Positions 1 through 64,000 of a DNA stretch of 64,000 bases are shown one piece after another. The translations under genes were made by a program, and so were the position numbers. Below the pieces are notes generated by a model, which did no database searches, was not told the DNA's origin, and worked only from the letters and a program-made list of their open reading frames with translations. Source of the DNA: Oceanispirochaeta sp. (GTDB taxonomy: Bacteria > Spirochaetota > Spirochaetia > DSM-2461); the NCBI GenBank assembly GCA_963663385.2, contig CAXXXD010000001.1, positions 224,001 to 288,000 of the forward strand, in the 5' to 3' direction. The stretch's first letter is position 1; each line of letters begins with the position of its first letter.

Positions 1-855
1 GACCGTAATGCCATTCCCGACCTGGAAAAGATCTTCATCCTCAACACTATGGGCCGGCGAATTCCCCTGTCCAGTGTCGCCCGGATTGAAAAAACCACGG
101 GTCCCGTGGACATCGCCCGGGAGGATCAGAGCCGGGTCATCCATGTCACCGGCGGGCTGAAACCCGGATTTGCCGCCAACCAGGTGGAACCCAGGGTCAG
201 GCAGCTGATCAAGGAGAACATTGTAACCGCCGATGATGTGCTGATCGACTATAACGGGGATTATGCGGAGATCCAGTCCTATGTGATGAAGTTTGCTGTA
301 ATTATGATTATTGCCGTAGCACTGGTATTCGGTGTAATGGCGGCTCAGTTCGAATCCCTCAAGGATCCGTTTATTATTTTCTTCACAATCCCCCTGATGG
401 CTGTGGGAATCCTTTTCCTCTATAAATTCACAGGGGAGACCCTGAGTATGTTCAGTGCCGTCGGAGTCGTTATGCTGGCGGGAATCGTTGTTAACAACGG
501 AATCGTAATGGTGGACTACACCAATATCCTGAGGGGACGGGGGCTCTGCATCCGTGACGCCTGTATTGAAGCGGGGGGCAACAGGCTCCGTCCGGTTCTG
601 ATGACTACCCTGACCACCGTTCTGGGAATGATGCCCATGGCTTTTTCTTCGGGACAGGGATCGGAACTGGTCCGGCCCTTCGGTCAGACCGTAATAGGCG
701 GTCTGACCATGAGCACCATCCTGACGCTGTTCCTTGTACCCGTCTTATATGCCGTATTCAACCGGAAACATAAAAACAACCTGGCCATGGAGTGCATCGA
801 TGCAGAGGATTTCATCAATGTGCCTGAAGTGGCCGGAGAGGAGATACAGTCGTGA
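1..855 (+). CDS. RND efflux transporter permease (AcrB/AcrD/AcrF family), C-terminal part; runs off the window start
   Basis: Frame open from base 1; QFES..P, GIVVNNGIVMVD and RLRPVLMTTLTT motifs of RND TM domains. Confidence 0.93.
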   Translation, partial: DRNAIPDLEKIFILNTMGRRIPLSSVARIEKTTGPVDIAREDQSRVIHVTGGLKPGFAANQVEPRVRQLIKENIVTADDVLIDYNGDYAEIQSYVMKFAVIMIIAVALVFGVMAAQFESLKDPFIIFFTIPLMAVGILFLYKFTGETLSMFSAVGVVMLAGIVVNNGIVMVDYTNILRGRGLCIRDACIEAGGNRLRPVLMTTLTTVLGMMPMAFSSGQGSELVRPFGQTVIGGLTMSTILTLFLVPVLYAVFNRKHKNNLAMECIDAEDFINVPEVAGEEIQS

Positions 856-1130
856 AACGTGTTGAAATTATGGCCAATCAGTCTATCGAAGCCGACCTGT
901 TTGAAGCGTTCAGCAGGAAGGGTTTGGCCAGGCATTATACCAAAATCCCCAATGTCATGGGCATAGGGAATTCCGATCCGAAAATGGGAGACCATATCTG
1001 GCCGGAAGAAAATGTCATGATCATCCTTTACTGCGAAGAGGAGGAAGCAAACCTTCTGTGCGAAGCCGTCAAAGAGGTGAAGGAGCACTTCCCCCGGGAA
1101 GGATTGAAGATATTTATCAGCCAGTGCTGA
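852..1130 (+). CDS. Small P-II-like transporter-associated protein (PG0541 family-like)
   Basis: GTGA overlap with the RND stop; G.G...P..G..IWP..N pattern typical of this family. Confidence 0.7.
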   Translation: MKRVEIMANQSIEADLFEAFSRKGLARHYTKIPNVMGIGNSDPKMGDHIWPEENVMIILYCEEEEANLLCEAVKEVKEHFPREGLKIFISQC

Positions 1131-1133
1131 TAG

Positions 1134-1175
1134 AAAGGCTGTTTTGCGGATACCCTGACAGAACAGCCTTTTTTT
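1134..1175 (+). terminator. Rho-independent terminator
   Basis: AAAGGCTGTT...AACAGCCTTT hairpin followed by a T-run. Confidence 0.75.
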
Positions 1176-1279
1176 GTAACCATTTGTTTCCTTGCCAGCT
1201 TATAAAGGAGATGGTACAATTCAGTGCCTCTGATTACTGAACCAATAATATATAAGATAAAACCTCCGGGAGGAAGACA

Positions 1280-2230
1280 TTGATCAAAGCGATTGATTTA
1301 ACCAAAAGCTACGGCAGACACCTTGCTGTCAATAAAATCAATTTTGAAATCGGGAAAGGGGAGATCATAGGTTTTCTGGGACCAAACGGGGCCGGCAAGT
1401 CCACAACCATGAATATGATTACCGGCTATATTGCCCCCAGCGACGGGAAAATTCTGATCGACGGGGATGATATTCTGGATGACCCGGAAAAAACCAGGCG
1501 GAAAATCGGCTATCTGCCGGAACAGCCGCCCCTTTATATGGATATGACCGTATCCGAATACCTGAACTTCGCAGGCAGACTGAAACTGGTGGAACGGACT
1601 CAGCTGAAACAGGACCTGGAAAAGATCTGCGATCTTGTAAAAATCGGTGATGTCCGGAAAAGACTGATCCGCAACCTTTCAAAAGGATACAAACAGAGGG
1701 TCGGGCTGGCCCAGTCCCTTCTGGGGAACCCCCAGCTGCTGATTCTGGATGAACCCACTGTGGGCCTGGATCCCAAACAGATTATAGAAATCCGGAACCT
1801 GATCAAATCCCTCAGCCAAGACCATACTATCGTTCTCAGTTCCCATATACTGCCGGAAATCTCTGCTGTATGCGACCGGGTTCTGATTATCAGCAAAGGA
1901 GAAATTGTCGCTTCGGACACAGCAGAAAACCTTGCCCAGAACCTGGCGGGGATGCATCAGCTTCATATGAGGATCAAGGGAGAGGAGCAGGCTGTCAGAG
2001 CGGCGCTTCAGGAAATTCCCGCCCTCAAGGAGATTACGATCTCCGCTTCGGGAGAGAACGGCGCCTGCAATGTGGTTGTGGAAGCCGGGCAGGAAGAGGA
2101 TATACGGGAAGAGGTATTTTACGCCCTCAGCCGGAACAAATGCCCCATCCTGCAGATGAGGCCCATGGATATGTCTCTGGAAGAGATTTTCCTGAACCTG
2201 ACAACCGAAGAAGGAGAAAACAGCAAATGA
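1280..2230 (+). CDS. ABC-2 transporter ATP-binding protein (GldA-like)
   Basis: Walker A GPNGAGKST, LSKGYKQR signature, LDEPT; TTG start after GGAGG. Confidence 0.92.
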   Translation: MIKAIDLTKSYGRHLAVNKINFEIGKGEIIGFLGPNGAGKSTTMNMITGYIAPSDGKILIDGDDILDDPEKTRRKIGYLPEQPPLYMDMTVSEYLNFAGRLKLVERTQLKQDLEKICDLVKIGDVRKRLIRNLSKGYKQRVGLAQSLLGNPQLLILDEPTVGLDPKQIIEIRNLIKSLSQDHTIVLSSHILPEISAVCDRVLIISKGEIVASDTAENLAQNLAGMHQLHMRIKGEEQAVRAALQEIPALKEITISASGENGACNVVVEAGQEEDIREEVFYALSRNKCPILQMRPMDMSLEEIFLNLTTEEGENSK

Positions 2231-3090
2231 CGGCGGTATTTCTAAAAGAACTGCGTACCTATTTCACCACCCCCATCGGGTATATTTTCATGGGAGTATT
2301 CCTCCTGATTTCCGGGATTCTTTTTACAACGAGCAATGTGTTCGCCATGAATTCAGACTACTCCTCCTTTCTGGGGAGTCTTATCTTTATCTTTCTGCTG
2401 GTAACACCTCTTCTGACTATGAAGATTCTCAGTGAGGAAAAAAAACAGAAAACAGACCAGCTGCTGATGACGGCTCCTGTTTCATCCGGAAAGGTTATAC
2501 TGGGAAAATTCCTGGGAGCCCTGACCCTATACCTTATGACCCTGGTTATAACATTTATCTATCCCCTCTTCCTCTCTTTTCATGGAAGACTGGATACGGC
2601 ACAGATTATCGGAACCTATATAGGGTTCTTCCTTCTGGGAGGGTCCTTCATTTCCATAGGAATATTCGTTTCCTCCCTGTCGGACAGTCAGGCTTCTGCC
2701 GCGATCCTTACGTTCTGTGTACTGATCATCACATGGATTATTGATTTTCTGGGAGGCTTTATGCCCCAGTCCATCCCCTCGGGACTCATCTTTGCTTTTA
2801 TCATCGTTCTGGGAGCTGTTGCCTGGATGAACAATGCTACCAGGAATATCCCGTCCGCTCTCCTTACGGGCGTTGCAGGGATCCTGATCATTGCCCTGAT
2901 ATACCTGATAAACAAAGAAGTATTCATCAACCTGATCAGTAAAACCTTTACCTGGTTCTCCCTGACCAAACGGTTCAGCGACTTTCCCATGGGAGTCCTG
3001 AAACTGGATGCGATTGTGTATTACTGTTCTTTCTGCGGTTTTTTCCTTTTCCTGACAACCCAGAAAATTGAGAAACAGAGATGGAGCTGA
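2227..3090 (+). CDS. ABC-2 transporter permease (GldF-like)
   Basis: ATGA overlap; KELR.YF.TP.GY and SEEKK..T..LL.T.P motifs; multiple TM segments. Confidence 0.88.
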   Translation: MTAVFLKELRTYFTTPIGYIFMGVFLLISGILFTTSNVFAMNSDYSSFLGSLIFIFLLVTPLLTMKILSEEKKQKTDQLLMTAPVSSGKVILGKFLGALTLYLMTLVITFIYPLFLSFHGRLDTAQIIGTYIGFFLLGGSFISIGIFVSSLSDSQASAAILTFCVLIITWIIDFLGGFMPQSIPSGLIFAFIIVLGAVAWMNNATRNIPSALLTGVAGILIIALIYLINKEVFINLISKTFTWFSLTKRFSDFPMGVLKLDAIVYYCSFCGFFLFLTTQKIEKQRWS

Positions 3091-3100
3091 GGAAGAAAAG

Positions 3101-4567
3101 ATGAATCTGAAAAACATGCCGAAACTGAAAGAGATATTCAAACTGAATTTCAAAGCCCGCCATGCGGGGATAGCCGCCCTGACCAATATTGCGGTTCTGG
3201 CGGGACTTGTGATTATAAATCTGCTGGTGCAAAAAATCCCCGCCGACTGGGATATGACAAAACGGAAACTCTTCTCCCTGACAGAAGACACAAAACAGCT
3301 GATAGAAAATCTGGATCAGGAAGTGGTCATCTATCTTCTGGCCAAACCGGGGATGGAGTCGGCGGACGTACTGGAAGTACTGGAAAAATACGACAATGCG
3401 TCCAAAATGGTACACCTGGAAATTATCGATCCGGACCGGAATCCCGCACTGATCAACCGTTACACAGAAGACGGCCAGGAGGTCGCACAGGGAAGTCTTA
3501 TCGTTACTTCGGGCAATTACTCCCGGATTATAGACAGGATGGACCTGTACAGCATCAGCTACAATCAGCAGGGCGCCCCTCAAGTTGTAGGGATGACCGT
3601 GGAACAGCGGGTAACCGCTGCGTTCTCCTATGTTTCTACAGGAAGAGAGCCGAAAGTATATGTCCTGGAAGGGCATAATGAATACACTCTGGAAGATCTG
3701 AATTTGCTTGAATCGGTAAAAAAGGCAAATTACACATCAGCGCCCCTGAATCTGATGAAGGTGGGAGAGGTCCCTTCTGATGCGGATATTCTGCTGGTTC
3801 TTTCTCCCGAACGGGACCTCAGCGACAGGGAAGAAAATGCCATTGCGGACTACCTGGAACAGGGCGGATCCGTTTTTATCGGTATGGATCTGATGGGAGA
3901 TATATTCCCCAACTTCGGCAGCCTGCTGGCATCGTACAACGTAACAATCGAACAGGGCGTGATTATGGAGAAGGATACAAACCGTCTCCTCCCCGGACTG
4001 GGAAACAACCCCATATTCTTCTCTCCCCGCTATCCTGACGAGAATGCCATTACGGATCCCCTGAAGGAGAACAGCCTTGATGTTTTTCTTGTTACGGCCA
4101 TGGGAATCGGAGAAACGAAAGTTCAGAAAAGGAATCTGAACGTGGTCCCCCTTTTGACATCATCCAGCAGCAGCTGGCTCAGAACAGATATGCAGGAACG
4201 CTCGGAATCCCGGGTTGGATCCGATATACCCGGTCCTGTCAACGCAGCTGTTTCGGTAGCGGAACGGAACCGGGAAACAGGGGATGAAGACGGAGCCCGC
4301 CTGATCGTTCTTGCCAGCGGGCAGTCCCTCTCAAAACTATCAGGGCTGGGTCAGATCAAAGCCAACATTGAGTTTTTCCTGAACAGCCTGAACTGGCTGA
4401 GCGCTCAGGAGGATGCGGTCAGCATATCCGGCAAAAGCCTGTTCAGACTGCCCCTGCGGATTAATGCCCTGCAGGCGTGGATCTATGCGGGAATAGCCAT
4501 CCTGCTGATTCCCCTGTTGATTATTATTACAGGAACGGTAGTGAATCTCAGGAGGAAGCACCTTTGA
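3101..4567 (+). CDS. GldG-family (GIFT/ABC_transp_aux) accessory protein
   Basis: DMT....FSLT..T, IDPD.NP, GHNE and L.P..DLS..E...YL..GG motifs; N- and C-terminal TM. Confidence 0.85.
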   Translation: MNLKNMPKLKEIFKLNFKARHAGIAALTNIAVLAGLVIINLLVQKIPADWDMTKRKLFSLTEDTKQLIENLDQEVVIYLLAKPGMESADVLEVLEKYDNASKMVHLEIIDPDRNPALINRYTEDGQEVAQGSLIVTSGNYSRIIDRMDLYSISYNQQGAPQVVGMTVEQRVTAAFSYVSTGREPKVYVLEGHNEYTLEDLNLLESVKKANYTSAPLNLMKVGEVPSDADILLVLSPERDLSDREENAIADYLEQGGSVFIGMDLMGDIFPNFGSLLASYNVTIEQGVIMEKDTNRLLPGLGNNPIFFSPRYPDENAITDPLKENSLDVFLVTAMGIGETKVQKRNLNVVPLLTSSSSSWLRTDMQERSESRVGSDIPGPVNAAVSVAERNRETGDEDGARLIVLASGQSLSKLSGLGQIKANIEFFLNSLNWLSAQEDAVSISGKSLFRLPLRINALQAWIYAGIAILLIPLLIIITGTVVNLRRKHL

Positions 4568-5952
4568 AAAAGAAAAAGCAGCTTTTTATGGCTCTGGGAG
4601 CTCTGATTATACTCCTTGCGGCCTATGGGCTTTTCACACTGTCCGAAAAGAAGAAAGAAGCCGAAGCGGATGAAGTGAGCAGTTATGAAGCTCCCGAATC
4701 CTGGGAGCTAACCAGGCTTGATGAAACGGAGATCCGCTCTCTCTCCCTGGAAAATACAAAGGGGTCTTTCACCCTTGTTAAAAAAGACGAGAGCTGGAAA
4801 ATCAGGGGACGGGAGGAACTGAAACTTAATGCCCAGGCTGTGGCATCCCTTGTGATGTCGTCGGCCAGAATTGTCAGTTTTGAACAGATAAGCCCGGACA
4901 GCATTAATGTTGAAGAGTACGGCCTTGTTGAACCGGATGCCATCCTGACAATTGAGAAACCGGACGACACGCTGATCCGCATACGTATCGGATCAGCCAA
5001 CCCCTCCGGGAAGGGCCACTATGTACAGAAAGAAGGCGATCCGGCAATCTACCTGATCTCGTCCTTTATCAGCGGACCTATGATGAATGACATAAACAGC
5101 TTGAGAGACCGATCCCTGCCCACCATAAACGGGCAGGATCTGAGCTATCTTAAAATTGAAGCAGACAGAACCATTGAGGTGGTCCCTGCTTTTCAGTTTG
5201 AAAAATTCGGCAGCAATATGAGCCCGTTTCTGCTGGTACGCCCCTATAGAAGGCCCCTGCCGGTGAATGCGGAAAAAATCTCCGAATATATGGAAAAGTT
5301 TTTCAGCGGACTGATTATTCAGACCTTTGAAGATCCGGATACCCCCGAATCAGTCAGCGGCCTGGGATCGGCGGCCCGAACCATTCAGATGAAAGACAAG
5401 TCCGGGGCGGAGTTCGAGTTACGAGTCGGAAACAGAAATGATAACGGCGCCTACTACTGCGCCCTCCCGGGAGATCCCGGGGTATTCACAGTCGACGGAG
5501 AAGCCCTTTCACTGGTTGAAGCCAGACCTTTCGATATGGCAGACCGCTTCGTCCGACTGGTCGGGATAGACCTTGTGGAAACTCTCAGTGTTGAAACCCC
5601 GGAAAAAAAGTGGGAAGGCCGGATCGAAAAACTGGATGAGGAAAATGCCAACTACTACTTTCAGGGTGAGATGATTGCCGAAGATCCTTTCAAGGATATG
5701 TATCAGGAAGTTCTCTACCTGCTGTACGAAGGGGAGTTGACCTCGGATTTTACTTCGGGAGAGGCGGCCGTCACCATCCGTTATAGGGGAAACAGCGATA
5801 ACCCCGGAGAAACAAAGGCGGAGTTCTTTCCTTACGACAGGGATTACTACGCAGTTAGCGTTGATGGATATGATGTGGAATTCCTTATCGGAAAGTATCA
5901 GGTAGACAACCTGCTGGAATTCCTGGAGAATTTTACGGGAAAAGAAGAGTAA
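4564..5952 (+). CDS. DUF4340-like domain protein
   Basis: TTG start overlapping the gldG-like stop; N-terminal anchor, YGL..P, IG..NP....Y and LRDR repeats; usual 4th gene of gldAFG-like operons. Confidence 0.75.
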   Translation: MKKKKQLFMALGALIILLAAYGLFTLSEKKKEAEADEVSSYEAPESWELTRLDETEIRSLSLENTKGSFTLVKKDESWKIRGREELKLNAQAVASLVMSSARIVSFEQISPDSINVEEYGLVEPDAILTIEKPDDTLIRIRIGSANPSGKGHYVQKEGDPAIYLISSFISGPMMNDINSLRDRSLPTINGQDLSYLKIEADRTIEVVPAFQFEKFGSNMSPFLLVRPYRRPLPVNAEKISEYMEKFFSGLIIQTFEDPDTPESVSGLGSAARTIQMKDKSGAEFELRVGNRNDNGAYYCALPGDPGVFTVDGEALSLVEARPFDMADRFVRLVGIDLVETLSVETPEKKWEGRIEKLDEENANYYFQGEMIAEDPFKDMYQEVLYLLYEGELTSDFTSGEAAVTIRYRGNSDNPGETKAEFFPYDRDYYAVSVDGYDVEFLIGKYQVDNLLEFLENFTGKEE

Positions 5953-5959
5953 TTCCCGG

Positions 5960-6105
5960 ACCTCCCCTACCCCCTCCTGAGGAGGGGAACTTATACAGAC
6001 ATCTCCCCTCCTCAGTCAATAATTGGACTTCTCCCTGTGGGGAGACAGAGAGAAGTTTAGTAGTAAGGGGAAATTACATGTCCCGGTCCTCGAGCGAAGT
6101 CGAGA
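5960..6105. repeat. Cluster of BoxC/REP-like GC palindromes between convergent genes
   Basis: CCTCCCCTACCCCCTCCTGAGGAGGGG, CTCCCTGTGGGGAG and CTCGAGCGAAGTCGAGAG motifs; related motifs recur at 16.7-17.0 kb and 20.2-20.3 kb. Confidence 0.6.
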
Positions 6106-6107
6106 GC

Positions 6108-6572
6108 TTATTTCAGAGCCGGCAGGAATTTGAATAGCGCCTTGTCATCCATAATATCAAAGAACAGAGAAGGCCGGTCTTTCAAACAGACTCTCCAGAA
6201 ACCACGTGTAAATACTGCTTTGAGTTTAGACAGGCTTTGAAGGGAATTTTCATCCACCAGGCCGCGGACACAATCCCTGGAATCCTTTTCGGAAACCTGT
6301 TGAACCGCAGTCACATCACTTAGTAAAAAGGAGTATTCCGTCTTTTCATAATCATCGTCTTTTCGGTTAAAAAGAGCCATCAGGGCATTCTGCTTTTCAA
6401 AATCTTCAAAGTACAAACGGTCGCCTATAATAAAGAAAAGCCCTCCACGCCCATTAATACTGTTCGAACCGGCTTCACCTATCAGGGTGGCATAAGTCTG
6501 AAAAAGGATCTTTCCTCCCAGCGCCTCTTCCTTCTCTTTCCAGTACTTTTCGATTTGAGCCTCAGTTGCCAT
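6108..6572 (-). CDS. Hypothetical protein
   Basis: 154-aa ORF with an AGGAG RBS; no motif recognised. Confidence 0.7.
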   Translation of the reverse strand: MATEAQIEKYWKEKEEALGGKILFQTYATLIGEAGSNSINGRGGLFFIIGDRLYFEDFEKQNALMALFNRKDDDYEKTEYSFLLSDVTAVQQVSEKDSRDCVRGLVDENSLQSLSKLKAVFTRGFWRVCLKDRPSLFFDIMDDKALFKFLPALK

Positions 6573-6707
6573 ACAATCTCCTTTTTTACCAATACATCAT
6601 AATAACCGGAATATCCCCGCCCCGCAACTCTCCTTTCCCTTCAGGCAGACTTGACAATACCAGCCCGGGAAGGAATGATTAGAACCTATAGAAAACAGGA
6701 GTGTTCC

Positions 6708-8030
6708 ATGGATAATGACCAGCTTAAAGAGCATGTAGATCTGATCAGAGAGGTATTTACTTATAACCGCCGCTTTCAGGATGCCCTTTTTGTCCTGAAG
6801 ATAGACAGCCCGATTATCGACCACCCCTATTTCTCCCTCCTTGTTAAGGACCTGGCACTTCTTCATCAGAACGGAATCAGGATTGTAATCGTCCCCGGAG
6901 CCCACAGCCGGATTAATGAGATCCTTAATCAGTATAAAGTCCCCTATGAATCTGCCAATGGAATCAGGATATCCTCGGAAGAGAGTATACCTTTTATTAA
7001 AATGGCCGCTTTCGACGTATCCAACAAGGTAATGACTCTTTTATCGGGGAATGGGATTCCTTCGGTTATCGGAAACTGGGTAAAAGCCCGTGCCCTGGGT
7101 GTTGTAAACGGAGTTGATTTTATGCATACGGGACGAGTCGAGAAAATCAGAACAGATGCTGTGGAAACCCTGCTGAATGAGGGACACATCCCCATCTTCC
7201 CCTGCATCGGGTGGAGCAGCAACGGAGATCCCTACAATATCTCCTCGGACGAACTGGCCCGGGTGATTGCGCAGAGTCTCAAGGCATCCAAACTTTTTTT
7301 TCTTTCCGCCGAAGATGAACTTACCAGCCGAAGCTGTTCCGTACCGGAAGATATCAGCCTTTCCAAGGATGGCCGCCTCTCCAAACTGTCCCTCTCCCAG
7401 GCGGAGGAATTCATCAAACTGAACAGAGACAACCCTCTTATAGATAAAATACACTCTGCCGTGGAAGCCTGCCGGGAAGGGGTTGATCGCGTCCATATCC
7501 TGGACGGAAGAATAGAAGGAGCCGTACTGAAAGAGATTTTTTCCAACCTGGGGATAGGCACCATGATCTACTCCAATATCTACGAGCGGATCCGGCCCAT
7601 GAAAAACAGGGATATTTCCAGCGTACTGGGGCTTATGAAGCCCTTTATAGATCAGAAAATACTTGTCCCGCGTACCAGGACGGAAATGGAGAAAAAGCTT
7701 TCAGACTATGTGGTTTACGCTATGGACGATATTATCCACGGAGTGGCAGCCCTTCATATCTACCCGGACGGGAAAGCGGAGATAGCCGGCCTGGCTGTAG
7801 ACAGCAGATTTATCCACCTGAAAATCGGAAAGAAAATGGTATCCTATCTGCTGGAGCAATCCAGAGAGAAGGGACTGAAGGAGGTCTTTGTACTGACAAC
7901 CCAGACTTCAGACTGGTTTCTGAATATGGGTTTTACTCCGGGAAGCCTGGAAGATCTGCCGGAAGAGAAACGATCTCACTACAACACTAACCGGAATTCC
8001 AGAATACTTGTATTTCAGAACAATCCATGA
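6708..8030 (+). CDS. argA: Amino-acid N-acetyltransferase (N-acetylglutamate synthase)
   Basis: N-terminal amino-acid-kinase domain (GVDF.HTG.V; GV.RVHILDG..EGA.L.EIFS..G.GT) plus C-terminal GNAT (LTTQT.DWF...GF; YN..RNS). Confidence 0.9.
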   Translation: MDNDQLKEHVDLIREVFTYNRRFQDALFVLKIDSPIIDHPYFSLLVKDLALLHQNGIRIVIVPGAHSRINEILNQYKVPYESANGIRISSEESIPFIKMAAFDVSNKVMTLLSGNGIPSVIGNWVKARALGVVNGVDFMHTGRVEKIRTDAVETLLNEGHIPIFPCIGWSSNGDPYNISSDELARVIAQSLKASKLFFLSAEDELTSRSCSVPEDISLSKDGRLSKLSLSQAEEFIKLNRDNPLIDKIHSAVEACREGVDRVHILDGRIEGAVLKEIFSNLGIGTMIYSNIYERIRPMKNRDISSVLGLMKPFIDQKILVPRTRTEMEKKLSDYVVYAMDDIIHGVAALHIYPDGKAEIAGLAVDSRFIHLKIGKKMVSYLLEQSREKGLKEVFVLTTQTSDWFLNMGFTPGSLEDLPEEKRSHYNTNRNSRILVFQNNP

Positions 8031-8818
8031 AGGAACCCTCTCCTGATCTTAAAACCCTGATTACCGGCTCCCATTATCTGGATGTTCACAATCATATGGA
8101 TGCCTATCCTCTGGAAGAAAGGGGGGGAATCGCAGCTATGGTCCATTCAAACAGGATCCTCTGCTTCAGTGCCGGTACGGACCCGCACTCCTGGATACAG
8201 AATGACAGACTGAACAGACAAACCCCCTATATCATCTCCTGTTGCGGAATTCATCCCTGGATGGCGCACAGCTACGGCCCTTCGGATGTTGAGGCAGCGG
8301 CAGAACAGTATGCGTCCACCGTCATGATTAATGAAATTGGACTGGATACGGTCTGGGCAGATTCAGCAGCAACCCTGTGCAGACAGGAGTCCTTGTTACA
8401 AGCCCAGCTTTCTCTGGCAGAAAAACTGAATAAGCCTGTAACCCTTCATACCAAAGGAGCGGAACAGCTTGTACTGGATATCCTTCAAAAGTACAGAATA
8501 CCGGGAATTCTGATTCACTGGTACGACGGTCCCCCGGATTTGATCCCCGGTTACCTGGAACTGAACTGTTATTTCACCATATCCCCCGTATTTATCAATA
8601 ATGCAGAATACCGCAGACTGATCAGCCGGATTCCATCGGACAGGCTTCTTCCGGAAACAGACAACCCCTCCACCTGGCCCTGGCTTTTCAAAGAGACGGG
8701 GAAACCGGAACAGATCAGAGAAATCTATAAAGCCTACGGAAAATGGGTCGGCAAAAACAGAACTATTGTTCATAATCAGTTTAAGGAGAACCTGCTCCGT
8801 TTTTTTCAGATTCTATAA
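8027..8818 (+). CDS. TatD-family hydrolase
   Basis: DxHxH, GIHP, EIGLD, LHT, IHWY and ETD motifs. Confidence 0.88.
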   Translation: MKEPSPDLKTLITGSHYLDVHNHMDAYPLEERGGIAAMVHSNRILCFSAGTDPHSWIQNDRLNRQTPYIISCCGIHPWMAHSYGPSDVEAAAEQYASTVMINEIGLDTVWADSAATLCRQESLLQAQLSLAEKLNKPVTLHTKGAEQLVLDILQKYRIPGILIHWYDGPPDLIPGYLELNCYFTISPVFINNAEYRRLISRIPSDRLLPETDNPSTWPWLFKETGKPEQIREIYKAYGKWVGKNRTIVHNQFKENLLRFFQIL

Positions 8819-8837
8819 ATACCCGGAGGATTAAACA

Positions 8838-11195
8838 ATGTCAAACCGGATTAGAGTATTACTATTCGTGTTGATTTCAGCTGGTGCCGGTCTTTCCGCA
8901 CAGGATTTCGGCATTGCAGTTCAGGACCAGTTAACAGCGCCCCTTATCAATCCCGCCGCTATGGGAGTCGGGAATTCCGGGGGATTATCCTACTGCCAGA
9001 GCTTTACCGGTACGGAACTCCTTAATGATGATAAACTGCTTATCTCCCTGGGAGGCCTGGCCTATGCCTACCACCGGATGGATAAATATTCCGATCACCT
9101 GCTGGCCTGCGGCGGAAGAATTATCCCGGGTCTCTACACCGGGACTTCCTGGTCCTGGCCCGGGAAAGGCGATCAGGCCGCCCGTCTGGGACTCTCCCTG
9201 CTTCACAGACCGCTCCCCTGCCTCTCATTTGCCGTAAAGGGAGAGAACCTGAATAATGATCCCTATGCCGAACTGGGTGTTGGAATAAGACCCCCCTTTG
9301 CCGAAAGCCCCCTGACAAGCCGTCTGACCCTGTCCGGGGACGCCCGACTGAATGAAGATGGGTTCGACGGAATCAGCCTGGGAGCTTTTCTGGAACTCCC
9401 GGAAGGCCTGAAAATATACGGTGACTACAATTTTGAAGAGGGGCGTTTCTCTCTGGGGGCAACACTCTCATTCGGTTACGGAGAGATGGGCAGCACTGTG
9501 AAATCTTCCGGGGATACACAGTTTGAACGCGGCAATTACCGGATTTCCACCAGCTGGAACAAGCAGAGGACCTTCCTGCAATCGGGGTTCAGCAAAACCA
9601 TCGAATATGATCTGGCAGAAATAATCACTGACTCCCCCGATCAGGGCGGACGCAGTCTGATGGACTTTATCCAGGATATGGAAAAGATAAAGGCCGATTC
9701 ATCAACGGATGCTCTGATTTTCCGTAACCAGTCTTTCCATACCTCTTTTGCCAATCTTCTGGAGATTGAAACCCTTCTGAAAGAAGTAAAGGATTCGGGT
9801 AAAAAAATCTACTTTTACTACAATAACATGAACAGCATGAACTATGCCCTGGCTGCCTCGGTAGCCGATGAGATCTACCTGAACCCGGCAGGAATGATCC
9901 ATCTGAAGGGTTTTTCCCGCAGCCGTATCTACATGAAAGACTTCTTTGCGGACTGGGGCATACGGTTTCAGAATTTTCAGAGTCACCCCTATAAAACAGC
10001 TTACAATAATATCTCCGAATCCGATATGACAGAGGAGGAGAGAGAGTCACTTGAAACCCTCTATGAAGGGCTTCAGACTGAAATGAACCGCATGCTGGAG
10101 AACGGGAGGGGGGATGAACTAGCCCGGACCGGAGAACAGTTGCTGGCAGCCGGCCCCTTTGTTTACGCCGCAAAGGCCCTGGAACTTGGTATGGTGGACG
10201 GTCTGCTTTATGAGGACCAGTTTGATGAGATGCTTAAGGAGAATAAACTCAACGGTTTTCTCTACTCTTCCTCAACCGATGATATCAGCTATGACTGGGA
10301 GTCTACGGGACAGCCCTCCATAGCCGTAATCTATGCCAGCGGGAATATCCATGGCGGAACGGGTATAGCGGGACAGTCCATCGGCTCCGATTCCCTGCGG
10401 AATGCCATCCGCAGAGCCCGCCGGAACCCTCTTGTCCATGCCATCGTACTCAGAGTGGACTCCGGGGGAGGATCCTCTCTTGCTTCGGATCTGATTGCCC
10501 GGGAAGTAGCCCTCTGCCGCAGCCAGGAGAATCCCAAGCCGGTTATTGTTTCCATGGGAGGAGTTGCCGCATCCGGCGGGTACTATATAGCTGCCCCGGC
10601 AGACAGCATTATAGCGTCCCCGGCCAGCATAACCGGATCCATCGGAGTCATCGCCCTCTTCCCGGAGATTTCCGGACTGCTGGAAAAACTCCGCCTCCAT
10701 TCCGAAACGGTAACGGCCTCGGAAGGGGCGGATACCGGCAGCCCCCTGCGTCCCCTGACGGGTGAGGAGACGGCCCATATCGAAGCCTATATCGCCGAAA
10801 CCTATGACCGTTTTATCAGCCTGGTTGGGGAGTACCGGGGGATGCAGAAAGAGGACGTCCATTCTGTAGCGCAGGGAAGGGTCTGGACTGGTACCCAGGC
10901 AAAAGAGAGAGGCCTGATTGATGAAACCGGAGGACTCTCCCTGGCCCTCTCCCTGGCAGAGGAACAGATGAAGAGACGGGGGAAAGTCAGGATTGTTGAG
11001 ATTATACCTGGTCGCAGGCTGACCATTATGGAGAGGCTTGTCCCCTCGCTGGCAACGTCTTCAGTGAATGAACCGGTACTGCCGGAAGACCTGGAAAACC
11101 TGATGGAATTCTATAAAAGCCTCTCCCGCTATGAACCGGGAGAAGCCCTGTATATGATACCCTATACGGCACAAGAGCTGGGGGTCGGGCCTTAG
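8838..11195 (+). CDS. sppA: Signal peptide peptidase SppA (S49) with a long N-terminal extension
   Basis: YKTA lysine, LRVDSGGGS, AASGGYY catalytic Ser, TGSIGV, QGRVWTG..A...GLID. Confidence 0.88.
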   Translation: MSNRIRVLLFVLISAGAGLSAQDFGIAVQDQLTAPLINPAAMGVGNSGGLSYCQSFTGTELLNDDKLLISLGGLAYAYHRMDKYSDHLLACGGRIIPGLYTGTSWSWPGKGDQAARLGLSLLHRPLPCLSFAVKGENLNNDPYAELGVGIRPPFAESPLTSRLTLSGDARLNEDGFDGISLGAFLELPEGLKIYGDYNFEEGRFSLGATLSFGYGEMGSTVKSSGDTQFERGNYRISTSWNKQRTFLQSGFSKTIEYDLAEIITDSPDQGGRSLMDFIQDMEKIKADSSTDALIFRNQSFHTSFANLLEIETLLKEVKDSGKKIYFYYNNMNSMNYALAASVADEIYLNPAGMIHLKGFSRSRIYMKDFFADWGIRFQNFQSHPYKTAYNNISESDMTEEERESLETLYEGLQTEMNRMLENGRGDELARTGEQLLAAGPFVYAAKALELGMVDGLLYEDQFDEMLKENKLNGFLYSSSTDDISYDWESTGQPSIAVIYASGNIHGGTGIAGQSIGSDSLRNAIRRARRNPLVHAIVLRVDSGGGSSLASDLIAREVALCRSQENPKPVIVSMGGVAASGGYYIAAPADSIIASPASITGSIGVIALFPEISGLLEKLRLHSETVTASEGADTGSPLRPLTGEETAHIEAYIAETYDRFISLVGEYRGMQKEDVHSVAQGRVWTGTQAKERGLIDETGGLSLALSLAEEQMKRRGKVRIVEIIPGRRLTIMERLVPSLATSSVNEPVLPEDLENLMEFYKSLSRYEPGEALYMIPYTAQELGVGP

Positions 11196-12118
11196 CGGCC
11201 TCCCCTGATGTAGGGTTCGCCAAGAGTAGCAGGGGCGCTCATCTTCCGTTTGCCCCCTTTGCTCATACCGTAAAAGAGCAAAACTCCCAGGGTGGTTGCA
11301 TAGGGCAGCATGGCCAGCAGGTTGGGGGAGATCCCCAGAGGCTGCAGGACATACTGGATAACAAAGATTCCCCCGAAGACATATGCTCCCAGAAACGCTT
11401 TAGACGGCTCCCAGAGGGCGAAGATTGTCAGAGCTATAACAATCCAGCCTCTTCCGGCGGTCATCCCTTCGATCCACGATTTACTGTAAGCTGTAGACAG
11501 ATGAGATCCGGCCATACCGGCAAAAGCGCCTCCCACCATCACACAGAGATATTTCACCAGGGAGACATTTATTCCCAGAGTTTCAGCGGCCTTTGGATTT
11601 TCTCCAACAGAACGCACTGTAATACCGATTTTTGTATATTTCAGGACAAACCAGACAATCAGCCCCAACAGAACTGACAGATAAAAATAGGCATCCTGAA
11701 AGAAGAGGACCTTTCCCAGAACAGGGATTTCGGACAGTCCCGGAATAGCTACAGACTGCATTTTGATGGTCAGGGGACGACCGATATAGGGCTTACCCCA
11801 CAGGCCGCTCAGCCCCAGTCCCAGCATGGTCAGAGCCAGACCGGAAACAACCTGATTGGCCCGGAGGCTGACAGTTACGAAAGAGTGAAGCAGAGAGATC
11901 AAAGCCCCTGCCAGAATAGCGGCGATCATGCCCAGCCAGGGGTTTCCGGTTGTGAATGTCACAATAAAACCTGTAACCGCGCCGAGGGACATCATCCCCT
12001 CAACCCCCAGGTTCAGAATCCCTGCCCGTTCGGTAACGACCTCTCCCAGGGTTCCCAGAAGAAGCGGTGTTCCGGCCACAACGGTTCTTGTCAGTATGGA
12101 CGTGATAATTTCCAGCAT
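11192..12118 (-). CDS. Nucleoside/purine ABC transporter permease
   Basis: GE...ERAGILNLGVEG, GENP.AA...G and AGRGWI..AL motifs. Confidence 0.9.
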   Translation of the reverse strand: MLEIITSILTRTVVAGTPLLLGTLGEVVTERAGILNLGVEGMMSLGAVTGFIVTFTTGNPWLGMIAAILAGALISLLHSFVTVSLRANQVVSGLALTMLGLGLSGLWGKPYIGRPLTIKMQSVAIPGLSEIPVLGKVLFFQDAYFYLSVLLGLIVWFVLKYTKIGITVRSVGENPKAAETLGINVSLVKYLCVMVGGAFAGMAGSHLSTAYSKSWIEGMTAGRGWIVIALTIFALWEPSKAFLGAYVFGGIFVIQYVLQPLGISPNLLAMLPYATTLGVLLFYGMSKGGKRKMSAPATLGEPYIRGGR

Positions 12119-13194
12119 TACTTGTTTCTCCTTTTGAATCGAACCCGGTGGCTCAGAAAGAAGTCTCCCATAATCAGGAAGACAAGGATCAGCCCGTTGA
12201 ACACATTCACCGTGGCAGCAGGCATATTCATGGACATCTGTATGGCGTCCCCCCCTACTATAATCCCGGCAAAAAACAAACCTGAAAGGATAGCAAAAGC
12301 CGGATTAAGCCGCCCCAGCCAGGCAACGATAATGGCGGTGAATCCATAGCCGGCACTGATGGTTTCGGGATAACTGAGGTGATGATGAATGGAGGCCAGC
12401 TCGCCTACTCCGGCCAGACCGGCCACACCGCCGCTGATGGCCATCATAATCAGGGATGTTCTGAAAAAATCAATCCCCGCGTAACGGGCAGCCTCTGTAT
12501 TTTCTCCGATAACCCGGACTTCATACCCGAAACGGGTGCGGAAAACCAGAAAGCAGAGAACAAAAGCCGTCACTACAGCCAATACAATAAGAAGAAGAGA
12601 GATCCGGGAATCCGGAAGGAGCTTGAGAATGGCCTGCTCAGGCAGGTCGTCTGTGTAGGGGTAACCGTATTTGGTCGCGCCTTTCCAGGGACCGACAACC
12701 AGAAACTTGACAAACTCCGCCGCTATATAATTCAGCATCAGAGTTGAGATAACCTCGTTTATCCCGAATTTCACCTTGAAGATCGCCGGAACAATACCCC
12801 AGAGAGCACCCCCTATAAAACCGGCCAGAAACATCAGGGGAATAATGACAGGACCGGGGAGCGCGGGTCCCCAATGCAGTCCCACCCAGGTTGCAAAAAC
12901 AGCGCCGAACAGGAGCTGACTTTCAGCCCCGATATTCCAGAACTTGGCCCGGTAGGCCAGAGCCAGGCCGCTTCCGATCAGAATGAGGGGGATGGCCTTT
13001 GTTATGGTTTCCTTAATCCCGAACAGACTCCCGAAGGAGGCAATAAAGATCTCTCCAATGGCAAAAAAAGGATTTATCCCTTTTAACAGAAAAACCATAC
13101 CGACTGCAAACAGGCCGGCCAGAAGAGACAGGAAAAGGACAATTACATTAAAAAACGGGGTAGTTCTCTCCCGCGGCAGCACGATAACATTCAT
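12118..13194 (-). CDS. Nucleoside/purine ABC transporter permease
   Basis: NIGAESQ, NEVISTLMLNYIA and GYGFTAI.VA.LGRL.P motifs. Confidence 0.9.
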   Translation of the reverse strand: MNVIVLPRERTTPFFNVIVLFLSLLAGLFAVGMVFLLKGINPFFAIGEIFIASFGSLFGIKETITKAIPLILIGSGLALAYRAKFWNIGAESQLLFGAVFATWVGLHWGPALPGPVIIPLMFLAGFIGGALWGIVPAIFKVKFGINEVISTLMLNYIAAEFVKFLVVGPWKGATKYGYPYTDDLPEQAILKLLPDSRISLLLIVLAVVTAFVLCFLVFRTRFGYEVRVIGENTEAARYAGIDFFRTSLIMMAISGGVAGLAGVGELASIHHHLSYPETISAGYGFTAIIVAWLGRLNPAFAILSGLFFAGIIVGGDAIQMSMNMPAATVNVFNGLILVFLIMGDFFLSHRVRFKRRNK

Positions 13195-14742
13195 TTACAG
13201 ACACTCTCCCGGTCCGAGTTCTACAGACCCGGCCATCATAAGACCGATATCATCAATTTCACAATCAGCGGGATCAACAATTCCCATAAACCGTCCCTCA
13301 AACATTACAGCTATCCGGTCGCAGACCTGAAAGAGTTCCTCCAGATCTTCCGAAACCAGCAGAACGGCACCACCCTTGTCCCGGCAGGCGATCAGCTCTT
13401 TTCTGATATATTCAGCGGCCCCCACATCAAGACCGTAGGTTGGATGGGCCGCAATCAGAAGGCTCGGTTCAGCCGAAATTTCCCGGCCCAGAATCAGTTT
13501 CTGCATATTCCCGCCGGAGAGATTCTTCACCGGGGTATTGATGGAAGCCGCATCCACATGAAAATGGTCTACCAGAGAAGAGGCATGCTTTCTGATCAGA
13601 GGGTAGTTCATCATCATCCGGTGACTGAAAGGCTCCCTGTGATGCTGCTTTAATACAGAGTTTTCAAAAAGCTGAAGATTGGCAACCGTACCGAATTTGA
13701 TCCTCTCCTCCGGGACATGGGTAATCCCCCTGTTATGGACCCGTCGAGCCGATTTATTGGTGATCTCCTCATCTTCCAGAGTTACCGTACCTGTAACAGC
13801 CTTTCTCAGACCGGTGATGGCTTCCACCATCTCCCGCTGACCGTTACCGGAAACACCGGCAATACCGAGGATTTCATTCTTCCTGATGCTGAAACTCAGA
13901 TCCTTCACAATGGGAAGTCCCTGATCGCTGTCTACAGTGAGGCCGGAAACATCAAGGATCTTATCTCCCGGCACCAGATTCTCTTTTGGATAGGATGAGG
14001 AGATTTCACGGCCGATCATCATACGGGCCAGATCGACCTTGGTAACATCCCGGATTTCTGCCGCACCGGTAACACGGCCTTTTCTCATGACCATAACCCG
14101 GTTGCAGATACTGACAATTTCATCCAGTTTATGACTGATCAGAACAACAGAGTGACCTTCTCCGCTCATTTTCCGGAGGATTTCAAACAGATCATCCGCT
14201 TCCTGAGGAGTCAGGACAGAGGTGGGCTCATCCATAATCAGCAGATCAGCCTTTCTGATAAGGGCTTTCAGGATTTCAACCCGCTGCTGCTCCCCTGCCG
14301 AAAGTTCCCAGATTTTTTTATCCGGATCCACATCCAGTCCGAATTTCCGGGAAAACTCTTTTATTTGGGCCCTCATATATTTCTGGGGAAACAGGAAGGG
14401 GGCATCCTTATAACCTAAGGCGATGTTCTCCAGAACCGAATGCTTCTGAACTAGCATAAAATGCTGATGGATCATCCCGATCCCGGCACTCATGCTGTCC
14501 TTGGGATTCCTGAGCCTCAGGTCTTCGCCGTTTTTTAAGATTTCACCGCTGTCGGGGAGATAAAGCCCGTAGAGGATATTCATTAAAGTCGTTTTACCGG
14601 CGCCGTTTTCACCAAGCAGTCCCAGAATATCTCCCTTTTCAATGGTAAGGTCAACATCCCGGTTGGCTTTAACCCCAATGAAGGACTTTGAAATCCCCTT
14701 CATTTCCAGTTTCTCTATTCTCTTCAAAATTGATTTCTCCAA
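13195..14742 (-). CDS. Nucleoside ABC transporter ATP-binding protein (double ABC domain)
   Basis: GENGAGKTT, LSAGEQQRVEILKAL, GVSGNGQ, LSGGNMQK; start codon uncertain. Confidence 0.9.
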   Translation of the reverse strand: MEKSILKRIEKLEMKGISKSFIGVKANRDVDLTIEKGDILGLLGENGAGKTTLMNILYGLYLPDSGEILKNGEDLRLRNPKDSMSAGIGMIHQHFMLVQKHSVLENIALGYKDAPFLFPQKYMRAQIKEFSRKFGLDVDPDKKIWELSAGEQQRVEILKALIRKADLLIMDEPTSVLTPQEADDLFEILRKMSGEGHSVVLISHKLDEIVSICNRVMVMRKGRVTGAAEIRDVTKVDLARMMIGREISSSYPKENLVPGDKILDVSGLTVDSDQGLPIVKDLSFSIRKNEILGIAGVSGNGQREMVEAITGLRKAVTGTVTLEDEEITNKSARRVHNRGITHVPEERIKFGTVANLQLFENSVLKQHHREPFSHRMMMNYPLIRKHASSLVDHFHVDAASINTPVKNLSGGNMQKLILGREISAEPSLLIAAHPTYGLDVGAAEYIRKELIACRDKGGAVLLVSEDLEELFQVCDRIAVMFEGRFMGIVDPADCEIDDIGLMMAGSVELGPGECL

Positions 14743-14787
14743 AAGGATTTAATCTAGATAGTATATGACAATTCTATTATCTGCAAT

Positions 14788-14813
14788 AAAAAGGGGACGC
14801 CGCTACGTCCCCC
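14788..14813 (-). terminator. Intrinsic terminator/stabilising hairpin after the BMP gene
   Basis: GGGGACG-loop-CGTCCCC followed by a T-run on the minus strand. Confidence 0.65.
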
Positions 14814-14842
14814 GTTATTCTTAAATTTTCAGAATACTACTT

Positions 14843-16057
14843 TTACTGCTGAGGCAGAGGAGTGGCGAAATTATCCACCTGATACATCATCTCTGCAAAG
14901 AGATGGGGGATGGACGCAATCTCGCCTTCCGCTACAGTAACATTTCCAGCCTGATCATAGATGGGACCTGTAAAAGGATCGAAGACTTCCCGTCCCTGAG
15001 CCATCTGGTCGTACCGTTTCATAACCAGATCATAAACCGAGATGGTTCCGAAATCATCTGATTCAACTGTTTTCCCTTTAAGAGTATCAACGTATTTGGA
15101 GTTGATTTTCTCATCCATGGAGGCTCCCAGTTCAACAGCTTTTTCCTTCATCAGCCAAAGTAAATCGTAATTTGACAAGTCTCCGGTTTTTCCGGCTTTA
15201 TAGTCCAGGAGCATCTGTTCATACAGAACACCCCAGTCTGTCAGCTGACCGGTCAGGGTAGCATCTTCCGCATAGGACTGCATGGGGCTGTAGTGACTAA
15301 GACCATATACATTCTCCCCTTTTTCCATATGTTCCTGGGCAACCTCCAGAACAGTGGGAGTATCTTCTGTAAATCCCAGAACATCACAGCCTTCGGAAAC
15401 AAGGGCCTCAGCAGCTTCTCTTGCCTTGTCCGGACCATACCAGGCGTAGATCCATTTAACATTGACAGTGGCTTCAGGGTTTACTTCCTTGATCCCCAGA
15501 GCAAAGGCATTCATATGACGGAACAGTTCGGGAATGGGAAAAGCGGCTACATAACCGATTTTGTTGGATTCGGTCATAGCGCCTGCCATAAGACCGTTCA
15601 GGTAGTAGATCTGATACATGTCCCCCATATAGGTTCCCATATTGGCGCTCCGTTTAAATCCGGAACAATGAAAGAACTGCACATCAGGATATTTTTCGGC
15701 GGCTTTCACAGTGTCATCCATATAACCGAAGCTGGTTGTAAAGATAATATCACATTTCTGCTGCTGTACCATTCTGTCTATAAACCGGACAGCATCCCCT
15801 TCCGGAACGCTTTCTACAGTGATGGTCTCCAGCCAGGGAAACTGCTTTTCCACGTAAAGCCTTCCCTGATCGTGGGCGTAGGTCCAACCGAAATCACCTG
15901 CCGGGCCGATATATACAAATCCGGCCTTTACTTTTTCAATCTCCTGGGCTCCGGAATCAGCAGCTTCAGTTGAAGACTCCTGACCGCCGGCGGCAAAAAG
16001 AGCTCCAGTCAGAAGAAGCAGAAGGGACGCAAGAAAGAACATCTTGATTTTTTTCAT
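14843..16057 (-). CDS. BMP-family ABC substrate-binding protein (purine nucleoside)
   Basis: GFVYIGP.GD.GWT.AHDQG, TTSFGYMD and NAFALG motifs; signal peptide without a lipobox Cys. Confidence 0.9.
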   Translation of the reverse strand: MKKIKMFFLASLLLLLTGALFAAGGQESSTEAADSGAQEIEKVKAGFVYIGPAGDFGWTYAHDQGRLYVEKQFPWLETITVESVPEGDAVRFIDRMVQQQKCDIIFTTSFGYMDDTVKAAEKYPDVQFFHCSGFKRSANMGTYMGDMYQIYYLNGLMAGAMTESNKIGYVAAFPIPELFRHMNAFALGIKEVNPEATVNVKWIYAWYGPDKAREAAEALVSEGCDVLGFTEDTPTVLEVAQEHMEKGENVYGLSHYSPMQSYAEDATLTGQLTDWGVLYEQMLLDYKAGKTGDLSNYDLLWLMKEKAVELGASMDEKINSKYVDTLKGKTVESDDFGTISVYDLVMKRYDQMAQGREVFDPFTGPIYDQAGNVTVAEGEIASIPHLFAEMMYQVDNFATPLPQQ

Positions 16058-16168
16058 TATTCCTATCTCCTTGGGTTGAGTTATAAAACTCATGTAAGCC
16101 TAATTCTCACGCTACTAAGGCATTTTGTCAACACATGTCAGACCTCAGACTTCTCGAAGAGAGCGGTA

Positions 16169-16197
16169 TTGACCTCGTGATAGGGTATAACTATAAT
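16169..16197 (+). promoter_or_regulatory. Sigma70 promoter of ndk (probably leaderless)
   Basis: TTGACC-N17-TATAAT, 7 nt before the ATG. Confidence 0.7.
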
Positions 16198-16204
16198 CCT
16201 TTCC

Positions 16205-16687
16205 ATGACTTGGGAACGAACATTTATTCTAGTAAAACCCGACGGAGTAAAAAGAGGACTCATCGGTGAAGTCCTGAAACGCTATGAACGGGCTGGTCTG
16301 CAGATTGTTGCAGCCAAACTGGTCAGCTGTCACCAGGAACAGGCTGAAAAACATTATGAAGAACATAAGGGAAAAAGCTTTTTTCCCTCTTTAACCGGAC
16401 TTCTGACCTCCGGCCCCTCCATGGCAGTCGCTCTGGAAGGTGCTCACGCTATTGAAGTAGTAAGGAAGATCAATGGGGACACCGAACCCAGAACTGCTGC
16501 GCCCGGTACTATCCGGGGAGATTTTACCCACATGGGTTACGCCAGAAGCCCCGAACTGAACGGAACAATCTACAATGTCGTGCATGCCTCCGATTCAAAA
16601 GAGAGTGCCGTCAGAGAGCTGGCTCTCTGGTTTGATGAAAAAGATTTTGCAGATTCCTACGATACCGTATTAAAAGGATTCGTCTGA
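16205..16687 (+). CDS. ndk: Nucleoside-diphosphate kinase
   Basis: KPDGV.RGLIG, PGTIRGDF, NVVHASDS catalytic His. Confidence 0.95.
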   Translation: MTWERTFILVKPDGVKRGLIGEVLKRYERAGLQIVAAKLVSCHQEQAEKHYEEHKGKSFFPSLTGLLTSGPSMAVALEGAHAIEVVRKINGDTEPRTAAPGTIRGDFTHMGYARSPELNGTIYNVVHASDSKESAVRELALWFDEKDFADSYDTVLKGFV

Positions 16688-16707
16688 TAGCCCAATTATA
16701 AAAACAA

Positions 16708-17033
16708 CTCCCCTCCCTCTGGGAGAGGCCGGATGCATGCCAGAACAGCAAACGAAGTTTGTGACCATGGGGATTAAGGGGTGAGGGCTTGATCGGGGAT
16801 CCGGACGATTTCAGCCGGACAATCATGTCTCCACTTCAGGGAGACTGAGGGATTCAAAAAAAAATGCCGGACAGCTTCAAGCTTCCGGCATTTTTAATTA
16901 ATGACCAGACCTCCCCCTGCCTCCCTCCTTCCTGAGGGGGGGGATCGTCCTGTTTCCTTCTTCGTAAATATTGGTAATGGTTCGAAGAAAAAGAATAAGA
17001 CGGCCTCTCCCCTCGGGGAGATTGAGAGGGGTC
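16708..17033. repeat. BoxC/REP-like palindromes surrounding a bidirectional terminator (16856-16895)
   Basis: CCCTCCCTCTGGGAGAGG, CCCTCCTTCCTGAGGGGGG and CTCCCCTCGGGGAG; AAAAAATGCCGG...CCGGCATTTTT. Confidence 0.6.
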
Positions 17034-17036
17034 AGA

Positions 17037-18761
17037 TTATTTCACACACAGATCCACAAACTGAAACTTCATAACATCAAAAAGCCCCTCATCGGTCAGC
17101 TTCAGTTCGGGAATCACCGGCAGGGCCATAAAAGCCAGCGTCATAAACGGATCCAGATCCGGATTGACCCCCAGTTTATCCAGGGCTATTCCCAAAAGGT
17201 TGCTCAGGGCATCTCTTACTCTTTCCGCCGGCTGATCAGACATGATTCCCGCAATAGGCAGTTCAAGTTCACCCAGAACCTTTCCTCCGGAAACGATGCA
17301 GATCCCTCCTCCCAGTTCTCCCAGAGTATTGACAGCCAGAGCCATATCCCCGTCATTGTCCCCGATCACAATCAGATTATGAGAATCATGAGCAATTGAG
17401 GATGCAATCGCCCCCCCCTTCAAACGGTAATTTTCGACAAGTCCCAACCCAATATTGCTATTACCGCTATGCCGTTCAATAACGGCCATTTTCAAAATAT
17501 CCAGATCGGGATGAATTCTGAAATTCCCATTATTGTCCCGATCCACTTTACGGACGGCACTTTCTGTCACAAGAGAGTGGGGCATTATACGGATGGCCCG
17601 TATTACGTCCCCCTCAAGGGGCATAATAAAATCCTCTTCCAGAATTTTCCGGATGTGTACTGTTCCCCGTACCTTTTCACCGGGAATAGTCCGCACAGGA
17701 TCCAGGGGCTTTTCATCCCGGGCGACAAGACGGCCTCTCTTGTAGACTGCCTTAACCCTGAATTTCTCAAGATCCTCCAGTATGACAATATCCGCTTCAT
17801 AACCGGGAGCCAGAGCGCCCTTGTTTTTCAGCCCATAGCATTCACAGGCATTTATGGTTGCCATCTGAACAGCCCAGACCGGATTGATCCCCATGGAAAC
17901 AGCCTTCCTGATACTGTAATTTATATGCCCGTCTTTCAGAATATCTTCGGGCTGTTTATCGTCTGTACAAAAAGCAATTCGTCTCATGTTCACGGCATTG
18001 ACACCACTGATGAGCCCCGCCAGATTCCGGGCGGCTGACCCCTCACGGATTAAAACATACATCCCCCTCCGTAAACGGGCTTTCATCTCTTCAGGAGTGG
18101 AACACTCATGATCTGTTCGAACCCCGGCTCCCACATAGGCATTCAGATCCTTCCTCTCGACCATGGGGGAGTGGCCGTCAACGACTTTGTTTCGGTCAAG
18201 CGCCAGGCGAAGTTTATCCAGGACAGAATCCTCACCTCCGATAAGAGCGGGGTAGTTCATCATCTCGCCCAACCCCAGAATCCTTTCTTCGTCTATCAAT
18301 TGAGCCAGATCTTCCGCTTCCAGTTTGGCTCCGGAGTTTTCAAAGGGGGTAGCCGGAACACAGGAGGGAAGCATAAAATGGCAGTCCAGAGGCAGATCCC
18401 GGGAAGCCTCCAGCATGTAGCGGATACCGTCCAGCCCGCAGACATTGGCAATCTCATGAGGGTCGGCAATCACTGTTGTCGTGCCCCGGGGAACTACAAG
18501 GGAAGAGAAATTTTCAGGGGTTGTAAGGGAAGATTCAATATGGACATGGGCATCCACAAATCCCGGTGCCAGATAGGCCCCGTTCAGATCAATCTCCTTT
18601 TCGCCTTCATAGGCGCCGTAACCCAGGATTTGACCGTCCTTGACCGCCAGGCTGTTTTCCTGGATCTCACCTGTAAACACATTGATGATTTTTCCATTCC
18701 TGAAAACAATATCCGCTTTTTTGCGTCCCGCCGCAGCATCGATATAACTCTTTAAATCCAT
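17037..18761 (-). CDS. ade: Adenine deaminase
   Basis: DAHVHIESS, DPHEIANV.G, GLGEMMN, DGHSP, DHEC, REGSAARNL, AHDSHN. Confidence 0.95.
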   Translation of the reverse strand: MDLKSYIDAAAGRKKADIVFRNGKIINVFTGEIQENSLAVKDGQILGYGAYEGEKEIDLNGAYLAPGFVDAHVHIESSLTTPENFSSLVVPRGTTTVIADPHEIANVCGLDGIRYMLEASRDLPLDCHFMLPSCVPATPFENSGAKLEAEDLAQLIDEERILGLGEMMNYPALIGGEDSVLDKLRLALDRNKVVDGHSPMVERKDLNAYVGAGVRTDHECSTPEEMKARLRRGMYVLIREGSAARNLAGLISGVNAVNMRRIAFCTDDKQPEDILKDGHINYSIRKAVSMGINPVWAVQMATINACECYGLKNKGALAPGYEADIVILEDLEKFRVKAVYKRGRLVARDEKPLDPVRTIPGEKVRGTVHIRKILEEDFIMPLEGDVIRAIRIMPHSLVTESAVRKVDRDNNGNFRIHPDLDILKMAVIERHSGNSNIGLGLVENYRLKGGAIASSIAHDSHNLIVIGDNDGDMALAVNTLGELGGGICIVSGGKVLGELELPIAGIMSDQPAERVRDALSNLLGIALDKLGVNPDLDPFMTLAFMALPVIPELKLTDEGLFDVMKFQFVDLCVK

Positions 18762-18886
18762 CAAGTCCCCCTTTTCTTTGAATATACCATATCCTGGCAG
18801 GGATTCACTCTTTTTTTAACAATTGATTGCCTGATCAGTCAATCAGGATCTATAATGATATCTATCAAAAAAATAAAGGAGACTCT

Positions 18887-20170
18887 ATGGAGAAGTTTTT
18901 CAAACTCAAGGAACACGGCACAGATGTAAAAACTGAAGTTATTGCCGGTATTACAACATTCCTGACAATGGCCTATATTCTGATCGTCAATCCACTGATT
19001 CTGAGCGAAACAGGAATGGATTTCGGCGCCGTATTTACAGCTACTGCTCTTGCCTCATTAATTGCCACCCTGGTTATGGCTCTTGTGGCCAACCTTCCTT
19101 TTGCTCTTGCGCCTGGTATGGGACTTAATGCATTTTTTGCCTATGCTGTTTGTCTTGGAATGGGTTATTCCTGGGAATTCGCTCTTACAGCCGTACTCCT
19201 GGAAGGTATTATTTTTATAATTCTTACCTTCCTCAATATCCGGGAAGCCATAATTGACTGTATTCCCCAGAATATCAAAAAAGCCATTTCTGTCGGTATC
19301 GGTCTCTTTATTGCCTTTATCGGTCTGCAGAATGCGCAGGTAATCGTTAATAATGATGCTACCCTGGTCGGACTGGGAAGTATTACAAACCCTGCCGCCT
19401 TTCTGGCCCTTATCGGACTGATAATCACAGGAATCCTCCTGGCATTCAGAGTGAAAGGCGCCCTGCTGATCGGAATTCTGGCCTCCACTGTTATCGGATT
19501 TCCCCTTGGCCTGACCAAGCCGCCATCCGGATCATGGGCACCCCCCTCCCTGTCTCCCATCCTTTTTAAATTTGATTTTTCACATATCCTGAGCATCGAT
19601 ATGATAATTGTTCTGTTTACATTTCTGATGGTTGATATGTTTGATACGGTTGGAACCCTCATTGGAGTATCTACAAAAGCCGGTCTTCTCGACAAGGACG
19701 GAAAACTTCCCAAGGTAAAACAGGCCCTTCTTGCCGATGCAATCGGAACAACTGTAGGCGCCTGTCTGGGTACCAGTACCGTAACAACTTATGTTGAAAG
19801 CGCATCCGGTGTGGAAGAAGGTGGTAAAACCGGTTTAACAGCCCTGACAACCGCAGGTATGTTCTTCCTGGCGCTGTTCCTCTCTCCCCTCTTTATCATG
19901 ATCCCGGGCGCGGCAACGGCTCCGGCGCTTATCCTGGTAGGTCTTTTTATGATGAGCCCCATCAAGGATATAAATCTTGATGATATCACCGAAGCCCTTC
20001 CCGCTTTCCTGACAATTATCATGATGCCCCTGGCATACAGTATCTCGGAAGGTATCGTATTTGGTATCCTTTCCTATATCTTCATGAAGCTTTGTACCGG
20101 TAAAGCAAAAGACGTTCCTGTTCTGACTTATATTATCGGAGCAGTCTTTGTATTGAAGTTCCTTGTCTGA
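18887..20170 (+). CDS. NCS2/AzgA-family purine permease
   Basis: TE..AG.TTFLTMAYI..VNP, APGMGLNAFF, FDTVGTL, YVESASG...GG.TGL. Confidence 0.93.
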   Translation: MEKFFKLKEHGTDVKTEVIAGITTFLTMAYILIVNPLILSETGMDFGAVFTATALASLIATLVMALVANLPFALAPGMGLNAFFAYAVCLGMGYSWEFALTAVLLEGIIFIILTFLNIREAIIDCIPQNIKKAISVGIGLFIAFIGLQNAQVIVNNDATLVGLGSITNPAAFLALIGLIITGILLAFRVKGALLIGILASTVIGFPLGLTKPPSGSWAPPSLSPILFKFDFSHILSIDMIIVLFTFLMVDMFDTVGTLIGVSTKAGLLDKDGKLPKVKQALLADAIGTTVGACLGTSTVTTYVESASGVEEGGKTGLTALTTAGMFFLALFLSPLFIMIPGAATAPALILVGLFMMSPIKDINLDDITEALPAFLTIIMMPLAYSISEGIVFGILSYIFMKLCTGKAKDVPVLTYIIGAVFVLKFLV

Positions 20171-20222
20171 TATAATCTATTAAAATACAGGGATTGGGGT
20201 AAGTTCCGATCCTTTATCCGAA

Positions 20223-20315
20223 CCCTCACCCGGCCCTCTCCCTTTGGGAGAGGGTTATGTCATCAGTAAATATTTCCCCGTCGCCCTCTGGGAGAAGGGT
20301 TAGGGAAGAGGGTCT
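20223..20315. repeat. BoxC-like inverted repeat pair
   Basis: CCCTCACCCGGCCCTCTCCCTTTGGGAGAGGG ... CCCTCTGGGAGAAGGGTTAGGGAAGAGGG. Confidence 0.7.
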
Positions 20316-20355
20316 TGAATAGGAGATTATCCTCTTTCTTAACTGGAGTAATACA

Positions 20356-21060
20356 ATGCCCCTGCCATACGATGCCCTGCTGTTTGATGCCGACGGGACC
20401 CTGCTGGACTTTAAAAAATCCGAAGAGAACGCTCTGGAGAATACCAGAAACCATATGAAATGCGATATCTCTCCCGACAGGTTCCGTAGAATCTATCACA
20501 GCGTCAATGACCGGATCTGGCTCGAACTGGAGCAGGGGAAAATAAAGGGAGAGGAACTGAAAACAGAAAGGTTCAGACGTTTTCTCTCTGAACTGAATTC
20601 TCCCCTTGATCCCGAGGAAACAGCCCTGTACTACCTGAAGAATCTGGGGGAGGAATCCCATTTCCTGGAGGGAGCAGATACCCTTCTTGCGGCTCTGGCG
20701 CCCCACTATTCCATGGGAATCATTACAAACGGGCTAACCATGGTTCAGGAAGCACGCTTTAACCGCAGAGAGTTTACTGTATTTAAAAGTATTGTTATTT
20801 CGGAGAAAGCCGGAGCAGCCAAACCCGATCCCCGGATATTCCGGATAGCGGCGGATGATCTGGGAATAGAGCTGAGTAAAAAGGTTCTGATTATTGGCGA
20901 CAGTCTGACATCGGATATTTCCGGGGGGATAAATGCAGGGATCAGCACCTGCTGGTACAACCCGGGCGGGTGGGAGAATCAGTCCCCCTGGAAGGCGGAT
21001 CTGGAAGTGCGGGATTTCAGAGAACTGACAGCCCTGCTCCTTGCCGATTCAGGATTTTAA
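20356..21060 (+). CDS. YjjG-family HAD nucleotidase
   Basis: FDADGTLLDF, ITNG...Q..R, KPDP.IF, IGDSLTSDI.GG. Confidence 0.88.
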   Translation: MPLPYDALLFDADGTLLDFKKSEENALENTRNHMKCDISPDRFRRIYHSVNDRIWLELEQGKIKGEELKTERFRRFLSELNSPLDPEETALYYLKNLGEESHFLEGADTLLAALAPHYSMGIITNGLTMVQEARFNRREFTVFKSIVISEKAGAAKPDPRIFRIAADDLGIELSKKVLIIGDSLTSDISGGINAGISTCWYNPGGWENQSPWKADLEVRDFRELTALLLADSGF

Positions 21061-21642
21061 ACTGTCCAGGTAGGAACAGGTAACTTTCACGGCAGCCTCC
21101 GGATCGAATGTTTCAATCAAGGCAATCTGAAAGGCAAAAGCCTGAAGCATGTTGAAGAGCTGGGAAGCAATCTCCTTCGGCTCCATTTCATGAAATTCTC
21201 CCGACATCACCCCTTTTCTCAGGATACGGGAAAGCAGGAAGGTAAGCCCCACTGTTCTTTTCTGAATTTCCCTGGAATAGTCCAGACCCTGCCGTTTCAT
21301 CTGAAAAAGGAAATCAGCCAGGCAGTAGTAGAAATTCTTCTTTCTGTATGAGATTTGGATTATATCGGTGCAGATCTGCTTCAGCTTATCCAGCTGAGAA
21401 AGGGATTCATCATCAAACAGATCCTTGTAGTCGCTGAACATACTGTGAGTCATCTCTTTTACAGCATAATAAAAAATCTCCTCTTTATCCTTGAAATACA
21501 GATAAAGGGTCGGTCTGGATATGCCACATCTGTCGGCGATATAGGAGAGATTCGTATCCTGATATCCCTTTTGTGCAAAAATAACAAAGGCTCTCTTGAG
21601 AATCTCCTGCTTTCTTTTTTCGTGATCAATAATTTTGGGCAT
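21049..21642 (-). CDS. TetR/AcrR transcriptional regulator
   Basis: MPKIIDHE.RK.EIL..A...F...GY; ISRPTLYLYF.DKE HTH. Confidence 0.92.
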   Translation of the reverse strand: MPKIIDHEKRKQEILKRAFVIFAQKGYQDTNLSYIADRCGISRPTLYLYFKDKEEIFYYAVKEMTHSMFSDYKDLFDDESLSQLDKLKQICTDIIQISYRKKNFYYCLADFLFQMKRQGLDYSREIQKRTVGLTFLLSRILRKGVMSGEFHEMEPKEIASQLFNMLQAFAFQIALIETFDPEAAVKVTCSYLDSLKS

Positions 21643-21691
21643 AGTGACTCCATTATACTCGAGTAACCTTTGATTACCAGCATGAATTCAA

Positions 21692-21724
21692 TAAAAAAAG
21701 GCTGTCCTGAACAGGAGCAGCCTT
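21692..21724 (-). terminator. Terminator after fabV
   Basis: AAAAAAAGGCTG-TCCTG..CAGGA-CAGCCTT hairpin with a T-run on the minus strand. Confidence 0.65.
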
Positions 21725-21797
21725 AATGCGATTCTCAAAGGCACTGCCAAACAACGTAAGGCAGATACTTGTGTCAATTAACAACTGCTAAACAGGA

Positions 21798-22988
21798 TTA
21801 CTCCTGATTTAAATTTGCTGAAAGATCCACCTCCTTATCATAATCTATTCCATCTATTGCGAAACCGTGCAGTTTTAAATAATCCACACGGAAGCCCTCA
21901 ATATCCGAAAGTTCGGATACATTTTCAGAATTAACCTTATCCCAGAGATCGGAAACAGCGCGTTGAACATCCTCCCGCATCTCCCAGTCATCCACACGGA
22001 TCCGGCCTTTTTCATCTACAGGAACATCTCCGTCTCTGTAAAGACGGTCGGAAAACAGGCGGTACATCTGTTCGATGCAACCTTCGTGGATTCCCTTCTC
22101 TTTCATAATTTTAAACAGCAGTGCTATATACAGGGGAACAACAGGTATTACAGCGCTGGATCTGGTTACCAGAGCCTTATTAACAGAAACAAAAGCCCGA
22201 CCATTCAGATCTTTCAATATACTGTTCAGGGAATCAGCGCTATTTTCCAGGTGCTCTTTGGCTTTCCCGATTGTACCTTCCCGATAAACCGGGTAAGTAA
22301 CCTGAGGCCCGATATAGGAGTAGGCAACGGTTTTGCAGCTCTCCTCCAGAACGTCCGCCTCTTTGAGCTGACTTATCCAGCGAATCCAGTCCTCACCGCC
22401 CATAACCTTGACAGTCGGTTCGATTTCACTCTTATCAGCCTGCTCGATCGTCACCTCACTGACCGTCTTTTCCATGTAATCAGCGGAGAGTGCTGTAAAA
22501 GGTTCATTCAGTGGCTTTAATACGGATTTGTACAGAATCCCCGTATCGGGATCCTTTCTGACAGGGGAAGCCAGACTGTATACGACAAGATCAACCTTCC
22601 CCCAGTTATCCCGGATCCATTCGATGACCTGCTGCTTGATCTCATCAGCGAAGGCATCTCCGTCAATTGTATGGGATTTAATTCCATCCCTGGCTGAGCA
22701 GCGGTCAAAAGCCCTGTTATTATACCAGCCGGGGGTTCCCGTTCTTTTGGCAGACTGGGGCTTTTCAAATGAAACACCAAGGGTTTCCGCACCGCCGGCA
22801 AAAGCAGCGGAGATACGTGAGGCCAGACCGAATCCAGTTGAACATCCCACCACCAGGACCCTTTTGGGCATAGTGATTCTACCCTGAGATTTAACCCAGT
22901 CTATCTGGTGTTCAACCTCTTTTTCACACCCCTCGGGATGGGTGGTTAAACAGATGTTATTAATTATTTTCGGCGTAATTACCATCAT
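21798..22988 (-). CDS. fabV: Enoyl-ACP/trans-2-enoyl-CoA reductase FabV (TER)
   Basis: HPEGC, G.STGFGLASRI, YSLASP.R, VMGGEDW, Y..GTIG.AK, HEGCIEQ; TAATG coupling to fabZ. Confidence 0.95.
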   Translation of the reverse strand: MMVITPKIINNICLTTHPEGCEKEVEHQIDWVKSQGRITMPKRVLVVGCSTGFGLASRISAAFAGGAETLGVSFEKPQSAKRTGTPGWYNNRAFDRCSARDGIKSHTIDGDAFADEIKQQVIEWIRDNWGKVDLVVYSLASPVRKDPDTGILYKSVLKPLNEPFTALSADYMEKTVSEVTIEQADKSEIEPTVKVMGGEDWIRWISQLKEADVLEESCKTVAYSYIGPQVTYPVYREGTIGKAKEHLENSADSLNSILKDLNGRAFVSVNKALVTRSSAVIPVVPLYIALLFKIMKEKGIHEGCIEQMYRLFSDRLYRDGDVPVDEKGRIRVDDWEMREDVQRAVSDLWDKVNSENVSELSDIEGFRVDYLKLHGFAIDGIDYDKEVDLSANLNQE

Positions 22989-23410
22989 TAAGCCTCTTTT
23001 TTCATGATGCACATCCAGGAAGCTTCGGCAGCCATCTCGTCACCGACATAAGCCGTTCCTTTCTGCTTGATCATCATACCGCTGATCCGTTCATTAACGA
23101 TTTCGAACCGGACCTCATCACCGGGAACCACCTGACGACGGAATTTGGCTTTCTCAATGGAAGCGAGAAAAAACAGGCCTTCGCTGTCGTTCTTGAATTT
23201 CTTCAATCCGGCTCCACCGCACTGAGCCATGGATTCCACCAGGATGACACCGGGAACAACAGGATAACCGGGGAAATGCCCCTTAAAGAAAAAATCATCA
23301 TCCGTATACTTACGGTATCCTACACAACCTTCTTCTCCAACCTTTTCCAGACGGTCTACAAAAAGAAAGGGTTCTCTATGGGGTAAAAGTGATTTAATTT
23401 CATCTAACAT
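22988..23410 (-). CDS. fabZ: 3-hydroxyacyl-ACP dehydratase
   Basis: LPHREPFLFVD, FF.GHFP..PV.PGV...E.MAQ. Confidence 0.95.
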   Translation of the reverse strand: MLDEIKSLLPHREPFLFVDRLEKVGEEGCVGYRKYTDDDFFFKGHFPGYPVVPGVILVESMAQCGGAGLKKFKNDSEGLFFLASIEKAKFRRQVVPGDEVRFEIVNERISGMMIKQKGTAYVGDEMAAEASWMCIMKKEA

Positions 23411-23412
23411 AA

Positions 23413-24654
23413 TCAGTCCTCGTATTTTTTAAAGATTATGGAGGCATTGTGACCTCCGAATCCGAGAGAGTCGCTCAGAACGGCCCGAACGTCCATCTCA
23501 CAGCTGCTGTTGGGCAGATAATCCAGATCACATCCCTCTTCGGGATTCTCCAGGTTCAGAGTACCGGGGATATAACCGTTATTGATTGCCAGAACAGCTA
23601 CTATAGCTTCCACCGCACCGGCGCCTCCGACCATATGGGCTGTAACACCCTTTGTAGAGGAAACCTTAAGCTTGTAGGCGTGGTCCCCGAAGGCTCTCTT
23701 GATGGCCTTTGTCTCAATCGGATCATTGGTGGGTGTGGATGTCCCGTGAGCATTGATATAGTCAATATCTTCCGGTTTCAGACCTGCATCGGCCAGGGCC
23801 GCGGTCATGGAGGCGGCTCCGCCGATTCCATCGGGATCCGGAGCTGTCAGGTGACCGGCATCACAGGTCGAACCGTATCCGGCCAGTTCCGCATAAATAG
23901 TAGCGCCCCGCTTTTTGGCATGTTCCAGTTCTTCAAGAACCAGAATTCCTGCGCCTTCTCCCATAATGAATCCATCCCTTTCCCTGTCGAAAGGACGGCA
24001 GGCTTTTTCGGGATTATCGTTGCTTTTTGTGGAAAGAGCCTGGATCTTGCAGAATCCTCCGATGGAGAAGGGTGTGATAGCGGCTTCCATACCGCCGGAA
24101 AATACAACATCACAGCGACCGCTGCGGATAAGATCCAATGACTGACCGATAGCATCGGTGGCACTGGCACAGGCCGTAGCAATTGTTGTTGAAGGTCCGT
24201 GAAGGCCCAGCTTTATGGAAACATTGGCCGATCCCTCATTGGTGATCATCTTGGGGATAGTCATAGGTGCAATGGCTGTGGGTCCCTTGTCGAAGAGCCT
24301 TTTCATATTCTCCTCTACAACCTCGAATCCGCCGATACCGTTCCCCAGACAAACACCGGTTTTATAAGGATCAAAAGTCCCCTCTTCCAGTCCCGCATTT
24401 TTTGAGGCCTGAACCGCCGCAGCTACCGCAAACAGGGTAAAGCGGGCCATCTTTCTGGCTTCCTTTTTATCGATATACTGGGTGGAATCAAAGTCCGTAA
24501 CCTCTCCGGCTACCTTGGAAGCAAATCCCTCGGTATCAAACAAGGTAATGGGTCCGATTCCGGTTCTTCCCTCTTTCAGGGAAGTCCAGAATTCGTCCAC
24601 GCTGTGCCCCGCTGGATTCACGGTTCCCATACCCGTAACAACTACTCTTCTCAT
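23413..24654 (-). CDS. fabF: Beta-ketoacyl-ACP synthase II
   Basis: RRVVVTGMG, TACAS Cys, YINAHGTST, HMVG.AG, SLGFGGHN. Confidence 0.95.
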   Translation of the reverse strand: MRRVVVTGMGTVNPAGHSVDEFWTSLKEGRTGIGPITLFDTEGFASKVAGEVTDFDSTQYIDKKEARKMARFTLFAVAAAVQASKNAGLEEGTFDPYKTGVCLGNGIGGFEVVEENMKRLFDKGPTAIAPMTIPKMITNEGSANVSIKLGLHGPSTTIATACASATDAIGQSLDLIRSGRCDVVFSGGMEAAITPFSIGGFCKIQALSTKSNDNPEKACRPFDRERDGFIMGEGAGILVLEELEHAKKRGATIYAELAGYGSTCDAGHLTAPDPDGIGGAASMTAALADAGLKPEDIDYINAHGTSTPTNDPIETKAIKRAFGDHAYKLKVSSTKGVTAHMVGGAGAVEAIVAVLAINNGYIPGTLNLENPEEGCDLDYLPNSSCEMDVRAVLSDSLGFGGHNASIIFKKYED

Positions 24655-24790
24655 ATCAGTAAACTCTCCTTGACAGAGTCTTATTCTAATTCATCATACA
24701 GCCGCCATTCAAATAACGGCTTTTGTCCCCCCTTATATCCAACGGATAGAAGGAGGTTTCTTTGCAATTACGGTCCGGAGACCGTGAATA

Positions 24791-25534
24791 TTACATTACC
24801 ATACCACCGCAGACGTTAAGCACCTGCCCGGTAATATATGCAGCCTTGTCGGAAGCCAGGAAGAGAACCGCTTCGGCTATATCCCTTACGCTTCCCATGC
24901 GTCCCAGGGGGATTGCCTTCCTGTACTCCTCCAGAACCTTTTCAGGGAGTTTGGCAGTCATATCGGTTTCAATAAAACCGGGAGCAATAGCGTTTACACG
25001 AACACCCCTTCCGCCTACCTCCTTGGCCAGGCTCTTTGTCAGCCCAATCAGGCCGGCCTTGGAAGCAGAGTAGTTACACTGCCCCGCATTACCCATAACG
25101 CCAACAACACTGGCCATATTGATGATGGCGCCCTTTCTTTTACGGATCATCTGGGAAGAGACGATCTTGGAAAGGATGAAAGCACTTGTCAGATTAACAG
25201 TCATTACCGACTCCCACTGTTCCATGGTCATCCGGAAAATCAGTCCGTCCCTGGTAATACCGGCATTATTAACCAGTACATCCAGACCTTCTTTAGCAAG
25301 AGGCTCAACGAGAGCTGTCATCTCCTCCTCGCTGGTTACATTACCCTGAAGGAAACTAACGCTTCCTCCCTTTTCGGCAGCCAGGGCTTCCATTTCTTCC
25401 ATGAAGGGGCTGGGGTTGAGGTCGATGGAATGGACATCCGCGCCCTGCTCCAAAAATGTTTCTACTATTTCTTTACCAATTCCCCGGGCTCCGCCGGTTA
25501 CCAATACTTTCTTGCCTTTCATCATAATATTCAT
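24791..25534 (-). CDS. fabG: 3-oxoacyl-ACP reductase
   Basis: TGGARGIG, NNAGITRD, YSASKAG, APGFIETDMT. Confidence 0.95.
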   Translation of the reverse strand: MNIMMKGKKVLVTGGARGIGKEIVETFLEQGADVHSIDLNPSPFMEEMEALAAEKGGSVSFLQGNVTSEEEMTALVEPLAKEGLDVLVNNAGITRDGLIFRMTMEQWESVMTVNLTSAFILSKIVSSQMIRKRKGAIINMASVVGVMGNAGQCNYSASKAGLIGLTKSLAKEVGGRGVRVNAIAPGFIETDMTAKLPEKVLEEYRKAIPLGRMGSVRDIAEAVLFLASDKAAYITGQVLNVCGGMVM

Positions 25535-25559
25535 CCTCCTGCAGGCTCATCCAGCCCGA

Positions 25560-26504
25560 TTATTTACCTAAAAAATTATTGATTCCGTCCAGAGTACCGC
25601 AGGCAAATACATTCTGCTCCATCCCGGACTTCTTCCACAGACCGGTCAGTACGTTTCCCGGACCGGCTTCCACAACAGTGTCGATACCGGCTGTTCCGAT
25701 ATTCTTTTCAATAACCAGCCACTGGACCGGGCTGACCATCTGTTCGATACAAAGCTCTTTTACTTCTGCTCCTGTGTTTACAATGGAACCGGTAACATTG
25801 GAATAAAAATCTTTCTCCGGATCATTGAAAGTAATCCCTGAAAGGGCTTCTGAGAGCTCTCCCTTACCGCTGGCCAGCAGGGGAGTATGAAAAGGTCCTG
25901 AAACCTTCAGGGGGATAACCCTTTTAGCTCCTGCGTCTTTCAGAGCATCCTGAACAGAAGCAACTCCTTCTTTGGTACCGGAAATAACAACCTGAACAGG
26001 ACTGTTGTTATTGGCAGCAAAGACATCGTCCCGTCCGGCTGCAGCTATAACTTCACTTACCTGTTCAAAATTCAGACCCATTACAGCACCCATTCCGGCT
26101 TCACCCATGGTTTTCACAACCCGGTTCCCCGCACGCGCCATAATGTCACCTCTTTTAACAACAAGGCCGAAGGCATCTTCTGCGCTCAAAATTCCCGTAT
26201 CCACCATGGCGGAATATTCACCGAGGCTTACACCGGCGGCACAGGAAGACAGGATCCCTTCATCCTGCAGACAGGCCCGCACAGAAAGGCTGACCAGGGT
26301 TATGGCAATCTGGGTGTTTTCAGTCGCTTTCAGATCATCTTCCGATCCTTCGAAGAGCAGCTTCGCCATATCCTTTCCGGCTGAATCAGAAGCCATTTTA
26401 AACAGCTCTTTCACACTGCCGGAACGCTCCCACAGATCCTTTCCCATTCCCGGATACTGCGCTCCCTGTCCGGGGAAAAGCATTGCAATTTTTTTATCTA
26501 CCAT
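25560..26504 (-). CDS. fabD: Malonyl-CoA:ACP transacylase
   Basis: FPGQGAQ, GVSLGEY (GHSLG variant), VSGPFHT, E.GPG.VL. Confidence 0.93.
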   Translation of the reverse strand: MVDKKIAMLFPGQGAQYPGMGKDLWERSGSVKELFKMASDSAGKDMAKLLFEGSEDDLKATENTQIAITLVSLSVRACLQDEGILSSCAAGVSLGEYSAMVDTGILSAEDAFGLVVKRGDIMARAGNRVVKTMGEAGMGAVMGLNFEQVSEVIAAAGRDDVFAANNNSPVQVVISGTKEGVASVQDALKDAGAKRVIPLKVSGPFHTPLLASGKGELSEALSGITFNDPEKDFYSNVTGSIVNTGAEVKELCIEQMVSPVQWLVIEKNIGTAGIDTVVEAGPGNVLTGLWKKSGMEQNVFACGTLDGINNFLGK

Positions 26505-27505
26505 ATTATATAGTTTCCTCCATAGGTTAATCCGGCGCCGAAACCGACGGTTATAACTTTATCTCCCTTTTTCAGGAGTCCCTGGTTATCCATATCTTTC
26601 ATGGCCAGAGGGATTGTCGCAGCTGAGGTATTACCGTACTGCTGAAGGTTTATAAAGAATTTTTCAATAGGAATGCCGCTCCGTCTGGAAGCAGCCTGAA
26701 TGATTCTGATATTAGCCTGATGGGGGATAATATGATCCAGTTCGTCTTTGGAAATCCCCGCTTTGTCAAGGAGGAGATTAATCGTTTCCACAAGAACCCT
26801 TACGGCAAACTCATAGACCTTTCTGCCGTCCATGGAGATAAACATAGCCGCAGGATTTTCCGTATTTCTCAGCCACTCGGCTGTTACAGGATCTGCGGAT
26901 CCCCCTTTTTCTACCATCAGAGCTTTTTCACCGGATCCAAGAGCTCTAAGGTGACTGAACTGAACACCCCGCTCCTGCTCTGTAGCAGAAAGGACTGCCG
27001 CACCGGCACCGTCGCCAAAGAGCACACAGGTATTTCTGTCACGCCAGTTTACAACGGAAGAGAGAACTTCCGCTCCTACCACCAGAACATGTTCCGTACT
27101 GCCGCTTGCTATAAGGGAACGACCCATTTCAAGGGCATAGGTAAAACCGCTGCAGGCAGCTGACAAATCGTAGGCTCCCGCCTGCTCCAGCCCAAGCGCA
27201 TCCTGGATCAGAGCAGCCGTTGAGGGAAAAGCCTTATAATCAGGGGTTGAAGTGGCCACTATAACCATTCCGATTTTCTGCGGATCAACCCCGGCCTGCC
27301 TGACAGCTTCCCTTGAAGCCTCAATTCCCAGGGATGAACAGGTTTCTCCCTTTCCTGCCAGATAACGGTATTCAATACCTGTGTGGGAACGGATCCATTC
27401 GTCCGAGGTATCAACCCAGCGGGATAAATCATCATTGCTGACATGTTTTGCGGGAAGAGCCCGGCCTACGCCGCTGATCATTCCATTTTTACCTGAGTAT
27501 ATCAT
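26498..27505 (-). CDS. fabH: Beta-ketoacyl-ACP synthase III
   Basis: DTSDEWI...TGI, AACSGF, LFGDGAGA, PHQAN.RII, GNTSAA. Confidence 0.95.
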   Translation of the reverse strand: MIYSGKNGMISGVGRALPAKHVSNDDLSRWVDTSDEWIRSHTGIEYRYLAGKGETCSSLGIEASREAVRQAGVDPQKIGMVIVATSTPDYKAFPSTAALIQDALGLEQAGAYDLSAACSGFTYALEMGRSLIASGSTEHVLVVGAEVLSSVVNWRDRNTCVLFGDGAGAAVLSATEQERGVQFSHLRALGSGEKALMVEKGGSADPVTAEWLRNTENPAAMFISMDGRKVYEFAVRVLVETINLLLDKAGISKDELDHIIPHQANIRIIQAASRRSGIPIEKFFINLQQYGNTSAATIPLAMKDMDNQGLLKKGDKVITVGFGAGLTYGGNYIIW

Positions 27506-27511
27506 AGGGTT

Positions 27512-27540
27512 ATTATTTACACTTTTTGCAATTGTGTCAA
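27512..27540 (-). promoter_or_regulatory. Sigma70-like promoter of the fab operon
   Basis: TTGACA-N17-AATAAT, 6 nt before the fabH ATG. Confidence 0.55.
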
Positions 27541-27542
27541 TA

Positions 27543-28169
27543 TTAACACCCGGTCAGTTCCCTCTCCCTGTTCTTCTGCAGTTTCAGCTCGATTTCTTTC
27601 AGCAGATTTGATGTCTTATATATAACAATAGTATGAAATCCTTCAGCTTCTGCCGAATCTGTATTTTTCACCGTATCGTCCAGAAAGAGAGCTCTTTCTG
27701 GAGAGAAGCCCATATTCTTACATAACAGGCGATAGATGGCAGGGTCCGGCTTCACAAGCCGGCAGTGAGCGGAACAGACGCCTCCCTTGAAAAGACGGAA
27801 CCAGGAGTAGTGATCCAGAGCATATTGAAAAGCTCCGGCATGATAGTTGGTCAGATAGAAAAGAGAGAGATCCCGTTCGGCCAGTTTCTGCAGAACCTCA
27901 ACATTTTCAGGAATCGGTGTAAGCATTCCGAAATACCCTGCCAGACAATCCTTTATAAGTGATGCTTTATCCGGGAAGTCACGGCATAGGCGCTCTTCCA
28001 CCTCATCCAGTGTTTTCGTCCCCAGATCCAGGGCCTCCCAAAGAGGGGAGAGGCAGAACTCCTTATACAGAAACAGCCCGTCTTTTTCCCCATATGTATC
28101 ATGCAACCACCTTTCAGGTTCAAAATTAATCAGTACATTTCCCAGGTCAAATACAATATTTTCAATCAT
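27543..28169 (-). CDS. HAD-family phosphatase (YihX-like)
   Basis: FDLGNVL, LTN, KPDP.IY, FLDD...N. Confidence 0.88.
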   Translation of the reverse strand: MIENIVFDLGNVLINFEPERWLHDTYGEKDGLFLYKEFCLSPLWEALDLGTKTLDEVEERLCRDFPDKASLIKDCLAGYFGMLTPIPENVEVLQKLAERDLSLFYLTNYHAGAFQYALDHYSWFRLFKGGVCSAHCRLVKPDPAIYRLLCKNMGFSPERALFLDDTVKNTDSAEAEGFHTIVIYKTSNLLKEIELKLQKNRERELTGC

Positions 28170-28406
28170 CTGTTTTACCCCTATAATTATATATGTCAGA
28201 ACAGGCAAGGATGCTGCAAAACGGCAGACAGGTAAACAATTTTACATCAATCAACAAGAACAGCGAACCCGTATTGCTGAATGATTTTAAAAATAAAAAA
28301 GGTTACACGTCTGTTTCGGAAAGACCTATCCGGAGAAGAGAGACGTCCCTTGCTCAATCGAGGGGCATACTGTATTTTATTTATTAAACTGAGAACAGGA
28401 TGAAAA

Positions 28407-29273
28407 ATGACATTATTTATTATGATGATAGGGATGATCGCATCCGGATTTTCCCCCATTTTTGTAAAACTCGGGACTATGGATCCCTTTATTCTTGCAT
28501 CATACAGACAACTCCTGGCGGCGTTTCTGCTCATCCCGCTCTTCATCCGGGACATGAAACAGAACAACCGGCCCTTCCATATCAGACAGGTGACCCCCTC
28601 TATTCTGCCCGGACTCCTGCTGGGGTTGCATTTTATCCTCTGGATTACAGGCGCCCGACTTATACCGGGAGGACACTCTTCCGTCATTGTGACAATGGGG
28701 CCTGTCTTTATGCCTTTTGTCATGTTTCTCATGCTGCGGGAAAAGATTACAAAGGTAGAGTTAACAGGCAGCGTACTGGCTCTGTCGGGAGTGTTTTTTC
28801 TTGGTACAAAAGACAGTGAATTCGCCTCCCAGTATATAAAAGGGGACATTCTTGTGTTTCTGGCAATGATTCTGGTGACCCTCTATCTGGCATTCGCCCG
28901 GAAAAACCGGAAAAACTCACTGCTGTGGTTTTACATGGTTCCCCTTTACGTAACGGGAGGGCTGCTCTGTTTTATTATCGGCATGATTACTGGAGCAGAC
29001 CTTTTACCGCATTCTCCAGGAGACTGGCAGTCCATACTGGGTTTGGCTGTTGTCAGTACAATAATTGGGCACTCCATCAATAATTACGGAATGAGAAAAC
29101 TGAGAGGACAGATAGTATCCCTCCTGAACCTGACCCAGATTATTTTTGCAACCCTGCTTTCATTTCTTTTTCTGGGGGAAATCCCTCCCGTATATTTTTA
29201 CCCTGCAGCAATGGTCATCCTGTCAGGTCCTCTGCTCGTTATCCTGATGGATAAACCGGAGAAGAGAACATGA
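28407..29273 (+). CDS. DMT/EamA-family transporter
   Basis: About 10 TM segments; LHF..W, P.F......L.EK and T..GH...N motifs. Confidence 0.85.
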   Translation: MTLFIMMIGMIASGFSPIFVKLGTMDPFILASYRQLLAAFLLIPLFIRDMKQNNRPFHIRQVTPSILPGLLLGLHFILWITGARLIPGGHSSVIVTMGPVFMPFVMFLMLREKITKVELTGSVLALSGVFFLGTKDSEFASQYIKGDILVFLAMILVTLYLAFARKNRKNSLLWFYMVPLYVTGGLLCFIIGMITGADLLPHSPGDWQSILGLAVVSTIIGHSINNYGMRKLRGQIVSLLNLTQIIFATLLSFLFLGEIPPVYFYPAAMVILSGPLLVILMDKPEKRT

Positions 29274-30574
29274 AATTCCCCGGGCATCTGTCTTTGGATG
29301 AAAACTGGTATAAACTCGATAATGCGGGGAAGATCTACCCGGCCATCCTGTCATCCAGGATAACCAGTCTCTTCAGAATAAGTGCAACCCTGAAAGAACC
29401 GGTCAACCTTGACCTTCTGGAGAAAGCAAACAACAGGGTGATAAAGCGATTCCCCTATTTCCAGGTATCCCTGAAACCCGGATTATTCTGGTACTTCCTG
29501 GAAACAAACTCCCGTCTCCCGAAGATTGAAGGAGACTCTCTCTACCCGTGCATGAAGATGCCTATCAAGAAATCCAGGATGTTTCTCTTCCGGGTTAGGA
29601 CTTACAAAAGCAGGATTGCTGTAGAGTTCTCCCATATCCTGACAGATGCCACAGGAGCGTCAATCTATCTGAAGACCCTTCTGGCCGAATACCTGCGTCT
29701 GAAAGGGATCTCCATACCGGCCGATCCCCAAAAGGGTGTATTTTCATTGGATGAAGCCCCTCAGGAAGAAGAAAAAGAGGATGCCTTCCGTAAATACTTC
29801 ACCCCCGGGCTGCCCCTTCCGGCAGGAGGTGTAAAAGCCTACCACCTGAAATGGAAACTGATCCCCAGGGATCACTACTACCTGATGACCGGGATCGTTC
29901 CAGTCAGCAGGGTAAAAGAACGGGCCCGGGAACTTAATGTCAGCCTGGGGGAATTCCTGATAGCCCTCCTGATCCATAGTTTTCAGTTATACATAAACAA
30001 CCAGCCTCCGGGTAAAAAAAGAAAGAAGCCGATCCGCATGAACGTTCCCGTTAACCTGCGGAACCTGTATCCGTCATCCACAGTGAGGAACTTTTTTCTT
30101 TCCGTTGAACCCTGGATCGATCCCAGACTGGGGAATTATACCCTTGAAGAGATAGCCGCCAAGGTTCACCACTATATGCGTTACGAAGTTGACAGGAAAT
30201 TCCTGAACCAGCAGATAACCCGTAATGTCAGGGGCGAACTGAAAATAGTAAACAGGCTGCTCCCGCTCTGCCTGAAAAATATCATCCTGCCCGGCATCTA
30301 CCGGTTTATGGGAGAGAACAACTATACCAGCGGATTGAGCAATATGGGACGGATTTCTCTCCCGAAAGAGATGGAGCCCCATGTAGAAAAATTCGAGTTC
30401 TTCCCGCCGCCCAGCGCCGGCAATAAAATAAAATGCACCGCTCTCTCCTGGCAGGAGAATTTATATATTTCATTTGGGAGCCTGGTTCAGGAAACAGAAA
30501 TTGAAAGGATCTTTTATACATCTCTCAGAAAACAGGGGATCCCTGTAAAAATTGAAAGTAACAGATTCTATTAA
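29270..30574 (+). CDS. CoA-dependent acyltransferase / alcohol-acetyltransferase-like protein
   Basis: W.KLDNA.K.YPA, HILTDATG (HxxxD), PVNLR..YPS.T.RNF, SN.G. Confidence 0.75.
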   Translation: MKFPGHLSLDENWYKLDNAGKIYPAILSSRITSLFRISATLKEPVNLDLLEKANNRVIKRFPYFQVSLKPGLFWYFLETNSRLPKIEGDSLYPCMKMPIKKSRMFLFRVRTYKSRIAVEFSHILTDATGASIYLKTLLAEYLRLKGISIPADPQKGVFSLDEAPQEEEKEDAFRKYFTPGLPLPAGGVKAYHLKWKLIPRDHYYLMTGIVPVSRVKERARELNVSLGEFLIALLIHSFQLYINNQPPGKKRKKPIRMNVPVNLRNLYPSSTVRNFFLSVEPWIDPRLGNYTLEEIAAKVHHYMRYEVDRKFLNQQITRNVRGELKIVNRLLPLCLKNIILPGIYRFMGENNYTSGLSNMGRISLPKEMEPHVEKFEFFPPPSAGNKIKCTALSWQENLYISFGSLVQETEIERIFYTSLRKQGIPVKIESNRFY

Positions 30575-30588
30575 GAGAGGAAAGAAAT

Positions 30589-31302
30589 ATGCCATATTGT
30601 ACCCGATGCGGAGTGGAAGTTAACGAAGAAGCAAAGAAATGCCCCCTCTGTAACTCGCCGATACAGCAGTTCAATAAAGATCCGGCGCCTGGCAGAGAGT
30701 ACCCGGTAGATGCTCTCAATTCCGCTACACCCAGTTTGACGCCAAAAGAAAGGATATGCATATCCGTTTTCATGACAAGTTTTGGAATTATGATCCCTCT
30801 GTTAATAACGCTGGCGGTGGATATTACCGTCAACAGAAGGATTACCTGGTCTGTCTATCCCCTGATCGGGCTTACCTCCAGCTGGCTCCTGACCATCCTC
30901 CCTCTGATTAAACAGAAGAATAGCACAACTATAATCTGGGGAGAGTGTTTCATCCTCTGTGCTACCTTCGCCGTATTAAGCGCTTTCACCCCTACATCTG
31001 TCAGGGTAATGAATCTGGGCAGTCCCATCGTTTTTTTTGGTGCCCTGGTTACTCAGGGAATCGTCTTTATCTCATCCAGAACAACCAGAAAAGGCAGCAA
31101 CACAGCAGGATTTATCCTGATCGGGATTGGAGTCTTCTGCGGCCTCACAGATATTCTGTTGTCATTCAGTCTTTCAAACAGTTTTCGTATGAGCTGGTCT
31201 CTTATTGTTCTGGCGGCACTTGCACCGGTTAGCGGGATGCTCCTCTACCTCCATTACAGAAAAAAGAAAAGAAACAGCCTGTCCCGGTATTTTCATATTT
31301 AG
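30589..31302 (+). CDS. Zinc-ribbon membrane protein (DUF6320-like)
   Basis: MPYC..CGV......CPLC N-terminus, about 6 TM segments, C-terminal R.FHI. Confidence 0.7.
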   Translation: MPYCTRCGVEVNEEAKKCPLCNSPIQQFNKDPAPGREYPVDALNSATPSLTPKERICISVFMTSFGIMIPLLITLAVDITVNRRITWSVYPLIGLTSSWLLTILPLIKQKNSTTIIWGECFILCATFAVLSAFTPTSVRVMNLGSPIVFFGALVTQGIVFISSRTTRKGSNTAGFILIGIGVFCGLTDILLSFSLSNSFRMSWSLIVLAALAPVSGMLLYLHYRKKKRNSLSRYFHI

Positions 31303-31307
31303 AGAGT

Positions 31308-32435
31308 TTATTCTTCAGAGAGATCTGCTGAAAAAGTCCGCTTCTTCTCTATATCCGAACTGATCTTTGCTATATCCTTCTTCAGAACCTTAATCTCCTG
31401 CCGCCTTGCCTGTATTTCTTCTTCCAGCGTATCAATCTTCTGAGTCATGTACGTTTTATCGTTTTCCAGCCGGTCAATATCCTTCCGGGCATCCCACTTC
31501 TCAATCTCAAGATTCAAAGCCACTCCGGCTTCCGTTAAGGCATCAATCCTCTCTATGGCATCAATCACTTCGGGCAGTCTGGAGAGGTTTTCCGATATAT
31601 TCCCGCAAACCCCTTCTCCCCATTTGATAAGGGAATCCTTCAACAGATCCTTTTCCCTGAGGATTTCCTTTGCAAGAGCTTCTTTTCTTTTCTTTGGCCC
31701 CTTACCTTCACATAGCTCCTTCAAATGATCTTTGCTGAGGCGTTTCCTGTTTTCGAGACTCTCTTCTTCCTGAACCAGGGCTTTCCACTCCTCATCAGCC
31801 CGAAACCAGGGGATAAGGAGTTTGCCATCCGGGGTATCCTCACCGTTTTTACCGGCCCCCAGTATCAGGGCATCGGAAAAACTCTTTTTATACAACTTCG
31901 AAACAGATGTTTCCATTGATTTTTTCCTGCTTTTCAGCAGGGAGAGCTTGCTTTTGGCAACCATATTATTAAAAAGGCTCTTTTTATTCACCTGATTTTC
32001 TATCTGATAAAGCTCTGAATCATTATCCCGCAGTTTATTGATATGATCTGTTACAGGTTGGTAGGCACTAGCCCACAGAGAGGAATCCATGGAATTCATC
32101 TGATGAAAGAGTTCTTCTCCAAGAGACTCCTGCAATTGGTCCAGGTTCTCTCTGCAGATAGTTTTCCTGCCCTTCAGATCCATTTCGGTCTCTTTGACAG
32201 CCTGGAGATCACTTAAACACTGTTCAATCTCTTCCAACTGTTCTTCCAGGCGGGGAATGGCGGCTGAGTGAGCTTCTGCGGTGGAACGCTGCTCTTCCAG
32301 CAGACCGGATTCCTGTACTTCCGGTGATTGACCAAGTAAAAATTCTCCCAGAGAGTGAAAAACCATATCCCTTTCACTAAGGTTAAAACGGACCTTTTCT
32401 CTCAGTTCATCAATTTTCTGTTCAATATCCGACAT
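31308..32435 (-). CDS. Hypothetical coiled-coil protein
   Basis: Long ORF rich in E/K/L heptads; no motif recognised. Confidence 0.7.
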   Translation of the reverse strand: MSDIEQKIDELREKVRFNLSERDMVFHSLGEFLLGQSPEVQESGLLEEQRSTAEAHSAAIPRLEEQLEEIEQCLSDLQAVKETEMDLKGRKTICRENLDQLQESLGEELFHQMNSMDSSLWASAYQPVTDHINKLRDNDSELYQIENQVNKKSLFNNMVAKSKLSLLKSRKKSMETSVSKLYKKSFSDALILGAGKNGEDTPDGKLLIPWFRADEEWKALVQEEESLENRKRLSKDHLKELCEGKGPKKRKEALAKEILREKDLLKDSLIKWGEGVCGNISENLSRLPEVIDAIERIDALTEAGVALNLEIEKWDARKDIDRLENDKTYMTQKIDTLEEEIQARRQEIKVLKKDIAKISSDIEKKRTFSADLSEE

Positions 32436-32482
32436 AACGCCCCCCATTAAATGCTCCTACTCCTAAGATAGGTATATTTCTG

Positions 32483-33700
32483 TTAATTATCAAGAATAGT
32501 AATCTCCACTCGCCTATTTATTTTCCGGCCTTCCTCGGTATTATTGTCAGCAATGGGCTCCCTGGATCCCTTTCCCTGAATAATCATCTCAGAAGAACCT
32601 TTTACTCCCGATTCCAGAAAGAACGCAGCCACAGCAGAAGCCCTTTTTTCCGAAAGCAGCTGTCCCGTGCTATATGATCCTGCAAATGCTGTATGCCCGG
32701 TAATAAGAAGATCATGCTCGGGGAATTCCCTTATAATCCGCGCCAGTTCACCCAGTTTCTCCGCTTCTCCGGGAAGAAGATCTGCCGTATCGGGGTAGAA
32801 GTGAATATCTTCAAGAGTAAGGACGACTCCCTCATCACTGACAGATACGCCGACATCCTCGATTTTTCCGTCTTCAAGAACCTCTTCAATCATCTCTCTG
32901 ACTGTTTCTTTCTCCCATTGATCCGCTTCAATAACACGGCCTACTGCCTTGCCCTTGAAAACATAGCGGTTACCGGAATCCATCATATAGGTAATACAGA
33001 ACACCTCATCAACAGCAGCAGGGATACCAGCGGCCCTGTCCCAGTAATAAATCTGTTTGAGATCTCCCGAAACTCCCGCCGGCAGATCAAGTCCACTTCC
33101 CGGCAATGAACCGGGAGGAAGAGAAAGCAGATCCAGTTCATGGAAGAAGTGATAACTGATATTAATAACATCCACAGGTCTGCCCCGGTACATATCTGTT
33201 CCTTCATAGGTATAAAAAACACGGAAGGGAATATGCAGGCGGTAATCGATGTGGAAAAAAGGGTTTAAATCATGCACTTCCTCAGCCATAGCGGACCAGG
33301 ACTCACCAGCAACAAGAGACTTATCGGGAAAAAAAGGGATATCCCTTACAGAGGGCAGATACTGATCCTCTGTGATATCTCCATAAAGACCGTTACAGGC
33401 CCTGTAAAACTGTACCGACTCCTCTGTTGAGAAAATATACAGGCCAGAATTCACGGATTGCTCTGAAATCCCGTAATTCACATTGAGAGTAGCGCCGCGT
33501 TCATCGGATTCTCCTATCAGAATACCGATTCTGTTCAGGATTTTCGATTCACCCAGAAGTTCATCATTGAAAAATACACCTTCATGAACTTCCGATACAA
33601 TTCTGTATTCACTTCCCTCCTCCTGAATGAAGCGGAATTCCTGGCAGAACAGCATGGATGATAGAAGCGCCAAAGCAAAACCGATGATTATTTTTTTCAA
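32483..33700 (-). CDS. OmpA-family peptidoglycan-binding protein
   Basis: Signal peptide; C-terminal I.F.PD.A, GHTA, LS..RA..V, NRRVEI. Confidence 0.88.
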   Translation of the reverse strand: MKKIIIGFALALLSSMLFCQEFRFIQEEGSEYRIVSEVHEGVFFNDELLGESKILNRIGILIGESDERGATLNVNYGISEQSVNSGLYIFSTEESVQFYRACNGLYGDITEDQYLPSVRDIPFFPDKSLVAGESWSAMAEEVHDLNPFFHIDYRLHIPFRVFYTYEGTDMYRGRPVDVINISYHFFHELDLLSLPPGSLPGSGLDLPAGVSGDLKQIYYWDRAAGIPAAVDEVFCITYMMDSGNRYVFKGKAVGRVIEADQWEKETVREMIEEVLEDGKIEDVGVSVSDEGVVLTLEDIHFYPDTADLLPGEAEKLGELARIIREFPEHDLLITGHTAFAGSYSTGQLLSEKRASAVAAFFLESGVKGSSEMIIQGKGSREPIADNNTEEGRKINRRVEITILDN

Positions 33701-33735
33701 TGCTCGTCTCCTTCCTTAAATCGGCAGGGTTTTAA

Positions 33736-33763
33736 TTGACAAAAAAACTTGCACCATTATATT
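33736..33763 (+). promoter_or_regulatory. Sigma70-like promoter about 300 nt upstream of the DbpA-domain gene
   Basis: TTGACA-N16-TATATT. Confidence 0.5.
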
Positions 33764-34070
33764 GTAAAGGTATTATCGAAGAATTCGGGAAAAATCAACA
33801 GATTTTTCCTCTGGAGAAAGCAGTTTATCCAACCGGGAAGTTTAATCGGCAGATTCCTTCTTAAACCAACAGACTAAGAGGAACCCGGCATTAAATCAAG
33901 ACGGCGATATTTCTTTCCCGGAAGAACAAAGAGGGGTACGCCGGATCCCCTCCTGAACTGGTTATAGATTCCGAATCTGATAATTATCAGCTCCCTTCCT
34001 ATCATCCCCTTCAGGGGATTTCTCAGTTTTTTGGAAAGGAGCAATTCATTTTTTACAGGAGACATCAGTC

Positions 34071-34526
34071 ATGGGCAAACCAGACAACATCAGACCGGAA
34101 GATCTCCTCCCCCTGATAGAGAATATCGTGAAACGGGTGAGGGAAGATGAAGATCCTGATATACTCAATGCTTATAAAAAAGCTTTTAAAAAGACAGTCC
34201 CTTTTTCAATGAGATCCTGGGTAGTCGCCTACATGTTCAAAGAACTGACCGCCAAAAAGACAGTACGCTCTATCCCTGACGGAGTATCATTATTCGTCAG
34301 CATCGGTCGGAACCGGAAAGTCTATCCGAAAGACCTGATTCACCTTTTCGTTAATACGGGAAAAGTAGAAAGGGACAGTATCGGAGACATCAAGATTCTG
34401 GATAATTACTCATTTATCTCAATTAGCAGAAAAGCATCGGAAGCGGCAATTGACAACCTGGACGGTATTGATTACCGGGGAAGGAAATTGACTGTCAACT
34501 TTGCCAAAAAAAAATCATCCGAGTAA
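34071..34526 (+). CDS. Stand-alone DbpA-type RNA-binding domain protein
   Basis: LF.SIGR..KV.P.DL, IGDIKILDNYSF, A...L.G...RGR.L.V..A. Confidence 0.8.
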   Translation: MGKPDNIRPEDLLPLIENIVKRVREDEDPDILNAYKKAFKKTVPFSMRSWVVAYMFKELTAKKTVRSIPDGVSLFVSIGRNRKVYPKDLIHLFVNTGKVERDSIGDIKILDNYSFISISRKASEAAIDNLDGIDYRGRKLTVNFAKKKSSE

Positions 34527-34576
34527 TCCGGAATATCCATAAGCCAGTCCGGCGCTGGCTTCCAGCAACCATTGAA

Positions 34577-35656
34577 TCAGAATAACCACTTATATATGAC
34601 CCAAACCAGGTAGTAGTTGATAGCCAGACCGAGAAGAATTCCCATTCCGGAAAAAGCTTCATAAAGAAAAGCTTTGCGCTGACAGTATTTTGACAGTATT
34701 TCAGGCGTTTCGGGAAAGCATATCACCTGATCCGAATTACCCCAGGGCAGACAGATTTTCCTGTTAGAAAAGCGCCCCGTCTTGTTCCATCCGCTGGGTT
34801 GACGGGAACAAAGGATTTTATCCCTGCGGTCTACAGGAGCAAAATCCCCCGAATCCGGGTTCTTTAAAAGTTTAATAAGGTCCCTTTCTGCCCTGAATCT
34901 TCTGGCAGAATCCCAGAACCGTTTATACAGAGCAAACAGTAAGACTCCGGGAGGAAGGAAAAGCATCGCCGGCAGCAGGGCTACTGAAATACTGAGAAAC
35001 TGCAGAAAATAGTCTGCACTATTCTGCAACAGGTAGGCTGAAAGTATTAACAGCAGGAGTAATCCGGCCAGCAGCGACCAGGGTGTCAGGAAATTCCAGA
35101 ATTCATTACTCTGCCGCCCGCACCATATTGCCCTGGAAACAAGGTGCGCAGGATCTTCGTTATAGACAAGAACCATCAGCGGAGTATCTCCTCCCGTACG
35201 AAAAGTATTACGACCGTTTTCGAAGAACATCTCTCCGCTTATATACATTTTTGTCCCTTCAGGCAGTGTAAGAACATCATCCCAGGAGACCTTCTCAAGT
35301 GACGTAGCAGGCAGGGGGACAGGTAACAGATGGGGGTATAGTTTTTCTTTGCTGGTAATGGGCGGCATGAAATATACGGAACTGTTACGCATCTCTACAG
35401 TAAAAGTGTGATTATTACAGCTCCTTACCCATATGATATCGTTTCCTTCCAGGGCTTCCAGTTCTCCAAGAATGCAGTGTGCTCCCTGGAAGCCCTCATT
35501 TCCCGGGTAGGTTTTAAAACGACGGGGATAAAATATGGACTTGTGAAGCTCCTTGCGAAAAACCCGCCATTGAGACCGCACCATAAATGCTCCCAGAATG
35601 GGGATCCCACCGTAGAAGAAAGCAGAAATAATAAATATGAGTAATAAAAAAAACAT
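34577..35656 (-). CDS. Hypothetical membrane protein
   Basis: 359-aa ORF with 4 predicted TM segments. Confidence 0.65.
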   Translation of the reverse strand: MFFLLLIFIISAFFYGGIPILGAFMVRSQWRVFRKELHKSIFYPRRFKTYPGNEGFQGAHCILGELEALEGNDIIWVRSCNNHTFTVEMRNSSVYFMPPITSKEKLYPHLLPVPLPATSLEKVSWDDVLTLPEGTKMYISGEMFFENGRNTFRTGGDTPLMVLVYNEDPAHLVSRAIWCGRQSNEFWNFLTPWSLLAGLLLLLILSAYLLQNSADYFLQFLSISVALLPAMLFLPPGVLLFALYKRFWDSARRFRAERDLIKLLKNPDSGDFAPVDRRDKILCSRQPSGWNKTGRFSNRKICLPWGNSDQVICFPETPEILSKYCQRKAFLYEAFSGMGILLGLAINYYLVWVIYKWLF

Positions 35657-35659
35657 GGA

Positions 35660-36046
35660 TCAGGCAGTCAGATTAACCAGAGAACCGCTTGAGTAACCCA
35701 GAGGAGTGACATAGGGAACAGAAGGAGTTGAAACTGCATTATGCAGCTTATTGGCATACTGGTTGATCATGGCATCCAGGGCTTTATCAGAAAGACCATT
35801 TAACTTCGGTTTAACAGTATTGCTGTCTTTCTGGCTGACCAGACTATCTATAAGATTATTTAAAACTCTGAGGCGGTTAACCGGAACAGCTCGACCCTTG
35901 GAGGAGGTCGGAACACCCTGAACATATTTGAACTGGGCATAGGGACTCTGGGCTCGGCTGACCGGAACGCTGATCCTTCCGGAAGAATTTCTGGCGCTCA
36001 TTAACTGTGCTACATTGAACTGACCTGAAGCAGCCCGCAATTCCAT
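35660..36046 (-). CDS. Hypothetical protein
   Basis: ORF with a GGGGG RBS and an upstream sigma28-like promoter. Confidence 0.65.
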   Translation of the reverse strand: MELRAASGQFNVAQLMSARNSSGRISVPVSRAQSPYAQFKYVQGVPTSSKGRAVPVNRLRVLNNLIDSLVSQKDSNTVKPKLNGLSDKALDAMINQYANKLHNAVSTPSVPYVTPLGYSSGSLVNLTA

Positions 36047-36069
36047 TCGGCATCCCCCTGATATCACTA

Positions 36070-36096
36070 TTATCGGAAGAAGACGGAGGGATATTA
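36070..36096 (-). promoter_or_regulatory. Sigma28 (FliA)-like promoter
   Basis: TAAT-N15-TCCGATAA versus consensus TAAA-N15-GCCGATAA. Confidence 0.5.
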
Positions 36097-36118
36097 CATT
36101 AAAATAACTGGAATATAG

Positions 36119-36146
36119 AAAAAAAGCCGGAATGGTCTCCGGCTTT
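36119..36146 (-). terminator. Terminator after dksA
   Basis: AAAGCCGGA...TCCGGCTTT hairpin with a T-run on the minus strand. Confidence 0.7.
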
Positions 36147-36195
36147 GATTTTATGCAACCCGCATGTGGACTGCTATTATTAAATTTTTAATATA

Positions 36196-36549
36196 CTATT
36201 TTTTCTTTTCGCTGGCGATTTTACAATCGATGCACATAACCGCATAGGGGATTGCTTCCAGTCTATCCCGAGAGATCTTTTTGGAACAGGAAGCACAAAT
36301 ACCGTATTTCCCGTTCTCCAGCCGGATAAGTGCTGCTTCGACCTTACTCAAGCGCTTTCGATCCTGAGTACTGACTGCTTCAAGTGTTCTGACATCAATA
36401 TCATTTGAAGCAATATCGGCCAGATCTTTAACACCAAGATCCTCTACCGCTGCTTTAAAATCCTCATTCTCCGAGATAAGATTTTTTAGAACAGACTCCT
36501 TCATTTCAAGAAGGGTTTTCTTCATTCTCTCTTCAAATTCTTTATCCAT
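36196..36549 (-). CDS. dksA: DksA/TraR C4 zinc-finger transcription factor
   Basis: DLADIAS coiled-coil tip; YGIC..C...I...RL.A.P....C..C. Confidence 0.85.
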   Translation of the reverse strand: MDKEFEERMKKTLLEMKESVLKNLISENEDFKAAVEDLGVKDLADIASNDIDVRTLEAVSTQDRKRLSKVEAALIRLENGKYGICASCSKKISRDRLEAIPYAVMCIDCKIASEKKK

Positions 36550-36683
36550 AGTTTTAGACCTTTTTCCATAAGGATATCAATATCCGAAATAATCTGTATT
36601 ATTTAGAGAAAAAAGTCAAGGAGTTGACAAATACATTCTGATTCCCTAATATGCTAATCACTAATTATAACAGGAGTTACTTG

Positions 36684-36902
36684 TTGGCTAAAGAAGAAGC
36701 AATTGAGGTTGAAGGGGTTGTTAAAGAATCTCTGCCTAATACAATGTTCCGCGTAGAAGTAGCAAACGGACATGTCATACTGGCTCACCTGTCAGGTAAA
36801 ATGAGAAAACACTATATCAGGATTGTTCCCGGGGACAAGGTTAAAGTAGCCCTTTCTCCCTACGACTTGAGCAGAGGAAGAATTATCTACCGGGAAAGGT
36901 AA
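36684..36902 (+). CDS. infA: Translation initiation factor IF-1
   Basis: [10 protein letters not shown]...LPN.MFRV...HLSGKMR...I.I.PGD.V; TTG start 7 nt after AGGAG gives 72 aa. Confidence 0.97.
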
Positions 36903-37391
36903 TCACCGGAGCACGATCCAGGTTGCTCCGCTGCCGCCAGATTGGCCGGATGCCCGGCCAAATGCCCTGACCAGAGAGGACTTTTCAAGATAATCCTTAA
37001 CCAGTGGTCGTAAAACTGATTCGCCCCCAGGTGAATGGATCCCCTTACCATGCACTATCAGTACCTTTTTCAATCCTCTTCGTTTACTTTTTTTAAGAAA
37101 AAAGTCCAGTTCTTTCAAAGCTTCGGAACCGCTCCAGCCGTGCAGATCCAGGGTATCCTGGGGTTCCATCCGGTTAATCTGCTTTTTTCTGGTATGAATA
37201 ATTAGTCTATCGGGCTTTTCTTTTCTTTCTCCCATTTGTCTGTCGGGAGGATACTGCTCCAGAAGGGTGTTCATTGAAAAAGACCCTAAATCTTCACTGT
37301 TTTTTTTCACGGAAGACCGGGCATCTTTCTTCCTGGATGTACGTTTTTTATTCTGTTCTTCCCATTCAGACAGGATATCTCTAAAACTCAA
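36903..37391 (-). CDS. Smr/MutS2 C-terminal domain protein
   Basis: LDLHG, IVHGKG.HS, GGSGAT. Confidence 0.88.
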   Translation of the reverse strand: MSFRDILSEWEEQNKKRTSRKKDARSSVKKNSEDLGSFSMNTLLEQYPPDRQMGERKEKPDRLIIHTRKKQINRMEPQDTLDLHGWSGSEALKELDFFLKKSKRRGLKKVLIVHGKGIHSPGGESVLRPLVKDYLEKSSLVRAFGRASGQSGGSGATWIVLR

Positions 37392-39453
37392 GAGTCCTTT
37401 TCTCCTTAATAAAGATCAACTGTTCCTTGAGGACCCAGCCTTCCAGACCATACGCCGTATTCACCAGGATATAGTCTCCCTCTTCTTTCTTAAATGAAAC
37501 AGAAGTCCCCTCTGGAAGGGTCAGCCACTTGCTGCCGATCTCTTCGGGGATTTTTTTTACCATTCCTTCTTCTTTCAGAACAGCCAGAGGTCTGCTCAGA
37601 TAGAAGGACATCCGTCCCAGCTCAATTCCTGCAAAAAGGGAGAGGCTTATAAAAATCAGAAAGAGAGTCACCGGAACAGAAGACTTCCTTAAAAAACAGT
37701 AGGCTAAGGCGATCATTCCTCCATTAAATCCGAGGATAAGGATCAATAACAGCAAGTCCGGATGCACAAACATACTGATCCGGTGCTGATTATCAAGTTT
37801 CATCAGATCCTCCATTTTCTGGAGGGATTCATGGATCTGTCTGTTCATAGGCATCAGAATCATGGCATTTCTCAAATCGACAATGCCTTCAGCATGATCC
37901 CCGGAGAGAAATGAGAGGATCCCCCTGTTATACAGATAGCTGCCATTGTTCTCCCATCCAGCACTATTCGCCGTATAGGAATTCAGAGCTTCCCTATACT
38001 TTCCTTCGTGAAAAAGAGAATCGGCCCCACTTATCCAGGCGGGAGTATTCAGTGATGCGGCAGAAGCGGAGAGAAACAGACCGGCAAGGAGAAATACCGA
38101 CAGAAGAGAAGGCTTTAGCCGCCGGAAAGTTAATATGAGAATGAGAAAGAGCAAACCGGGAAGAAGAAACAGGTAAAGAAGAGGAGTGCGATAAAAGGTC
38201 CACCCCCGGGCCTGCCGGCTGTTATCCAGGTCCATCAGAAGAAAGCGGAATCCGGATTCCCCTCCCTCTGCGGCGAGATCACCGGCGACAGTAAAATCAA
38301 GGAGGGATTCAGGGCGGGTCTCTATACGCCCTGTTTTCTGATTCAGCCAGGAGTAGGATGGGATCCGAATCTCGTATTTTCCCAGGAGATCAGGCCGTAT
38401 GGTATAAACCTTTTCCAGAAATCCGGTAAACCCGTTCGGACCAGCATGAATCACCTGATTCTCCTTAATGGAAACAGAAAGCTCATCAGGGAAAACAGGC
38501 TCAGGCATATTCAGATAGTTCAGATTCCCGGTTCCCTCCAGCATAATATGCAGAGTAAGGCTGCTTCCGGGAACAACCCTGGACTCCGATAGCTCCACCG
38601 ATAAAGAGAAGGTTCCCACTGCTCCGGATCCTTCGGCCTCTTCCGGCAGAGCCTTTACCGGGATTTTTACCCTTTCCGTAGACCTTTCCACACCGGACAG
38701 ACGAACAGACGCAGAAGGTAGCGAGAGGACCCCGGGTTCCGATGGAGTCAGCATCCAGGTATCCATAGGTACGTTGAAAAGGGTTCTGTCGTTCAAACCA
38801 CGAAACCCGATATCACCCAGACCCTCCACATTCTCAAGGATGGCACCTCCGGGTGAAGAGAAAGAGACAGACTCAGGAAGATCAATCTCTTCCAGATTTT
38901 TCATAATCAGAACCATGGGAACCGATTGCCCCACATAGAGGCTTTCAGGAAGGCTCTCCCACTCCAGAATAAGGGGAAACCTCAAATGTCGTTCATCATT
39001 TTGGAGGACAGGAATAAATACCTCGTGAGTAGACAGGGGAGAAGGCAAGTCCCCCGGAAGAACTGCTGTAGGACGAGGACTGACTGTAACGGGAGGAATA
39101 CGGAAAATCCCGGCGGATTGACTTCTGAGTGTATAAATTACCTGAAGGACCGTTCCAAATGATCCATCCTCTTTCTGGATAGTCAGCTGTGCCGAATAAG
39201 GGCCGCTGACCTTCTGTATGCCTTCCGGCCACGAAGGATCCTGGATGGTTACCGGACGTTTCCCCGCATAGGGTGTAATAATCTTCAGAGTGAATCTCTG
39301 ATTTTCCAGAATAGCATCCTTCCATTCTGTTTTTAAATAATGCTCCTGCTCCTGAGAGAAAACAGAATGACCCGGTAGAAACAGCAACAGGACAAGCAGA
39401 AAGGAAACTACCAGTCGTTTTCTGAATCCGAACCACTTTCTTTCGACTTCCAC
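37381..39453 (-). CDS. BatD-like protein fused to a BatE-like TPR/SH3 C-terminus
   Basis: Ig-like BatD repeats (AVG.F.L; G.GNL), TM, TPR (YNRG), then L.EG.......G.EGWV SH3-like end; start uncertain. Confidence 0.72.
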   Translation of the reverse strand: MEVERKWFGFRKRLVVSFLLVLLLFLPGHSVFSQEQEHYLKTEWKDAILENQRFTLKIITPYAGKRPVTIQDPSWPEGIQKVSGPYSAQLTIQKEDGSFGTVLQVIYTLRSQSAGIFRIPPVTVSPRPTAVLPGDLPSPLSTHEVFIPVLQNDERHLRFPLILEWESLPESLYVGQSVPMVLIMKNLEEIDLPESVSFSSPGGAILENVEGLGDIGFRGLNDRTLFNVPMDTWMLTPSEPGVLSLPSASVRLSGVERSTERVKIPVKALPEEAEGSGAVGTFSLSVELSESRVVPGSSLTLHIMLEGTGNLNYLNMPEPVFPDELSVSIKENQVIHAGPNGFTGFLEKVYTIRPDLLGKYEIRIPSYSWLNQKTGRIETRPESLLDFTVAGDLAAEGGESGFRFLLMDLDNSRQARGWTFYRTPLLYLFLLPGLLFLILILTFRRLKPSLLSVFLLAGLFLSASAASLNTPAWISGADSLFHEGKYREALNSYTANSAGWENNGSYLYNRGILSFLSGDHAEGIVDLRNAMILMPMNRQIHESLQKMEDLMKLDNQHRISMFVHPDLLLLILILGFNGGMIALAYCFLRKSSVPVTLFLIFISLSLFAGIELGRMSFYLSRPLAVLKEEGMVKKIPEEIGSKWLTLPEGTSVSFKKEEGDYILVNTAYGLEGWVLKEQLIFIKEKRTLEF

Positions 39454-40013
39454 AGGCTTCCCTCCTTTCTTTTTATATACTGCAGAATTCTCCTGGCATC
39501 CTCTGACGTTTCAGGAACAGGATTTTCAGTCCGGAATTCTCCTGATCGGGCGTCCGCCTCCAACCGGTCGATGGTCAGTTCAAGGTTCTTTTTCGCATCC
39601 AGACTGCCTGTATCCAGTTCGAGGGCTGTTCTGAATGCCCTGTATGCTTCCGGATAATTACCCAGCTGGTAATGGATCACACCAGTATTGAAGACCGTAT
39701 TGAAGACCGTATTGAAACTTACCTCCGAATCCCGGTCACTATCGATTTCCGCCCAGATCTGCAGCGCCGCATGACCCTCTCCCAGGGCATAGTAGACGTT
39801 CCCCACATTGTATGAGATCCTGCCGCGGTATTTTCCTGTGTCCTCACCTTTCAGATAGAACAGCAGAGCATCCTGGTAACGCCCCTGCTGATAAAAGTAA
39901 TTTCCCCGTAAAACGGAAAACCCCGGTTCCAGCACAGTACAGGATCCCAGCAGGAAAAACAGGATTCCCGACAGGGAAACAGATAAAAATCGTTTTAAAA
40001 CCATTTGGACCAC
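39408..40013 (-). CDS. BatC-like TPR protein
   Basis: GN..Y..G.Y..A, YN.GN.YY, AKKNLEL. Confidence 0.78.
   Translation of the reverse strand: MVQMVLKRFLSVSLSGILFFLLGSCTVLEPGFSVLRGNYFYQQGRYQDALLFYLKGEDTGKYRGRISYNVGNVYYALGEGHAALQIWAEIDSDRDSEVSFNTVFNTVFNTGVIHYQLGNYPEAYRAFRTALELDTGSLDAKKNLELTIDRLEADARSGEFRTENPVPETSEDARRILQYIKRKEGSLWKSKESGSDSENDW
39685..39716. repeat. 12-bp tandem repeat (about 2.7 copies) inside the batC-like gene
   Basis: GTATTGAAGACC GTATTGAAGACC GTATTGAA, encoding FNTVFNTVFNT. Confidence 0.9.
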
Positions 40014-40984
40014 CTGATGCCGCCAAGAAAAAGATTCACAGCCAGAGAGAGCAGAGCCAGAATAATAAAAATTCTGAACTGATACTGATCCAGATATTTA
40101 ATTCCCTCGGCCCCCTGACCTTCTGTTAATTCATGCAGAGACGTAGTAATCTCTCCCAGCGAGCGGGGATCGGACAGATTATAGTAGGCCCCATCCGAGA
40201 GATCGGCCAAATTCCTGAGGATCTCTTCATTCAGACGGGAAACAACCGGCTGCCCTCCTGAGTCTTTAATAACATCGCCGTTTTCATCCCGTAGAATAAT
40301 CCCCTCTGTCGAGCCGGCTCCCAGAATAAAAAGGGGAATCTCTCTCAAATAGGCTTCACGGGCGGCATCTCCCGGATCCCCCTGAAGGGATTCTCCATCT
40401 GTTACAAGTAGAATAGCCTGTTTCCCCGGAGAACCTGCCGGAAAAGCCTCTATGGCTGAACGAAGCCCCAATTCGATATCTGACCCGGGAACGGTATAGA
40501 GATCGGGGGAGAGACTTATCAATCCCGTCTCCAACTGGATATGGTCCTCTGTCAAAGGGACCAGGATCTCACCCTTGCCCTTAAAAATTACAATCCCGGC
40601 TCTTATACCTTCAAAAGAATTCAGAATTGAAGCGAGGCTCTCCGCCGAACGGCTCAACCGGGAGGGCTTGATATCATCAGCCAGCATACTCCGGGAAACA
40701 TCGGCTGCAATAATCAGATCAAAACCGGAACTTTCATCCTTTGCGGTTATTTTTCCCCAACTCATACCAGCCAGAGCCAATATTGTAAAAATCAGGAACA
40801 GGTAGATAGTAACCCAATAGATCAGGGTCTTGATAAAGTAGATCTGCCGGCTCTCACTGCTCCGCCAGGAACCTGCCAGAACGCCCAGGGATTTCGTTCC
40901 TTTCCGATAATTCAGAACGGCAGGGATAAGCATTACAAAAAGAATAAGGAAAAGCCAGAATGTTTCAGGATACAGTATTTTCAC
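39995..40984 (-). CDS. BatB-like vWA domain protein
   Basis: DVSRSMLA.D..PSRL, PLT.D, TDGE, G..V.SRL.E..L. Confidence 0.85.
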   Translation of the reverse strand: MKILYPETFWLFLILFVMLIPAVLNYRKGTKSLGVLAGSWRSSESRQIYFIKTLIYWVTIYLFLIFTILALAGMSWGKITAKDESSGFDLIIAADVSRSMLADDIKPSRLSRSAESLASILNSFEGIRAGIVIFKGKGEILVPLTEDHIQLETGLISLSPDLYTVPGSDIELGLRSAIEAFPAGSPGKQAILLVTDGESLQGDPGDAAREAYLREIPLFILGAGSTEGIILRDENGDVIKDSGGQPVVSRLNEEILRNLADLSDGAYYNLSDPRSLGEITTSLHELTEGQGAEGIKYLDQYQFRIFIILALLSLAVNLFLGGIRWSKWF

Positions 40985-41982
40985 AGAACCTCCCGAAAAA
41001 GGATCTTTCTGATGAAAAAATCAAACAGGATAAACAGCAGCCCAAGAGATATAAACCATCTATAAACAGGAATATTGCGTACATGGATTCTGACCCGTTC
41101 TTCCATTGTTTCCAGAGAATCAATGGAGCGGAACACGGCTTCAAGGGAACCGGGAGTAAAGGCCCGGTAGAAACTGCCCCCCCCTGTCTCAGAAAGCTTT
41201 ACCAGAAAAGATTCATTAAATTTACTCCGCTGGATACCGGAGATCAGTTTTCCCGTTTCCGGATGAATAAATTCAAAGGGAATCTCCCCCTCCGAACCTA
41301 TCCCGATAACATAAATTCGAATTCCCATCTGAGCCGCCATGGAAGCCGCGGCCATGGGCTGGATCTCACCGGCATTATTATCACCGTCAGTCAAAAGAAC
41401 GATAACTTTTTCTGATGCGGAACTGTCCGATAAATGGAGAGCTGCCACGGAGAGTCCCATCCCGATGGCGGTTCCCTCTCCCAGTTCAAGAATCTTCATA
41501 TCCTCAAGACGGGTCAGAAAGGTATCGTAGTCTGTTGTCGGCGGCACCCTGAGAACAGCTTCATCACCGAACCCTACAAGCCCGACCCCGTCATTCTTCC
41601 TCCCCATAACAAATTTACGGATCATGCTTTTTGCAGCATCCAAACGGTTATGGGGGGGGAAATCACTGGCAGCCATACTGGGAGACTGATCCAGTACAAT
41701 CATGATATCTACCCCGCGATTAAGGTATACTTTTTCATGAAGGCTGATATTGGGACCTGCCAGAGATCCCACGAGCAGACAGACTCCTCCCCAGAAGAAC
41801 AGGGAGGAAAGGAAAAGCAGGCTTTTTACGGTCTTCTGTGGTGCCGTGAATATCCCTTTTCTCCAGATGGCAATCGATGTACGCAGAGAACGGCCTGAAA
41901 CCAGGTTAATATGCCGAAAATAGATAAAGGGAGGAATGAGGATAAAAAGGAGGAAATATCCCGGAGCATCAAAGGTCAGCAT
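40981..41982 (-). CDS. BatA-like vWA domain protein
   Basis: MIDAS DQSPSM, GTAIG, LLTDG.NN.G.I.P. Confidence 0.87.
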   Translation of the reverse strand: MLTFDAPGYFLLFILIPPFIYFRHINLVSGRSLRTSIAIWRKGIFTAPQKTVKSLLFLSSLFFWGGVCLLVGSLAGPNISLHEKVYLNRGVDIMIVLDQSPSMAASDFPPHNRLDAAKSMIRKFVMGRKNDGVGLVGFGDEAVLRVPPTTDYDTFLTRLEDMKILELGEGTAIGMGLSVAALHLSDSSASEKVIVLLTDGDNNAGEIQPMAAASMAAQMGIRIYVIGIGSEGEIPFEFIHPETGKLISGIQRSKFNESFLVKLSETGGGSFYRAFTPGSLEAVFRSIDSLETMEERVRIHVRNIPVYRWFISLGLLFILFDFFIRKILFREVL

Positions 41983-42856
41983 GCTTTTTCCTCCAGTTCT
42001 CCAGCTCAACAGAGATCTGCTCCGCTTCGCTCAGCATACCGTCCCTTTCGGGGCGAGTCATTTCCTCTCCGGCAAATTTTACCCGGTCCACCCTGTGAAA
42101 TAGATTTAACAGAGTCAGATACAGGGGTTCGTAAACAGTAGACCCCCGGAAGACCCTCTCCATCTCAGTTGTTGTGAGAGTTGTGAAATCCTGATGGAAC
42201 CGTGTAGACAGGTAGCTCTTAAGACCGTCTGTATACAGGGTAAAAAACTCTTTATCGGACATATCGTTCAGGGTCAGGCGGATTTTTTTCAGGAGCCGGA
42301 GAAACTTTCTGTATGGCAGATTCAATCTGTAGGAGTATACAAGAGCTCCGGTTCTTTTCTTCAGGAATTTAAAGAAAAGAATAATGAGCAGGGGCAGACA
42401 CAGAAGAGCGGAAAAAATCACTGCTCCTGTAACCCTTGTTCCAGGAATGATAAGATTATTACGGATACCGGAAAGTTCCCGTTCCGCATCTCCTCCCAGA
42501 ACAGAAGAGGTATAAATCTTGATGTCCTTCAGAGTCAAGTCACCTAACTCAAGAGCGGGAAGGGTTCTGGTCCCCGGATAGTAGGGGATAAAACGAATGG
42601 TGATCTCATGATCCCCGCCCTGCTTCGCTATACGGAGAGAGAGAAGCTTTACCCAACCCGGATCCGGAAGATTTTCGGGAACAGTCAAATCACGATTCCC
42701 GGTCGTGCGGAGTGTAAACTTCAATTCGACCGTATCTCCTACATAATAATCGGGAGGAAGAAAGTGGGCATTCAGCTGCTGGTACTCCTGAGCAGGTAAG
42801 GCCGTAAAGCAAAAAAAGAAAAGAAAAATAATAAAAAAGATCTGTTTCCCCGTCAA
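41969..42856 (-). CDS. Conserved bat-operon membrane protein
   Basis: Signal peptide, Ig-like part, TM, LTT.E and D.VKFA motifs; position within the bat operon. Confidence 0.7.
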   Translation of the reverse strand: MTGKQIFFIIFLFFFCFTALPAQEYQQLNAHFLPPDYYVGDTVELKFTLRTTGNRDLTVPENLPDPGWVKLLSLRIAKQGGDHEITIRFIPYYPGTRTLPALELGDLTLKDIKIYTSSVLGGDAERELSGIRNNLIIPGTRVTGAVIFSALLCLPLLIILFFKFLKKRTGALVYSYRLNLPYRKFLRLLKKIRLTLNDMSDKEFFTLYTDGLKSYLSTRFHQDFTTLTTTEMERVFRGSTVYEPLYLTLLNLFHRVDRVKFAGEEMTRPERDGMLSEAEQISVELENWRKKHADL

Positions 42857-43722
42857 TGGCTTTTCCTTTTTTCAAAAAAGTGCAGAAGCCGTGCGGCCGG
42901 ATCATCTTCTGTGGAAATCTCCAGAGTATCGACTCCGGCGGATTGACAGTTTTTCCGCCAGAGATACCGTTCATGTTCCCAGAACTTCCTGTAAGAAGCC
43001 CTCATCCCCCTGGTCCCGACACCCTGCCAGCGCATACCGGATTCCGGGTCCTCAAGGGAGATCAGTCCGGTGGAAGGAAATTCATGATCCAGAGGATCTG
43101 TCAGACGAATGGCTATTACATCATGTTTCCGGGCCAGATGGGCCAGTTCTTTTCTATAGGACGAAGTCCTGAAATCGGACAGGATTATACAGATCCCCCG
43201 TCTTTTCATAGTCTGAGCTGCCGTAGTAAGAGCAAGAGCAAGATTGGATCCGTTTCCGCCCTCTTCTACAGAGAGGATCTGGGTTATCTGCTTTAAAACA
43301 TGTTTCTTCCCTTTACGGGGTGGAATCTGTTCCTCCACCTTATCCGAAAATAAAAGGCAGCCTACTTTATCATTATTCGCAACCGCGGCCAGAGCAACCA
43401 GAGTGAAGACATGCCCGGCCAGCTCCCTTTTGTTAATGCTGCCGCCGCTGTAATAGAGAGAACATGAAGTATCTATCAGAACCTGCAGAACGACCTCTCT
43501 TTCCTCCCGGAAAGTTTTCGTAAAGGGAGTACTCATCCGGGATGTTACATTCCAGTCTATAAAACGGGGGTCATCCCCCCAGGAATATTCACGTACATCG
43601 TCGAATTCCAGCCCGGGCCCCTTAAAAACCGAGTGGTAGTTACCGGCAAAAATGGTATCCACCAGCTTACGGGATATAAAATGGAGGTGTTTTACCTTAT
43701 TGGCAATATTCTGATTATCCAT
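42853..43722 (-). CDS. DUF58 domain protein
   Basis: G.Y.S.FKG.GLEF..VREY..GDD.R.IDWNVT.R. Confidence 0.92.
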   Translation of the reverse strand: MDNQNIANKVKHLHFISRKLVDTIFAGNYHSVFKGPGLEFDDVREYSWGDDPRFIDWNVTSRMSTPFTKTFREEREVVLQVLIDTSCSLYYSGGSINKRELAGHVFTLVALAAVANNDKVGCLLFSDKVEEQIPPRKGKKHVLKQITQILSVEEGGNGSNLALALTTAAQTMKRRGICIILSDFRTSSYRKELAHLARKHDVIAIRLTDPLDHEFPSTGLISLEDPESGMRWQGVGTRGMRASYRKFWEHERYLWRKNCQSAGVDTLEISTEDDPAARLLHFFEKRKSH

Positions 43723-43724
43723 TA

Positions 43725-44708
43725 TCAGGGAACCGTTACGGCCGCCAGTATATCGCGGATCACATCGTCGCTGCTCATTTCTTCAGCTTCCGCTTCGTAG
43801 GAGAGAACGATTCTGTGCCTGAGGACATTGAAGGCCACGGCTTTAACATCTTCGGGCATGACAAATTCCCGCCCTTCGAACAGAGCCTGCACACGGGAAC
43901 AGTTGTAAAGGGCTATTGAAGCCCTGGGAGAAGCCCCGAATTCAATATACCGGGAGAATGGCAGCTGATGACGTCCTTTGACACGGGAGGCATTTACAAT
44001 GGAAACAATGTATTTTCTGATACTTTCCTCCACACGGACAGATTCGGCGGTCTCCTTGATATCCTGAATGGCAAAGCGGTTGAAGACTTTCCGGATAACA
44101 AGCTCTTCCGGGTTTTCCAGCTGATCCAGGATGGCCAGCTCTTCCTGGGGAGAGGGATAATCCACCTTCAGTTTCATGATAAACCGGTCCAGCTGCGCTT
44201 CAGGTAGCTGGTAGGTTCCCTCCTGCTCAATCGGGTTCTGTGTGGCAAGAACAAAGAACGGATCGGCCAGGCGATAGGTGTTGTCACCTATGGTAACCTG
44301 ATTTTCCGCCATTGCTTCCAGAAGGGCGGACTGAACTTTCGCCGGAGCCCTGTTAATTTCATCAGCCAGGATGATATTTGTAAAAACCGGCCCTTTACGG
44401 GGGACAAACTCTCCTGTTTGAGGACGGTAGATCATGGTACCGGTCAAATCCGCCGGCAGTAGATCGGGAGTAAATTGTATCCGTTTGAAATCCGCATTCA
44501 AAACATCCGCAACGGTCCGGACCATCAGAGTTTTCGCCAGACCGGGGACGCCCTCTACAAGAACATGTCCTCCTGTGATAATCCCCATCAGAAGACCGTT
44601 AACCATCTCCTGCTGACCGATTATACGCTTACCGATTTCATCCCGGGCAGATTGAAGCAGTCTGGAGGCATCGGCTATTTTATCTTTCAGTACTTTTTCT
44701 TCGCTCAT
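43725..44708 (-). CDS. moxR: MoxR-family AAA+ ATPase
   Basis: EGVPGLAKT, RIQFTPDLLPAD, DEINRAPAKVQSALLE, GASPRA. Confidence 0.95.
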   Translation of the reverse strand: MSEEKVLKDKIADASRLLQSARDEIGKRIIGQQEMVNGLLMGIITGGHVLVEGVPGLAKTLMVRTVADVLNADFKRIQFTPDLLPADLTGTMIYRPQTGEFVPRKGPVFTNIILADEINRAPAKVQSALLEAMAENQVTIGDNTYRLADPFFVLATQNPIEQEGTYQLPEAQLDRFIMKLKVDYPSPQEELAILDQLENPEELVIRKVFNRFAIQDIKETAESVRVEESIRKYIVSIVNASRVKGRHQLPFSRYIEFGASPRASIALYNCSRVQALFEGREFVMPEDVKAVAFNVLRHRIVLSYEAEAEEMSSDDVIRDILAAVTVP

Positions 44709-44730
44709 GAACTATCCTTTACTTTTTATC

Positions 44731-46014
44731 TTATGTTCTGTAGTCGGCGTTTTCCCTGACATACTCATAACTCAAATCCGAACCGGTAACAGAGGCGCTG
44801 GCAGTTCCCAGGCCGAGGGCGACATCTATTTCCACCACACCGTCATGCTCCGGATAGCCGGGACAGGGCGACGGGAGGCTGAGGGATTTCAGATATTCAC
44901 TCAATCGGATTTCTTTTTCCGAATCCAGATGAAATTCCCCTTCCGAAAAAACGATCTCGCTTCCGAGACGGATCCTGACAGCCCTCTCATCCAGGAGGAT
45001 TCCCGCATTGCCGGCATAGTCTCCGACAGCCTGAACAAAACGGCCCACATTCGGGTCATTACCATAGATCGCTGTTTTCGTTAGAGGTGAGTTTATCAGA
45101 GCCTTGCCGAAAGCAACGGCCTGTTTTTCCGATTCTGCGGCATTGACTGTTACCCTTATAACATGCGCCGTACCCTCTCCGTTACGGACAACATCCTCTG
45201 CCAGGGCGCTGCACAGGGAAAAAAGAGACTGTTCAAACTGCTCTTCCGTTACAGAAGGTTTTCGTCCGGAAGAGAAGAGAAAGACTGAGTCGCTTGTGCT
45301 CTGATCGCTGTCGACGGAGATTCTGTTAAAAGTCCGGTCTGCCACACGATTCAGAATCTCTCTTAAAGCCTGCCTCTCAATCTGTATATCCGTCATCAGG
45401 AAGACCAGCATAGTGGCCATATTGGGCTCTATCATACCGGCCCCTTTGGCCATCCCGCAAATAGTACCGCTTCCAAGCTTAAGCGAACGAAGCTTGGGAA
45501 AGGTGTCGGTTGTCATAATCCCCTGTGCCGCAGGCAGGGCGGAACGTGCCTGGAGAGATTCGGCCAGAGCCGGAAGGCTTCCTATCATTGCATTCACAGG
45601 CAAAGACCAGCCGATGACGCCAGTAGAAGAGGGGAACAGAGGAGCCTTAATACGTTCCGGCATCTGCCCGCCCAGGGCATCTGTTACACTTAGAGCGGCT
45701 TCATACCCCCCCGGCGCACAGACATTGGCAATTTTATTATTGACCAGAACGCCCTGAACCTTCTTTTCATTCAGCAGTTCGCGGCCGATCCTGACAGGAT
45801 ACCCGGGAAAGGCATTCCTTGTAAAAACAGCCGCAAAAGACTCGGTAGGTTCATCCAGAATAAGGGCTGTCATATTCATGGCAGCACCGGGACCGTTCCG
45901 GCGTTCAACCGGAGTGAATATCAGAGATGTAACACCGATCTGAAACCCTTCGGGCAGATTATTATGGCTTTCCAGATAGGAAAGATAAGACTCGGGGGAA
46001 CTGAACTTTTTCAT
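44731..46014 (-). CDS. argJ: Ornithine acetyltransferase / N-acetylglutamate synthase
   Basis: STGVIG, IMTTDT.PK, KGAGMI.PNMATML (autocleavage Thr), GEG, SPL.KTA..G.DPN.GR. Confidence 0.93.
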   Translation of the reverse strand: MKKFSSPESYLSYLESHNNLPEGFQIGVTSLIFTPVERRNGPGAAMNMTALILDEPTESFAAVFTRNAFPGYPVRIGRELLNEKKVQGVLVNNKIANVCAPGGYEAALSVTDALGGQMPERIKAPLFPSSTGVIGWSLPVNAMIGSLPALAESLQARSALPAAQGIMTTDTFPKLRSLKLGSGTICGMAKGAGMIEPNMATMLVFLMTDIQIERQALREILNRVADRTFNRISVDSDQSTSDSVFLFSSGRKPSVTEEQFEQSLFSLCSALAEDVVRNGEGTAHVIRVTVNAAESEKQAVAFGKALINSPLTKTAIYGNDPNVGRFVQAVGDYAGNAGILLDERAVRIRLGSEIVFSEGEFHLDSEKEIRLSEYLKSLSLPSPCPGYPEHDGVVEIDVALGLGTASASVTGSDLSYEYVRENADYRT

Positions 46015-46022
46015 AACACCCT

Positions 46023-46051
46023 ATCATAACGGTTTGAGCCATAAAGGTCTA
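46023..46051 (-). promoter_or_regulatory. Sigma70-like promoter of argJ (and possibly the moxR-bat genes)
   Basis: TAGACC-N17-TATGAT, 8 nt before the ATG. Confidence 0.55.
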
Positions 46052-46188
46052 TTATTCCCATAAAGAACAACCCGGGCCGCATACCCGGACAGTGATTCGC
46101 AGGATTATGCCCCGTACCGGGTCCGGCCGGGGAATTCCTGTTTGACAATAGACGGCTATTCAGTGTTCAATTGACTCCGGAGGCCCCC

Positions 46189-47685
46189 ATGGCACATACA
46201 TTAATGATTCAGGGAACCTGCTCTGATGCAGGGAAAAGCATACTGGTAGCGGCCCTTTGCCGCATCTACACCCGCAGAGGATACAAGGTATCTCCCTTTA
46301 AATCCCAGAACATGGCATTGAATTCCTTTGTTACCCCGGAAGGAGAGGAAATAGGACGGGCCCAGGCCGTGCAGGCACAGGCGGCCTGCCGGGAACCTCA
46401 TATCGATATGAACCCTGTTCTATTGAAGCCGGAAGGGAATTCCCGGTCCCAGGTTATTCTCATGGGCAAACCATGGAAAACCCTGGCCGCCGCCGATTAC
46501 TATAAGGCCAAGCCGGAGTTGTGGAGTGAAGTTACCGGGGCGATGGACCGGCTCTGCGCCGAGAATGATATTGTGATTGCGGAGGGAGCCGGAAGCCCGG
46601 CGGAAATTAACCTTAAAGCTCATGAAATTGTCAATATGGCGGTGGCCCGCTACCTGAAAGCTCCCGTTCTCCTGGCGGGGGATATTGACAGGGGCGGTGT
46701 TTTTGCCTCCCTGTATGGAACGCTGGAACTGATGGACGAGGACCGGGAGATGATCCGGGGCTTCCTGATCAATAAATTCCGGGGAGATCCCGCCCTGCTA
46801 ATGCCCGGAATCGACATGCTGACCGAAAGATGCAAGGGGGTTCCGACCCTGGGGATTATCCCCTATATTCCGGACATCTATCTGGCCCAGGAAGACTCCG
46901 TATTTATTGAGAAGAACCGGCGGTGGGGCGACGAAGATGGAATAGACATCGCCGTAATCAGATTTCCCCGGCTTTCCAACTACGACGACCTCGACCCCTT
47001 CCTCAGAGAAAAGGGTATCCGTATTCGGTTTGTAAGCAGTACAGCAGAGCTGGGAAGACCCGCTGCGGTTATCCTGCCGGGTTCCAAAACAACAATTGGG
47101 GACCTGCAGTGGCTCAGGGAAACCGGGTTGTTTTCCGCCATACAGAGCCTGGGGCGGAAAGGGACCGCCGTGGTCGGTATCTGCGGCGGATATCAGATAA
47201 TGGGAACCCGGATAGGCGACCGGGAGGGAATAGAAGGAGTGGGCGGCAGCGAAGAGGGGTTGGGGCTGCTGCCTGTAGAAACTGATTTTTCCAGAGAGAA
47301 GACAACGGTCCGCACCAGAGGACAACTGGGAAGGGGTGACGGCTTTCTCAGAAACCTGAAGGGAGAATCCCTGCAGGGCTATGAGATCCATATGGGAGAA
47401 AGCCGGATATGCGGCAAGGCAGTTCCTCTCTATACAAGGGAAGACGGAACTGCGGACGGCGCCGTTTCCGCGGGCGGGAAATACTGGGGCAGCTATATGC
47501 ATGGGATATTTGACAACCTGCCCCTTAGAAGGGCTTTTCTCATGTCCCTGGGATGGGAGCCGGCAGAAGCCGGAGAAACAGAAGAAGTACTCAGGGAACG
47601 GGAGTTCGAACGGATAGCCGATGCGGTTGAAGAAGCTCTGGATATGGATACCCTTGACCGCATGATCGGGTTGAAACAGGATTAG
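46189..47685 (+). CDS. cobQ: Cobyric acid synthase
   Basis: QGT.SDAGKS, PFKSQNMALN, EGAGSPAEINL, DIDRGG, GICGGYQ, GYEIHMG, Y.HGIF. Confidence 0.95.
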   Translation: MAHTLMIQGTCSDAGKSILVAALCRIYTRRGYKVSPFKSQNMALNSFVTPEGEEIGRAQAVQAQAACREPHIDMNPVLLKPEGNSRSQVILMGKPWKTLAAADYYKAKPELWSEVTGAMDRLCAENDIVIAEGAGSPAEINLKAHEIVNMAVARYLKAPVLLAGDIDRGGVFASLYGTLELMDEDREMIRGFLINKFRGDPALLMPGIDMLTERCKGVPTLGIIPYIPDIYLAQEDSVFIEKNRRWGDEDGIDIAVIRFPRLSNYDDLDPFLREKGIRIRFVSSTAELGRPAAVILPGSKTTIGDLQWLRETGLFSAIQSLGRKGTAVVGICGGYQIMGTRIGDREGIEGVGGSEEGLGLLPVETDFSREKTTVRTRGQLGRGDGFLRNLKGESLQGYEIHMGESRICGKAVPLYTREDGTADGAVSAGGKYWGSYMHGIFDNLPLRRAFLMSLGWEPAEAGETEEVLREREFERIADAVEEALDMDTLDRMIGLKQD

Positions 47686-47688
47686 TTC

Positions 47689-48522
47689 ATGAGAATGGAG
47701 TTTTTCCTGATTGCCGTCCTGGGCTTTATCGTTTTTATCCTGCTTGTACTGCTGTTATTCAGGAGACAGCAGAAACAGCCGGAAGTATCTTCAGACCTCC
47801 TGCACAGTATGAACAGCCGTCTGGAACAGCTGGACCGCATGGCCGTTCAAATGGAAGAGATTGACAGGATATTCAGGAATCCCCGGATGAGAGGCGGCCT
47901 GGGGGAGACCATGATGGAAGAACTCATAAAAAACTGGCTTCCCCCGGAGAGTTACCAGTTCCAGTACTGCTTCTCCAACGGACAGAGAGCGGATGCCATT
48001 ATCCAGATGGGGAGCTATAAGGTTGCTGTAGATGCAAAGTTTTCACTGGAACAGCTGAAGGACGTCCTGGATCCCGCCGCAGAGGGCCTGTCCGCTTCGG
48101 TAAAAAAAGTATTCCGGCAGCATGGGAAATCCATTGCAGAAAAATATATCCTGCCACGGGAAGGCACCCTGCCTTTTGCCCTCATGTACATCCCTTCCGA
48201 AGGAATCTACTACCGGGCGTTTATTCAGGAAGGGGGGAGTCTGATGAACGACCTTTTAAAAATAGGGATTCTTCCGGTCAGCCCCTCCAATCTTTTCGTC
48301 TACCTTCAGACCGTTGTGTACGGATTCAGGGGGTACTCATTTTCCAACCGCAGCAGGGAACTTATGACCCTGGTTTCACAGATAAAGCAGGACTATGAAA
48401 CACTGACCCGGCAGTTCAGCCTGACAGGAACCCATCTGAAAAATCTTCAGAAGTCCTGGGACGATGCGGCATCCAGGCTGAATCATATGGATAAAACCAT
48501 CCGGGATATGGACATCCGGTAG
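47689..48522 (+). CDS. rmuC: RmuC-family protein
   Basis: RG.LGE, DAKF, I..KYI.P..GT..FA.MY.PSE. Confidence 0.85.
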   Translation: MRMEFFLIAVLGFIVFILLVLLLFRRQQKQPEVSSDLLHSMNSRLEQLDRMAVQMEEIDRIFRNPRMRGGLGETMMEELIKNWLPPESYQFQYCFSNGQRADAIIQMGSYKVAVDAKFSLEQLKDVLDPAAEGLSASVKKVFRQHGKSIAEKYILPREGTLPFALMYIPSEGIYYRAFIQEGGSLMNDLLKIGILPVSPSNLFVYLQTVVYGFRGYSFSNRSRELMTLVSQIKQDYETLTRQFSLTGTHLKNLQKSWDDAASRLNHMDKTIRDMDIR

Positions 48523-48563
48523 TCTCTGCCGGATGTCACCCCTTCAGGAATCCGGGATCATTC

Positions 48564-49793
48564 CTATATTACAAAAGAACCTTTACGGATAATGGGATAC
48601 TCTTTCCCGTTACCATCATATCCGGTCACATTGCTGTCGGAAGATCCGATCATGAAGTCCGTATGAACCAGTGAGATATTGCATCCATTCTCTTTCAGAT
48701 CCTCATCCGATTCAACTCCGGCCGGTAAATCCAGACAGGTGGGATACCCGCCGCCAAGGGCAATATGACAGGAAGCGTTTTCATCGTAGAGGATGGAACC
48801 GAATAGAAGACCGCTGGCTGCAATGGGAGAATTCTCATCCACCAGGGCAACTTCTCCCAGGTAGGCGGCCCCCTCATCCATGTTCAGGAATTTCTCAAGG
48901 ACCTCACAGCCTTTATCCGCACCGAATTCAACGGCTTTACCCTTTTCAAAACGGAACCAGGCCCCCTCTACCATGGTTTCCAGAACTTTAAGAGGCTTGG
49001 TGACACGAACGGTTCCCTCTGTCCGGCTGAAATCGGGAGTGGTGAAAACTTCCTCTGTGGGAAGATTGGGAAAGAAGAGTCGTCCATCGGGAAGAGGAGC
49101 CGGCCCCCCCTCCCATCGGGAGGCGGAGTTGAGACCGATTGTCAGATCCGTACCCTCCGATTCAAATCGGACATGATCCAGGTTCATGGCATTCAGTTTT
49201 CTACCCCGCTCTTTCAGTATCTGTGCATGCTCTTCCCACGCGGCAACGGGATCAGCCTTGTCCAGACGGAGAATCGGTTTAAGAACCTCCCACAGATCCT
49301 CGGTTGAAGCGGAATCCCCCAGTACTTTTCTGGCCCATTCGGGACCGGGTGCTGTTATAACACACCAGCTGTGCTCGTCATTCATCAGGGATTTTGAAAC
49401 GAATTTCAGCGCCTTTCTACCGGATTTTGAAAGAATCCCCAATCTTTCCGGATCTGACTCTCCCAGCACATCCAGCTCCTCGGTACTGTCGATTCTTATA
49501 CGGGCCCAATCTTCCGAAAGCATCTGATGCCCCTGGCCAATCAGGTAGTTGGGAACATACTCAAGCTGTTCTCCTTTCTGAGCAGCCAGACGGGCCCTGG
49601 TGAGATAGTTATCAGATACGGAGATTTCCACATAACCGGCTCCCAGTTCATAGGCTTTTTCTCCCAGGATCCTCGCCAGATCGTAATTCCCGGCATTACA
49701 GATTATCAGAATATTCTGTCCTCTTTTCAGGTTGATCCCCGTTTGCAGTACAACTTCCGAATAGACTTTATAATCAATCAATGTTTTCTCCAT
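48564..49793 (-). CDS. Thermophilic-type aminopeptidase (M29, PepS/AmpT)
   Basis: PNLPTEEVFT.P, LGEVALV, LYDENASCHIALG, HTDFMIG. Confidence 0.92.
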   Translation of the reverse strand: MEKTLIDYKVYSEVVLQTGINLKRGQNILIICNAGNYDLARILGEKAYELGAGYVEISVSDNYLTRARLAAQKGEQLEYVPNYLIGQGHQMLSEDWARIRIDSTEELDVLGESDPERLGILSKSGRKALKFVSKSLMNDEHSWCVITAPGPEWARKVLGDSASTEDLWEVLKPILRLDKADPVAAWEEHAQILKERGRKLNAMNLDHVRFESEGTDLTIGLNSASRWEGGPAPLPDGRLFFPNLPTEEVFTTPDFSRTEGTVRVTKPLKVLETMVEGAWFRFEKGKAVEFGADKGCEVLEKFLNMDEGAAYLGEVALVDENSPIAASGLLFGSILYDENASCHIALGGGYPTCLDLPAGVESDEDLKENGCNISLVHTDFMIGSSDSNVTGYDGNGKEYPIIRKGSFVI

Positions 49794-49859
49794 TCCATAA
49801 ATATCCCATCATTATCGAACCAAAGCATAGGAAAGCCAATAGAATATTGCAGTAATTTC

Positions 49860-50939
49860 TTAAAATTCTACGTTATCGGAATCCGTATCTGCTATTTTTG
49901 TCAATTTAAGGATTAAAGGGAAATGGTCCGAATAACCACTGCCCGTCCAGCTCTTCCAGGCCAGGGGCAAACCATCGGCATCGCTGAGCCAGGCTTCATT
50001 CAGACAATCCGCCGATTCCAGTTCCCAGCCTTCTCCATCCAGAAAAGCGGAGGTAAGGAGAAAATGGTCCAGTTTCATCCAGCGGTTCTGAAAAAAGTAG
50101 CTTCCCTCATCCCCTGTTCTCTCCCAGGGAGAGTAGAGAACAGGGCGTCCCTCCAGCACAGCCAGATCCTCTGGGGATTCAGCCACGAAAAGGCTGTCCA
50201 TCCACTCTGTATCCAGGGCCTGTTCTATGGGAATCTGGGCGGTTTGGCGTCCCCCTTCCCTGTAATCATCACAGCTTCCGTTCAGATCGCCGGCCACAAT
50301 AATATGGGACACCCCCTGTGCCTTCAGCTCTTTTAATCGTTCCGCTACTGCCCGGGCAGACTGCAGCCGCCCCTTTTCCGTTGCCATTGTACCGCCTGAA
50401 CGGGATTTCCAGTGATTATTGAAAATAACAATATCCTCCCCTTCCAGCTGAAAACGGAGTTCCACTATTGCCCGGAGAGGAAAGGATCCGAAATCCCCCG
50501 GAAAATGAAGGTGTACATTTACGGGAGTAATCCGTGACAGATAACCGCAATGTATGGAATTCTCCGTATATTCCCACACCCCCCTGTAGGGATACAATTC
50601 TTCCAGGTATTCGCTGTTCAGCTGATCAAGGAGTGACAGATTTTCCACTTCCTGAAGCAGAATGATATCCGGCCCGTTCTCTCCCACGGATTGTATGACT
50701 TCCTTCAGATTCTCCAGACGTATCCGCAGTTTCGCTTCATCCCAGTCGGACTGCTCAGGATCATACTCACGGTACTCGTTTCCGCCGGATTCCGCATCAA
50801 AGAGATTCTGGACATTCCATGTCATAAGAGAGATTCGCGGCTCATCTTCCGACAGGGCCGGTTCCGCAGTGGGGATCTGACAGGAACAGGCTGCCAGATA
50901 AAAAAGAATGGACAACAGGAAACTACCAAAAAAACTCAT
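49860..50939 (-). CDS. Endonuclease/exonuclease/phosphatase-family lipoprotein
   Basis: LAAC lipobox; WNVQNLFD, LQEVEN, NHWKS, GDLN, SDHFP. Confidence 0.87.
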   Translation of the reverse strand: MSFFGSFLLSILFYLAACSCQIPTAEPALSEDEPRISLMTWNVQNLFDAESGGNEYREYDPEQSDWDEAKLRIRLENLKEVIQSVGENGPDIILLQEVENLSLLDQLNSEYLEELYPYRGVWEYTENSIHCGYLSRITPVNVHLHFPGDFGSFPLRAIVELRFQLEGEDIVIFNNHWKSRSGGTMATEKGRLQSARAVAERLKELKAQGVSHIIVAGDLNGSCDDYREGGRQTAQIPIEQALDTEWMDSLFVAESPEDLAVLEGRPVLYSPWERTGDEGSYFFQNRWMKLDHFLLTSAFLDGEGWELESADCLNEAWLSDADGLPLAWKSWTGSGYSDHFPLILKLTKIADTDSDNVEF

Positions 50940-50991
50940 ATTTTCTCCTGCATCCTTTACAGACAGAAAGAGCAGCTGAATTCAAATGAGC

Positions 50992-51030
50992 AAAAAAAAC
51001 TGCCGCCCCTATTTATCAGGGCGGCAGTTT
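50992..51030 (-). terminator. Terminator after clpP
   Basis: AAACTGCCGCCC...GGGCGGCAGTTT hairpin with a T-run on the minus strand. Confidence 0.8.
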
Positions 51031-51055
51031 CCTGTTGTAATTTTATCTGAAAAAA

Positions 51056-51667
51056 TCAGGATTTATTTGTTGTCATTTCCAGTTCGGCTCGAGTGGTAAC
51101 AATGGTGCTGACCAGTTTATACTCCATGGCTTCTTCGGCGTTCATCCAGTAATCCCGGTCTGTATCCTGACTGACCTTCTTCTCATCCATACCGGTTTCT
51201 TCAGAAATCATTTTGTTGATCTTAACCCGGAGTTTCTCAAGCTCATTCGCATGGATTTCGATTTCAGTAGCCACTCCCCGCATCCCGCTCAGGGGCTGGT
51301 GAATCAGATAATGGGAGTTGGGAAGGGCAATCCGCCTATCCTGAGGAGCCGCCAGAAGAATAATGGCTCCCGCACTGGCAACCAGACCCATACCAATGGT
51401 ATAAACATCGGGTTTAACAAAACGAATCATATCGTAAATAGCGTATCCGGCATCCGCATCTCCCCCGGGGGAATCTATAAAAACCTTGATAGGATCATTA
51501 CCGTCGGCTTCCAGCAGAAGCAGCTGGCGAACAACTCTTTCGGCCAACTCTTTATTGATCTCTCCCGAGAGGATAATGGTTCTGGTTTTGAGGAGTTTCT
51601 GAGAGAGGGCATCCTGTTCAGGATTGCTTTTTGCCTCTTTTCCCTCTTCCTCCAGGCGTCTGATCAT
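51056..51667 (-). CDS. clpP: ATP-dependent Clp protease proteolytic subunit
   Basis: IDSPGG, ASAG Ser, IHQP His, DRD Asp. Confidence 0.93.
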   Translation of the reverse strand: MIRRLEEEGKEAKSNPEQDALSQKLLKTRTIILSGEINKELAERVVRQLLLLEADGNDPIKVFIDSPGGDADAGYAIYDMIRFVKPDVYTIGMGLVASAGAIILLAAPQDRRIALPNSHYLIHQPLSGMRGVATEIEIHANELEKLRVKINKMISEETGMDEKKVSQDTDRDYWMNAEEAMEYKLVSTIVTTRAELEMTTNKS

Positions 51668-51788
51668 AGTATAGTCTCCTTACTGATTACGGTAATTTAT
51701 CATCTTTGTTCTAAATATATTGAATTCTGCCAAGAAAGGCAATTTAATATAAAATGGAAAAAGAGCAAAAACCAAGAGGAAATAAAAA

Positions 51789-52667
51789 ATGAAATCGGCT
51801 TTCGTTGCCATTATCGGTCGCCCGTCGGCTGGAAAATCCACTCTGCTGAATGCTTTATGCGGAGAAAAAGTCTCGATCACGGCGGATGTCCCCCAGACGA
51901 CCCGGAATAAGATCCGGGGGATTCTGACAAAGGAAGAGGGACAGCTTGTCTTTATCGATACCCCGGGATTCCATCATTCGGAAAAGAAGTTCAACCAATA
52001 CCTCAAAGAGGTAGTTTATTCCTCCCTGGAGGAAGCGGATATGGTTCTGTACGTTGTGGACGCCACCCGTCCTCCCGGCAAGGAAGAGAAAGAGATTATC
52101 GAACTACTGAACAGGCAAAAGGAGAAACCTGTTCTCCTCGCCGTAAATAAAACGGATTTGAAAGGGGCCTATCTGGAAGAAATCAAGGGCCTTTTGTCCG
52201 TCAATGTTCACCCGGACGCCCTGATGGAAACTTCCGCTCTGAAGGGGATCGGAGTCAGCGAGCTGCAGACCAGGCTGTATGAACTGGCTCCCGAGGGGGA
52301 GTTGATGTACCCCGAAGACTACTATACGGACCAGGAACCGGAATTCCGGATTGCAGAGATTATCAGGGAGAAGGCCATCTCCCAGGTAACCGAAGAACTG
52401 CCCCATGCCCTTTATGTTGAAATTGCGGATATGGAAATGAAGAACGAAGGCCGGGAACTCTGGGTTCGGGCCTTTCTGACGGTAGAATCAGAATCCCAGG
52501 TTGGCATCGTGGTTGGAAAAGATGCCAAACGGATTAAATGGATCCGGATTGCTTCTCTAAAAGAGTTCAAAAAGATATTCCCCTACAAAGTCCGTCTGGA
52601 TCTGAGGGTAAAAGTTAACCCGAAATGGCGTCGTAAGGATTACCTGTTAAAGGGAATGTTCCGCTAG
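51789..52667 (+). CDS. era: GTPase Era
   Basis: GRPSAGKSTL.N, QTTR, DTPG, NKTD, E.IREK, EELPH, KH domain. Confidence 0.95.
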   Translation: MKSAFVAIIGRPSAGKSTLLNALCGEKVSITADVPQTTRNKIRGILTKEEGQLVFIDTPGFHHSEKKFNQYLKEVVYSSLEEADMVLYVVDATRPPGKEEKEIIELLNRQKEKPVLLAVNKTDLKGAYLEEIKGLLSVNVHPDALMETSALKGIGVSELQTRLYELAPEGELMYPEDYYTDQEPEFRIAEIIREKAISQVTEELPHALYVEIADMEMKNEGRELWVRAFLTVESESQVGIVVGKDAKRIKWIRIASLKEFKKIFPYKVRLDLRVKVNPKWRRKDYLLKGMFR

Positions 52668-53978
52668 GCTGGATGGATGCCCTGTCAGAGGGATCCGGAT
52701 TTTGAAACAGGCCCCTCCCGTTTCGGAGGGGATATACTGTATTTCCCCTCTGAGATTCAGGGTTACCAGATTATAGACAATATGCAGTCCCAGACCGGAC
52801 CCGCCCTCATGTCTTAATGTCGTGAAAAAAGGTTCATAGATTCTGTCCAGGATGCCGGAGGGAATACCCGGTCCGTCATCCCGGTAAAGGAGTTCCAATA
52901 CATCCTTGTCACGGACAAAGGAGATTTCAATATTCCCGCCTGAAAGGGAATCCTTGAAACCGTGCCTGACGGAGTTAAACAGCAGATTACTGATTATCTG
53001 TGACCAGATCCCCGGTACAGTTTCTATCTCCAGTTTGTCATCCCCTTCCACAACGACATTGTGATGTTTCCATTTCGGTCTCAGACTCCGGACAACATCC
53101 ATCAGGTAGCTTTTAAACAGAATATACCGGAAATCCTCCGCGCCCTGATCTACGGCAACCCTTTTGAAGGACTGGATAAGATCAGAGGCCCGCTGCATAT
53201 TAACCAGGATCAGAGAGGTTGATTCTTTCAGGTACTTCATAAAGTCCAGCAGATCCTCTTCTGTCAGCTCTTCATTCCGGTACTCTGTTTCAACTTTTTC
53301 TACTTTGCTCCATAAAGCGCTCGATACAGTAACGCCAATACCGATGGGTGTATTGATTTCATGGGCAACCCCGGCAACCAGCTCCCCGAGAAGAGCCATT
53401 TTTTCCGAAAGGAGAAGCTGCTTCTGTGTCGCCTTCAGCTCCTCAAGGTTATTCATCAGTTCCCGGGTCCTCTCCCGGACTTTATCTTCCAGACTCTGAT
53501 TCAGTGTCTTCAGATCATTTTCCGCACTGATCAGCTGACTCACATCCCGTCCGAGAATCACATAGAAATCCTCATTTTCTAGGGTTACTTTTTTAAAATA
53601 CATCATCCTGGAGATGACGTTTTCCGTTCCCTCCTCATCTGTAATTACGTCCTCTGTTATAATCCGTTCGGATGAGGACGCATCCAGATGAGGAAAGTCT
53701 ATTCCGGCCTGCTCTACTATAGGCCTCCCCAGCAGGGCCTCCCGGTTTTTTTTCAGAAAATGCTCTGCCGTAGTGTTAAGGTCCAGAATCCTGCCTTTTC
53801 CATTCAATACGATGATGATATCCGGAATGTTTTCCAGAACCGCCCGGAAACGCTGCAGTTCCTGACGGGAGTGCTTCAGATCAGAATAATAGTTCTTGCG
53901 GTAACTTTTCTCGCCCAGCCCGATTACTTTTTGACGGAGGTCTTCTCTCTCTCTATTTTCGGGGGAAGGTTCTTTCAT
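52647..53978 (-). CDS. Cytoplasmic PAS histidine kinase with an ErcS-like N-terminal motif
   Basis: IGLGEKSYRKNYY, PAS, H-box AHEINTP, N-box, DDGPG, PFFTT, GSGLGL; no TM segment. Confidence 0.88.
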   Translation of the reverse strand: MKEPSPENREREDLRQKVIGLGEKSYRKNYYSDLKHSRQELQRFRAVLENIPDIIIVLNGKGRILDLNTTAEHFLKKNREALLGRPIVEQAGIDFPHLDASSSERIITEDVITDEEGTENVISRMMYFKKVTLENEDFYVILGRDVSQLISAENDLKTLNQSLEDKVRERTRELMNNLEELKATQKQLLLSEKMALLGELVAGVAHEINTPIGIGVTVSSALWSKVEKVETEYRNEELTEEDLLDFMKYLKESTSLILVNMQRASDLIQSFKRVAVDQGAEDFRYILFKSYLMDVVRSLRPKWKHHNVVVEGDDKLEIETVPGIWSQIISNLLFNSVRHGFKDSLSGGNIEISFVRDKDVLELLYRDDGPGIPSGILDRIYEPFFTTLRHEGGSGLGLHIVYNLVTLNLRGEIQYIPSETGGACFKIRIPLTGHPSSLAEHSL

Positions 53979-55110
53979 AAATACTCTTGATATCCTCTTG
54001 TTCTGCTTCTCTGGGGTTCGTTACCAGACAGATATCCTTGAGAGAAAGAGCGGCAAGGGTCCGGCATTCCTCTTCTGTCAAAGCGAAACCGGACACTTCC
54101 CTGTCAATTCCGGTTATCTCTATAAGCCGGTCAAGCTCGAAGGACAATCCGTCGATTCCCGGGGCAGGAAGCCTCCCCTGCCCGGCGGCCAGCAGAGCGG
54201 TGATTCTGTCATATCGTCGGGGACAGGCCGAATAATTGAATCGACAGACATTCTTCAACAACAGCCCGTTACATATGCCATGAGGAAAATCTTTCAAACC
54301 TCCCAGGACATGTGCCATGGCATGCACCATTCCCAGACTGGCATTGGAAAAGGCCAGTCCGGCTTCCAGAGAGGCCTGCATCAACCCGTTCAGAAGAGCC
54401 ATATCATGAGGTTTCTCAACAGCCATTACCAGATTGGCTCCGATCAGTTCAATAGCCCCCCGGGCATGCCGGTCCGTGATAAAGGAATGGGCTGTTGAAA
54501 CATACGCTTCTACTGCATGGGTCAGAGTATCAAGGCTGACGGCGGCCAGCAGATCCGGACTCATGGTTGTAAGGGTATCCGGATCAATTATGGAAATATC
54601 GGGAACCAAAGCTTTGGACACAATGGCTATTTTTCTGGCTTCAGTCGTATTGTTAATAATGGCAAACTGACTGACATCCGCAGAACTGCCGCAGGTTGAG
54701 GGAATACATATCAGGGGAGGAATGGGCCGCGGGATCTGATCAATCCCCTCAAAATCGAGGATATATCCGCCGTTTGCAGCGACAATCCCGATCCCTTTGG
54801 CGGCATCAATAACACTTCCTCCGCCTACGGCAATTACTACATCGCAGTTATTTTTCCTGTAAAAATCAGCGCCTTCCATAACCTGGAAGTCCCGCGGATT
54901 CGGGAGGATCCGGTCAAAAACGACATAGTCAAGGTCTCTGTCTTTCAGTTGAGATTCTACCCTTGTATACCAGGGAGTACGCCTCACCACCGGATCGGAA
55001 ACCAGAAGAATCTTCGTCGCACCCAGATGTTCGGCATATTGGGCTGTCAGCGAAAGGCTTCCGGATCCGAAAATGAATTCCGGGGCAACAAATTTTCTTA
55101 TACTATCCAT
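53953..55110 (-). CDS. Iron-containing alcohol dehydrogenase, ErcA-like
   Basis: RKFVAPEFIFG.G, GGGS..D..K, D.LTHA.E, FSNASLG.VHAMAH, PHG. Confidence 0.85.
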   Translation of the reverse strand: MDSIRKFVAPEFIFGSGSLSLTAQYAEHLGATKILLVSDPVVRRTPWYTRVESQLKDRDLDYVVFDRILPNPRDFQVMEGADFYRKNNCDVVIAVGGGSVIDAAKGIGIVAANGGYILDFEGIDQIPRPIPPLICIPSTCGSSADVSQFAIINNTTEARKIAIVSKALVPDISIIDPDTLTTMSPDLLAAVSLDTLTHAVEAYVSTAHSFITDRHARGAIELIGANLVMAVEKPHDMALLNGLMQASLEAGLAFSNASLGMVHAMAHVLGGLKDFPHGICNGLLLKNVCRFNYSACPRRYDRITALLAAGQGRLPAPGIDGLSFELDRLIEITGIDREVSGFALTEEECRTLAALSLKDICLVTNPREAEQEDIKSIYERTFPRK

Positions 55111-55173
55111 CAGATAAACCTCAGAGTTGAATTCTAAATGAAACAGAAGAAGACTGCAAATTCCAAGCACTAT

Positions 55174-55200
55174 TTATCGGGAAGAACCGGAATGCTATTA
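55174..55200 (-). promoter_or_regulatory. Sigma28-like promoter upstream of the ErcA-like gene
   Basis: TAAT-N15-CCCGATAA. Confidence 0.45.
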
Positions 55201-55334
55201 ATCAACCAGATTTCCCGGTTCCTGTAATGAATAATTAGAAAATACCTGCGGAATGAAGAGAACCTCATCCCCCGAAGGGAATCGTATAAGTATCCGGGGT
55301 TGAACAGGACCGACAACCCCGGCGTTTGGTGATA

Positions 55335-56321
55335 TCAGGCGACAGGAACCCTTGCGGCTTCCATAAACGCTTCCAGGTTTTCATCTGGTGTTTCCATGGG
55401 GAGGTCGCATCCGGCGCTGAGCACGAAGTTTTTATAGGGTTTCATTTTTTCCATCAGAGCTGTTGTATCGGCTTTCACGGATTCGGGGGTTCCCTGAAGG
55501 AAAACCTGAACCGGATCCAGATTTCCGATAAGAAGAACATCTTCGGGGATTTTCTGAATGGCGTCCACCATATCGATCTGCCAGTCCACACTGAGGGCTG
55601 CCGCTCCGCTGGTTCCCATCTTTTCTATTAAATGGGAAGTATTACCGCAGATATGCAGTATCAGAGGCTGATTGTCCACCTTCTCCTGAATTTCCCGGAA
55701 GGGGGCCAGGGAGAACTCATCAAACTGCTCGGGAGAGATCATCATAGCCGTGGGTTCCAGCATACAGACCATATCGGCTCCGGCGTCAAAGAGTCTTTTT
55801 GCATAACCGGAGATAACCTCTACGGTAAAGGGCAGAAAGGCTTTAACCAGATCAGGATCCAGGATGGTGTTCATAGTCAGCTCGTTTACTCCCATCATTT
55901 CCCCCGCCAGGGTAAAGGGTCCGCTTACGTAGGGAATGGTTAACCCCCTGTTGTCGGCAGCCATATTTTTTACAACCTCCACATACATATCCATCCGGCC
56001 GCCGTTGCCTGTCCAGGCCGATTTTACAGCTTCCAGGTCTTCCATTGTTTTAATGTCATGGCCGGAGACATGGGGGCTCTCGTTCTCTCCCATTTCCACA
56101 GGGAGTCCCATAGCTTCCGCTTCCACGGTCAGGTCCATAAGCATGCACATCCCGTCCGGCTGAAACCGGTCTCTCAGGGCACGCAGGGTTTTAAGCTGTG
56201 TTTTCCCATCGGTCAGGTTCTGTTTGAGGGTCGTGTTTGTCATTTTGACGCCGTTTACACCCATCAGGGGCAGCACAGGAACATGCCCCAGACTTTTTAC
56301 TTTTTCTACGATTGATGACAT
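55335..56321 (-). CDS. Uroporphyrinogen decarboxylase-family protein (MtaA/CmuA-like corrinoid methyltransferase fold)
   Basis: DLTVEAEA.G, GPFTLA, LHICG (Zn), GNLDP, LSAGCDLP..TP. Confidence 0.8.
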   Translation of the reverse strand: MSSIVEKVKSLGHVPVLPLMGVNGVKMTNTTLKQNLTDGKTQLKTLRALRDRFQPDGMCMLMDLTVEAEAMGLPVEMGENESPHVSGHDIKTMEDLEAVKSAWTGNGGRMDMYVEVVKNMAADNRGLTIPYVSGPFTLAGEMMGVNELTMNTILDPDLVKAFLPFTVEVISGYAKRLFDAGADMVCMLEPTAMMISPEQFDEFSLAPFREIQEKVDNQPLILHICGNTSHLIEKMGTSGAAALSVDWQIDMVDAIQKIPEDVLLIGNLDPVQVFLQGTPESVKADTTALMEKMKPYKNFVLSAGCDLPMETPDENLEAFMEAARVPVA

Positions 56322-56510
56322 ATCTTAATCCGCCTTTATTTGCAACTTTTTAAATTATTATATGGCTGTCAAGGGATTAAAGATGGCCGGTTCTTTTGAA
56401 TTATTGTACTATTTTATCGGGTTTAGCTAACGGGCGACGATTTATATATTACTGTTTTTGTATTATTTATATGTCAAGTAATAATAGAAACATCGTTTAA
56501 AATAATAACC

Positions 56511-56624
56511 ATGCCAAGAAAGATGACCGTTGAACTTCTGCCTATACAAAATCAGGACGATAACAATATTGGGAAAAGAATAGCAAATATTAGAAAACAG
56601 CAAGGATTTGAGAGCCATGAATGA
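56511..56624 (+). pseudogene. Truncated XRE-family HTH regulator remnant
   Basis: My translation MPRKMTVELLPIQNQDDNNIGKRIANIRKQQGFESHE*; the IGKRI..IRK..G opening of XRE helix 1 ends before the HTH. Confidence 0.55.
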
Positions 56625-56636
56625 ACTAAAGGAAAA

Positions 56637-56906
56637 TCAATCCAAATAGACATTCTTACGATGTCCGACTATTACAACGAGGATGACAACTTCGTTATCG
56701 ATAATATCGCAGATGATCCTGTAATCCCCGACTCGGTATCTCCACAGGCCTCTTTTATCACCCACAAGAGCTTTTCCCTTGGTTTGCGGGTTCTCCAGTG
56801 TGGCAACCTCATCTTCAAGATAATCAAGGATCTTTGACTGCCACTTTTTATCTATCTTATTAAGCTGCTTTTTGGCAGTGGCCGTAAAATCAACGTTCCA
56901 GGCCAA
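56637..56906 (-). CDS. Type II TA toxin, RelE/StbE family
   Basis: A.KQL.K.DK, GKAL.G...GLWRYRVGDYRIIC.I, GHRK.VY. Confidence 0.93.
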   Translation of the reverse strand: MAWNVDFTATAKKQLNKIDKKWQSKILDYLEDEVATLENPQTKGKALVGDKRGLWRYRVGDYRIICDIIDNEVVILVVIVGHRKNVYLD

Positions 56907-57102
56907 GTTCTTTTCTCATATCCTCAATTGAGGTACGGGGTTCTTCTTTTTCCAGAACGGCAAGGGCCAATAGACACTCTTCCCTTTCTTCCAGGTAGTT
57001 ATTTATGGCTTCTTTCACATAATAGCTTTTGCTCCGGCCGGTTTCTTTTGCCAGACGGGTTAATTTATCTTCAACAGACGAATCAAGGCGTACTGCCAAC
57101 AT
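56890..57102 (-). CDS. Type II TA antitoxin, RelB/CopG (RHH) family
   Basis: MLAVRL......L..LA..TGRSKSYYVKEAI..YLE; AGGAGG RBS; overlaps the toxin. Confidence 0.9.
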   Translation of the reverse strand: MLAVRLDSSVEDKLTRLAKETGRSKSYYVKEAINNYLEEREECLLALAVLEKEEPRTSIEDMRKELGLER

Positions 57103-57117
57103 TTCAGGCCTCCTTGT

Positions 57118-57134
57118 GTATAACAAGTATAACA
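57118..57134. promoter_or_regulatory. Probable antitoxin operator (direct repeat)
   Basis: GTATAACA-A-GTATAACA just upstream of the antitoxin RBS. Confidence 0.55.
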
Positions 57135-57165
57135 TTATAAGTAAAAGCAATCAATTCAGCTATCA

Positions 57166-57320
57166 ACCGAACCAGCAAAAGCAGGAGTTCGTTCCTCGAC
57201 TTCGTCTGCGGTACGACTCCGAGGTGAACAGAATGCAGCATTATCGGATCAGCGAAGAATGAGCTTCGGACAATGTCGTATTCTGTTTAGCGACTCCCGG
57301 AGCGGACTTGCGGGTTCTCA
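57166..57320. repeat. Long branched palindromic element, attC-like
   Basis: Outer GAACCAGCAA...TTGCGGGTTC; inner AACAGAAT...ATTCTGTT arm (57227-57287) flanked by CGACTCC copies. Confidence 0.45.
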
Positions 57321-57378
57321 GCCGGAAAAAATTCATATTCAGACCGGAACTTTTTCACCGGCGAAAAATAAAATTCAG

Positions 57379-57437
57379 TCATAACAAGAATATTGCTGCC
57401 GTTTCCCTTCGGTCACAGCAGAACAATGGTGTTATGA
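57379..57437 (+). repeat. Integron attC-like site (59 bp)
   Basis: TCATAAC (R'') ... ATTGCTGC (L'', one extra G) ... GCAGAAC (L') ... GTTATGA (R'); the R boxes are perfectly complementary. Confidence 0.65.
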
Positions 57438-58154
57438 TTAAAATGAAAACAATTTAAATGGAGGATTTGTATATTGTCTTAATTCTCCTGTGTAATCTCT
57501 ACGAAATGCTATGACTTTTATTAAGTAGTCCCTTTCCTTTGAAAATGGTTGTGAATATGAAAGAACTCCAAGGTCCATTTTTATATTATCAATTTCATCA
57601 ACAGATACCAACTCTGATGAATTTAATTTTGAAAGATCAATTTCAAGATTATCTTTTGAAGTCATAAATGAAAGTGCATCCTGTTGAGTTTTAACATCTA
57701 TCAAAAAGATTCCATAATAATCAGCATACTTTTTACTAATAATCTTAAGTATGGATTCATTCTTCTTTTCTACCCTAACAGGACTTGCTGGATACAAGAT
57801 AATTTTTTGATTCAAATCACTGATCTTGTATACAGAATCCTGAAGGAAGAGAAATACTGGGTTATTAATTTTAAATTCATCATCTTCTTTATTAGAAACA
57901 CTCCTTAATAAGAATTTGACGTATATCTCATCTTTTTGAGGTTCAAACTTAAAGAATTTCAAGCCAAAAATATTTAATTCCTCATCTCGAAGAATATTCC
58001 CATTCTCATCATAAGTCTTAAAATCAATTGTATAGTCCCAAATATGACTTTCTGAATCCGAATTATTAATACTTCCTTGGATTACATTACCATTAACTTT
58101 GCAACTGGCAAGAAGTAAGATTAAAAAAATCGATCGAATGCTCTTTTGTACCAT
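57438..58154 (-). CDS. Lipoprotein, putative Rhs immunity protein
   Basis: LLLASC lipobox; very AT-rich; overlaps the end of the Rhs-CT ORF. Confidence 0.65.
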   Translation of the reverse strand: MVQKSIRSIFLILLLASCKVNGNVIQGSINNSDSESHIWDYTIDFKTYDENGNILRDEELNIFGLKFFKFEPQKDEIYVKFLLRSVSNKEDDEFKINNPVFLFLQDSVYKISDLNQKIILYPASPVRVEKKNESILKIISKKYADYYGIFLIDVKTQQDALSFMTSKDNLEIDLSKLNSSELVSVDEIDNIKMDLGVLSYSQPFSKERDYLIKVIAFRRDYTGELRQYTNPPFKLFSF

Positions 58155-59235
58155 GGTCTTAAATCTTCCTTTAATGCTTTATCTATTAAGCTTGGAGATT
58201 GATGTCTAAGCTTTTCGTTTGCTTCCTTCTCAGGTAATGGGTCTCCCGATGGACTATTTGAATACAAATCATTATCAGGATTTTTTGAATCTGTAGTGTA
58301 TACTTCGTAACCGTCTAATCCTTCTGTCTTTGGATTATCATATGTTACTAAATAGTTTTTACCAAATTCTGAATTATTCATTATTTCAGCAGCATTTGGA
58401 CCAGAAAGTGCACCTACTTTTCCATAACCATTATCATGAGAATCCAAGGCTCCTAAACTTTCACCCATTCCCAGTAATATAGAACCATCCTCATATGTAT
58501 ATGTCTTATATTTGGGATCAGAATTGGGGTCAGAAATCGTTGGGCCATCCCGATGTTCTGGGTTACCATAAGGCCCTAATTGTTCTATCTTCTCTTTGAA
58601 AATTTCTTCTTCTGATTTTTCTTTCTTAGGGGCTTCATATGGTTCATTCTTCTCGGATTTATCTTCGTCATCATCATTCCCGTAATCATCACCAGGAACT
58701 CTGCTCATCCCGGATGGATCTATAAATTTAAGTGGATTGTTTGAAACATAGATAAACCAGTTTTGGCCATCCCGAGCCGGGTCCTCGGAGATAAACCGAC
58801 CGGTATCCGCATCATACCACCTGGCATTGTAGTAGTAGAGCCCGGTGTCTTCATCGAGATCCTTTCCGGTATACTTCAAATCCACATCATAGTAATCATC
58901 CGACTTCTTAACAACCGCATCACCAAAAGGCGTAGCCTCGGAAGACCAGACCTTTTCACCCGAGCATTGGTCATAAGCACGGTTGATCCCTGATGATCGG
59001 TTCCGTAATAAAGAGTCTCATCCGCTGTTACACGGGCCAGATGTCTATTCTTTAAAAAGACCGAAGTGATCACTTCGCCGGACTCCTTATCAATCTCTTC
59101 CAGGACCTTACCGGACGTATCGAATACATAATGGGTCTTCTTCCCATCCCTGTTTTCTTTCTCTACCCGGTATCCGTCTATATCATACAGGTAACGGGCG
59201 ATATTTTCCACGTTGTCACGATCAGCAAACAAACC
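58121..59235 (-). pseudogene. Orphan Rhs/YD-repeat toxin module: 5'-truncated core, 1-nt frameshift near 58962, open C-terminal domain
   Basis: Y.YD.DG.RV.K and YYGTDHQGST in one frame; GEKVWSSEATPFG..KYTGKDLDEDTGLYYYNARWYD..GRFISEDP..NW..Y..NNP..IDPSG in the next. Confidence 0.88.
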
Positions 59236-59244
59236 ATTTTTAAT

Positions 59245-59493
59245 ATGATGAAAGTTTTCTACATACAGATGAAATCTCTGGAATCCCTTCTGGATGAAGC
59301 GGAGGAGCATCTGGACAGACGGAATCTGAGGTCTGCTGAAGACTGTATCTCACGCGCTCTGGTTGTGGATGAAAGGTCTGTTGAAGCTCTGTACCTTCAG
59401 GCTGTTTATTACTCTTTGAATGGGGAAGCTGAGAAATCACAGATCTCTCTTGATACAATAAGGAAAATCGATCCAGACTTCCCGAGAAATTAA
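59245..59493 (+). CDS. Small TPR-like protein
   Basis: A...I..AL..D....EALYL.A..Y...G...K......I..DP; stop abuts the duplicated lysS terminator; start uncertain. Confidence 0.55.
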   Translation: MMKVFYIQMKSLESLLDEAEEHLDRRNLRSAEDCISRALVVDERSVEALYLQAVYYSLNGEAEKSQISLDTIRKIDPDFPRN

Positions 59494-59594
59494 AAAAACC
59501 CGATTCCTGAGAACCGGGGCCTGAATTCAAATGAATAGAGTCTAATACAATTCAAGCAACGAGAGAAACTTCTCTTTGCCGATGGTATAGAGGA
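59492..59594 (-). repeat. Displaced duplicate of the lysS 3' end plus terminator (att-like direct repeat, copy 1)
   Basis: Matches 60189-60295 apart from about 6-7 differences. Confidence 0.92.
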
Positions 59595-59601
59595 CACGGC
59601 T

Positions 59602-59820
59602 TTACTCCGTATGATTCTGGATATACTCTCTCAGAGCAGCATTCATCAATGTCTGATAACCGACTTTCTGCTCTCCTGCCAGTTTCCTGAAGTAAAGGAT
59701 AATATCGTCGTCCAGACGAATGGTTGTCGGTTTCTTGCGGGGAACGTAGAACCTTCCTCTCACTCCTTTTGAAAAATCATATTCGTCTTTTACTTCAAAC
59801 TTATCTTCCGACTGTTTCAT
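59602..59820 (-). CDS. brnA: BrnA-family antitoxin
   Basis: KDEYDFSKG.RG.F, K..TTIRLD.DII.YF, GYQT..N..LR. Confidence 0.9.
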   Translation of the reverse strand: MKQSEDKFEVKDEYDFSKGVRGRFYVPRKKPTTIRLDDDIILYFRKLAGEQKVGYQTLMNAALREYIQNHTE

Positions 59821-60091
59821 ACTGTCTCTGCTCATGGACTGTAGCCTCCCTGGCACTGATAATTCGAATAACCTCTTCATAGTTTTCATCAAAATATAAG
59901 TTGGCAACAACCAGCAGTTTTCGTTGACCGGTCAATCCTATCGTTATCCACCTTTCTTCAAAATAACTGAACCGTTCATCCATAACGGCCAGATGCAAAG
60001 GATCATCAAATACTTCTCTGGCTTCTTCAAATGAGATACCGCGTTTTTCAATATTGCTTTGATTCTTTTTTATATCCCATTCGAACCTCAT
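59801..60091 (-). CDS. brnT: BrnT-family toxin (DUF497)
   Basis: MRFEWD..KN..N..K.GISFEEA..VF.DP, E.RW.TIG, IRIISAR.AT..E...Y. Confidence 0.92.
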   Translation of the reverse strand: MRFEWDIKKNQSNIEKRGISFEEAREVFDDPLHLAVMDERFSYFEERWITIGLTGQRKLLVVANLYFDENYEEVIRIISAREATVHEQRQYETVGR

Positions 60092-60188
60092 AATTAATGA
60101 TACCCCCCCTCGTACATACATCGTCAATACATAAGTTTTAACCTTACATTACTAAATGCAGAGTAAAAGTCCGATAGAATTCAGAGTC

Positions 60189-60295
60189 AAAAAAAAGCCC
60201 CGGTTCCTGAGAACCGGGGCCTGTAATTCAAATGAATAGTGTCTAATACAATTCAAGCAACGAGAGAACCTTCTCTTTGCCGATGGTATAAAGGA
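60189..60295 (-). repeat. Active lysS 3' end plus terminator (direct repeat copy 2)
   Basis: Perfect hairpin GCCCCGGTTC-CTGA-GAACCGGGGC with a T-run on the minus strand; last ~17 codons of lysS. Confidence 0.92.
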
Positions 60296-61832
60296 AGCTG
60301 ATCAGACGGGGGCCTTTTTCCTTGGAAATAAGGGCCCGGTAAACAGCGGTAAAAAAATCCACCGATTCCAGTTCCAGTTCCTTCATCATATCGTAGACTC
60401 TGGTACCGAAATCTTTTTCATCCAGAGAATCCATATCCTCTTTGACAATAACAGCCAGACGTTTCAGAGCTTCTGTATTTTTCCCGTTCTGCTCGACCTT
60501 ACCCTCTTCGGGAGTTCTCAGGGCAAACTGGAAGTCTTCGGGAGCAAATTCCTTTACCCAGTTCCAGGCACAGACCATTCTCTGACGGAGCCTTTCCTCC
60601 TGTTCAGGCACCACATCACCCAGATAGTTCATTACCGCATCCACATCGCCGGAGAAGATCTGCAGCAGGTTGCAGAGGTGACGTATCTGAATCTGGTAGG
60701 GCATGGTCCCGGGAACCTCGCCCACCTGGGACAGTTCGTATATCCGTGCCTGTTTTTCCCACTTCTTCAGAGCTTTCTCGGACTCGGGTTTATTGAAATA
60801 AGCACGCTCGCACTTGTCATAGTCTTCATATATTTTCAGAACATCCAGATCGAAGGAAATGGCGAATTCCGTGTTGGGCCGGGTACCGGCAAACATATAC
60901 CGGATAACCTCGGGCTGATAGATTTCCAGAACATCCGCCAGGGAAATAACCTCGCCCGAAGAAGAGGAAATCTTACCGCCTCTCCCTTTGATTCTGATAA
61001 AGTCATACTGGAACGTAACGGGAGGTTCATGACCGTAAACCTCTTTCGCTGTTATCCTGGCCGTATCAAAGCTGCCGCCTTCCGAGTGGTGATCCTTTCC
61101 CGCCGGTTCAAAGTCAACCTCTTCCTGCTTCCATCTCATGGGCCAGTCGATTCTCCAGGGGAGTTTAACCGCATGGGTTGTTTTCAGATCCACCGTCTCC
61201 TCGTGACCGCATTCGCAGGTATAGCTTACACCGTAATCGCCGTCCCATCCCGTAACGGTGGTCGTATCTTTGTCACAGGCTGTACAGAAAACGGAAACCG
61301 GCATCCAGTCGTCCGCCAGAGGCGTTGTCCGGCTGGCATCCAGCTGCCGTCTGATATCTTCCTTATGAACCAGGGCTTTTTTAATTCCCTCGGCGTACTC
61401 GCTGTTCCGGTAGCGCTTGGCCTGATAGATATATTCCGGATCGACCCCTACCGCCGGCAGCAGTTTCTCCAGCTCTTTCTCATTGGCCGCAGCGTAGCTC
61501 TCCTCGCTGCCCAGTACATCGGGAACAACGACAATGGGTTTGCGCAGATACGTTTCCAGGAGCTCCTGCTTCGGCATGTTTTTGGGAACTTTTCTGAAAA
61601 CATCATAATCATCCCAGGAGTAGATAAAGCGGACTTTTTCACCCTTATCTCTCAGGGCGCGGACTACGAGTTCCACCGAGATAATCTCCCGGAAGTTTCC
61701 TATATGTACAGTACCGGAGGGGGTAATACCCGACGCACAGGTAAAGTGCTCCTTCGGTCCTCTTTCTCTGATAATTTTATCGGCGGTGATATCCGCCCAG
61801 TGTGTTGATTTCGGTTTCTTATTGTCACTCAT
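60243..61832 (-). CDS. lysS: Class I lysyl-tRNA synthetase
   Basis: HWAD, SGITPSG.VHIGN.RE, KL.WR.DWP.RW, GKDH, KISSS, GPRL..F. Confidence 0.96.
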   Translation of the reverse strand: MSDNKKPKSTHWADITADKIIRERGPKEHFTCASGITPSGTVHIGNFREIISVELVVRALRDKGEKVRFIYSWDDYDVFRKVPKNMPKQELLETYLRKPIVVVPDVLGSEESYAAANEKELEKLLPAVGVDPEYIYQAKRYRNSEYAEGIKKALVHKEDIRRQLDASRTTPLADDWMPVSVFCTACDKDTTTVTGWDGDYGVSYTCECGHEETVDLKTTHAVKLPWRIDWPMRWKQEEVDFEPAGKDHHSEGGSFDTARITAKEVYGHEPPVTFQYDFIRIKGRGGKISSSSGEVISLADVLEIYQPEVIRYMFAGTRPNTEFAISFDLDVLKIYEDYDKCERAYFNKPESEKALKKWEKQARIYELSQVGEVPGTMPYQIQIRHLCNLLQIFSGDVDAVMNYLGDVVPEQEERLRQRMVCAWNWVKEFAPEDFQFALRTPEEGKVEQNGKNTEALKRLAVIVKEDMDSLDEKDFGTRVYDMMKELELESVDFFTAVYRALISKEKGPRLISFLYTIGKEKVLSLLELY

Positions 61833-61840
61833 GGCAAGGA

Positions 61841-61869
61841 ATTATACAGACCCTTTTACCCAATGGCAA
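61841..61869 (-). promoter_or_regulatory. Sigma70 promoter of lysS (probably leaderless)
   Basis: TTGCCA-N17-TATAAT, 8 nt before the ATG. Confidence 0.72.
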
Positions 61870-61928
61870 CAGATAAGGGAGGCTCCCATACAGAAACCTC
61901 CCTCTTTGGAAAAAAATGTACCGGAAAA

Positions 61929-62498
61929 TCAGCCTCTGCGGGGCCTTCTTCCTCCGGATCTGCCCATCGGGCCATCCTGAGCCATTCCGCCCATACGTCC
62001 CATTCCATTTTCCAGAGTAAAGGTCTCGCCATCGATTTCAGCGCTCACAACGTGCAGGTAGAGGGATTCGGTTTCGTAATCCCAGGCCATACGGGCTCTT
62101 TCGGTTACATCATAACCACTCAGCTTGACACTTTCGCCGCCTTTCAGCTCAACCTGATCAAAAGCAAACCGGGGAACCATAAGAAAAACCTTTTCTCCAT
62201 TCTGTTCAATATACGGGAGCATAGCTTCCTCCAATACCAGTACACCCTCTACTTCAATGGTTTCGGGGGTTACAGGGTTTCCCTCCTCGTCGTACCAGCA
62301 GAACTCACCGGCTGCACCGCGGGGATCTCTCCGATCCATATCCCGGCCCCGGCCGAAAGTATCCTGATCCCGGGCATACGACCCGCCGGATCCTCTTCCG
62401 AATGTATCCTGAACCGGAGCCTCTTCCTTGCTGCCGCTGGCAGATAAGGCCCCTGCCGCTGTTACCACCATCAGACCAATCATCATAATCTTCTTCAT
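61929..62498 (-). CDS. Hypothetical secreted protein with G/R/M-rich low-complexity ends
   Basis: AGGAGG RBS, signal peptide, QDTFGRG twice, possibly OB-like core. Confidence 0.72.
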   Translation of the reverse strand: MKKIMMIGLMVVTAAGALSASGSKEEAPVQDTFGRGSGGSYARDQDTFGRGRDMDRRDPRGAAGEFCWYDEEGNPVTPETIEVEGVLVLEEAMLPYIEQNGEKVFLMVPRFAFDQVELKGGESVKLSGYDVTERARMAWDYETESLYLHVVSAEIDGETFTLENGMGRMGGMAQDGPMGRSGGRRPRRG

Positions 62499-62623
62499 GT
62501 CATACCTCCTGACAACTTCATTGCTTTGTTATGAAACAAACAATAAATCCGGCATATGAATAAAGTGTGAACCGCTTATGCAAAGAGTCTAAACAGATAA
62601 ACATCTCGTACCGATAGAGAAAT

Positions 62624-63214
62624 ATGACTCAAAAAAAACTATTTCTCATATTTCTTCTGGCCCATATGCTCTTCCCTTTCGGGCTTTTCGCCTTTGAGGA
62701 ACAAGGCGTCGCCTCCTGGTACGGCGGCAAATTCCATGGAAGACTCACAGCCAATGGAGAAATATTCAATACCCATGAACTGACAGCCGCCCATAAACAG
62801 CTTCCCTTCAACTCGATGGTTACGGTTACAAACCTTGCCAACGGAAAATCCGTACAGGTCCGGATAAACGACCGGGGACCCTTTGTGGAGGGCAGGATAA
62901 TTGACCTGTCCTACGCGGCTGCCGCGGAACTGGATATGATAAAAACGGGAACCGCCCCTGTACTGGTAACAGTAGAAAACCTGGAGATACTCACAGTTAC
63001 TTTTAACATTCAGGTAGGCGCCTATAAAAATCTGGAAAATGCCGCAGCCATGAAAGAAAAACTGGAAAGCAACGGATTCTCTCCCAGGGCTCAATTGAGT
63101 AATAAGGGGATCACCAGAATTCTCCTGACCGGGATTCCGGAGGGAGAAACGGCCAGCTATGCCAGGAAACTGGAACAGATCGGGATTACCAATATCCTGA
63201 TCAAGCAGAACTGA
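62624..63214 (+). CDS. rlpA: RlpA-family lytic transglycosylase (DPBB + SPOR)
   Basis: [48 protein letters not shown]...ENA. Confidence 0.92.
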
Positions 63215-63216
63215 GA

Positions 63217-63876
63217 GTGATAAACAAGTTAAGAAAGTCAGGAAATCTGACTGCCCTTGTTCTATTCCTTTTCTGCTCCACCTATCTCAACTCGGAAGGG
63301 AAACAGGAAAAAGAACTTGATGTGAAATGGTTTGGACAAACCCGGGAGGAACGCTGGGGTAATCAGAACCTGGGAACAAGCGAGACCCTCACCATACACT
63401 CCCACGGCTGCGCCCTGACGGCGGCGGCCATGGTACTGGATTACTACGGTTTACGCACCAATCCTTCCAGATTGAATAAATGGCTTGTAAAACATGACGG
63501 GTTTGACGACGGCTGGGATGATGACAGCGGAGAGTATCTGGGTAAAGTCAGGATACTCTGGGAGAGCATCGTAAACGGGATGGATGAAATATCCTCCTAT
63601 ACCAGAGTGGATTTCAGGGATCGTCCGGCGGATACGGATCTGATACGATCCTATCTGGACAGGGAGATCCCCGTTATTGCCGAAGTTCTCCGTCCCAAAG
63701 GGATCCCTCACTTTGTCGTTATTTACGGGTATAGGGATGGAGACTTTCTGATTCGGGATCCCCTGAATAAACGGGCCCGGCTATTGAGTGAAACGTACAA
63801 TATATCCGACGAATACGGCAGGGGACCGGAAAGGAATATTCTGGGGATCCGGATCTATGAACCCGACGGCTCCTGA
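63217..63876 (+). CDS. C39-like cysteine peptidase, secreted
   Basis: Q....W, GCALT..AM (Cys), HFVV..G (His), I.DP (Asp). Confidence 0.8.
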   Translation: MINKLRKSGNLTALVLFLFCSTYLNSEGKQEKELDVKWFGQTREERWGNQNLGTSETLTIHSHGCALTAAAMVLDYYGLRTNPSRLNKWLVKHDGFDDGWDDDSGEYLGKVRILWESIVNGMDEISSYTRVDFRDRPADTDLIRSYLDREIPVIAEVLRPKGIPHFVVIYGYRDGDFLIRDPLNKRARLLSETYNISDEYGRGPERNILGIRIYEPDGS

Positions 63877-64000
63877 GGGGCGTCCAGAAGAAGAGGACCA
63901 AAGCGCCGTATCCCGATCAGCCCGATGGGAGCTGTAAAAATAATGGATAACACCGCCAGAGCCAGAATCAGCTCTCCTTCAGCCACACCGGCGGCAAGGG
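63855..64000 (-). CDS. C-terminal end of a probable cation:proton antiporter; runs off the window end
   Basis: My translation LAAGVAEGELILALAVLSIIFTAPIGLIGIRRFGPLLL...*, resembling the last TM of CPA-family exchangers. Confidence 0.55.
   Translation of the reverse strand, partial: LAAGVAEGELILALAVLSIIFTAPIGLIGIRRFGPLLLDAPQEPSGS

Follow-up and report, generated by a model that had tools for sequence, protein, structure and literature searches.

What kind of genetic system lies downstream of lysS in this spirochaete, and how was it assembled? The window, by which we mean the whole 64,000-nt stretch of Oceanispirochaeta sp. DNA that was analyzed, falls in GC content from about 0.50 to 0.28-0.47 in the region 56350..60295, where neither ORF calls nor a family profile search found a recombinase ORF. 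A sequence-only reading had described this region as a composite accessory island, a recombinase-free system built by lysS-targeted integration and attC-type recombination, with toxin tips perhaps shuffled like integron cassettes. The parts that it named (XRE stub, RelBE, two hairpins, immunity/Rhs-CT pair, TPR gene, lysS 3′ duplicate and BrnTA) all lie where it placed them, and its view of the locus as accessory and composite is borne out by comparison downstream of lysS: the locus is not identical across relatives, the island being missing in 10/10 same-genus genomes compared. The right boundary is formed by the host class I lysyl-tRNA synthetase gene with its terminator (60190..61832, gene 60243-61832, minus strand; PF01921), which is 82-87% identical across 10/10 genus relatives. 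On the left, host DNA resumes at ~56406, where the lysS-uroD spacer of a relative (G010) matches 56308-56406 at 75% identity; the adjoining 63 bp at the island edge (56407..56469, no strand) are unassigned, and 56396-56480 gave no informative match in the genome or the fetched loci. An Rfam scan of 55000-62000 returned four sub-threshold matches only, on the lysS terminator or host DNA.

The center of the island is a truncated toxin gene. At 58706..59210 (minus strand) lies an Rhs 3′ end, consisting of the core and last YD repeats with the 5′ part deleted (TIGR03696, 73 bits; TIGR01643), in which a frameshift near 58965 separates the upstream YD fragment from the core and tip. Positions 58699-59210 are 75% identical to the end of a 3416-aa Rhs in a sister species (G003). 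The DPxG core end is followed by a 194-aa C-terminal tip (58121..58705, minus strand), whose stop codon is overlapped by an ORF for a putative 238-aa immunity protein (57438..58154, minus strand); a DPxG-ended core stub, a variable tip and an overlapping small gene are the features of an orphan Rhs-CT/immunity module. The toxin and immunity roles are putative and assigned by position only. Among 88 candidates the tip has one homologue, also behind an Rhs core and 46% identical, and it has no usable match in Atlas. The immunity ORF (GC 0.28-0.30, N-terminus lipoprotein-like by eye) belongs to no family, has no homolog among 371 candidates and finds nothing in Atlas beyond unnamed clusters with a score of 0.85; for this module a single-sequence structure prediction reached a pLDDT of 35 and gave no useful model.

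Next to the Rhs remnant, at 59237..59493 (plus strand), is the supposed TPR gene, one of two named parts, with one of the hairpins, that did not stand as described. Rather than an intact host gene, it is the last ~80 codons of a lipoprotein gene, matching residues 120-200 of a 204-aa protein whose gene is the last of a G003 type II secretion cluster (57% identity). The G003 layout, which is taken as ancestral, runs immunity-Rhs-giant gene and then a divergent type II secretion cluster-TPR; relative to it, the window has lost ~27 kb between the Rhs and TPR 3′ ends, leaving them back to back. No full-length Rhs or type II secretion system is left in the window's genome (G000). By these comparisons the locus is what deletion has left of an Rhs-toxin and type II secretion island, with the tail of a mobile element still in place; it is a ruin, a decayed toxin-delivery island and no working system.

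The tail of that element can be traced part by part. At 56470..56649 (plus strand) lie promoter-proximal DNA and an XRE regulator stub (56511-56649), recognized by similarity to the XRE of an element in G007: compared with that 130-aa protein, identity is 94% at the start and 89% at the end, the C-terminal part of the stub is 91% identical to the XRE of G000, of which the assembly has four copies, and an internal loss of 254 bp falls at an 8-bp microhomology (56601-56608). The tail cargo is a RelE/ParE-family toxin (56637..56906, minus strand; PF05016, 62 bits) with a ribbon-helix-helix antitoxin (56890..57102, minus strand; PF01402); like BrnTA, this RelBE/ParDE pair is type II, with adjacent toxin and antitoxin above Pfam cut-offs. 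A unit in G003 has a 92% identical RelE/ParE protein in the same position, and the tail of G003:C13 unit 2 matches 56629-57441 at 84% identity. In every Oceanispirochaeta unit examined, the attC-like hairpin is followed by a conserved tail module (here 57321..57378, minus strand). A single-copy 33.5-kb record (two runs, one sample) joins the XRE end to the hairpin as in the window.

What had been read as a recombinase-free system is thus a deleted remnant of a two-recombinase element that is intact three times elsewhere in the genome. This ~9 kb element encodes XRE, ParA, a primase-helicase and two tyrosine recombinases. The three G000 backbones are 99.5-99.7% identical with different tips downstream, and their read depth is ~3x that of the flanks (run X1), which fits three copies. 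Relatives of the element occur in several phyla. An Rhs core-end motif lies within 2.6 kb behind the last recombinase in 42/72 units, which are not mutually independent, compared with 0/72 on the opposite strand and 32/4080 background windows. The other 30/72 units have no core motif within 2.6 kb, and a single spirochaete family, in which ParA lies behind the recombinase, supplies 11 of these 30. G031, E. coli MP1 and two loci of G017 have units directly behind full-length Rhs genes, and a CdiA version of the element is joined at VENN codons, with three units behind a full-length gene. The spirochaete version carries BrnTA, RelBE or PIN pairs with two recombinases; the enterobacterial relatives have a single recombinase and a helicase 35% identical to the spirochaete one. 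No capsid, terminase, relaxase or transfer genes were found in the element. In G000, two tip modules begin directly at host stop codons, and the host genes concerned are neighbors in 7/10 and 7/8 relatives, a placement for which the element model does not account.

Where the element joins the toxin gene is seen most clearly in sister units. In five within-genome pairs the units are 100% identical left of the joint and 71-80% identical right of it, the first mismatch falls between 2 nt ahead of the N codon and 20 nt past it, and the two G000 left ends turn identical at the same joint position. For Oceanispirochaeta, for which no empty allele was found, sister-copy mismatches between G000 and G003 bracket the joint to ~4 bp; the equivalent position in the window is 58831..58834 (minus strand), in the YYYNARWY codons of the core, and crossover would occur within these bases. 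No inverted-repeat arms are evident by eye around it. The joint varies from one lineage to another but is fixed within each, at conserved codons of Rhs and CdiA. Joint class tracks a quick recombinase tree (9 changes versus 17.0 shuffled, 0/200), a pattern that kinship alone would also produce.

Empty and occupied alleles are available for E. coli rhs. Compared with the empty allele NZ_CM192134.1 (Ec-U14-2), the occupied alleles NZ_CP117672.1 and NZ_CP051765.1 (KW21, SCU-113) carry a ~7.8 kb insertion with a 15-bp repeat in the core, and the tips are exchanged, the old one displaced and a new one installed. A short direct repeat against an empty allele is the mark of a site-specific integrative element, here at family level, as the comparison comes from the single-recombinase enterobacterial relative and not from the Oceanispirochaeta lineage. 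Circular plasmid records holding little but the element also exist (NZ_CP055112.1, NZ_CP072857.1), which could be collapsed tandem arrays. A circle joint was not in the contigs of four runs; contigs drop rare forms, so this is uninformative.

One possible hypothesis for these joints is a single illegitimate entry into rhs per lineage, after which RecA-type recombination between cores swaps tips and the recombinases only resolve or replicate the circle. The cores are 71-85% identical over 120 bp, tandem units give kilobases of homology, inheritance would carry joint class along the tree, and the same gene order would follow from the published circle model (Jackson et al. 2009, PMC2935791). However, the E. 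coli insertion shares a stretch of 15 bp, with no core sequence to the left of the joint at the right end of the element; immediately past the joint, sister units differ by as much as unrelated cores; and the joints are lineage-specific and internally fixed at conserved Rhs and CdiA codons. We consider this explanation improbable. Instead, the element probably integrates site-specifically into the conserved Rhs core, with the locus downstream of lysS as a deleted remnant that still carries its tail, a reading drawn from sequence comparison.

The hairpins raise the separate question of an integron. The hairpin at 57379..57437 (plus strand), in opposite orientation to the immunity gene it follows, starts at the base right after the immunity stop codon, carries an extra C on its gene-distal arm 9 nt from the box, and scores 24.1 bits, on the plus strand only, with a home-made model built from four attC sites of this genome (not the IntegronFinder model). 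The other proposed attC-like hairpin, at 57227..57287 (no strand), has no match to this model at E<=10; it is a second palindrome class of the element tail, with an outer ACAGAA box and an inner TTAT box, that recurs in tails of G000, G003, G007, G017 and G038. The best DNA-fold z-scores of the two are -1.6 (57227-57287) and -3.1 (57379-57437). The prediction that other Rhs-CT/immunity pairs end in the same element held: every such pair in the genome (7/7) is closed by a related hairpin of 58-85 bp, each with complementary R″/R′ boxes. Across 17 family hairpins, the box is AAC/GTT in 14 and AAG/CTT, with a compensatory change, in 3; the stems cannot be aligned with one another, so that RNAalifold on the 17 recovered the 7-pair box and nothing else. 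The 130 matches of a loose hairpin scan across the genome were mostly chance and were not used.

Could the tip/immunity pairs then be integron-type cassettes, moved by an integrase of this genome? An IntI is indeed present, as that reading had suggested checking (TIGR02249, 381 bits against a cut-off of 265), the hairpins match the attC model, if weakly, complementary boxes with AAC/GTT at a gene 3′ end are attC traits, immunity stop codons lie from 16 nt before the hairpin box to inside it, and hairpin types reassort with tail types. By published definition, however, the extrahelical base of attC lies on the gene-proximal R″-L″ arm (PMC2727003); it does so in 4/4 intact attC sites of this genome, whereas in the module hairpins it is gene-distal in 15/17 (proximal in one, undecided in one), and attC-model matches fall on the anti-gene strand in 5/5. 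The AAG/CTT boxes also depart from attC, and the 5′ side has no GTT-type site. Hairpins are missing in G031 (0/3 modules) and in the enterobacterial units examined. The IntI lies on contig C2, other than the island's, the element recombinases score only 102 and 90 bits on TIGR02249, and the locus has one attC-like hairpin, so that it is neither an integron nor a CALIN. Tips do get shuffled, but the notion of integron cassettes is not supported: the 5′ joint falls within the Rhs core, the hairpin has the opposite polarity to true attC, and tips are shuffled in enterobacterial relatives with no hairpin. We regard movement by IntI as very improbable.

Alternatively, the hairpin alone may be an RNA-level signal, such as a processing stem or one resembling a terminator, or else a palindrome that is copied along passively, and no recombination site. 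It sits directly behind a stop codon in a tail with several other palindromes, the family works elsewhere with no hairpin, and a promoter scan is at chance level (11 versus 11.1 expected). Against this, one unpaired C is retained 9 nt from the box in all three stem types, although their sequences are unrelated, the box change in 3/17 is compensatory, and the hairpin at 57379-57437 has no U-tract and is not called by terminator prediction. On balance such a role seems rather unlikely.

The right part of the island has a history of its own. A lysS 3′ duplicate, the last ~17 codons plus terminator (59492..59594, minus strand), is 93.4% identical over 106 columns to 60190-60295, and terminators are predicted at both copies. 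Between them lie BrnA (59602..59835, minus strand; PF14384) and BrnT (59801..60091, minus strand; PF04365), ~41% and ~42% identical to the element's own BrnA and BrnT. The duplicate could be the att scar of a lysS-3′-targeting element shrunk to BrnTA, with the Rhs island earlier at the same site, as a 105-bp direct repeat of last codons and terminator brackets BrnTA at 701-bp spacing, and this BrnTA is only ~42% identical to the element's. Yet none of the 10/10 genus genomes has a lysS island, no integrase is nearby, and local duplication followed by insertion gives the same look. A low-sensitivity DNA search of 37 family genomes found no second lysS copy or linked BrnTA, so the earlier claim of lysS-targeted integration is left with one 105-bp duplicate. 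The chances of a scar are close to even, leaning slightly against; the BrnTA unit and duplicate are probably a separate small relic.

Taken together, the mobile unit would be a circle carrying tip, immunity gene, toxin-antitoxin pair, XRE, primase-helicase and recombinase, whose own recombinases would cut at the Rhs core. On integration the full-length toxin would receive the element's tip, while the old one would come to lie behind the element's recombinase, toxin-antitoxin pairs may stabilize the element, and excision through repeated tails could leave the element's tip behind and take the resident one. The reversed attC-like hairpin might serve in this lineage as a second, single-stranded recombination site joining new tip/immunity pairs to the tail; this is a guess. 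More broadly, and tentatively, these cross-phylum, self-replicating integrative elements may possibly be a dedicated shuttle for polymorphic-toxin warheads, with recombinases that target Rhs-core or CdiA-VENN codons and re-arm the toxin at each insertion, and with the spirochaete hairpin capturing the resident pair on exit.

The window itself matters solely as a footprint. Since 2009 the model for how Rhs and CdiA gain tips has been homologous recombination with a circle whose origin is unknown, and we know of no integrase for it; the element family offers a candidate circle, enzyme and site, and insertion at a fixed spot in toxin genes would explain the acquisition of new tips. The family is present in 54/5,426 complete E. 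coli genomes, and the question of tip gain is therefore experimentally testable. If true, the proposal adds recombinases aimed at conserved codons rather than tRNA genes, and natural attC-like hairpins with inverted polarity.

Among known integrative elements, e14 inserts in a coding gene, icd, and restores an equivalent gene end, and PICI-like phage satellites combine integrase, repressor and primase with packaging or interference genes and mobilization by a helper phage. The present element shares with these site-specific insertion in conserved codons, small size, regulator, primase, recombinase and toxin-antitoxin cargo, and has the PICI-like set of integrase, divergent regulator and primase. 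Unlike e14, it supplies a different functional domain. No packaging or interference genes were found among 16 element ORFs scanned, two small ORFs having no assignment, and its helicase has no match among 50,697 phage records.

An attC site is an imperfect palindrome with an AAC/GTT box, an unpaired spacer and one extrahelical base (Bouvier et al. 2009, PMC2727003). The hairpin shares all of these and the position at a stop codon, but its extra base is on the other arm, 9 rather than 8 nt from the box, and there is one hairpin per module with no array; an opposite-arm extra base moves the crossover to the gene-proximal box (PMC2727003). Recombinases also adjoin immunity loci: XerC/D at polyimmunity loci (Zhang et al. 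2012, PMC3482391), co-oriented orphan immunity genes arrayed downstream of one tyrosine recombinase in the Bacteroidales rAID (bioRxiv 10.1101/2025.05.03.651265) and Xer by Rhs poly-immunity arrays of Xenorhabdus/Photorhabdus (Martinkus et al. 2026, cited in bioRxiv 10.64898/2026.07.13.738213). Tyrosine recombinase, low-GC immunity genes and conserved intergenic motifs are shared, but those arrays stock orphan immunity genes behind one recombinase, whereas the present units have a replication gene, keep tip and immunity together and insert inside the toxin gene. Two recombinases, a primase-helicase and a spirochaete host likewise set the element apart from rAID. The arrays of Martinkus et al. 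are distinguished here as the citing paper describes them, and may overlap; within the literature searched, where that study figures by citation only, no description of the element was found.

SymE neighborhoods contain cHTH, Prim-Hel, RHS and haemagglutinin genes (Kawano, Aravind, Storz 2007, PMC1891008), and the enterobacterial element shares with them SymE, XRE and a DnaG-type primase fused to an MCM-like helicase, by RHS or haemagglutinin genes. In that paper the genes appear solely as toxin-family context, with no mention of an integrase, boundaries, target site or tip exchange. Closest in outcome are the orphan Rhs modules, in which core stubs, tips and immunity genes stand in arrays (Poole et al. 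2011, PMC3150448; Koskiniemi et al. 2014, PMC3967940), and the displacement model, in which a circle with a new tip enters by a single crossover and shunts the old tip and immunity gene downstream (Jackson et al. 2009, PMC2935791). The present proposal shares with that model the downstream movement of the old tip and immunity gene by crossover with a circle. It differs in that its circle would have its own recombinase or recombinases, primase-helicase, regulator and toxin-antitoxin pair, and in that the joint is fixed within a few bases.

The island proposed in the sequence-only reading, an assembly of Rhs, toxin-antitoxin (TA) and integron-like parts without a recombinase downstream of lysS (56350..60295), contains all of the parts that were named and lies between a URO-D-family gene on one side and class I lysS on the other. 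Comparison with relatives places its left edge, where host sequence resumes, at about 56406. It is indeed accessory, as the loci downstream of lysS carry no island in 10 of 10 same-genus genomes, where lysS is followed by Fe-ADH (6), era (2) or URO-D (2, one of these with a short ORF between). The absence of a recombinase is true of the locus but not of the genome (5.3 Mb, 4 contigs), since a related element with two recombinases is intact elsewhere in it.

This ~9-kb unit runs from a stub of the conserved Rhs core through a C-terminal toxin tip, immunity gene, hairpin, tail, BrnTA, XRE (in reverse) and two small ORFs to ParA. It continues with an 889-aa CHC2/Toprim primase bearing a P-loop domain at its C-terminus, recombinase 1, recombinase 2 and a further core stub, tip, immunity gene, hairpin and TA. 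The assembly displays the element four times; because two of these are incomplete, lie at contig ends and share a 5,057-bp overlap (99.96% identity), we count three, in agreement with a backbone depth of 169 against 55-73 in the flanks (run X1). Despite backbones that are 99.5-99.7% identical among themselves, the downstream tips of the three copies are mutually unrelated, and the sole matching pair among the seven tips of the genome is two upstream tips (100% identity). Another tyrosine recombinase pair on contig C2 (1528400-1531900, L266) is unrelated to the Rhs element copies.

The window itself keeps far less. Its Rhs and TPR 3′ ends are 27 bp apart: 58699-59210 aligns at 75% identity with the 3′ end of the gene for a 3416-aa Rhs of the relative G003, and 59237-59393 at 72% with the 3′ end of a G003 gene for a TPR lipoprotein. 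In G003 the TPR gene end lies ~27 kb beyond the Rhs end on the same contig, in the same relative orientation as in the window, and the interval encodes a giant protein with Ig/fn3 domains together with a type II secretion cluster (GspG, A24 peptidase, secretin, GspE, GspF). A tblastn search of the whole genome under study found no full-length (long) Rhs, giant protein, secretin or GspE. The XRE stub consists of the start and end of a regulator of the type seen in G007, joined at an 8-bp microhomology, while RelBE, the palindromes and the hairpin (56629-57441) match the tail of a G003 element unit at 84% identity. Judged from these alignments, the window locus is a deletion ruin, an inert remnant that points to a wider family. 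As a separate observation, the 3416-aa Rhs of G003 (C10:1-29000; L236, L256) has Ig-like domains and is adjoined by the giant protein and secretion cluster, and a similar cluster adjoins the G031 locus (L046); delivery of Rhs linked to type II secretion is possible in spirochaetes.

Units occur in relatives (four in G003, two in G031, three in G017, and also in G007, G038 and others), and lie immediately 3′ of a full-length Rhs once in G031 and twice in G017, where the first unit carries the same tip as the full-length gene. A helicase profile built from 11 sequences matches in 30 of 401 genomes of the phylum (E<=1e-30) and in at least 512 of 602 metagenome stretches. We counted 72 units, having dropped 14 loci that were duplicated or short-flanked, one duplicate row, and those with no recombinase, or <900 bp, behind the helicase. 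An Rhs core-end motif follows the last recombinase within 2.6 kb on the same strand in 42 units and on the opposite strand in none of the 72, against a background of 32 in 4,080 windows of the genome (7 of these being real cores); as the units are non-independent, these counts are descriptive and carry no test. Of the 30 units without the motif, 11 belong to one spirochaete family and have ParA after a lone recombinase. Related primase-helicase/recombinase elements also stand in tandem, with no Rhs core motif after the recombinase, in family f41 (L220-L229, L239, L240) and genome G297 (L216-L219). As cargo they have ParA/ParB-like genes or different pairs of low-GC genes, and their target may be a different class of toxin.

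In Oceanispirochaeta the element ends within the YYYNARWY codons of the core. At the right ends, five within-genome pairs are 100% identical left of this joint and 71-80% identical right of it, and no mismatch comes earlier than 2 nt ahead of the Asn codon. The two left ends in the genome diverge up to 7 nt before the Asn codon and are identical from there, and the mismatches of both ends combined bracket the crossover to ~4 bp. In other lineages the joint is likewise fixed but differs in place, lying at the FTG codons (G017 C4) or the DG-x-W codons (G031 unit 1, G017 C1, G038). The three joint classes take 9 changes on a quickly built tree of 41 recombinase pairs, compared with 17.0 for shuffled labels (0/200), and five of the seven late-joint units fall in one branch (98%); kinship alone could explain why joint class tracks the recombinase tree. 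In sequencing runs X3 and X5, loose ends connect a G031-type element end to these cores with an identical joint; the site is thus shared by related elements in that sample. In 9 of 9 Oceanispirochaeta units (L016:2109-3095, L017, L018, L040, L042, L044), moreover, an ATG supplied by the element end lies in frame 26 codons ahead of the joint, and a displaced tip may still be translated from it.

Enterobacterial relatives extend the family. Plasmid records encode proteins with 35% identity to the helicase. Two circular records, 8.8 and 11.3 kb long, consist of little more than XRE, SymE, immunity, tip, a core stub that opens at the DPIG codons, an XerC-like recombinase and primase. On an Enterobacter plasmid, three units with their joints at the VENN codons come after a full-length CdiA-type gene. 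At least 80% of a recombinase-primase query is found in 54 of 5,426 complete E. coli genomes, and the four regions examined are all at rhs loci, beside ansP-pptA (3) or ybfD (1). The tip/immunity pair behind the recombinase in KW21, SCU-113 and YZ3-11 is the pair on the full-length Rhs of Ec-U14-2, which is without the element (4 of 40 listed matches were opened, the fourth, IH5, being rearranged). Identity between KW21 and Ec-U14-2 extends on the left to 15 bp beyond the first base of the DPIG codons and begins on the right at that first base; the ~7.8 kb between in KW21 holds a new tip, a second orphan tip, SymE, XRE, primase and recombinase. This difference bears the apparent footprint of a single site-specific crossover exchanging tips. 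Backbone-less orphan tips of E. coli Rhs (L284:13100) and Enterobacter CdiA (L282:9993) begin at the codons where element-borne tips begin, and have a short leader motif in common.

The hairpin of the window (57379-57437) had been taken for an integron cassette end that other Rhs tip/immunity pairs might have in common. The latter expectation was borne out, as each of the 7 pairs in the genome is terminated by a CATAAC...GTTATG hairpin, which comes in three sequence types and precedes a common tail. It also ends five G003 modules examined, two of G007 and some of G017, but 0 of 3 in G031, and the enterobacterial units examined have terminator-like stems only. A single C is left unpaired on the gene-distal arm of 15 of 17 hairpins, at 9 nt from the box (one of the others has canonical geometry and one fails a strict pairing test), whereas in the four intact attC sites of the genome the unpaired base is a G, found on the gene-proximal arm at 8 nt from the box. 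PMC2727003 defines attC by an extra base on the proximal arm; when this base is relocated, crossover switches to the opposite box. With a model built from the four attC sites of the genome, element hairpins score 17.5-26.7 bits (E from 2e-4 to 0.05), all 5 of them on the anti-gene strand; other attC sites in the arrays score higher, at 28.7-69 bits. The hairpin is thus reversed relative to a true attC and is not read as a cassette end; we read it as a putative reversed attC-like site of uncertain use. Hairpin types reassort with immunity genes and with tail types, which places breakpoints on both sides.

A search for intI did find IntI on contig C2 (381 bits, cut-off 265). Its array is intron-laden, with group II introns inside attC sites (C2:1673000-1689000, L001). 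The second hairpin (57227-57287), also proposed as attC-like, has no match with the attC model. Palindromes of its class (L040, L041, L042, L044, L047-L049, L051) recur in element tails in both orientations, their boxes facing opposite to the attC-like hairpin. Compensatory AAG/CTT boxes instead of AAC/GTT are seen at L047:8102-8171, L049:16809-16895 and L051:8147-8210, and such hairpins are not expected to serve as IntI substrates. In genome G001 (C3:200715-203780, L271), two tip/immunity pairs, one tip M23 peptidase-like by eye, have a hairpin and element-end-like leader between them and no backbone.

Two tip modules in the genome start at host-gene stop codons, between host neighbours that adjoin each other in 7 of 10 relatives for one module and in 7 of 8 for the other; both modules have ~45 bp of core to the left of the usual joint and lack a full-length Rhs. 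Core stubs starting at or near host stop codons were noted at C4:311712, C4:1140012 and C3:1633526 (L016, L019, L017), all between convergent genes that adjoin in relatives and without full-length Rhs, two of them starting <=5 nt apart in core position. This suggests a second route for moving tip modules. In the window, a 105-bp lysS repeat encloses only the BrnTA pair, which is ~42% identical to the element's own. A DNA search found no similar arrangement in 37 family genomes, and the duplicate may be an att scar.

Parts of this picture have precedents. The gene neighbourhood was drawn in 2007 as SymE context in PMC1891008, and XerC/D beside immunity arrays are already noted in PMC3482391, bioRxiv 10.1101/2025.05.03.651265 and bioRxiv 10.64898/2026.07.13.738213. 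In the openly accessible literature searched, we found no account of such a bounded element, nor of the site it uses or of what it does to tips. The parts are of known kinds and the family is a new form of integrative element, one that renders testable the old question of how toxins gain new tips.

Follow-up and report, generated by a model that had tools for sequence, protein, structure and literature searches.

Toxin-antitoxin pairs that lie outside phages, plasmids and transposons seldom betray the route by which they entered a chromosome. We examined a 64,000-nt stretch of Oceanispirochaeta sp. DNA (the window) in which a brnT-brnA pair is enclosed by two copies of the 3' end of lysS, a locus that keeps the scar of the event. 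The question it raises is how the pair came to lie there and which of the two lysS ends is the original.

The 3' End of lysS Is Duplicated around a brnT-brnA Pair

The essential lysS gene (60243..61832, minus strand) is intact and encodes a class-I lysyl-tRNA synthetase of 529 amino acids (Pfam tRNA-synt_1f, 2.8e-127, profile positions 1-359 of 360) that is 82-87% identical to the LysS of 10 genomes of the same genus. As the initial annotation had proposed, the end of this gene and its terminator occur twice, about 700 nt apart. Comparison of the genome with itself by BLAST aligned 59492-59594 with 60190-60295 over 106 columns, 99 of which are identical (93.4%), so that the copies measure 103 and 106 nt (about 104 nt, offset 701) and differ by six substitutions and one 1-nt indel. 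A separate repeat search recovered the same duplication as a 71-nt block (59524-59594 and 60225-60295, 96%) and a 32-nt block (59492-59523 and 60192-60223, 91%), the latter offset by one base with respect to the former. Read in the orientation of lysS, the repeat unit begins with TCCT (60295), at the second base of a Phe codon, and contains 16 complete lysS codons (LYTIGKEKVLSLLELY), rather than the 17 or so first estimated, followed by the TAG stop, a 20-nt spacer, a hairpin and a T-run. The proximal copy (60190..60295, minus strand), in which the run is T8, is the functional end of lysS, and the distal copy (59492..59594, minus strand) carries a valine to phenylalanine change and a weakened terminator.

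The duplication is far beyond chance. Its edges are sharp, with flanking alignments that score 18 against a shuffle mean of 20.7 and 17 against a shuffle mean of 18.4, and outside the repeat there is no similarity above that of shuffled sequences at either end. No other copy was found in the 5.3-Mb genome, and a search of the window for a third copy, which would have marked a tandem island reaching up to the URO-D gene, gave best scores of only 20-28 where the shuffle maximum was 32. The repeated DNA is native to the genus, as the terminator region of one relative (G007) aligns through 60189 at 74%, and both copies agree in synonymous codons at which all 19 relatives differ.

The copies are also not a product of one assembly. 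A 26,221-nt contig from an independent public run (X2) spans 58853-62500, including both copies, with 0 differences, and five public runs from two studies, one of which may be the source sample of this genome, hold all sampled words of the stretch. The longest identical run between the copies is 28 nt, and because they differ every 28 nt or less, assemblers that use 31-letter words can traverse both.

The 597-nt insert contains only brnT and brnA together with their likely promoter, and a Pfam search of it bore out the earlier statement that nothing else, and no recombinase, is enclosed. The first gene, brnT (59801..60091, minus strand), encodes a predicted ribonuclease toxin of 96 amino acids belonging to a type II toxin-antitoxin system (BrnT_toxin, PF04365, 3.9e-25, profile positions 1-77 of 77), which is 72% identical to its relative at locus L066 and 68% identical to those at L030 and L051. 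The second, brnA (59602..59835, minus strand), encodes a predicted antitoxin of 77 amino acids (BrnA_antitoxin, PF14384, 3.7e-12; CopG_antitoxin, 1e-4); its start codon, chosen by inference from homologues, overlaps the end of brnT by 35 nt, and its stop lies 7 nt ahead of the distal repeat copy. The genes are adjacent and co-oriented and carry the domains of a BrnT/BrnA type II pair, and both frames are intact, with conserved residues that align with those of seven relatives.

Between the proximal copy and the pair lies a 59-nt leader (60131..60189, minus strand) without detectable relative, similarity to related cassettes beginning only at 60130 (L066) or 60129 (L053); nor does the leader resemble the DNA past the distal copy. 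A likely brnT promoter follows (60097..60127, minus strand), composed of TTGACG (60127-60122), a 19-nt spacer and TATCAT (60102-60097), 5 nt from the ATG, a layout for which a leaderless transcript is predicted. The spacer holds a TGTATGTAC element as well as a run of seven G residues (G7, 60109-60103), the latter 2 nt shorter in three contigs of runs X6 and X8. A consensus promoter scan, which takes spacers of 16-18 nt only, missed this element; the same layout is present ahead of brnT at L053, L054 and L061, and we consider that it would serve as the brnT promoter. No tRNA or tmRNA gene was found, and Rfam gave only two sub-threshold matches, both driven by the terminator.

The Distal Copy Bears the Marks of a Displaced Gene End

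The intrinsic terminator of lysS (60195..60222, minus strand), detected by both folding and a terminator scan, has a perfect 12-bp stem followed by T8 (-23.9 kcal/mol, z -5.7; none of 200 shuffles folded as well). In the distal copy the same analyses leave 8 pairs (-14.6 kcal/mol, z -2.0). The hairpins differ at three positions, not at the single mismatch first reported, and all three changes break the stem in the distal copy. In the coding part there are only two differences, one synonymous and one non-synonymous; the latter converts GTT to TTT in the distal copy, at a site that is Val in 10 of 10 lysS genes of the genus and Phe in none of the 19 relatives. Hence four of the seven differences (the Val to Phe change and the three stem changes) can be polarised, and all four are derived in the distal copy. 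These comparisons support the view, already put forward in the initial annotation, that the distal copy is a decaying, non-functional and displaced gene end, although its hairpin probably now terminates the brnTA transcript. With only two coding differences, the proximal lysS end may either have come from outside or have been copied on the spot.

The A-run of the distal copy shares bases with the TAA (59491-59493) of a convergent TPR reading frame. The contact is as described before, but this frame is not an intact gene. It is a 3' fragment (59239..59493, plus strand) comprising the last ~78-81 codons of a gene for a lipoprotein with CarboxypepD_reg and TPR domains, 56% identical to residues 120-200 of a 204-amino acid protein of genome G003 (L089:3675-4289), and it is the sole copy in this genome, with no upstream part present. 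Nor is it the ancestral neighbor of lysS, for in six of six genomes of the genus lysS is followed directly by other genes (the URO-D gene, Fe-ADH/HK or era); within 10 kb of lysS those six encode none of the eight accessory proteins of the stretch. The whole 3.9-kb interval from lysS to the URO-D gene (56322..60242, neither strand) is accessory scrap that relatives lack, with a GC content of 28-45% against about 50% in the flanks. It also contains 5'-truncated fragments of an RHS/YD-repeat gene, its core end and C-terminal tip (58121..59310, minus strand; NCBIfam Rhs_assc_core, 2e-20, and YD_repeat_2x, 0.0023; no match in Pfam), and a second toxin-antitoxin pair, a ParE toxin with an RHH antitoxin (56637..57150, minus strand; Pfam ParE_toxin, 8.3e-17, and RHH_1, 2.7e-7). 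This second pair lies at the end of the stretch far from lysS.

The Distal Junction Varies between Strains

Contigs from other runs carry different DNA at this site, in which the distal copy is truncated or replaced. In run X8, which represents a related lineage, 2,443 other letters follow brnTA in place of the distal copy. Past brnA the match to the window continues for 14 nt, of which 7 (TCCTCTA) are inside the repeat, and is then lost (break at 59588); beyond the 2,443 letters the contig resumes directly in the TPR fragment at 59423, and no repeat copy aligns in between. This junction is represented by one contig of depth 3, whose 7 mismatches have no assigned positions, and a diverged copy of the repeat might be concealed in the 2,443 letters. 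In strain X6, 49 letters replace the distal hairpin and the end of the TPR fragment, and in X7 a single low-depth contig leaves lysS for unrelated DNA at 60297, no more than 2 nt from the proximal repeat boundary. Parts of the stretch that are uncovered in X6, X7 and X8 were not counted as evidence. The site is therefore filled differently in relatives (X8 and X6), one of two states that the initial annotation had named as a test. The other, an empty site with lysS adjoining the TPR gene, was not found in relatives or runs, and no lysS-terminator-TPR junction of the same species is present among the genomes and run contigs searched. None of the 14 listed run joints spans both repeats, as a 701-nt excision joint or an empty-site joint would, in contigs that drop rare variants.

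In X8 brnTA is 98.6% identical to the pair described here (7 differences in 510 nt), compared with 90-94% for the flanking genes on other contigs of that run (49 differences in 498 nt of lysS, 30 in 353 and 45 in 710 of the URO-D gene); the TPR fragment on the brnTA contig has 10 differences in 181. The brnTA cassette thus moves between lineages.

Similar Duplications at hflX and an fcl-like Gene

Two further loci have the same architecture. In this genome the end of hflX is repeated over 140-160 nt at a distance of 768 nt, around a gene for a 151-amino acid lipoprotein, with no integrase in cis. Here the empty site is present in the genome of a relative (G010), where the two halves of the query overlap at G010:C56:2829-2988. 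G010 has a homologue of the lipoprotein gene at a contig end, without a flanking repeat, which is uninformative. In a genome of a related genus (G047, locus L031), the end of an fcl-like epimerase gene is repeated over 130 nt (88%) at a distance of 885 nt, around another brnTA, again with no integrase in cis, and the stop of the distal copy overlaps the ATG of the next gene. None of the genus's 13 other genomes has this locus, and no empty site was found among them. Both pairs of copies differ mostly at synonymous sites (hflX, pS 0.34 versus pN 0.05, P = 2e-4; fcl-like, pS 0.27 versus pN 0.05, P = 0.005), which indicates that the insert brought with it a gene end that had evolved as part of a working gene elsewhere. 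Together these cases point to a general route without an integrase in cis and not to a satellite specific to lysS.

We also considered a mechanism specific to brnTA. Flanking direct repeats are present at only 5 of 15 loci of the family and 7 of 38 loci in a wider set, and among the repeat-flanked brnTA loci only L031 duplicates the 3' end of an upstream gene, the rest having array-type intergenic repeats or other structures. Such a mechanism was rejected; the cargo at hflX, moreover, includes no toxin-antitoxin pair. DUF559 genes were likewise set aside as further cases, their flanks being their own GC-rich repeat family and not copies of a target.

A Proposed Origin of the Insert

The anatomy of the locus, the polarity of decay, the lack of a recombinase in cis, the recurrence at other genes and the strain variation at the distal junction are observed. 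The account that we favor, with about an even chance of being correct, is an insertion with long target duplication, made probably by homology-anchored illegitimate recombination and with no dedicated recombinase. The locus agrees with that class in having repeats longer than 30 bp (103 and 106 nt) that are not multi-copy and an insert below 20 kb (597 nt) without a mobility gene. In that class a related genome should also hold the repeated sequence singly and unbroken at the matching place. An empty site of this kind is available for hflX (G010); for lysS the accessory stretch is absent from six of six genomes of the genus, but no same-species joint of its terminator with the TPR fragment was seen. 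We infer the route itself, as we do the roles of the promoter and terminators. Incoming DNA carrying a lysS end and brnTA would have recombined by homology within lysS on one side, and on the other would have been joined illegitimately through a short microhomology, TCCTYTA, which lies 16 codons ahead of the lysS stop; the X8 break in TCCTCTA has the appearance that a junction of this kind would have. This route would be homology-facilitated illegitimate recombination, to which integration of a circularised fragment by a single crossover would be equivalent. It would place an intact lysS end ahead of the cassette and push the resident end behind it, such that the proximal copy would complete and terminate lysS while the distal end, its hairpin weakened, would end the brnTA transcript. 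The toxin may then stabilise the insert against loss.

A bolder extension, which we think rather unlikely, is that small cassettes in these spirochaetes form a recombinase-free mobile class, with a host-gene tail as homology handle, entry by a RecA-dependent single crossover that restores the gene, looping out through the repeats and a toxin-antitoxin pair that penalises loss.

The foremost alternative, doubtful but with an appreciable chance, is a decayed integrative element (CIME): a tyrosine-integrase island at the lysS end that brought a substitute gene end and was deleted down to brnTA, which resists loss, leaving the repeats as attL and attR, possibly still usable by a related integrase acting in trans or in tandem. 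The repeat begins abruptly within the gene and extends as far as the gene's end, as predicted for crossover at the 5' edge of the homology. The breaks in X7 (60297) and X8 (59588) coincide with that edge or lie close to it; they could mark the point of a site-specific crossover and so favor an integrase. The 2.4 kb of other DNA directly after brnTA in X8 could be a tandem element. Elements at gene 3' ends that keep att after losing their recombination genes are documented in passages of PMC7563491, and the insert here likewise contains no gene for recombination or transfer. Tyrosine recombinases, an integron integrase among them, are encoded in the genome, but none of its nine Phage_integrase matches lies on the contig of the locus (C1), and the repeat is found nowhere else in the genome. 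The lysS end is single in all 19 relatives, and a direct repeat was found at none of 25 sites (their lysS loci and six 10-kb downstream stretches). No integrase-bearing element at lysS was detected in the 19 relatives, in this genome or in viral contigs, plasmids and phages, although absence from these collections is not proof. The lysS-end pattern had 0 matches in viral contigs, the 804-nt element had no blastn match in plasmids and phages, and the 20-nt hairpin pattern matched two metagenomic stretches, both unrelated and by chance. The repeats thus could not be assigned as att of any ICE, IME or integrase family in the collections searched. Moreover, lysS, hflX and fcl would each need to have decayed to an insert of 700-900 nt, and in X8 no repeat copy aligns between the 2,443 letters and the TPR fragment. 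Of the satellite or island residue initially suggested, the insert of a toxin-antitoxin pair alone without a recombinase is upheld, whereas the integrase and its att sites found no support.

A duplication in place, in which brnTA inserted plainly behind the terminator, the 104-nt lysS end was afterwards copied behind it by a replication template switch or by unequal exchange, and the copy then decayed, seems to us quite improbable. Both copies do come from the same species-level lineage, their divergence at roughly neutral positions is of similar extent in the coding part (pS 0.09) and the non-coding part (5 of 52), and every polarisable difference is degenerative and in the distal copy. A simple tandem event, however, would have doubled brnTA, of which there is one copy; at hflX and the fcl-like gene, purifying selection had clearly shaped the divergence of the copies before these came together; and the distal copy borders immediately on the TPR fragment's stop codon, where an original gene end would be expected.

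Insertion of an integron gene cassette at a secondary site by the integron integrase of this genome (C2:1688005-1688940, 381 bits against a cut-off of 265) is very unlikely, even though relatives of brnTA lie between repeated intergenic elements of 100-170 nt in cassette-like arrays (L053, L054, L058, L036, L037 and L041). Integron recombination does not duplicate its target, and its crossover consensus is G/TTRRRY, which on inspection alone neither junction displays, and inspection likewise showed no attC site at the 3' end; the DNA past brnA is lysS coding sequence, the flanking repeat is that coding sequence plus a perfect terminator palindrome, and the integrase is on another contig. Finally, the difference-free X2 contig and the five runs make a collapsed or duplicated repeat introduced by assembly practically inconceivable.

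Comparison with Known Systems

The proteins themselves are ordinary. Toxin-first order, gene overlap and full-length domain matches are those of the BrnT/BrnA type II system, the prototype of which is that of Brucella, and only the genomic packaging is unusual. In that respect the locus recalls e14 and phage 21 in icd of Escherichia coli, where an essential gene receives a replacement 3' end from the incoming element while its own is left as a pseudo-end. Here too the substitute end is near and the pseudo-end at the far junction, but those elements are prophages with their own integrase, whereas the cargo here is 0.6 kb with no recombinase.

The 104-nt lysS repeat is longer than the att identity of streptococcal ICEs. 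The sections of PMC7563491 on CIMEs and microCIMEs of streptococci describe elements at the 3' ends of housekeeping genes that have direct repeats, lack integrase, relaxase and transfer genes and can be very small (microCIMEs 130-220 bp, others 1.2-13 kb), much like the present insert. In the same sections, however, CIMEs are defined by the att of known ICE/IME families and usually occur in tandem with such elements, and no cognate integrase, ICE or IME was found for lysS.

Homology-facilitated illegitimate recombination, discussed for transformable bacteria in parts of PMC3240628, would match the locus in having one homologous anchor (lysS) and one microhomology junction. It suits a locus the downstream side of which varies by strain. 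The outcomes described by de Vries and Wackernagel (2002) and Prudhomme et al. (2002) were reportedly mostly insertion with deletion of recipient DNA, whereas the insertion proposed here would leave a duplicate.

The closest parallel is insertion with long target duplication, said to have been described for restriction-modification genes by Nobusato et al. in 2000. As set out in portions of PMC2853133 (Furuta, Abe and Kobayashi 2010), such genes are flanked by repeats of more than 30 bp (46 to about 420 bp), much longer than the target duplications of transposons, that are unique in the genome and in some cases lie over gene 3' ends, they carry no mobility gene, they occur mostly in naturally competent species, and those portions note no experimental proof of the mechanism so far. 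The locus shares with the examples treated there a small addictive unit, long unique repeats, the lack of a mobility gene and an insert of lower GC content. It differs in that the cargo is a toxin-antitoxin pair, the host a spirochaete and the repeat exactly a gene tail with its terminator, with no same-species empty site found, and in that the hflX and fcl-like copies are diverged alleles and not fresh duplicates.

Recombinase-free entry of small selfish genes into bacterial chromosomes is a known but poorly understood route, and this locus, which has two sister cases within its bacterial family (a clean empty site being known for one) and a junction that varies at the level of strains, offers a compact setting for weighing homology-anchored illegitimate recombination against a trans-acting integrase and for studying whether a toxin protects against repeat-mediated deletion. 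If the ordinary reading is true, a toxin-antitoxin example is added to the under-studied phenomenon known from restriction-modification genes; if the RecA-handle reading is true, long target duplication gains a concrete and testable mechanism that reaches beyond those genes.

Results

On the minus strand, lysS is followed by brnT, brnA and a second copy of the lysS end. The class-I lysyl-tRNA synthetase gene itself (60243-61832, minus strand; Pfam 2.8e-127) is completed by the proximal copy (60190-60295), and the distal copy occupies 59492-59594 on the same strand. The two align over 106 columns at 93.4% identity, with 6 substitutions and one 1-nt indel. Each begins at TCCT, on the second base of a Phe codon, and comprises 16 codons (LYTIGKEKVLSLLELY), TAG, a 20-nt spacer, a hairpin and a T-run, so that the initial annotation's duplicated lysS end with terminator is borne out, as is, by the gene content between the copies, its claim that brnT and brnA alone are enclosed. 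The edges of the repeat are sharp, DNA past either end aligning no better than shuffled sequence; no further copy was found in the 5.3-Mb genome, and no third copy toward the URO-D gene. Misassembly had been raised as a concern, but a 26,221-nt contig from the public run X2 crosses both copies, spanning 58853-62500 with 0 differences, and the longest uninterrupted identity between the copies is 28 bases; an assembly artefact is thereby excluded. Every sampled word of the stretch is also present in five runs from two studies.

The proximal copy finishes an intact lysS, and its terminator is a perfect 12-bp stem with T8 behind it (-23.9 kcal/mol, z -5.7). In the distal copy, GTT has become TTT (V to F) at a codon where all ten same-genus lysS genes have V and none of 19 relatives has F; three further substitutions, all in the 3' arm of the hairpin stem, reduce the stem to 8 pairs (-14.6 kcal/mol, z -2.0). 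A direction can be assigned to four of the seven differences between the copies, and each of these changes is degenerative and in the distal copy. The decay proposed for this copy is thus upheld by the V-to-F change and the stem-breaking substitutions, although the latter number three and not the single hairpin mismatch first noted. Genome G007 aligns with the window through spacer and hairpin as far as 60189, and the lysS terminator is native to the genus; synonymous codon choices common to both copies differ in every relative. The native terminator and the shared codons therefore indicate that both copies come from this species-level lineage. Their coding differences, one synonymous and one non-synonymous, are too few to tell an imported end from one duplicated in place.

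Within the insert, brnT (59801-60091, minus strand) matches the whole BrnT_toxin profile (3.9e-25) and overlaps brnA (59602-59835, minus strand; BrnA_antitoxin, 3.7e-12) by 35 nt, and the two most likely work as a typical type II toxin-antitoxin pair. At the DNA level, the cassette is similar to its nearest relatives (L066 from a Spirochaeta bin, 72% protein identity; L030/L051, 68%) only from 60130 to ~59612, from the promoter through the brnA end, and no relative was detected for the 59 nt that separate the lysS T-run from the putative promoter. This candidate promoter, which likely serves brnT, consists of TTGACG, a 19-nt spacer and TATCAT, then 5 nt before the ATG. Its layout (TTGACa, TGTAyrTAC, -10 box; 60092-60130), including the TGTAyrTAC element, is common to the DNA before brnT in three Campylobacterota loci (L053:2965-3000, L054:2960-3000 and L061:2950-3000), and the ATG ~5 nt or more after the -10 box in the window and these loci suggests a leaderless or near-leaderless message. 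A G7 run in the putative spacer (60103-60109, minus strand) is 2 bases shorter in X6 and X8 (three contigs, all of low depth), which would give a spacer of 17 nt, not 19, and this length change may act as a slippage switch of toxin-antitoxin expression. A putative promoter of its own would drive the pair, the strong proximal terminator would shield it from lysS, and its transcript would end at the weakened distal hairpin. Were the flanking repeats to recombine, the pair would be deleted and lysS would again have one end only, a loss that the toxin might, plausibly if hypothetically, penalise.

Relatives of brnT and brnA occur in several other repeat settings. A brnTA relative in L030 (G051:C51; 68% identical toxin) lies between two copies (1164-1270 and 2373-2608) of the beginning of what may be a HAD hydrolase gene, to judge by the start of its product; there the gene start is duplicated, whereas in the window it is the gene end. 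At L074:1473-2589, from a Spirochaetales bin, a brnT relative is broken after ~43 codons by an opposite-strand 329-aa ORF, the stretch being bounded by 68-nt direct repeats 2,150 nt apart. The genome under study has a second brnT type, 42% identical to that of the window, in four identical copies, each 6-7 kb from one of three identical tyrosine recombinase gene pairs (422 + 363 aa; C2:1865491-1872766, C3:1635229-1645122 and C4:302774-310048, two of the three at contig ends). Similar copies stand near contig starts in G007, and the repeated unit looks like a multi-copy element of ~10 kb. At six loci (L053, L054 and L058 from Campylobacterota; L036, L037 and L041 from the same family as our genome) brnTA relatives are bounded by repeated intergenic elements of 100-170 nt that recur every 650-1,340 nt, and they stand beside other small gene pairs in a way that resembles cassettes in an integron-type array. 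Repeats of 155-206 nt recur at C2 1673630-1687228, near an integron-type integrase. Elsewhere (C2:527641-529755 and C2:1393087-1393760) small genes are found between GC-rich repeats (15-18-nt units, short palindromes); judged by how their products start, they presumably encode DUF559/Vsr-type endonucleases, and one such locus has a 650-nt unit in three tandem copies.

The "TPR gene" (59239-59493) is only the last 78-81 codons of a lipoprotein gene, whose full-length counterpart in genome G003 (L089:3675-4289) encodes a 204-aa CarboxypepD_reg + TPR lipoprotein and is last in a secretion or pilus-like operon. Neither its upstream part nor a second copy was found in this genome, from which the G003-type operon is also absent. 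Next to it are 5'-truncated RHS fragments with a divergent C-terminal tip and a following 238-aa ORF (57438-59310; Rhs_assc_core 2e-20); this ORF is low in GC, with a lipoprotein-like start and no family match, and the two may represent an orphan toxin tip with its immunity gene. On the URO-D side is a ParE toxin/RHH antitoxin pair (56637-57150), around which the search for lysS-repeat copies revealed no repeat. In all six same-genus genomes examined over 10 kb after lysS, its immediate neighbour there is the URO-D gene, or Fe-ADH and a histidine kinase gene, or era, and none has any of the eight accessory proteins of the window. The 3.9-kb low-GC stretch 56322-60242 (28-45% versus ~50%) is thus accessory, a patchwork of unrelated sequences that includes two gene fragments. 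The adjacency of lysS to the TPR fragment, on which the empty site first proposed would rest, is not ancestral to the genus.

Strains were compared through contigs only, at low depth, from four of 20 listed runs. X6, ~99% identical over brnTA and lysS, still has lysS with its proximal copy, then brnTA and, as far as 59544, the coding part of the distal copy; 49 other letters stand in place of 59348-59543 (the distal stop, spacer and hairpin, and 144 nt of the TPR fragment). X8 is a more distant lineage, with contigs 90% identical in lysS and 92-94% in the URO-D gene; its 14.5-kb brnTA contig is 98.6% identical over brnTA and 94.5% over the TPR fragment. That the cassette is far more alike between these lineages than their housekeeping genes indicates recent exchange. 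Past the brnA stop, X8 follows the window for 14 nt, 7 of which (TCCTCTA) are within the repeat; 2,443 letters of different sequence come next, before the match to the window resumes at 59423, within the TPR fragment. Strains thus differ at the distal junction. In one X7 contig the match to lysS stops at 60297, at most 2 nt from the edge of the proximal repeat, and unrelated GC-rich sequence of at least 255 letters takes over; the contig may be chimeric or may record a genuine second form of the junction. No 701-nt deletion product was present in the contigs compared, in which rare forms would not show.

Comparing the whole genome with itself yielded 115 pairs of local direct repeats (40-600 nt, up to 8 kb apart), and among six picked by spacing and identity for inspection of ORFs, only hflX, besides lysS, is a gene tail doubled around a small insert. 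Its last ~50 codons are repeated at C3:1244742-1245646 (L091:1543-2447; 140-160 nt, 88%, 768 nt apart) around a 151-aa lipoprotein gene, and genome G010 has the empty site, because both query halves overlap on the same 160 nt of G010:C56. The proximal copy is like the working hflX ends of nine relatives; its distal counterpart has lost a codon and gained a premature stop (GAA to TAA). In G047, a genome from another genus of the same family, an fcl-like epimerase gene has its final ~45 codons in two copies (L031 on G047:C406, 403-532 and 1288-1417; 130 nt, 88%, 885 nt apart) that enclose a different brnTA (45% identical toxin). The distal frame is open and its stop overlaps the ATG of the next gene, a weak Fucose_pyrophosphorylase match, an overlap that marks the original operon junction. 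Differences between copies are mainly synonymous in both cases (hflX, 10 synonymous and 5 non-synonymous, pS 0.34, pN 0.05, P = 2e-4; fcl-like, 7 and 4, pS 0.27, pN 0.05, P = 0.005); one copy therefore evolved as a working gene in another lineage and came with the insert, and neither case is a fresh in-place duplication.

Discussion

As the most likely origin of the lysS insert, with about an even chance, we propose homology-anchored illegitimate recombination, in which one side would be joined by lysS homology and the other illegitimately at short microhomology. We favour it because homology is available on one flank only, what lies downstream of lysS being different in every relative; because the sister cases show an imported gene end; because homology stops where the gene's own unit stops; and because X8 shares only TCCTCTA with the repeat edge, like a microhomology junction.

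The main rival, a decayed integrative element of the cis-mobilizable kind (CIME), is possible but distinctly less probable. There is good documentation of such elements, which can be very small, at the 3' ends of genes (PMC7563491), and the X7 and X8 breaks coincide with the 5' edge of the repeat. However, none of the genome's nine Phage_integrase matches is on the window's contig, and direct repeats were found at none of 25 loci (19 relatives' lysS loci and six 10-kb downstream stretches). The lysS-end pattern has no match in viral contigs, nor the 804-nt element in plasmid or phage collections; a metagenome scan gave two matches only, both by chance, and no tRNA or tmRNA gene was found near the insert. 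The proposed lysS-targeting integrase using this repeat as att was thus not encountered in any of these places, and of the original interpretation what survives is a real duplication with a decayed distal copy and toxin-antitoxin-only cargo, without the integrase system. Duplication of the lysS end in place seems improbable, since both sister cases show an imported gene end and not a fresh duplication. Integron-mediated insertion could draw on an integrase in the same genome (C2:1688005-1688940; TIGR02249, 381 bits against a cut-off of 265) and on the relatives of the window's brnTA in cassette-like arrays, but integron recombination leaves its target unduplicated, and we consider it very improbable. 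The chance of an artefact, given the X2 contig and the short runs of identity, is negligible.

A published class, the "insertion with long target duplication" (PMC2853133), is marked by direct repeats >30 bp, the lack of a mobility gene and a repeated sequence with no further copy in the genome; it was described, with mechanism unknown, for restriction-modification genes of Helicobacter, Haemophilus, Neisseria, Campylobacter and others. The lysS/brnTA structure fits this class except that no same-species empty site was found, and whereas the published cargo is restriction-modification genes, here it is a toxin-antitoxin pair. The insertion is hence of a known kind, here with a toxin-antitoxin pair aboard, and both its sister cases and its strain variants are useful.
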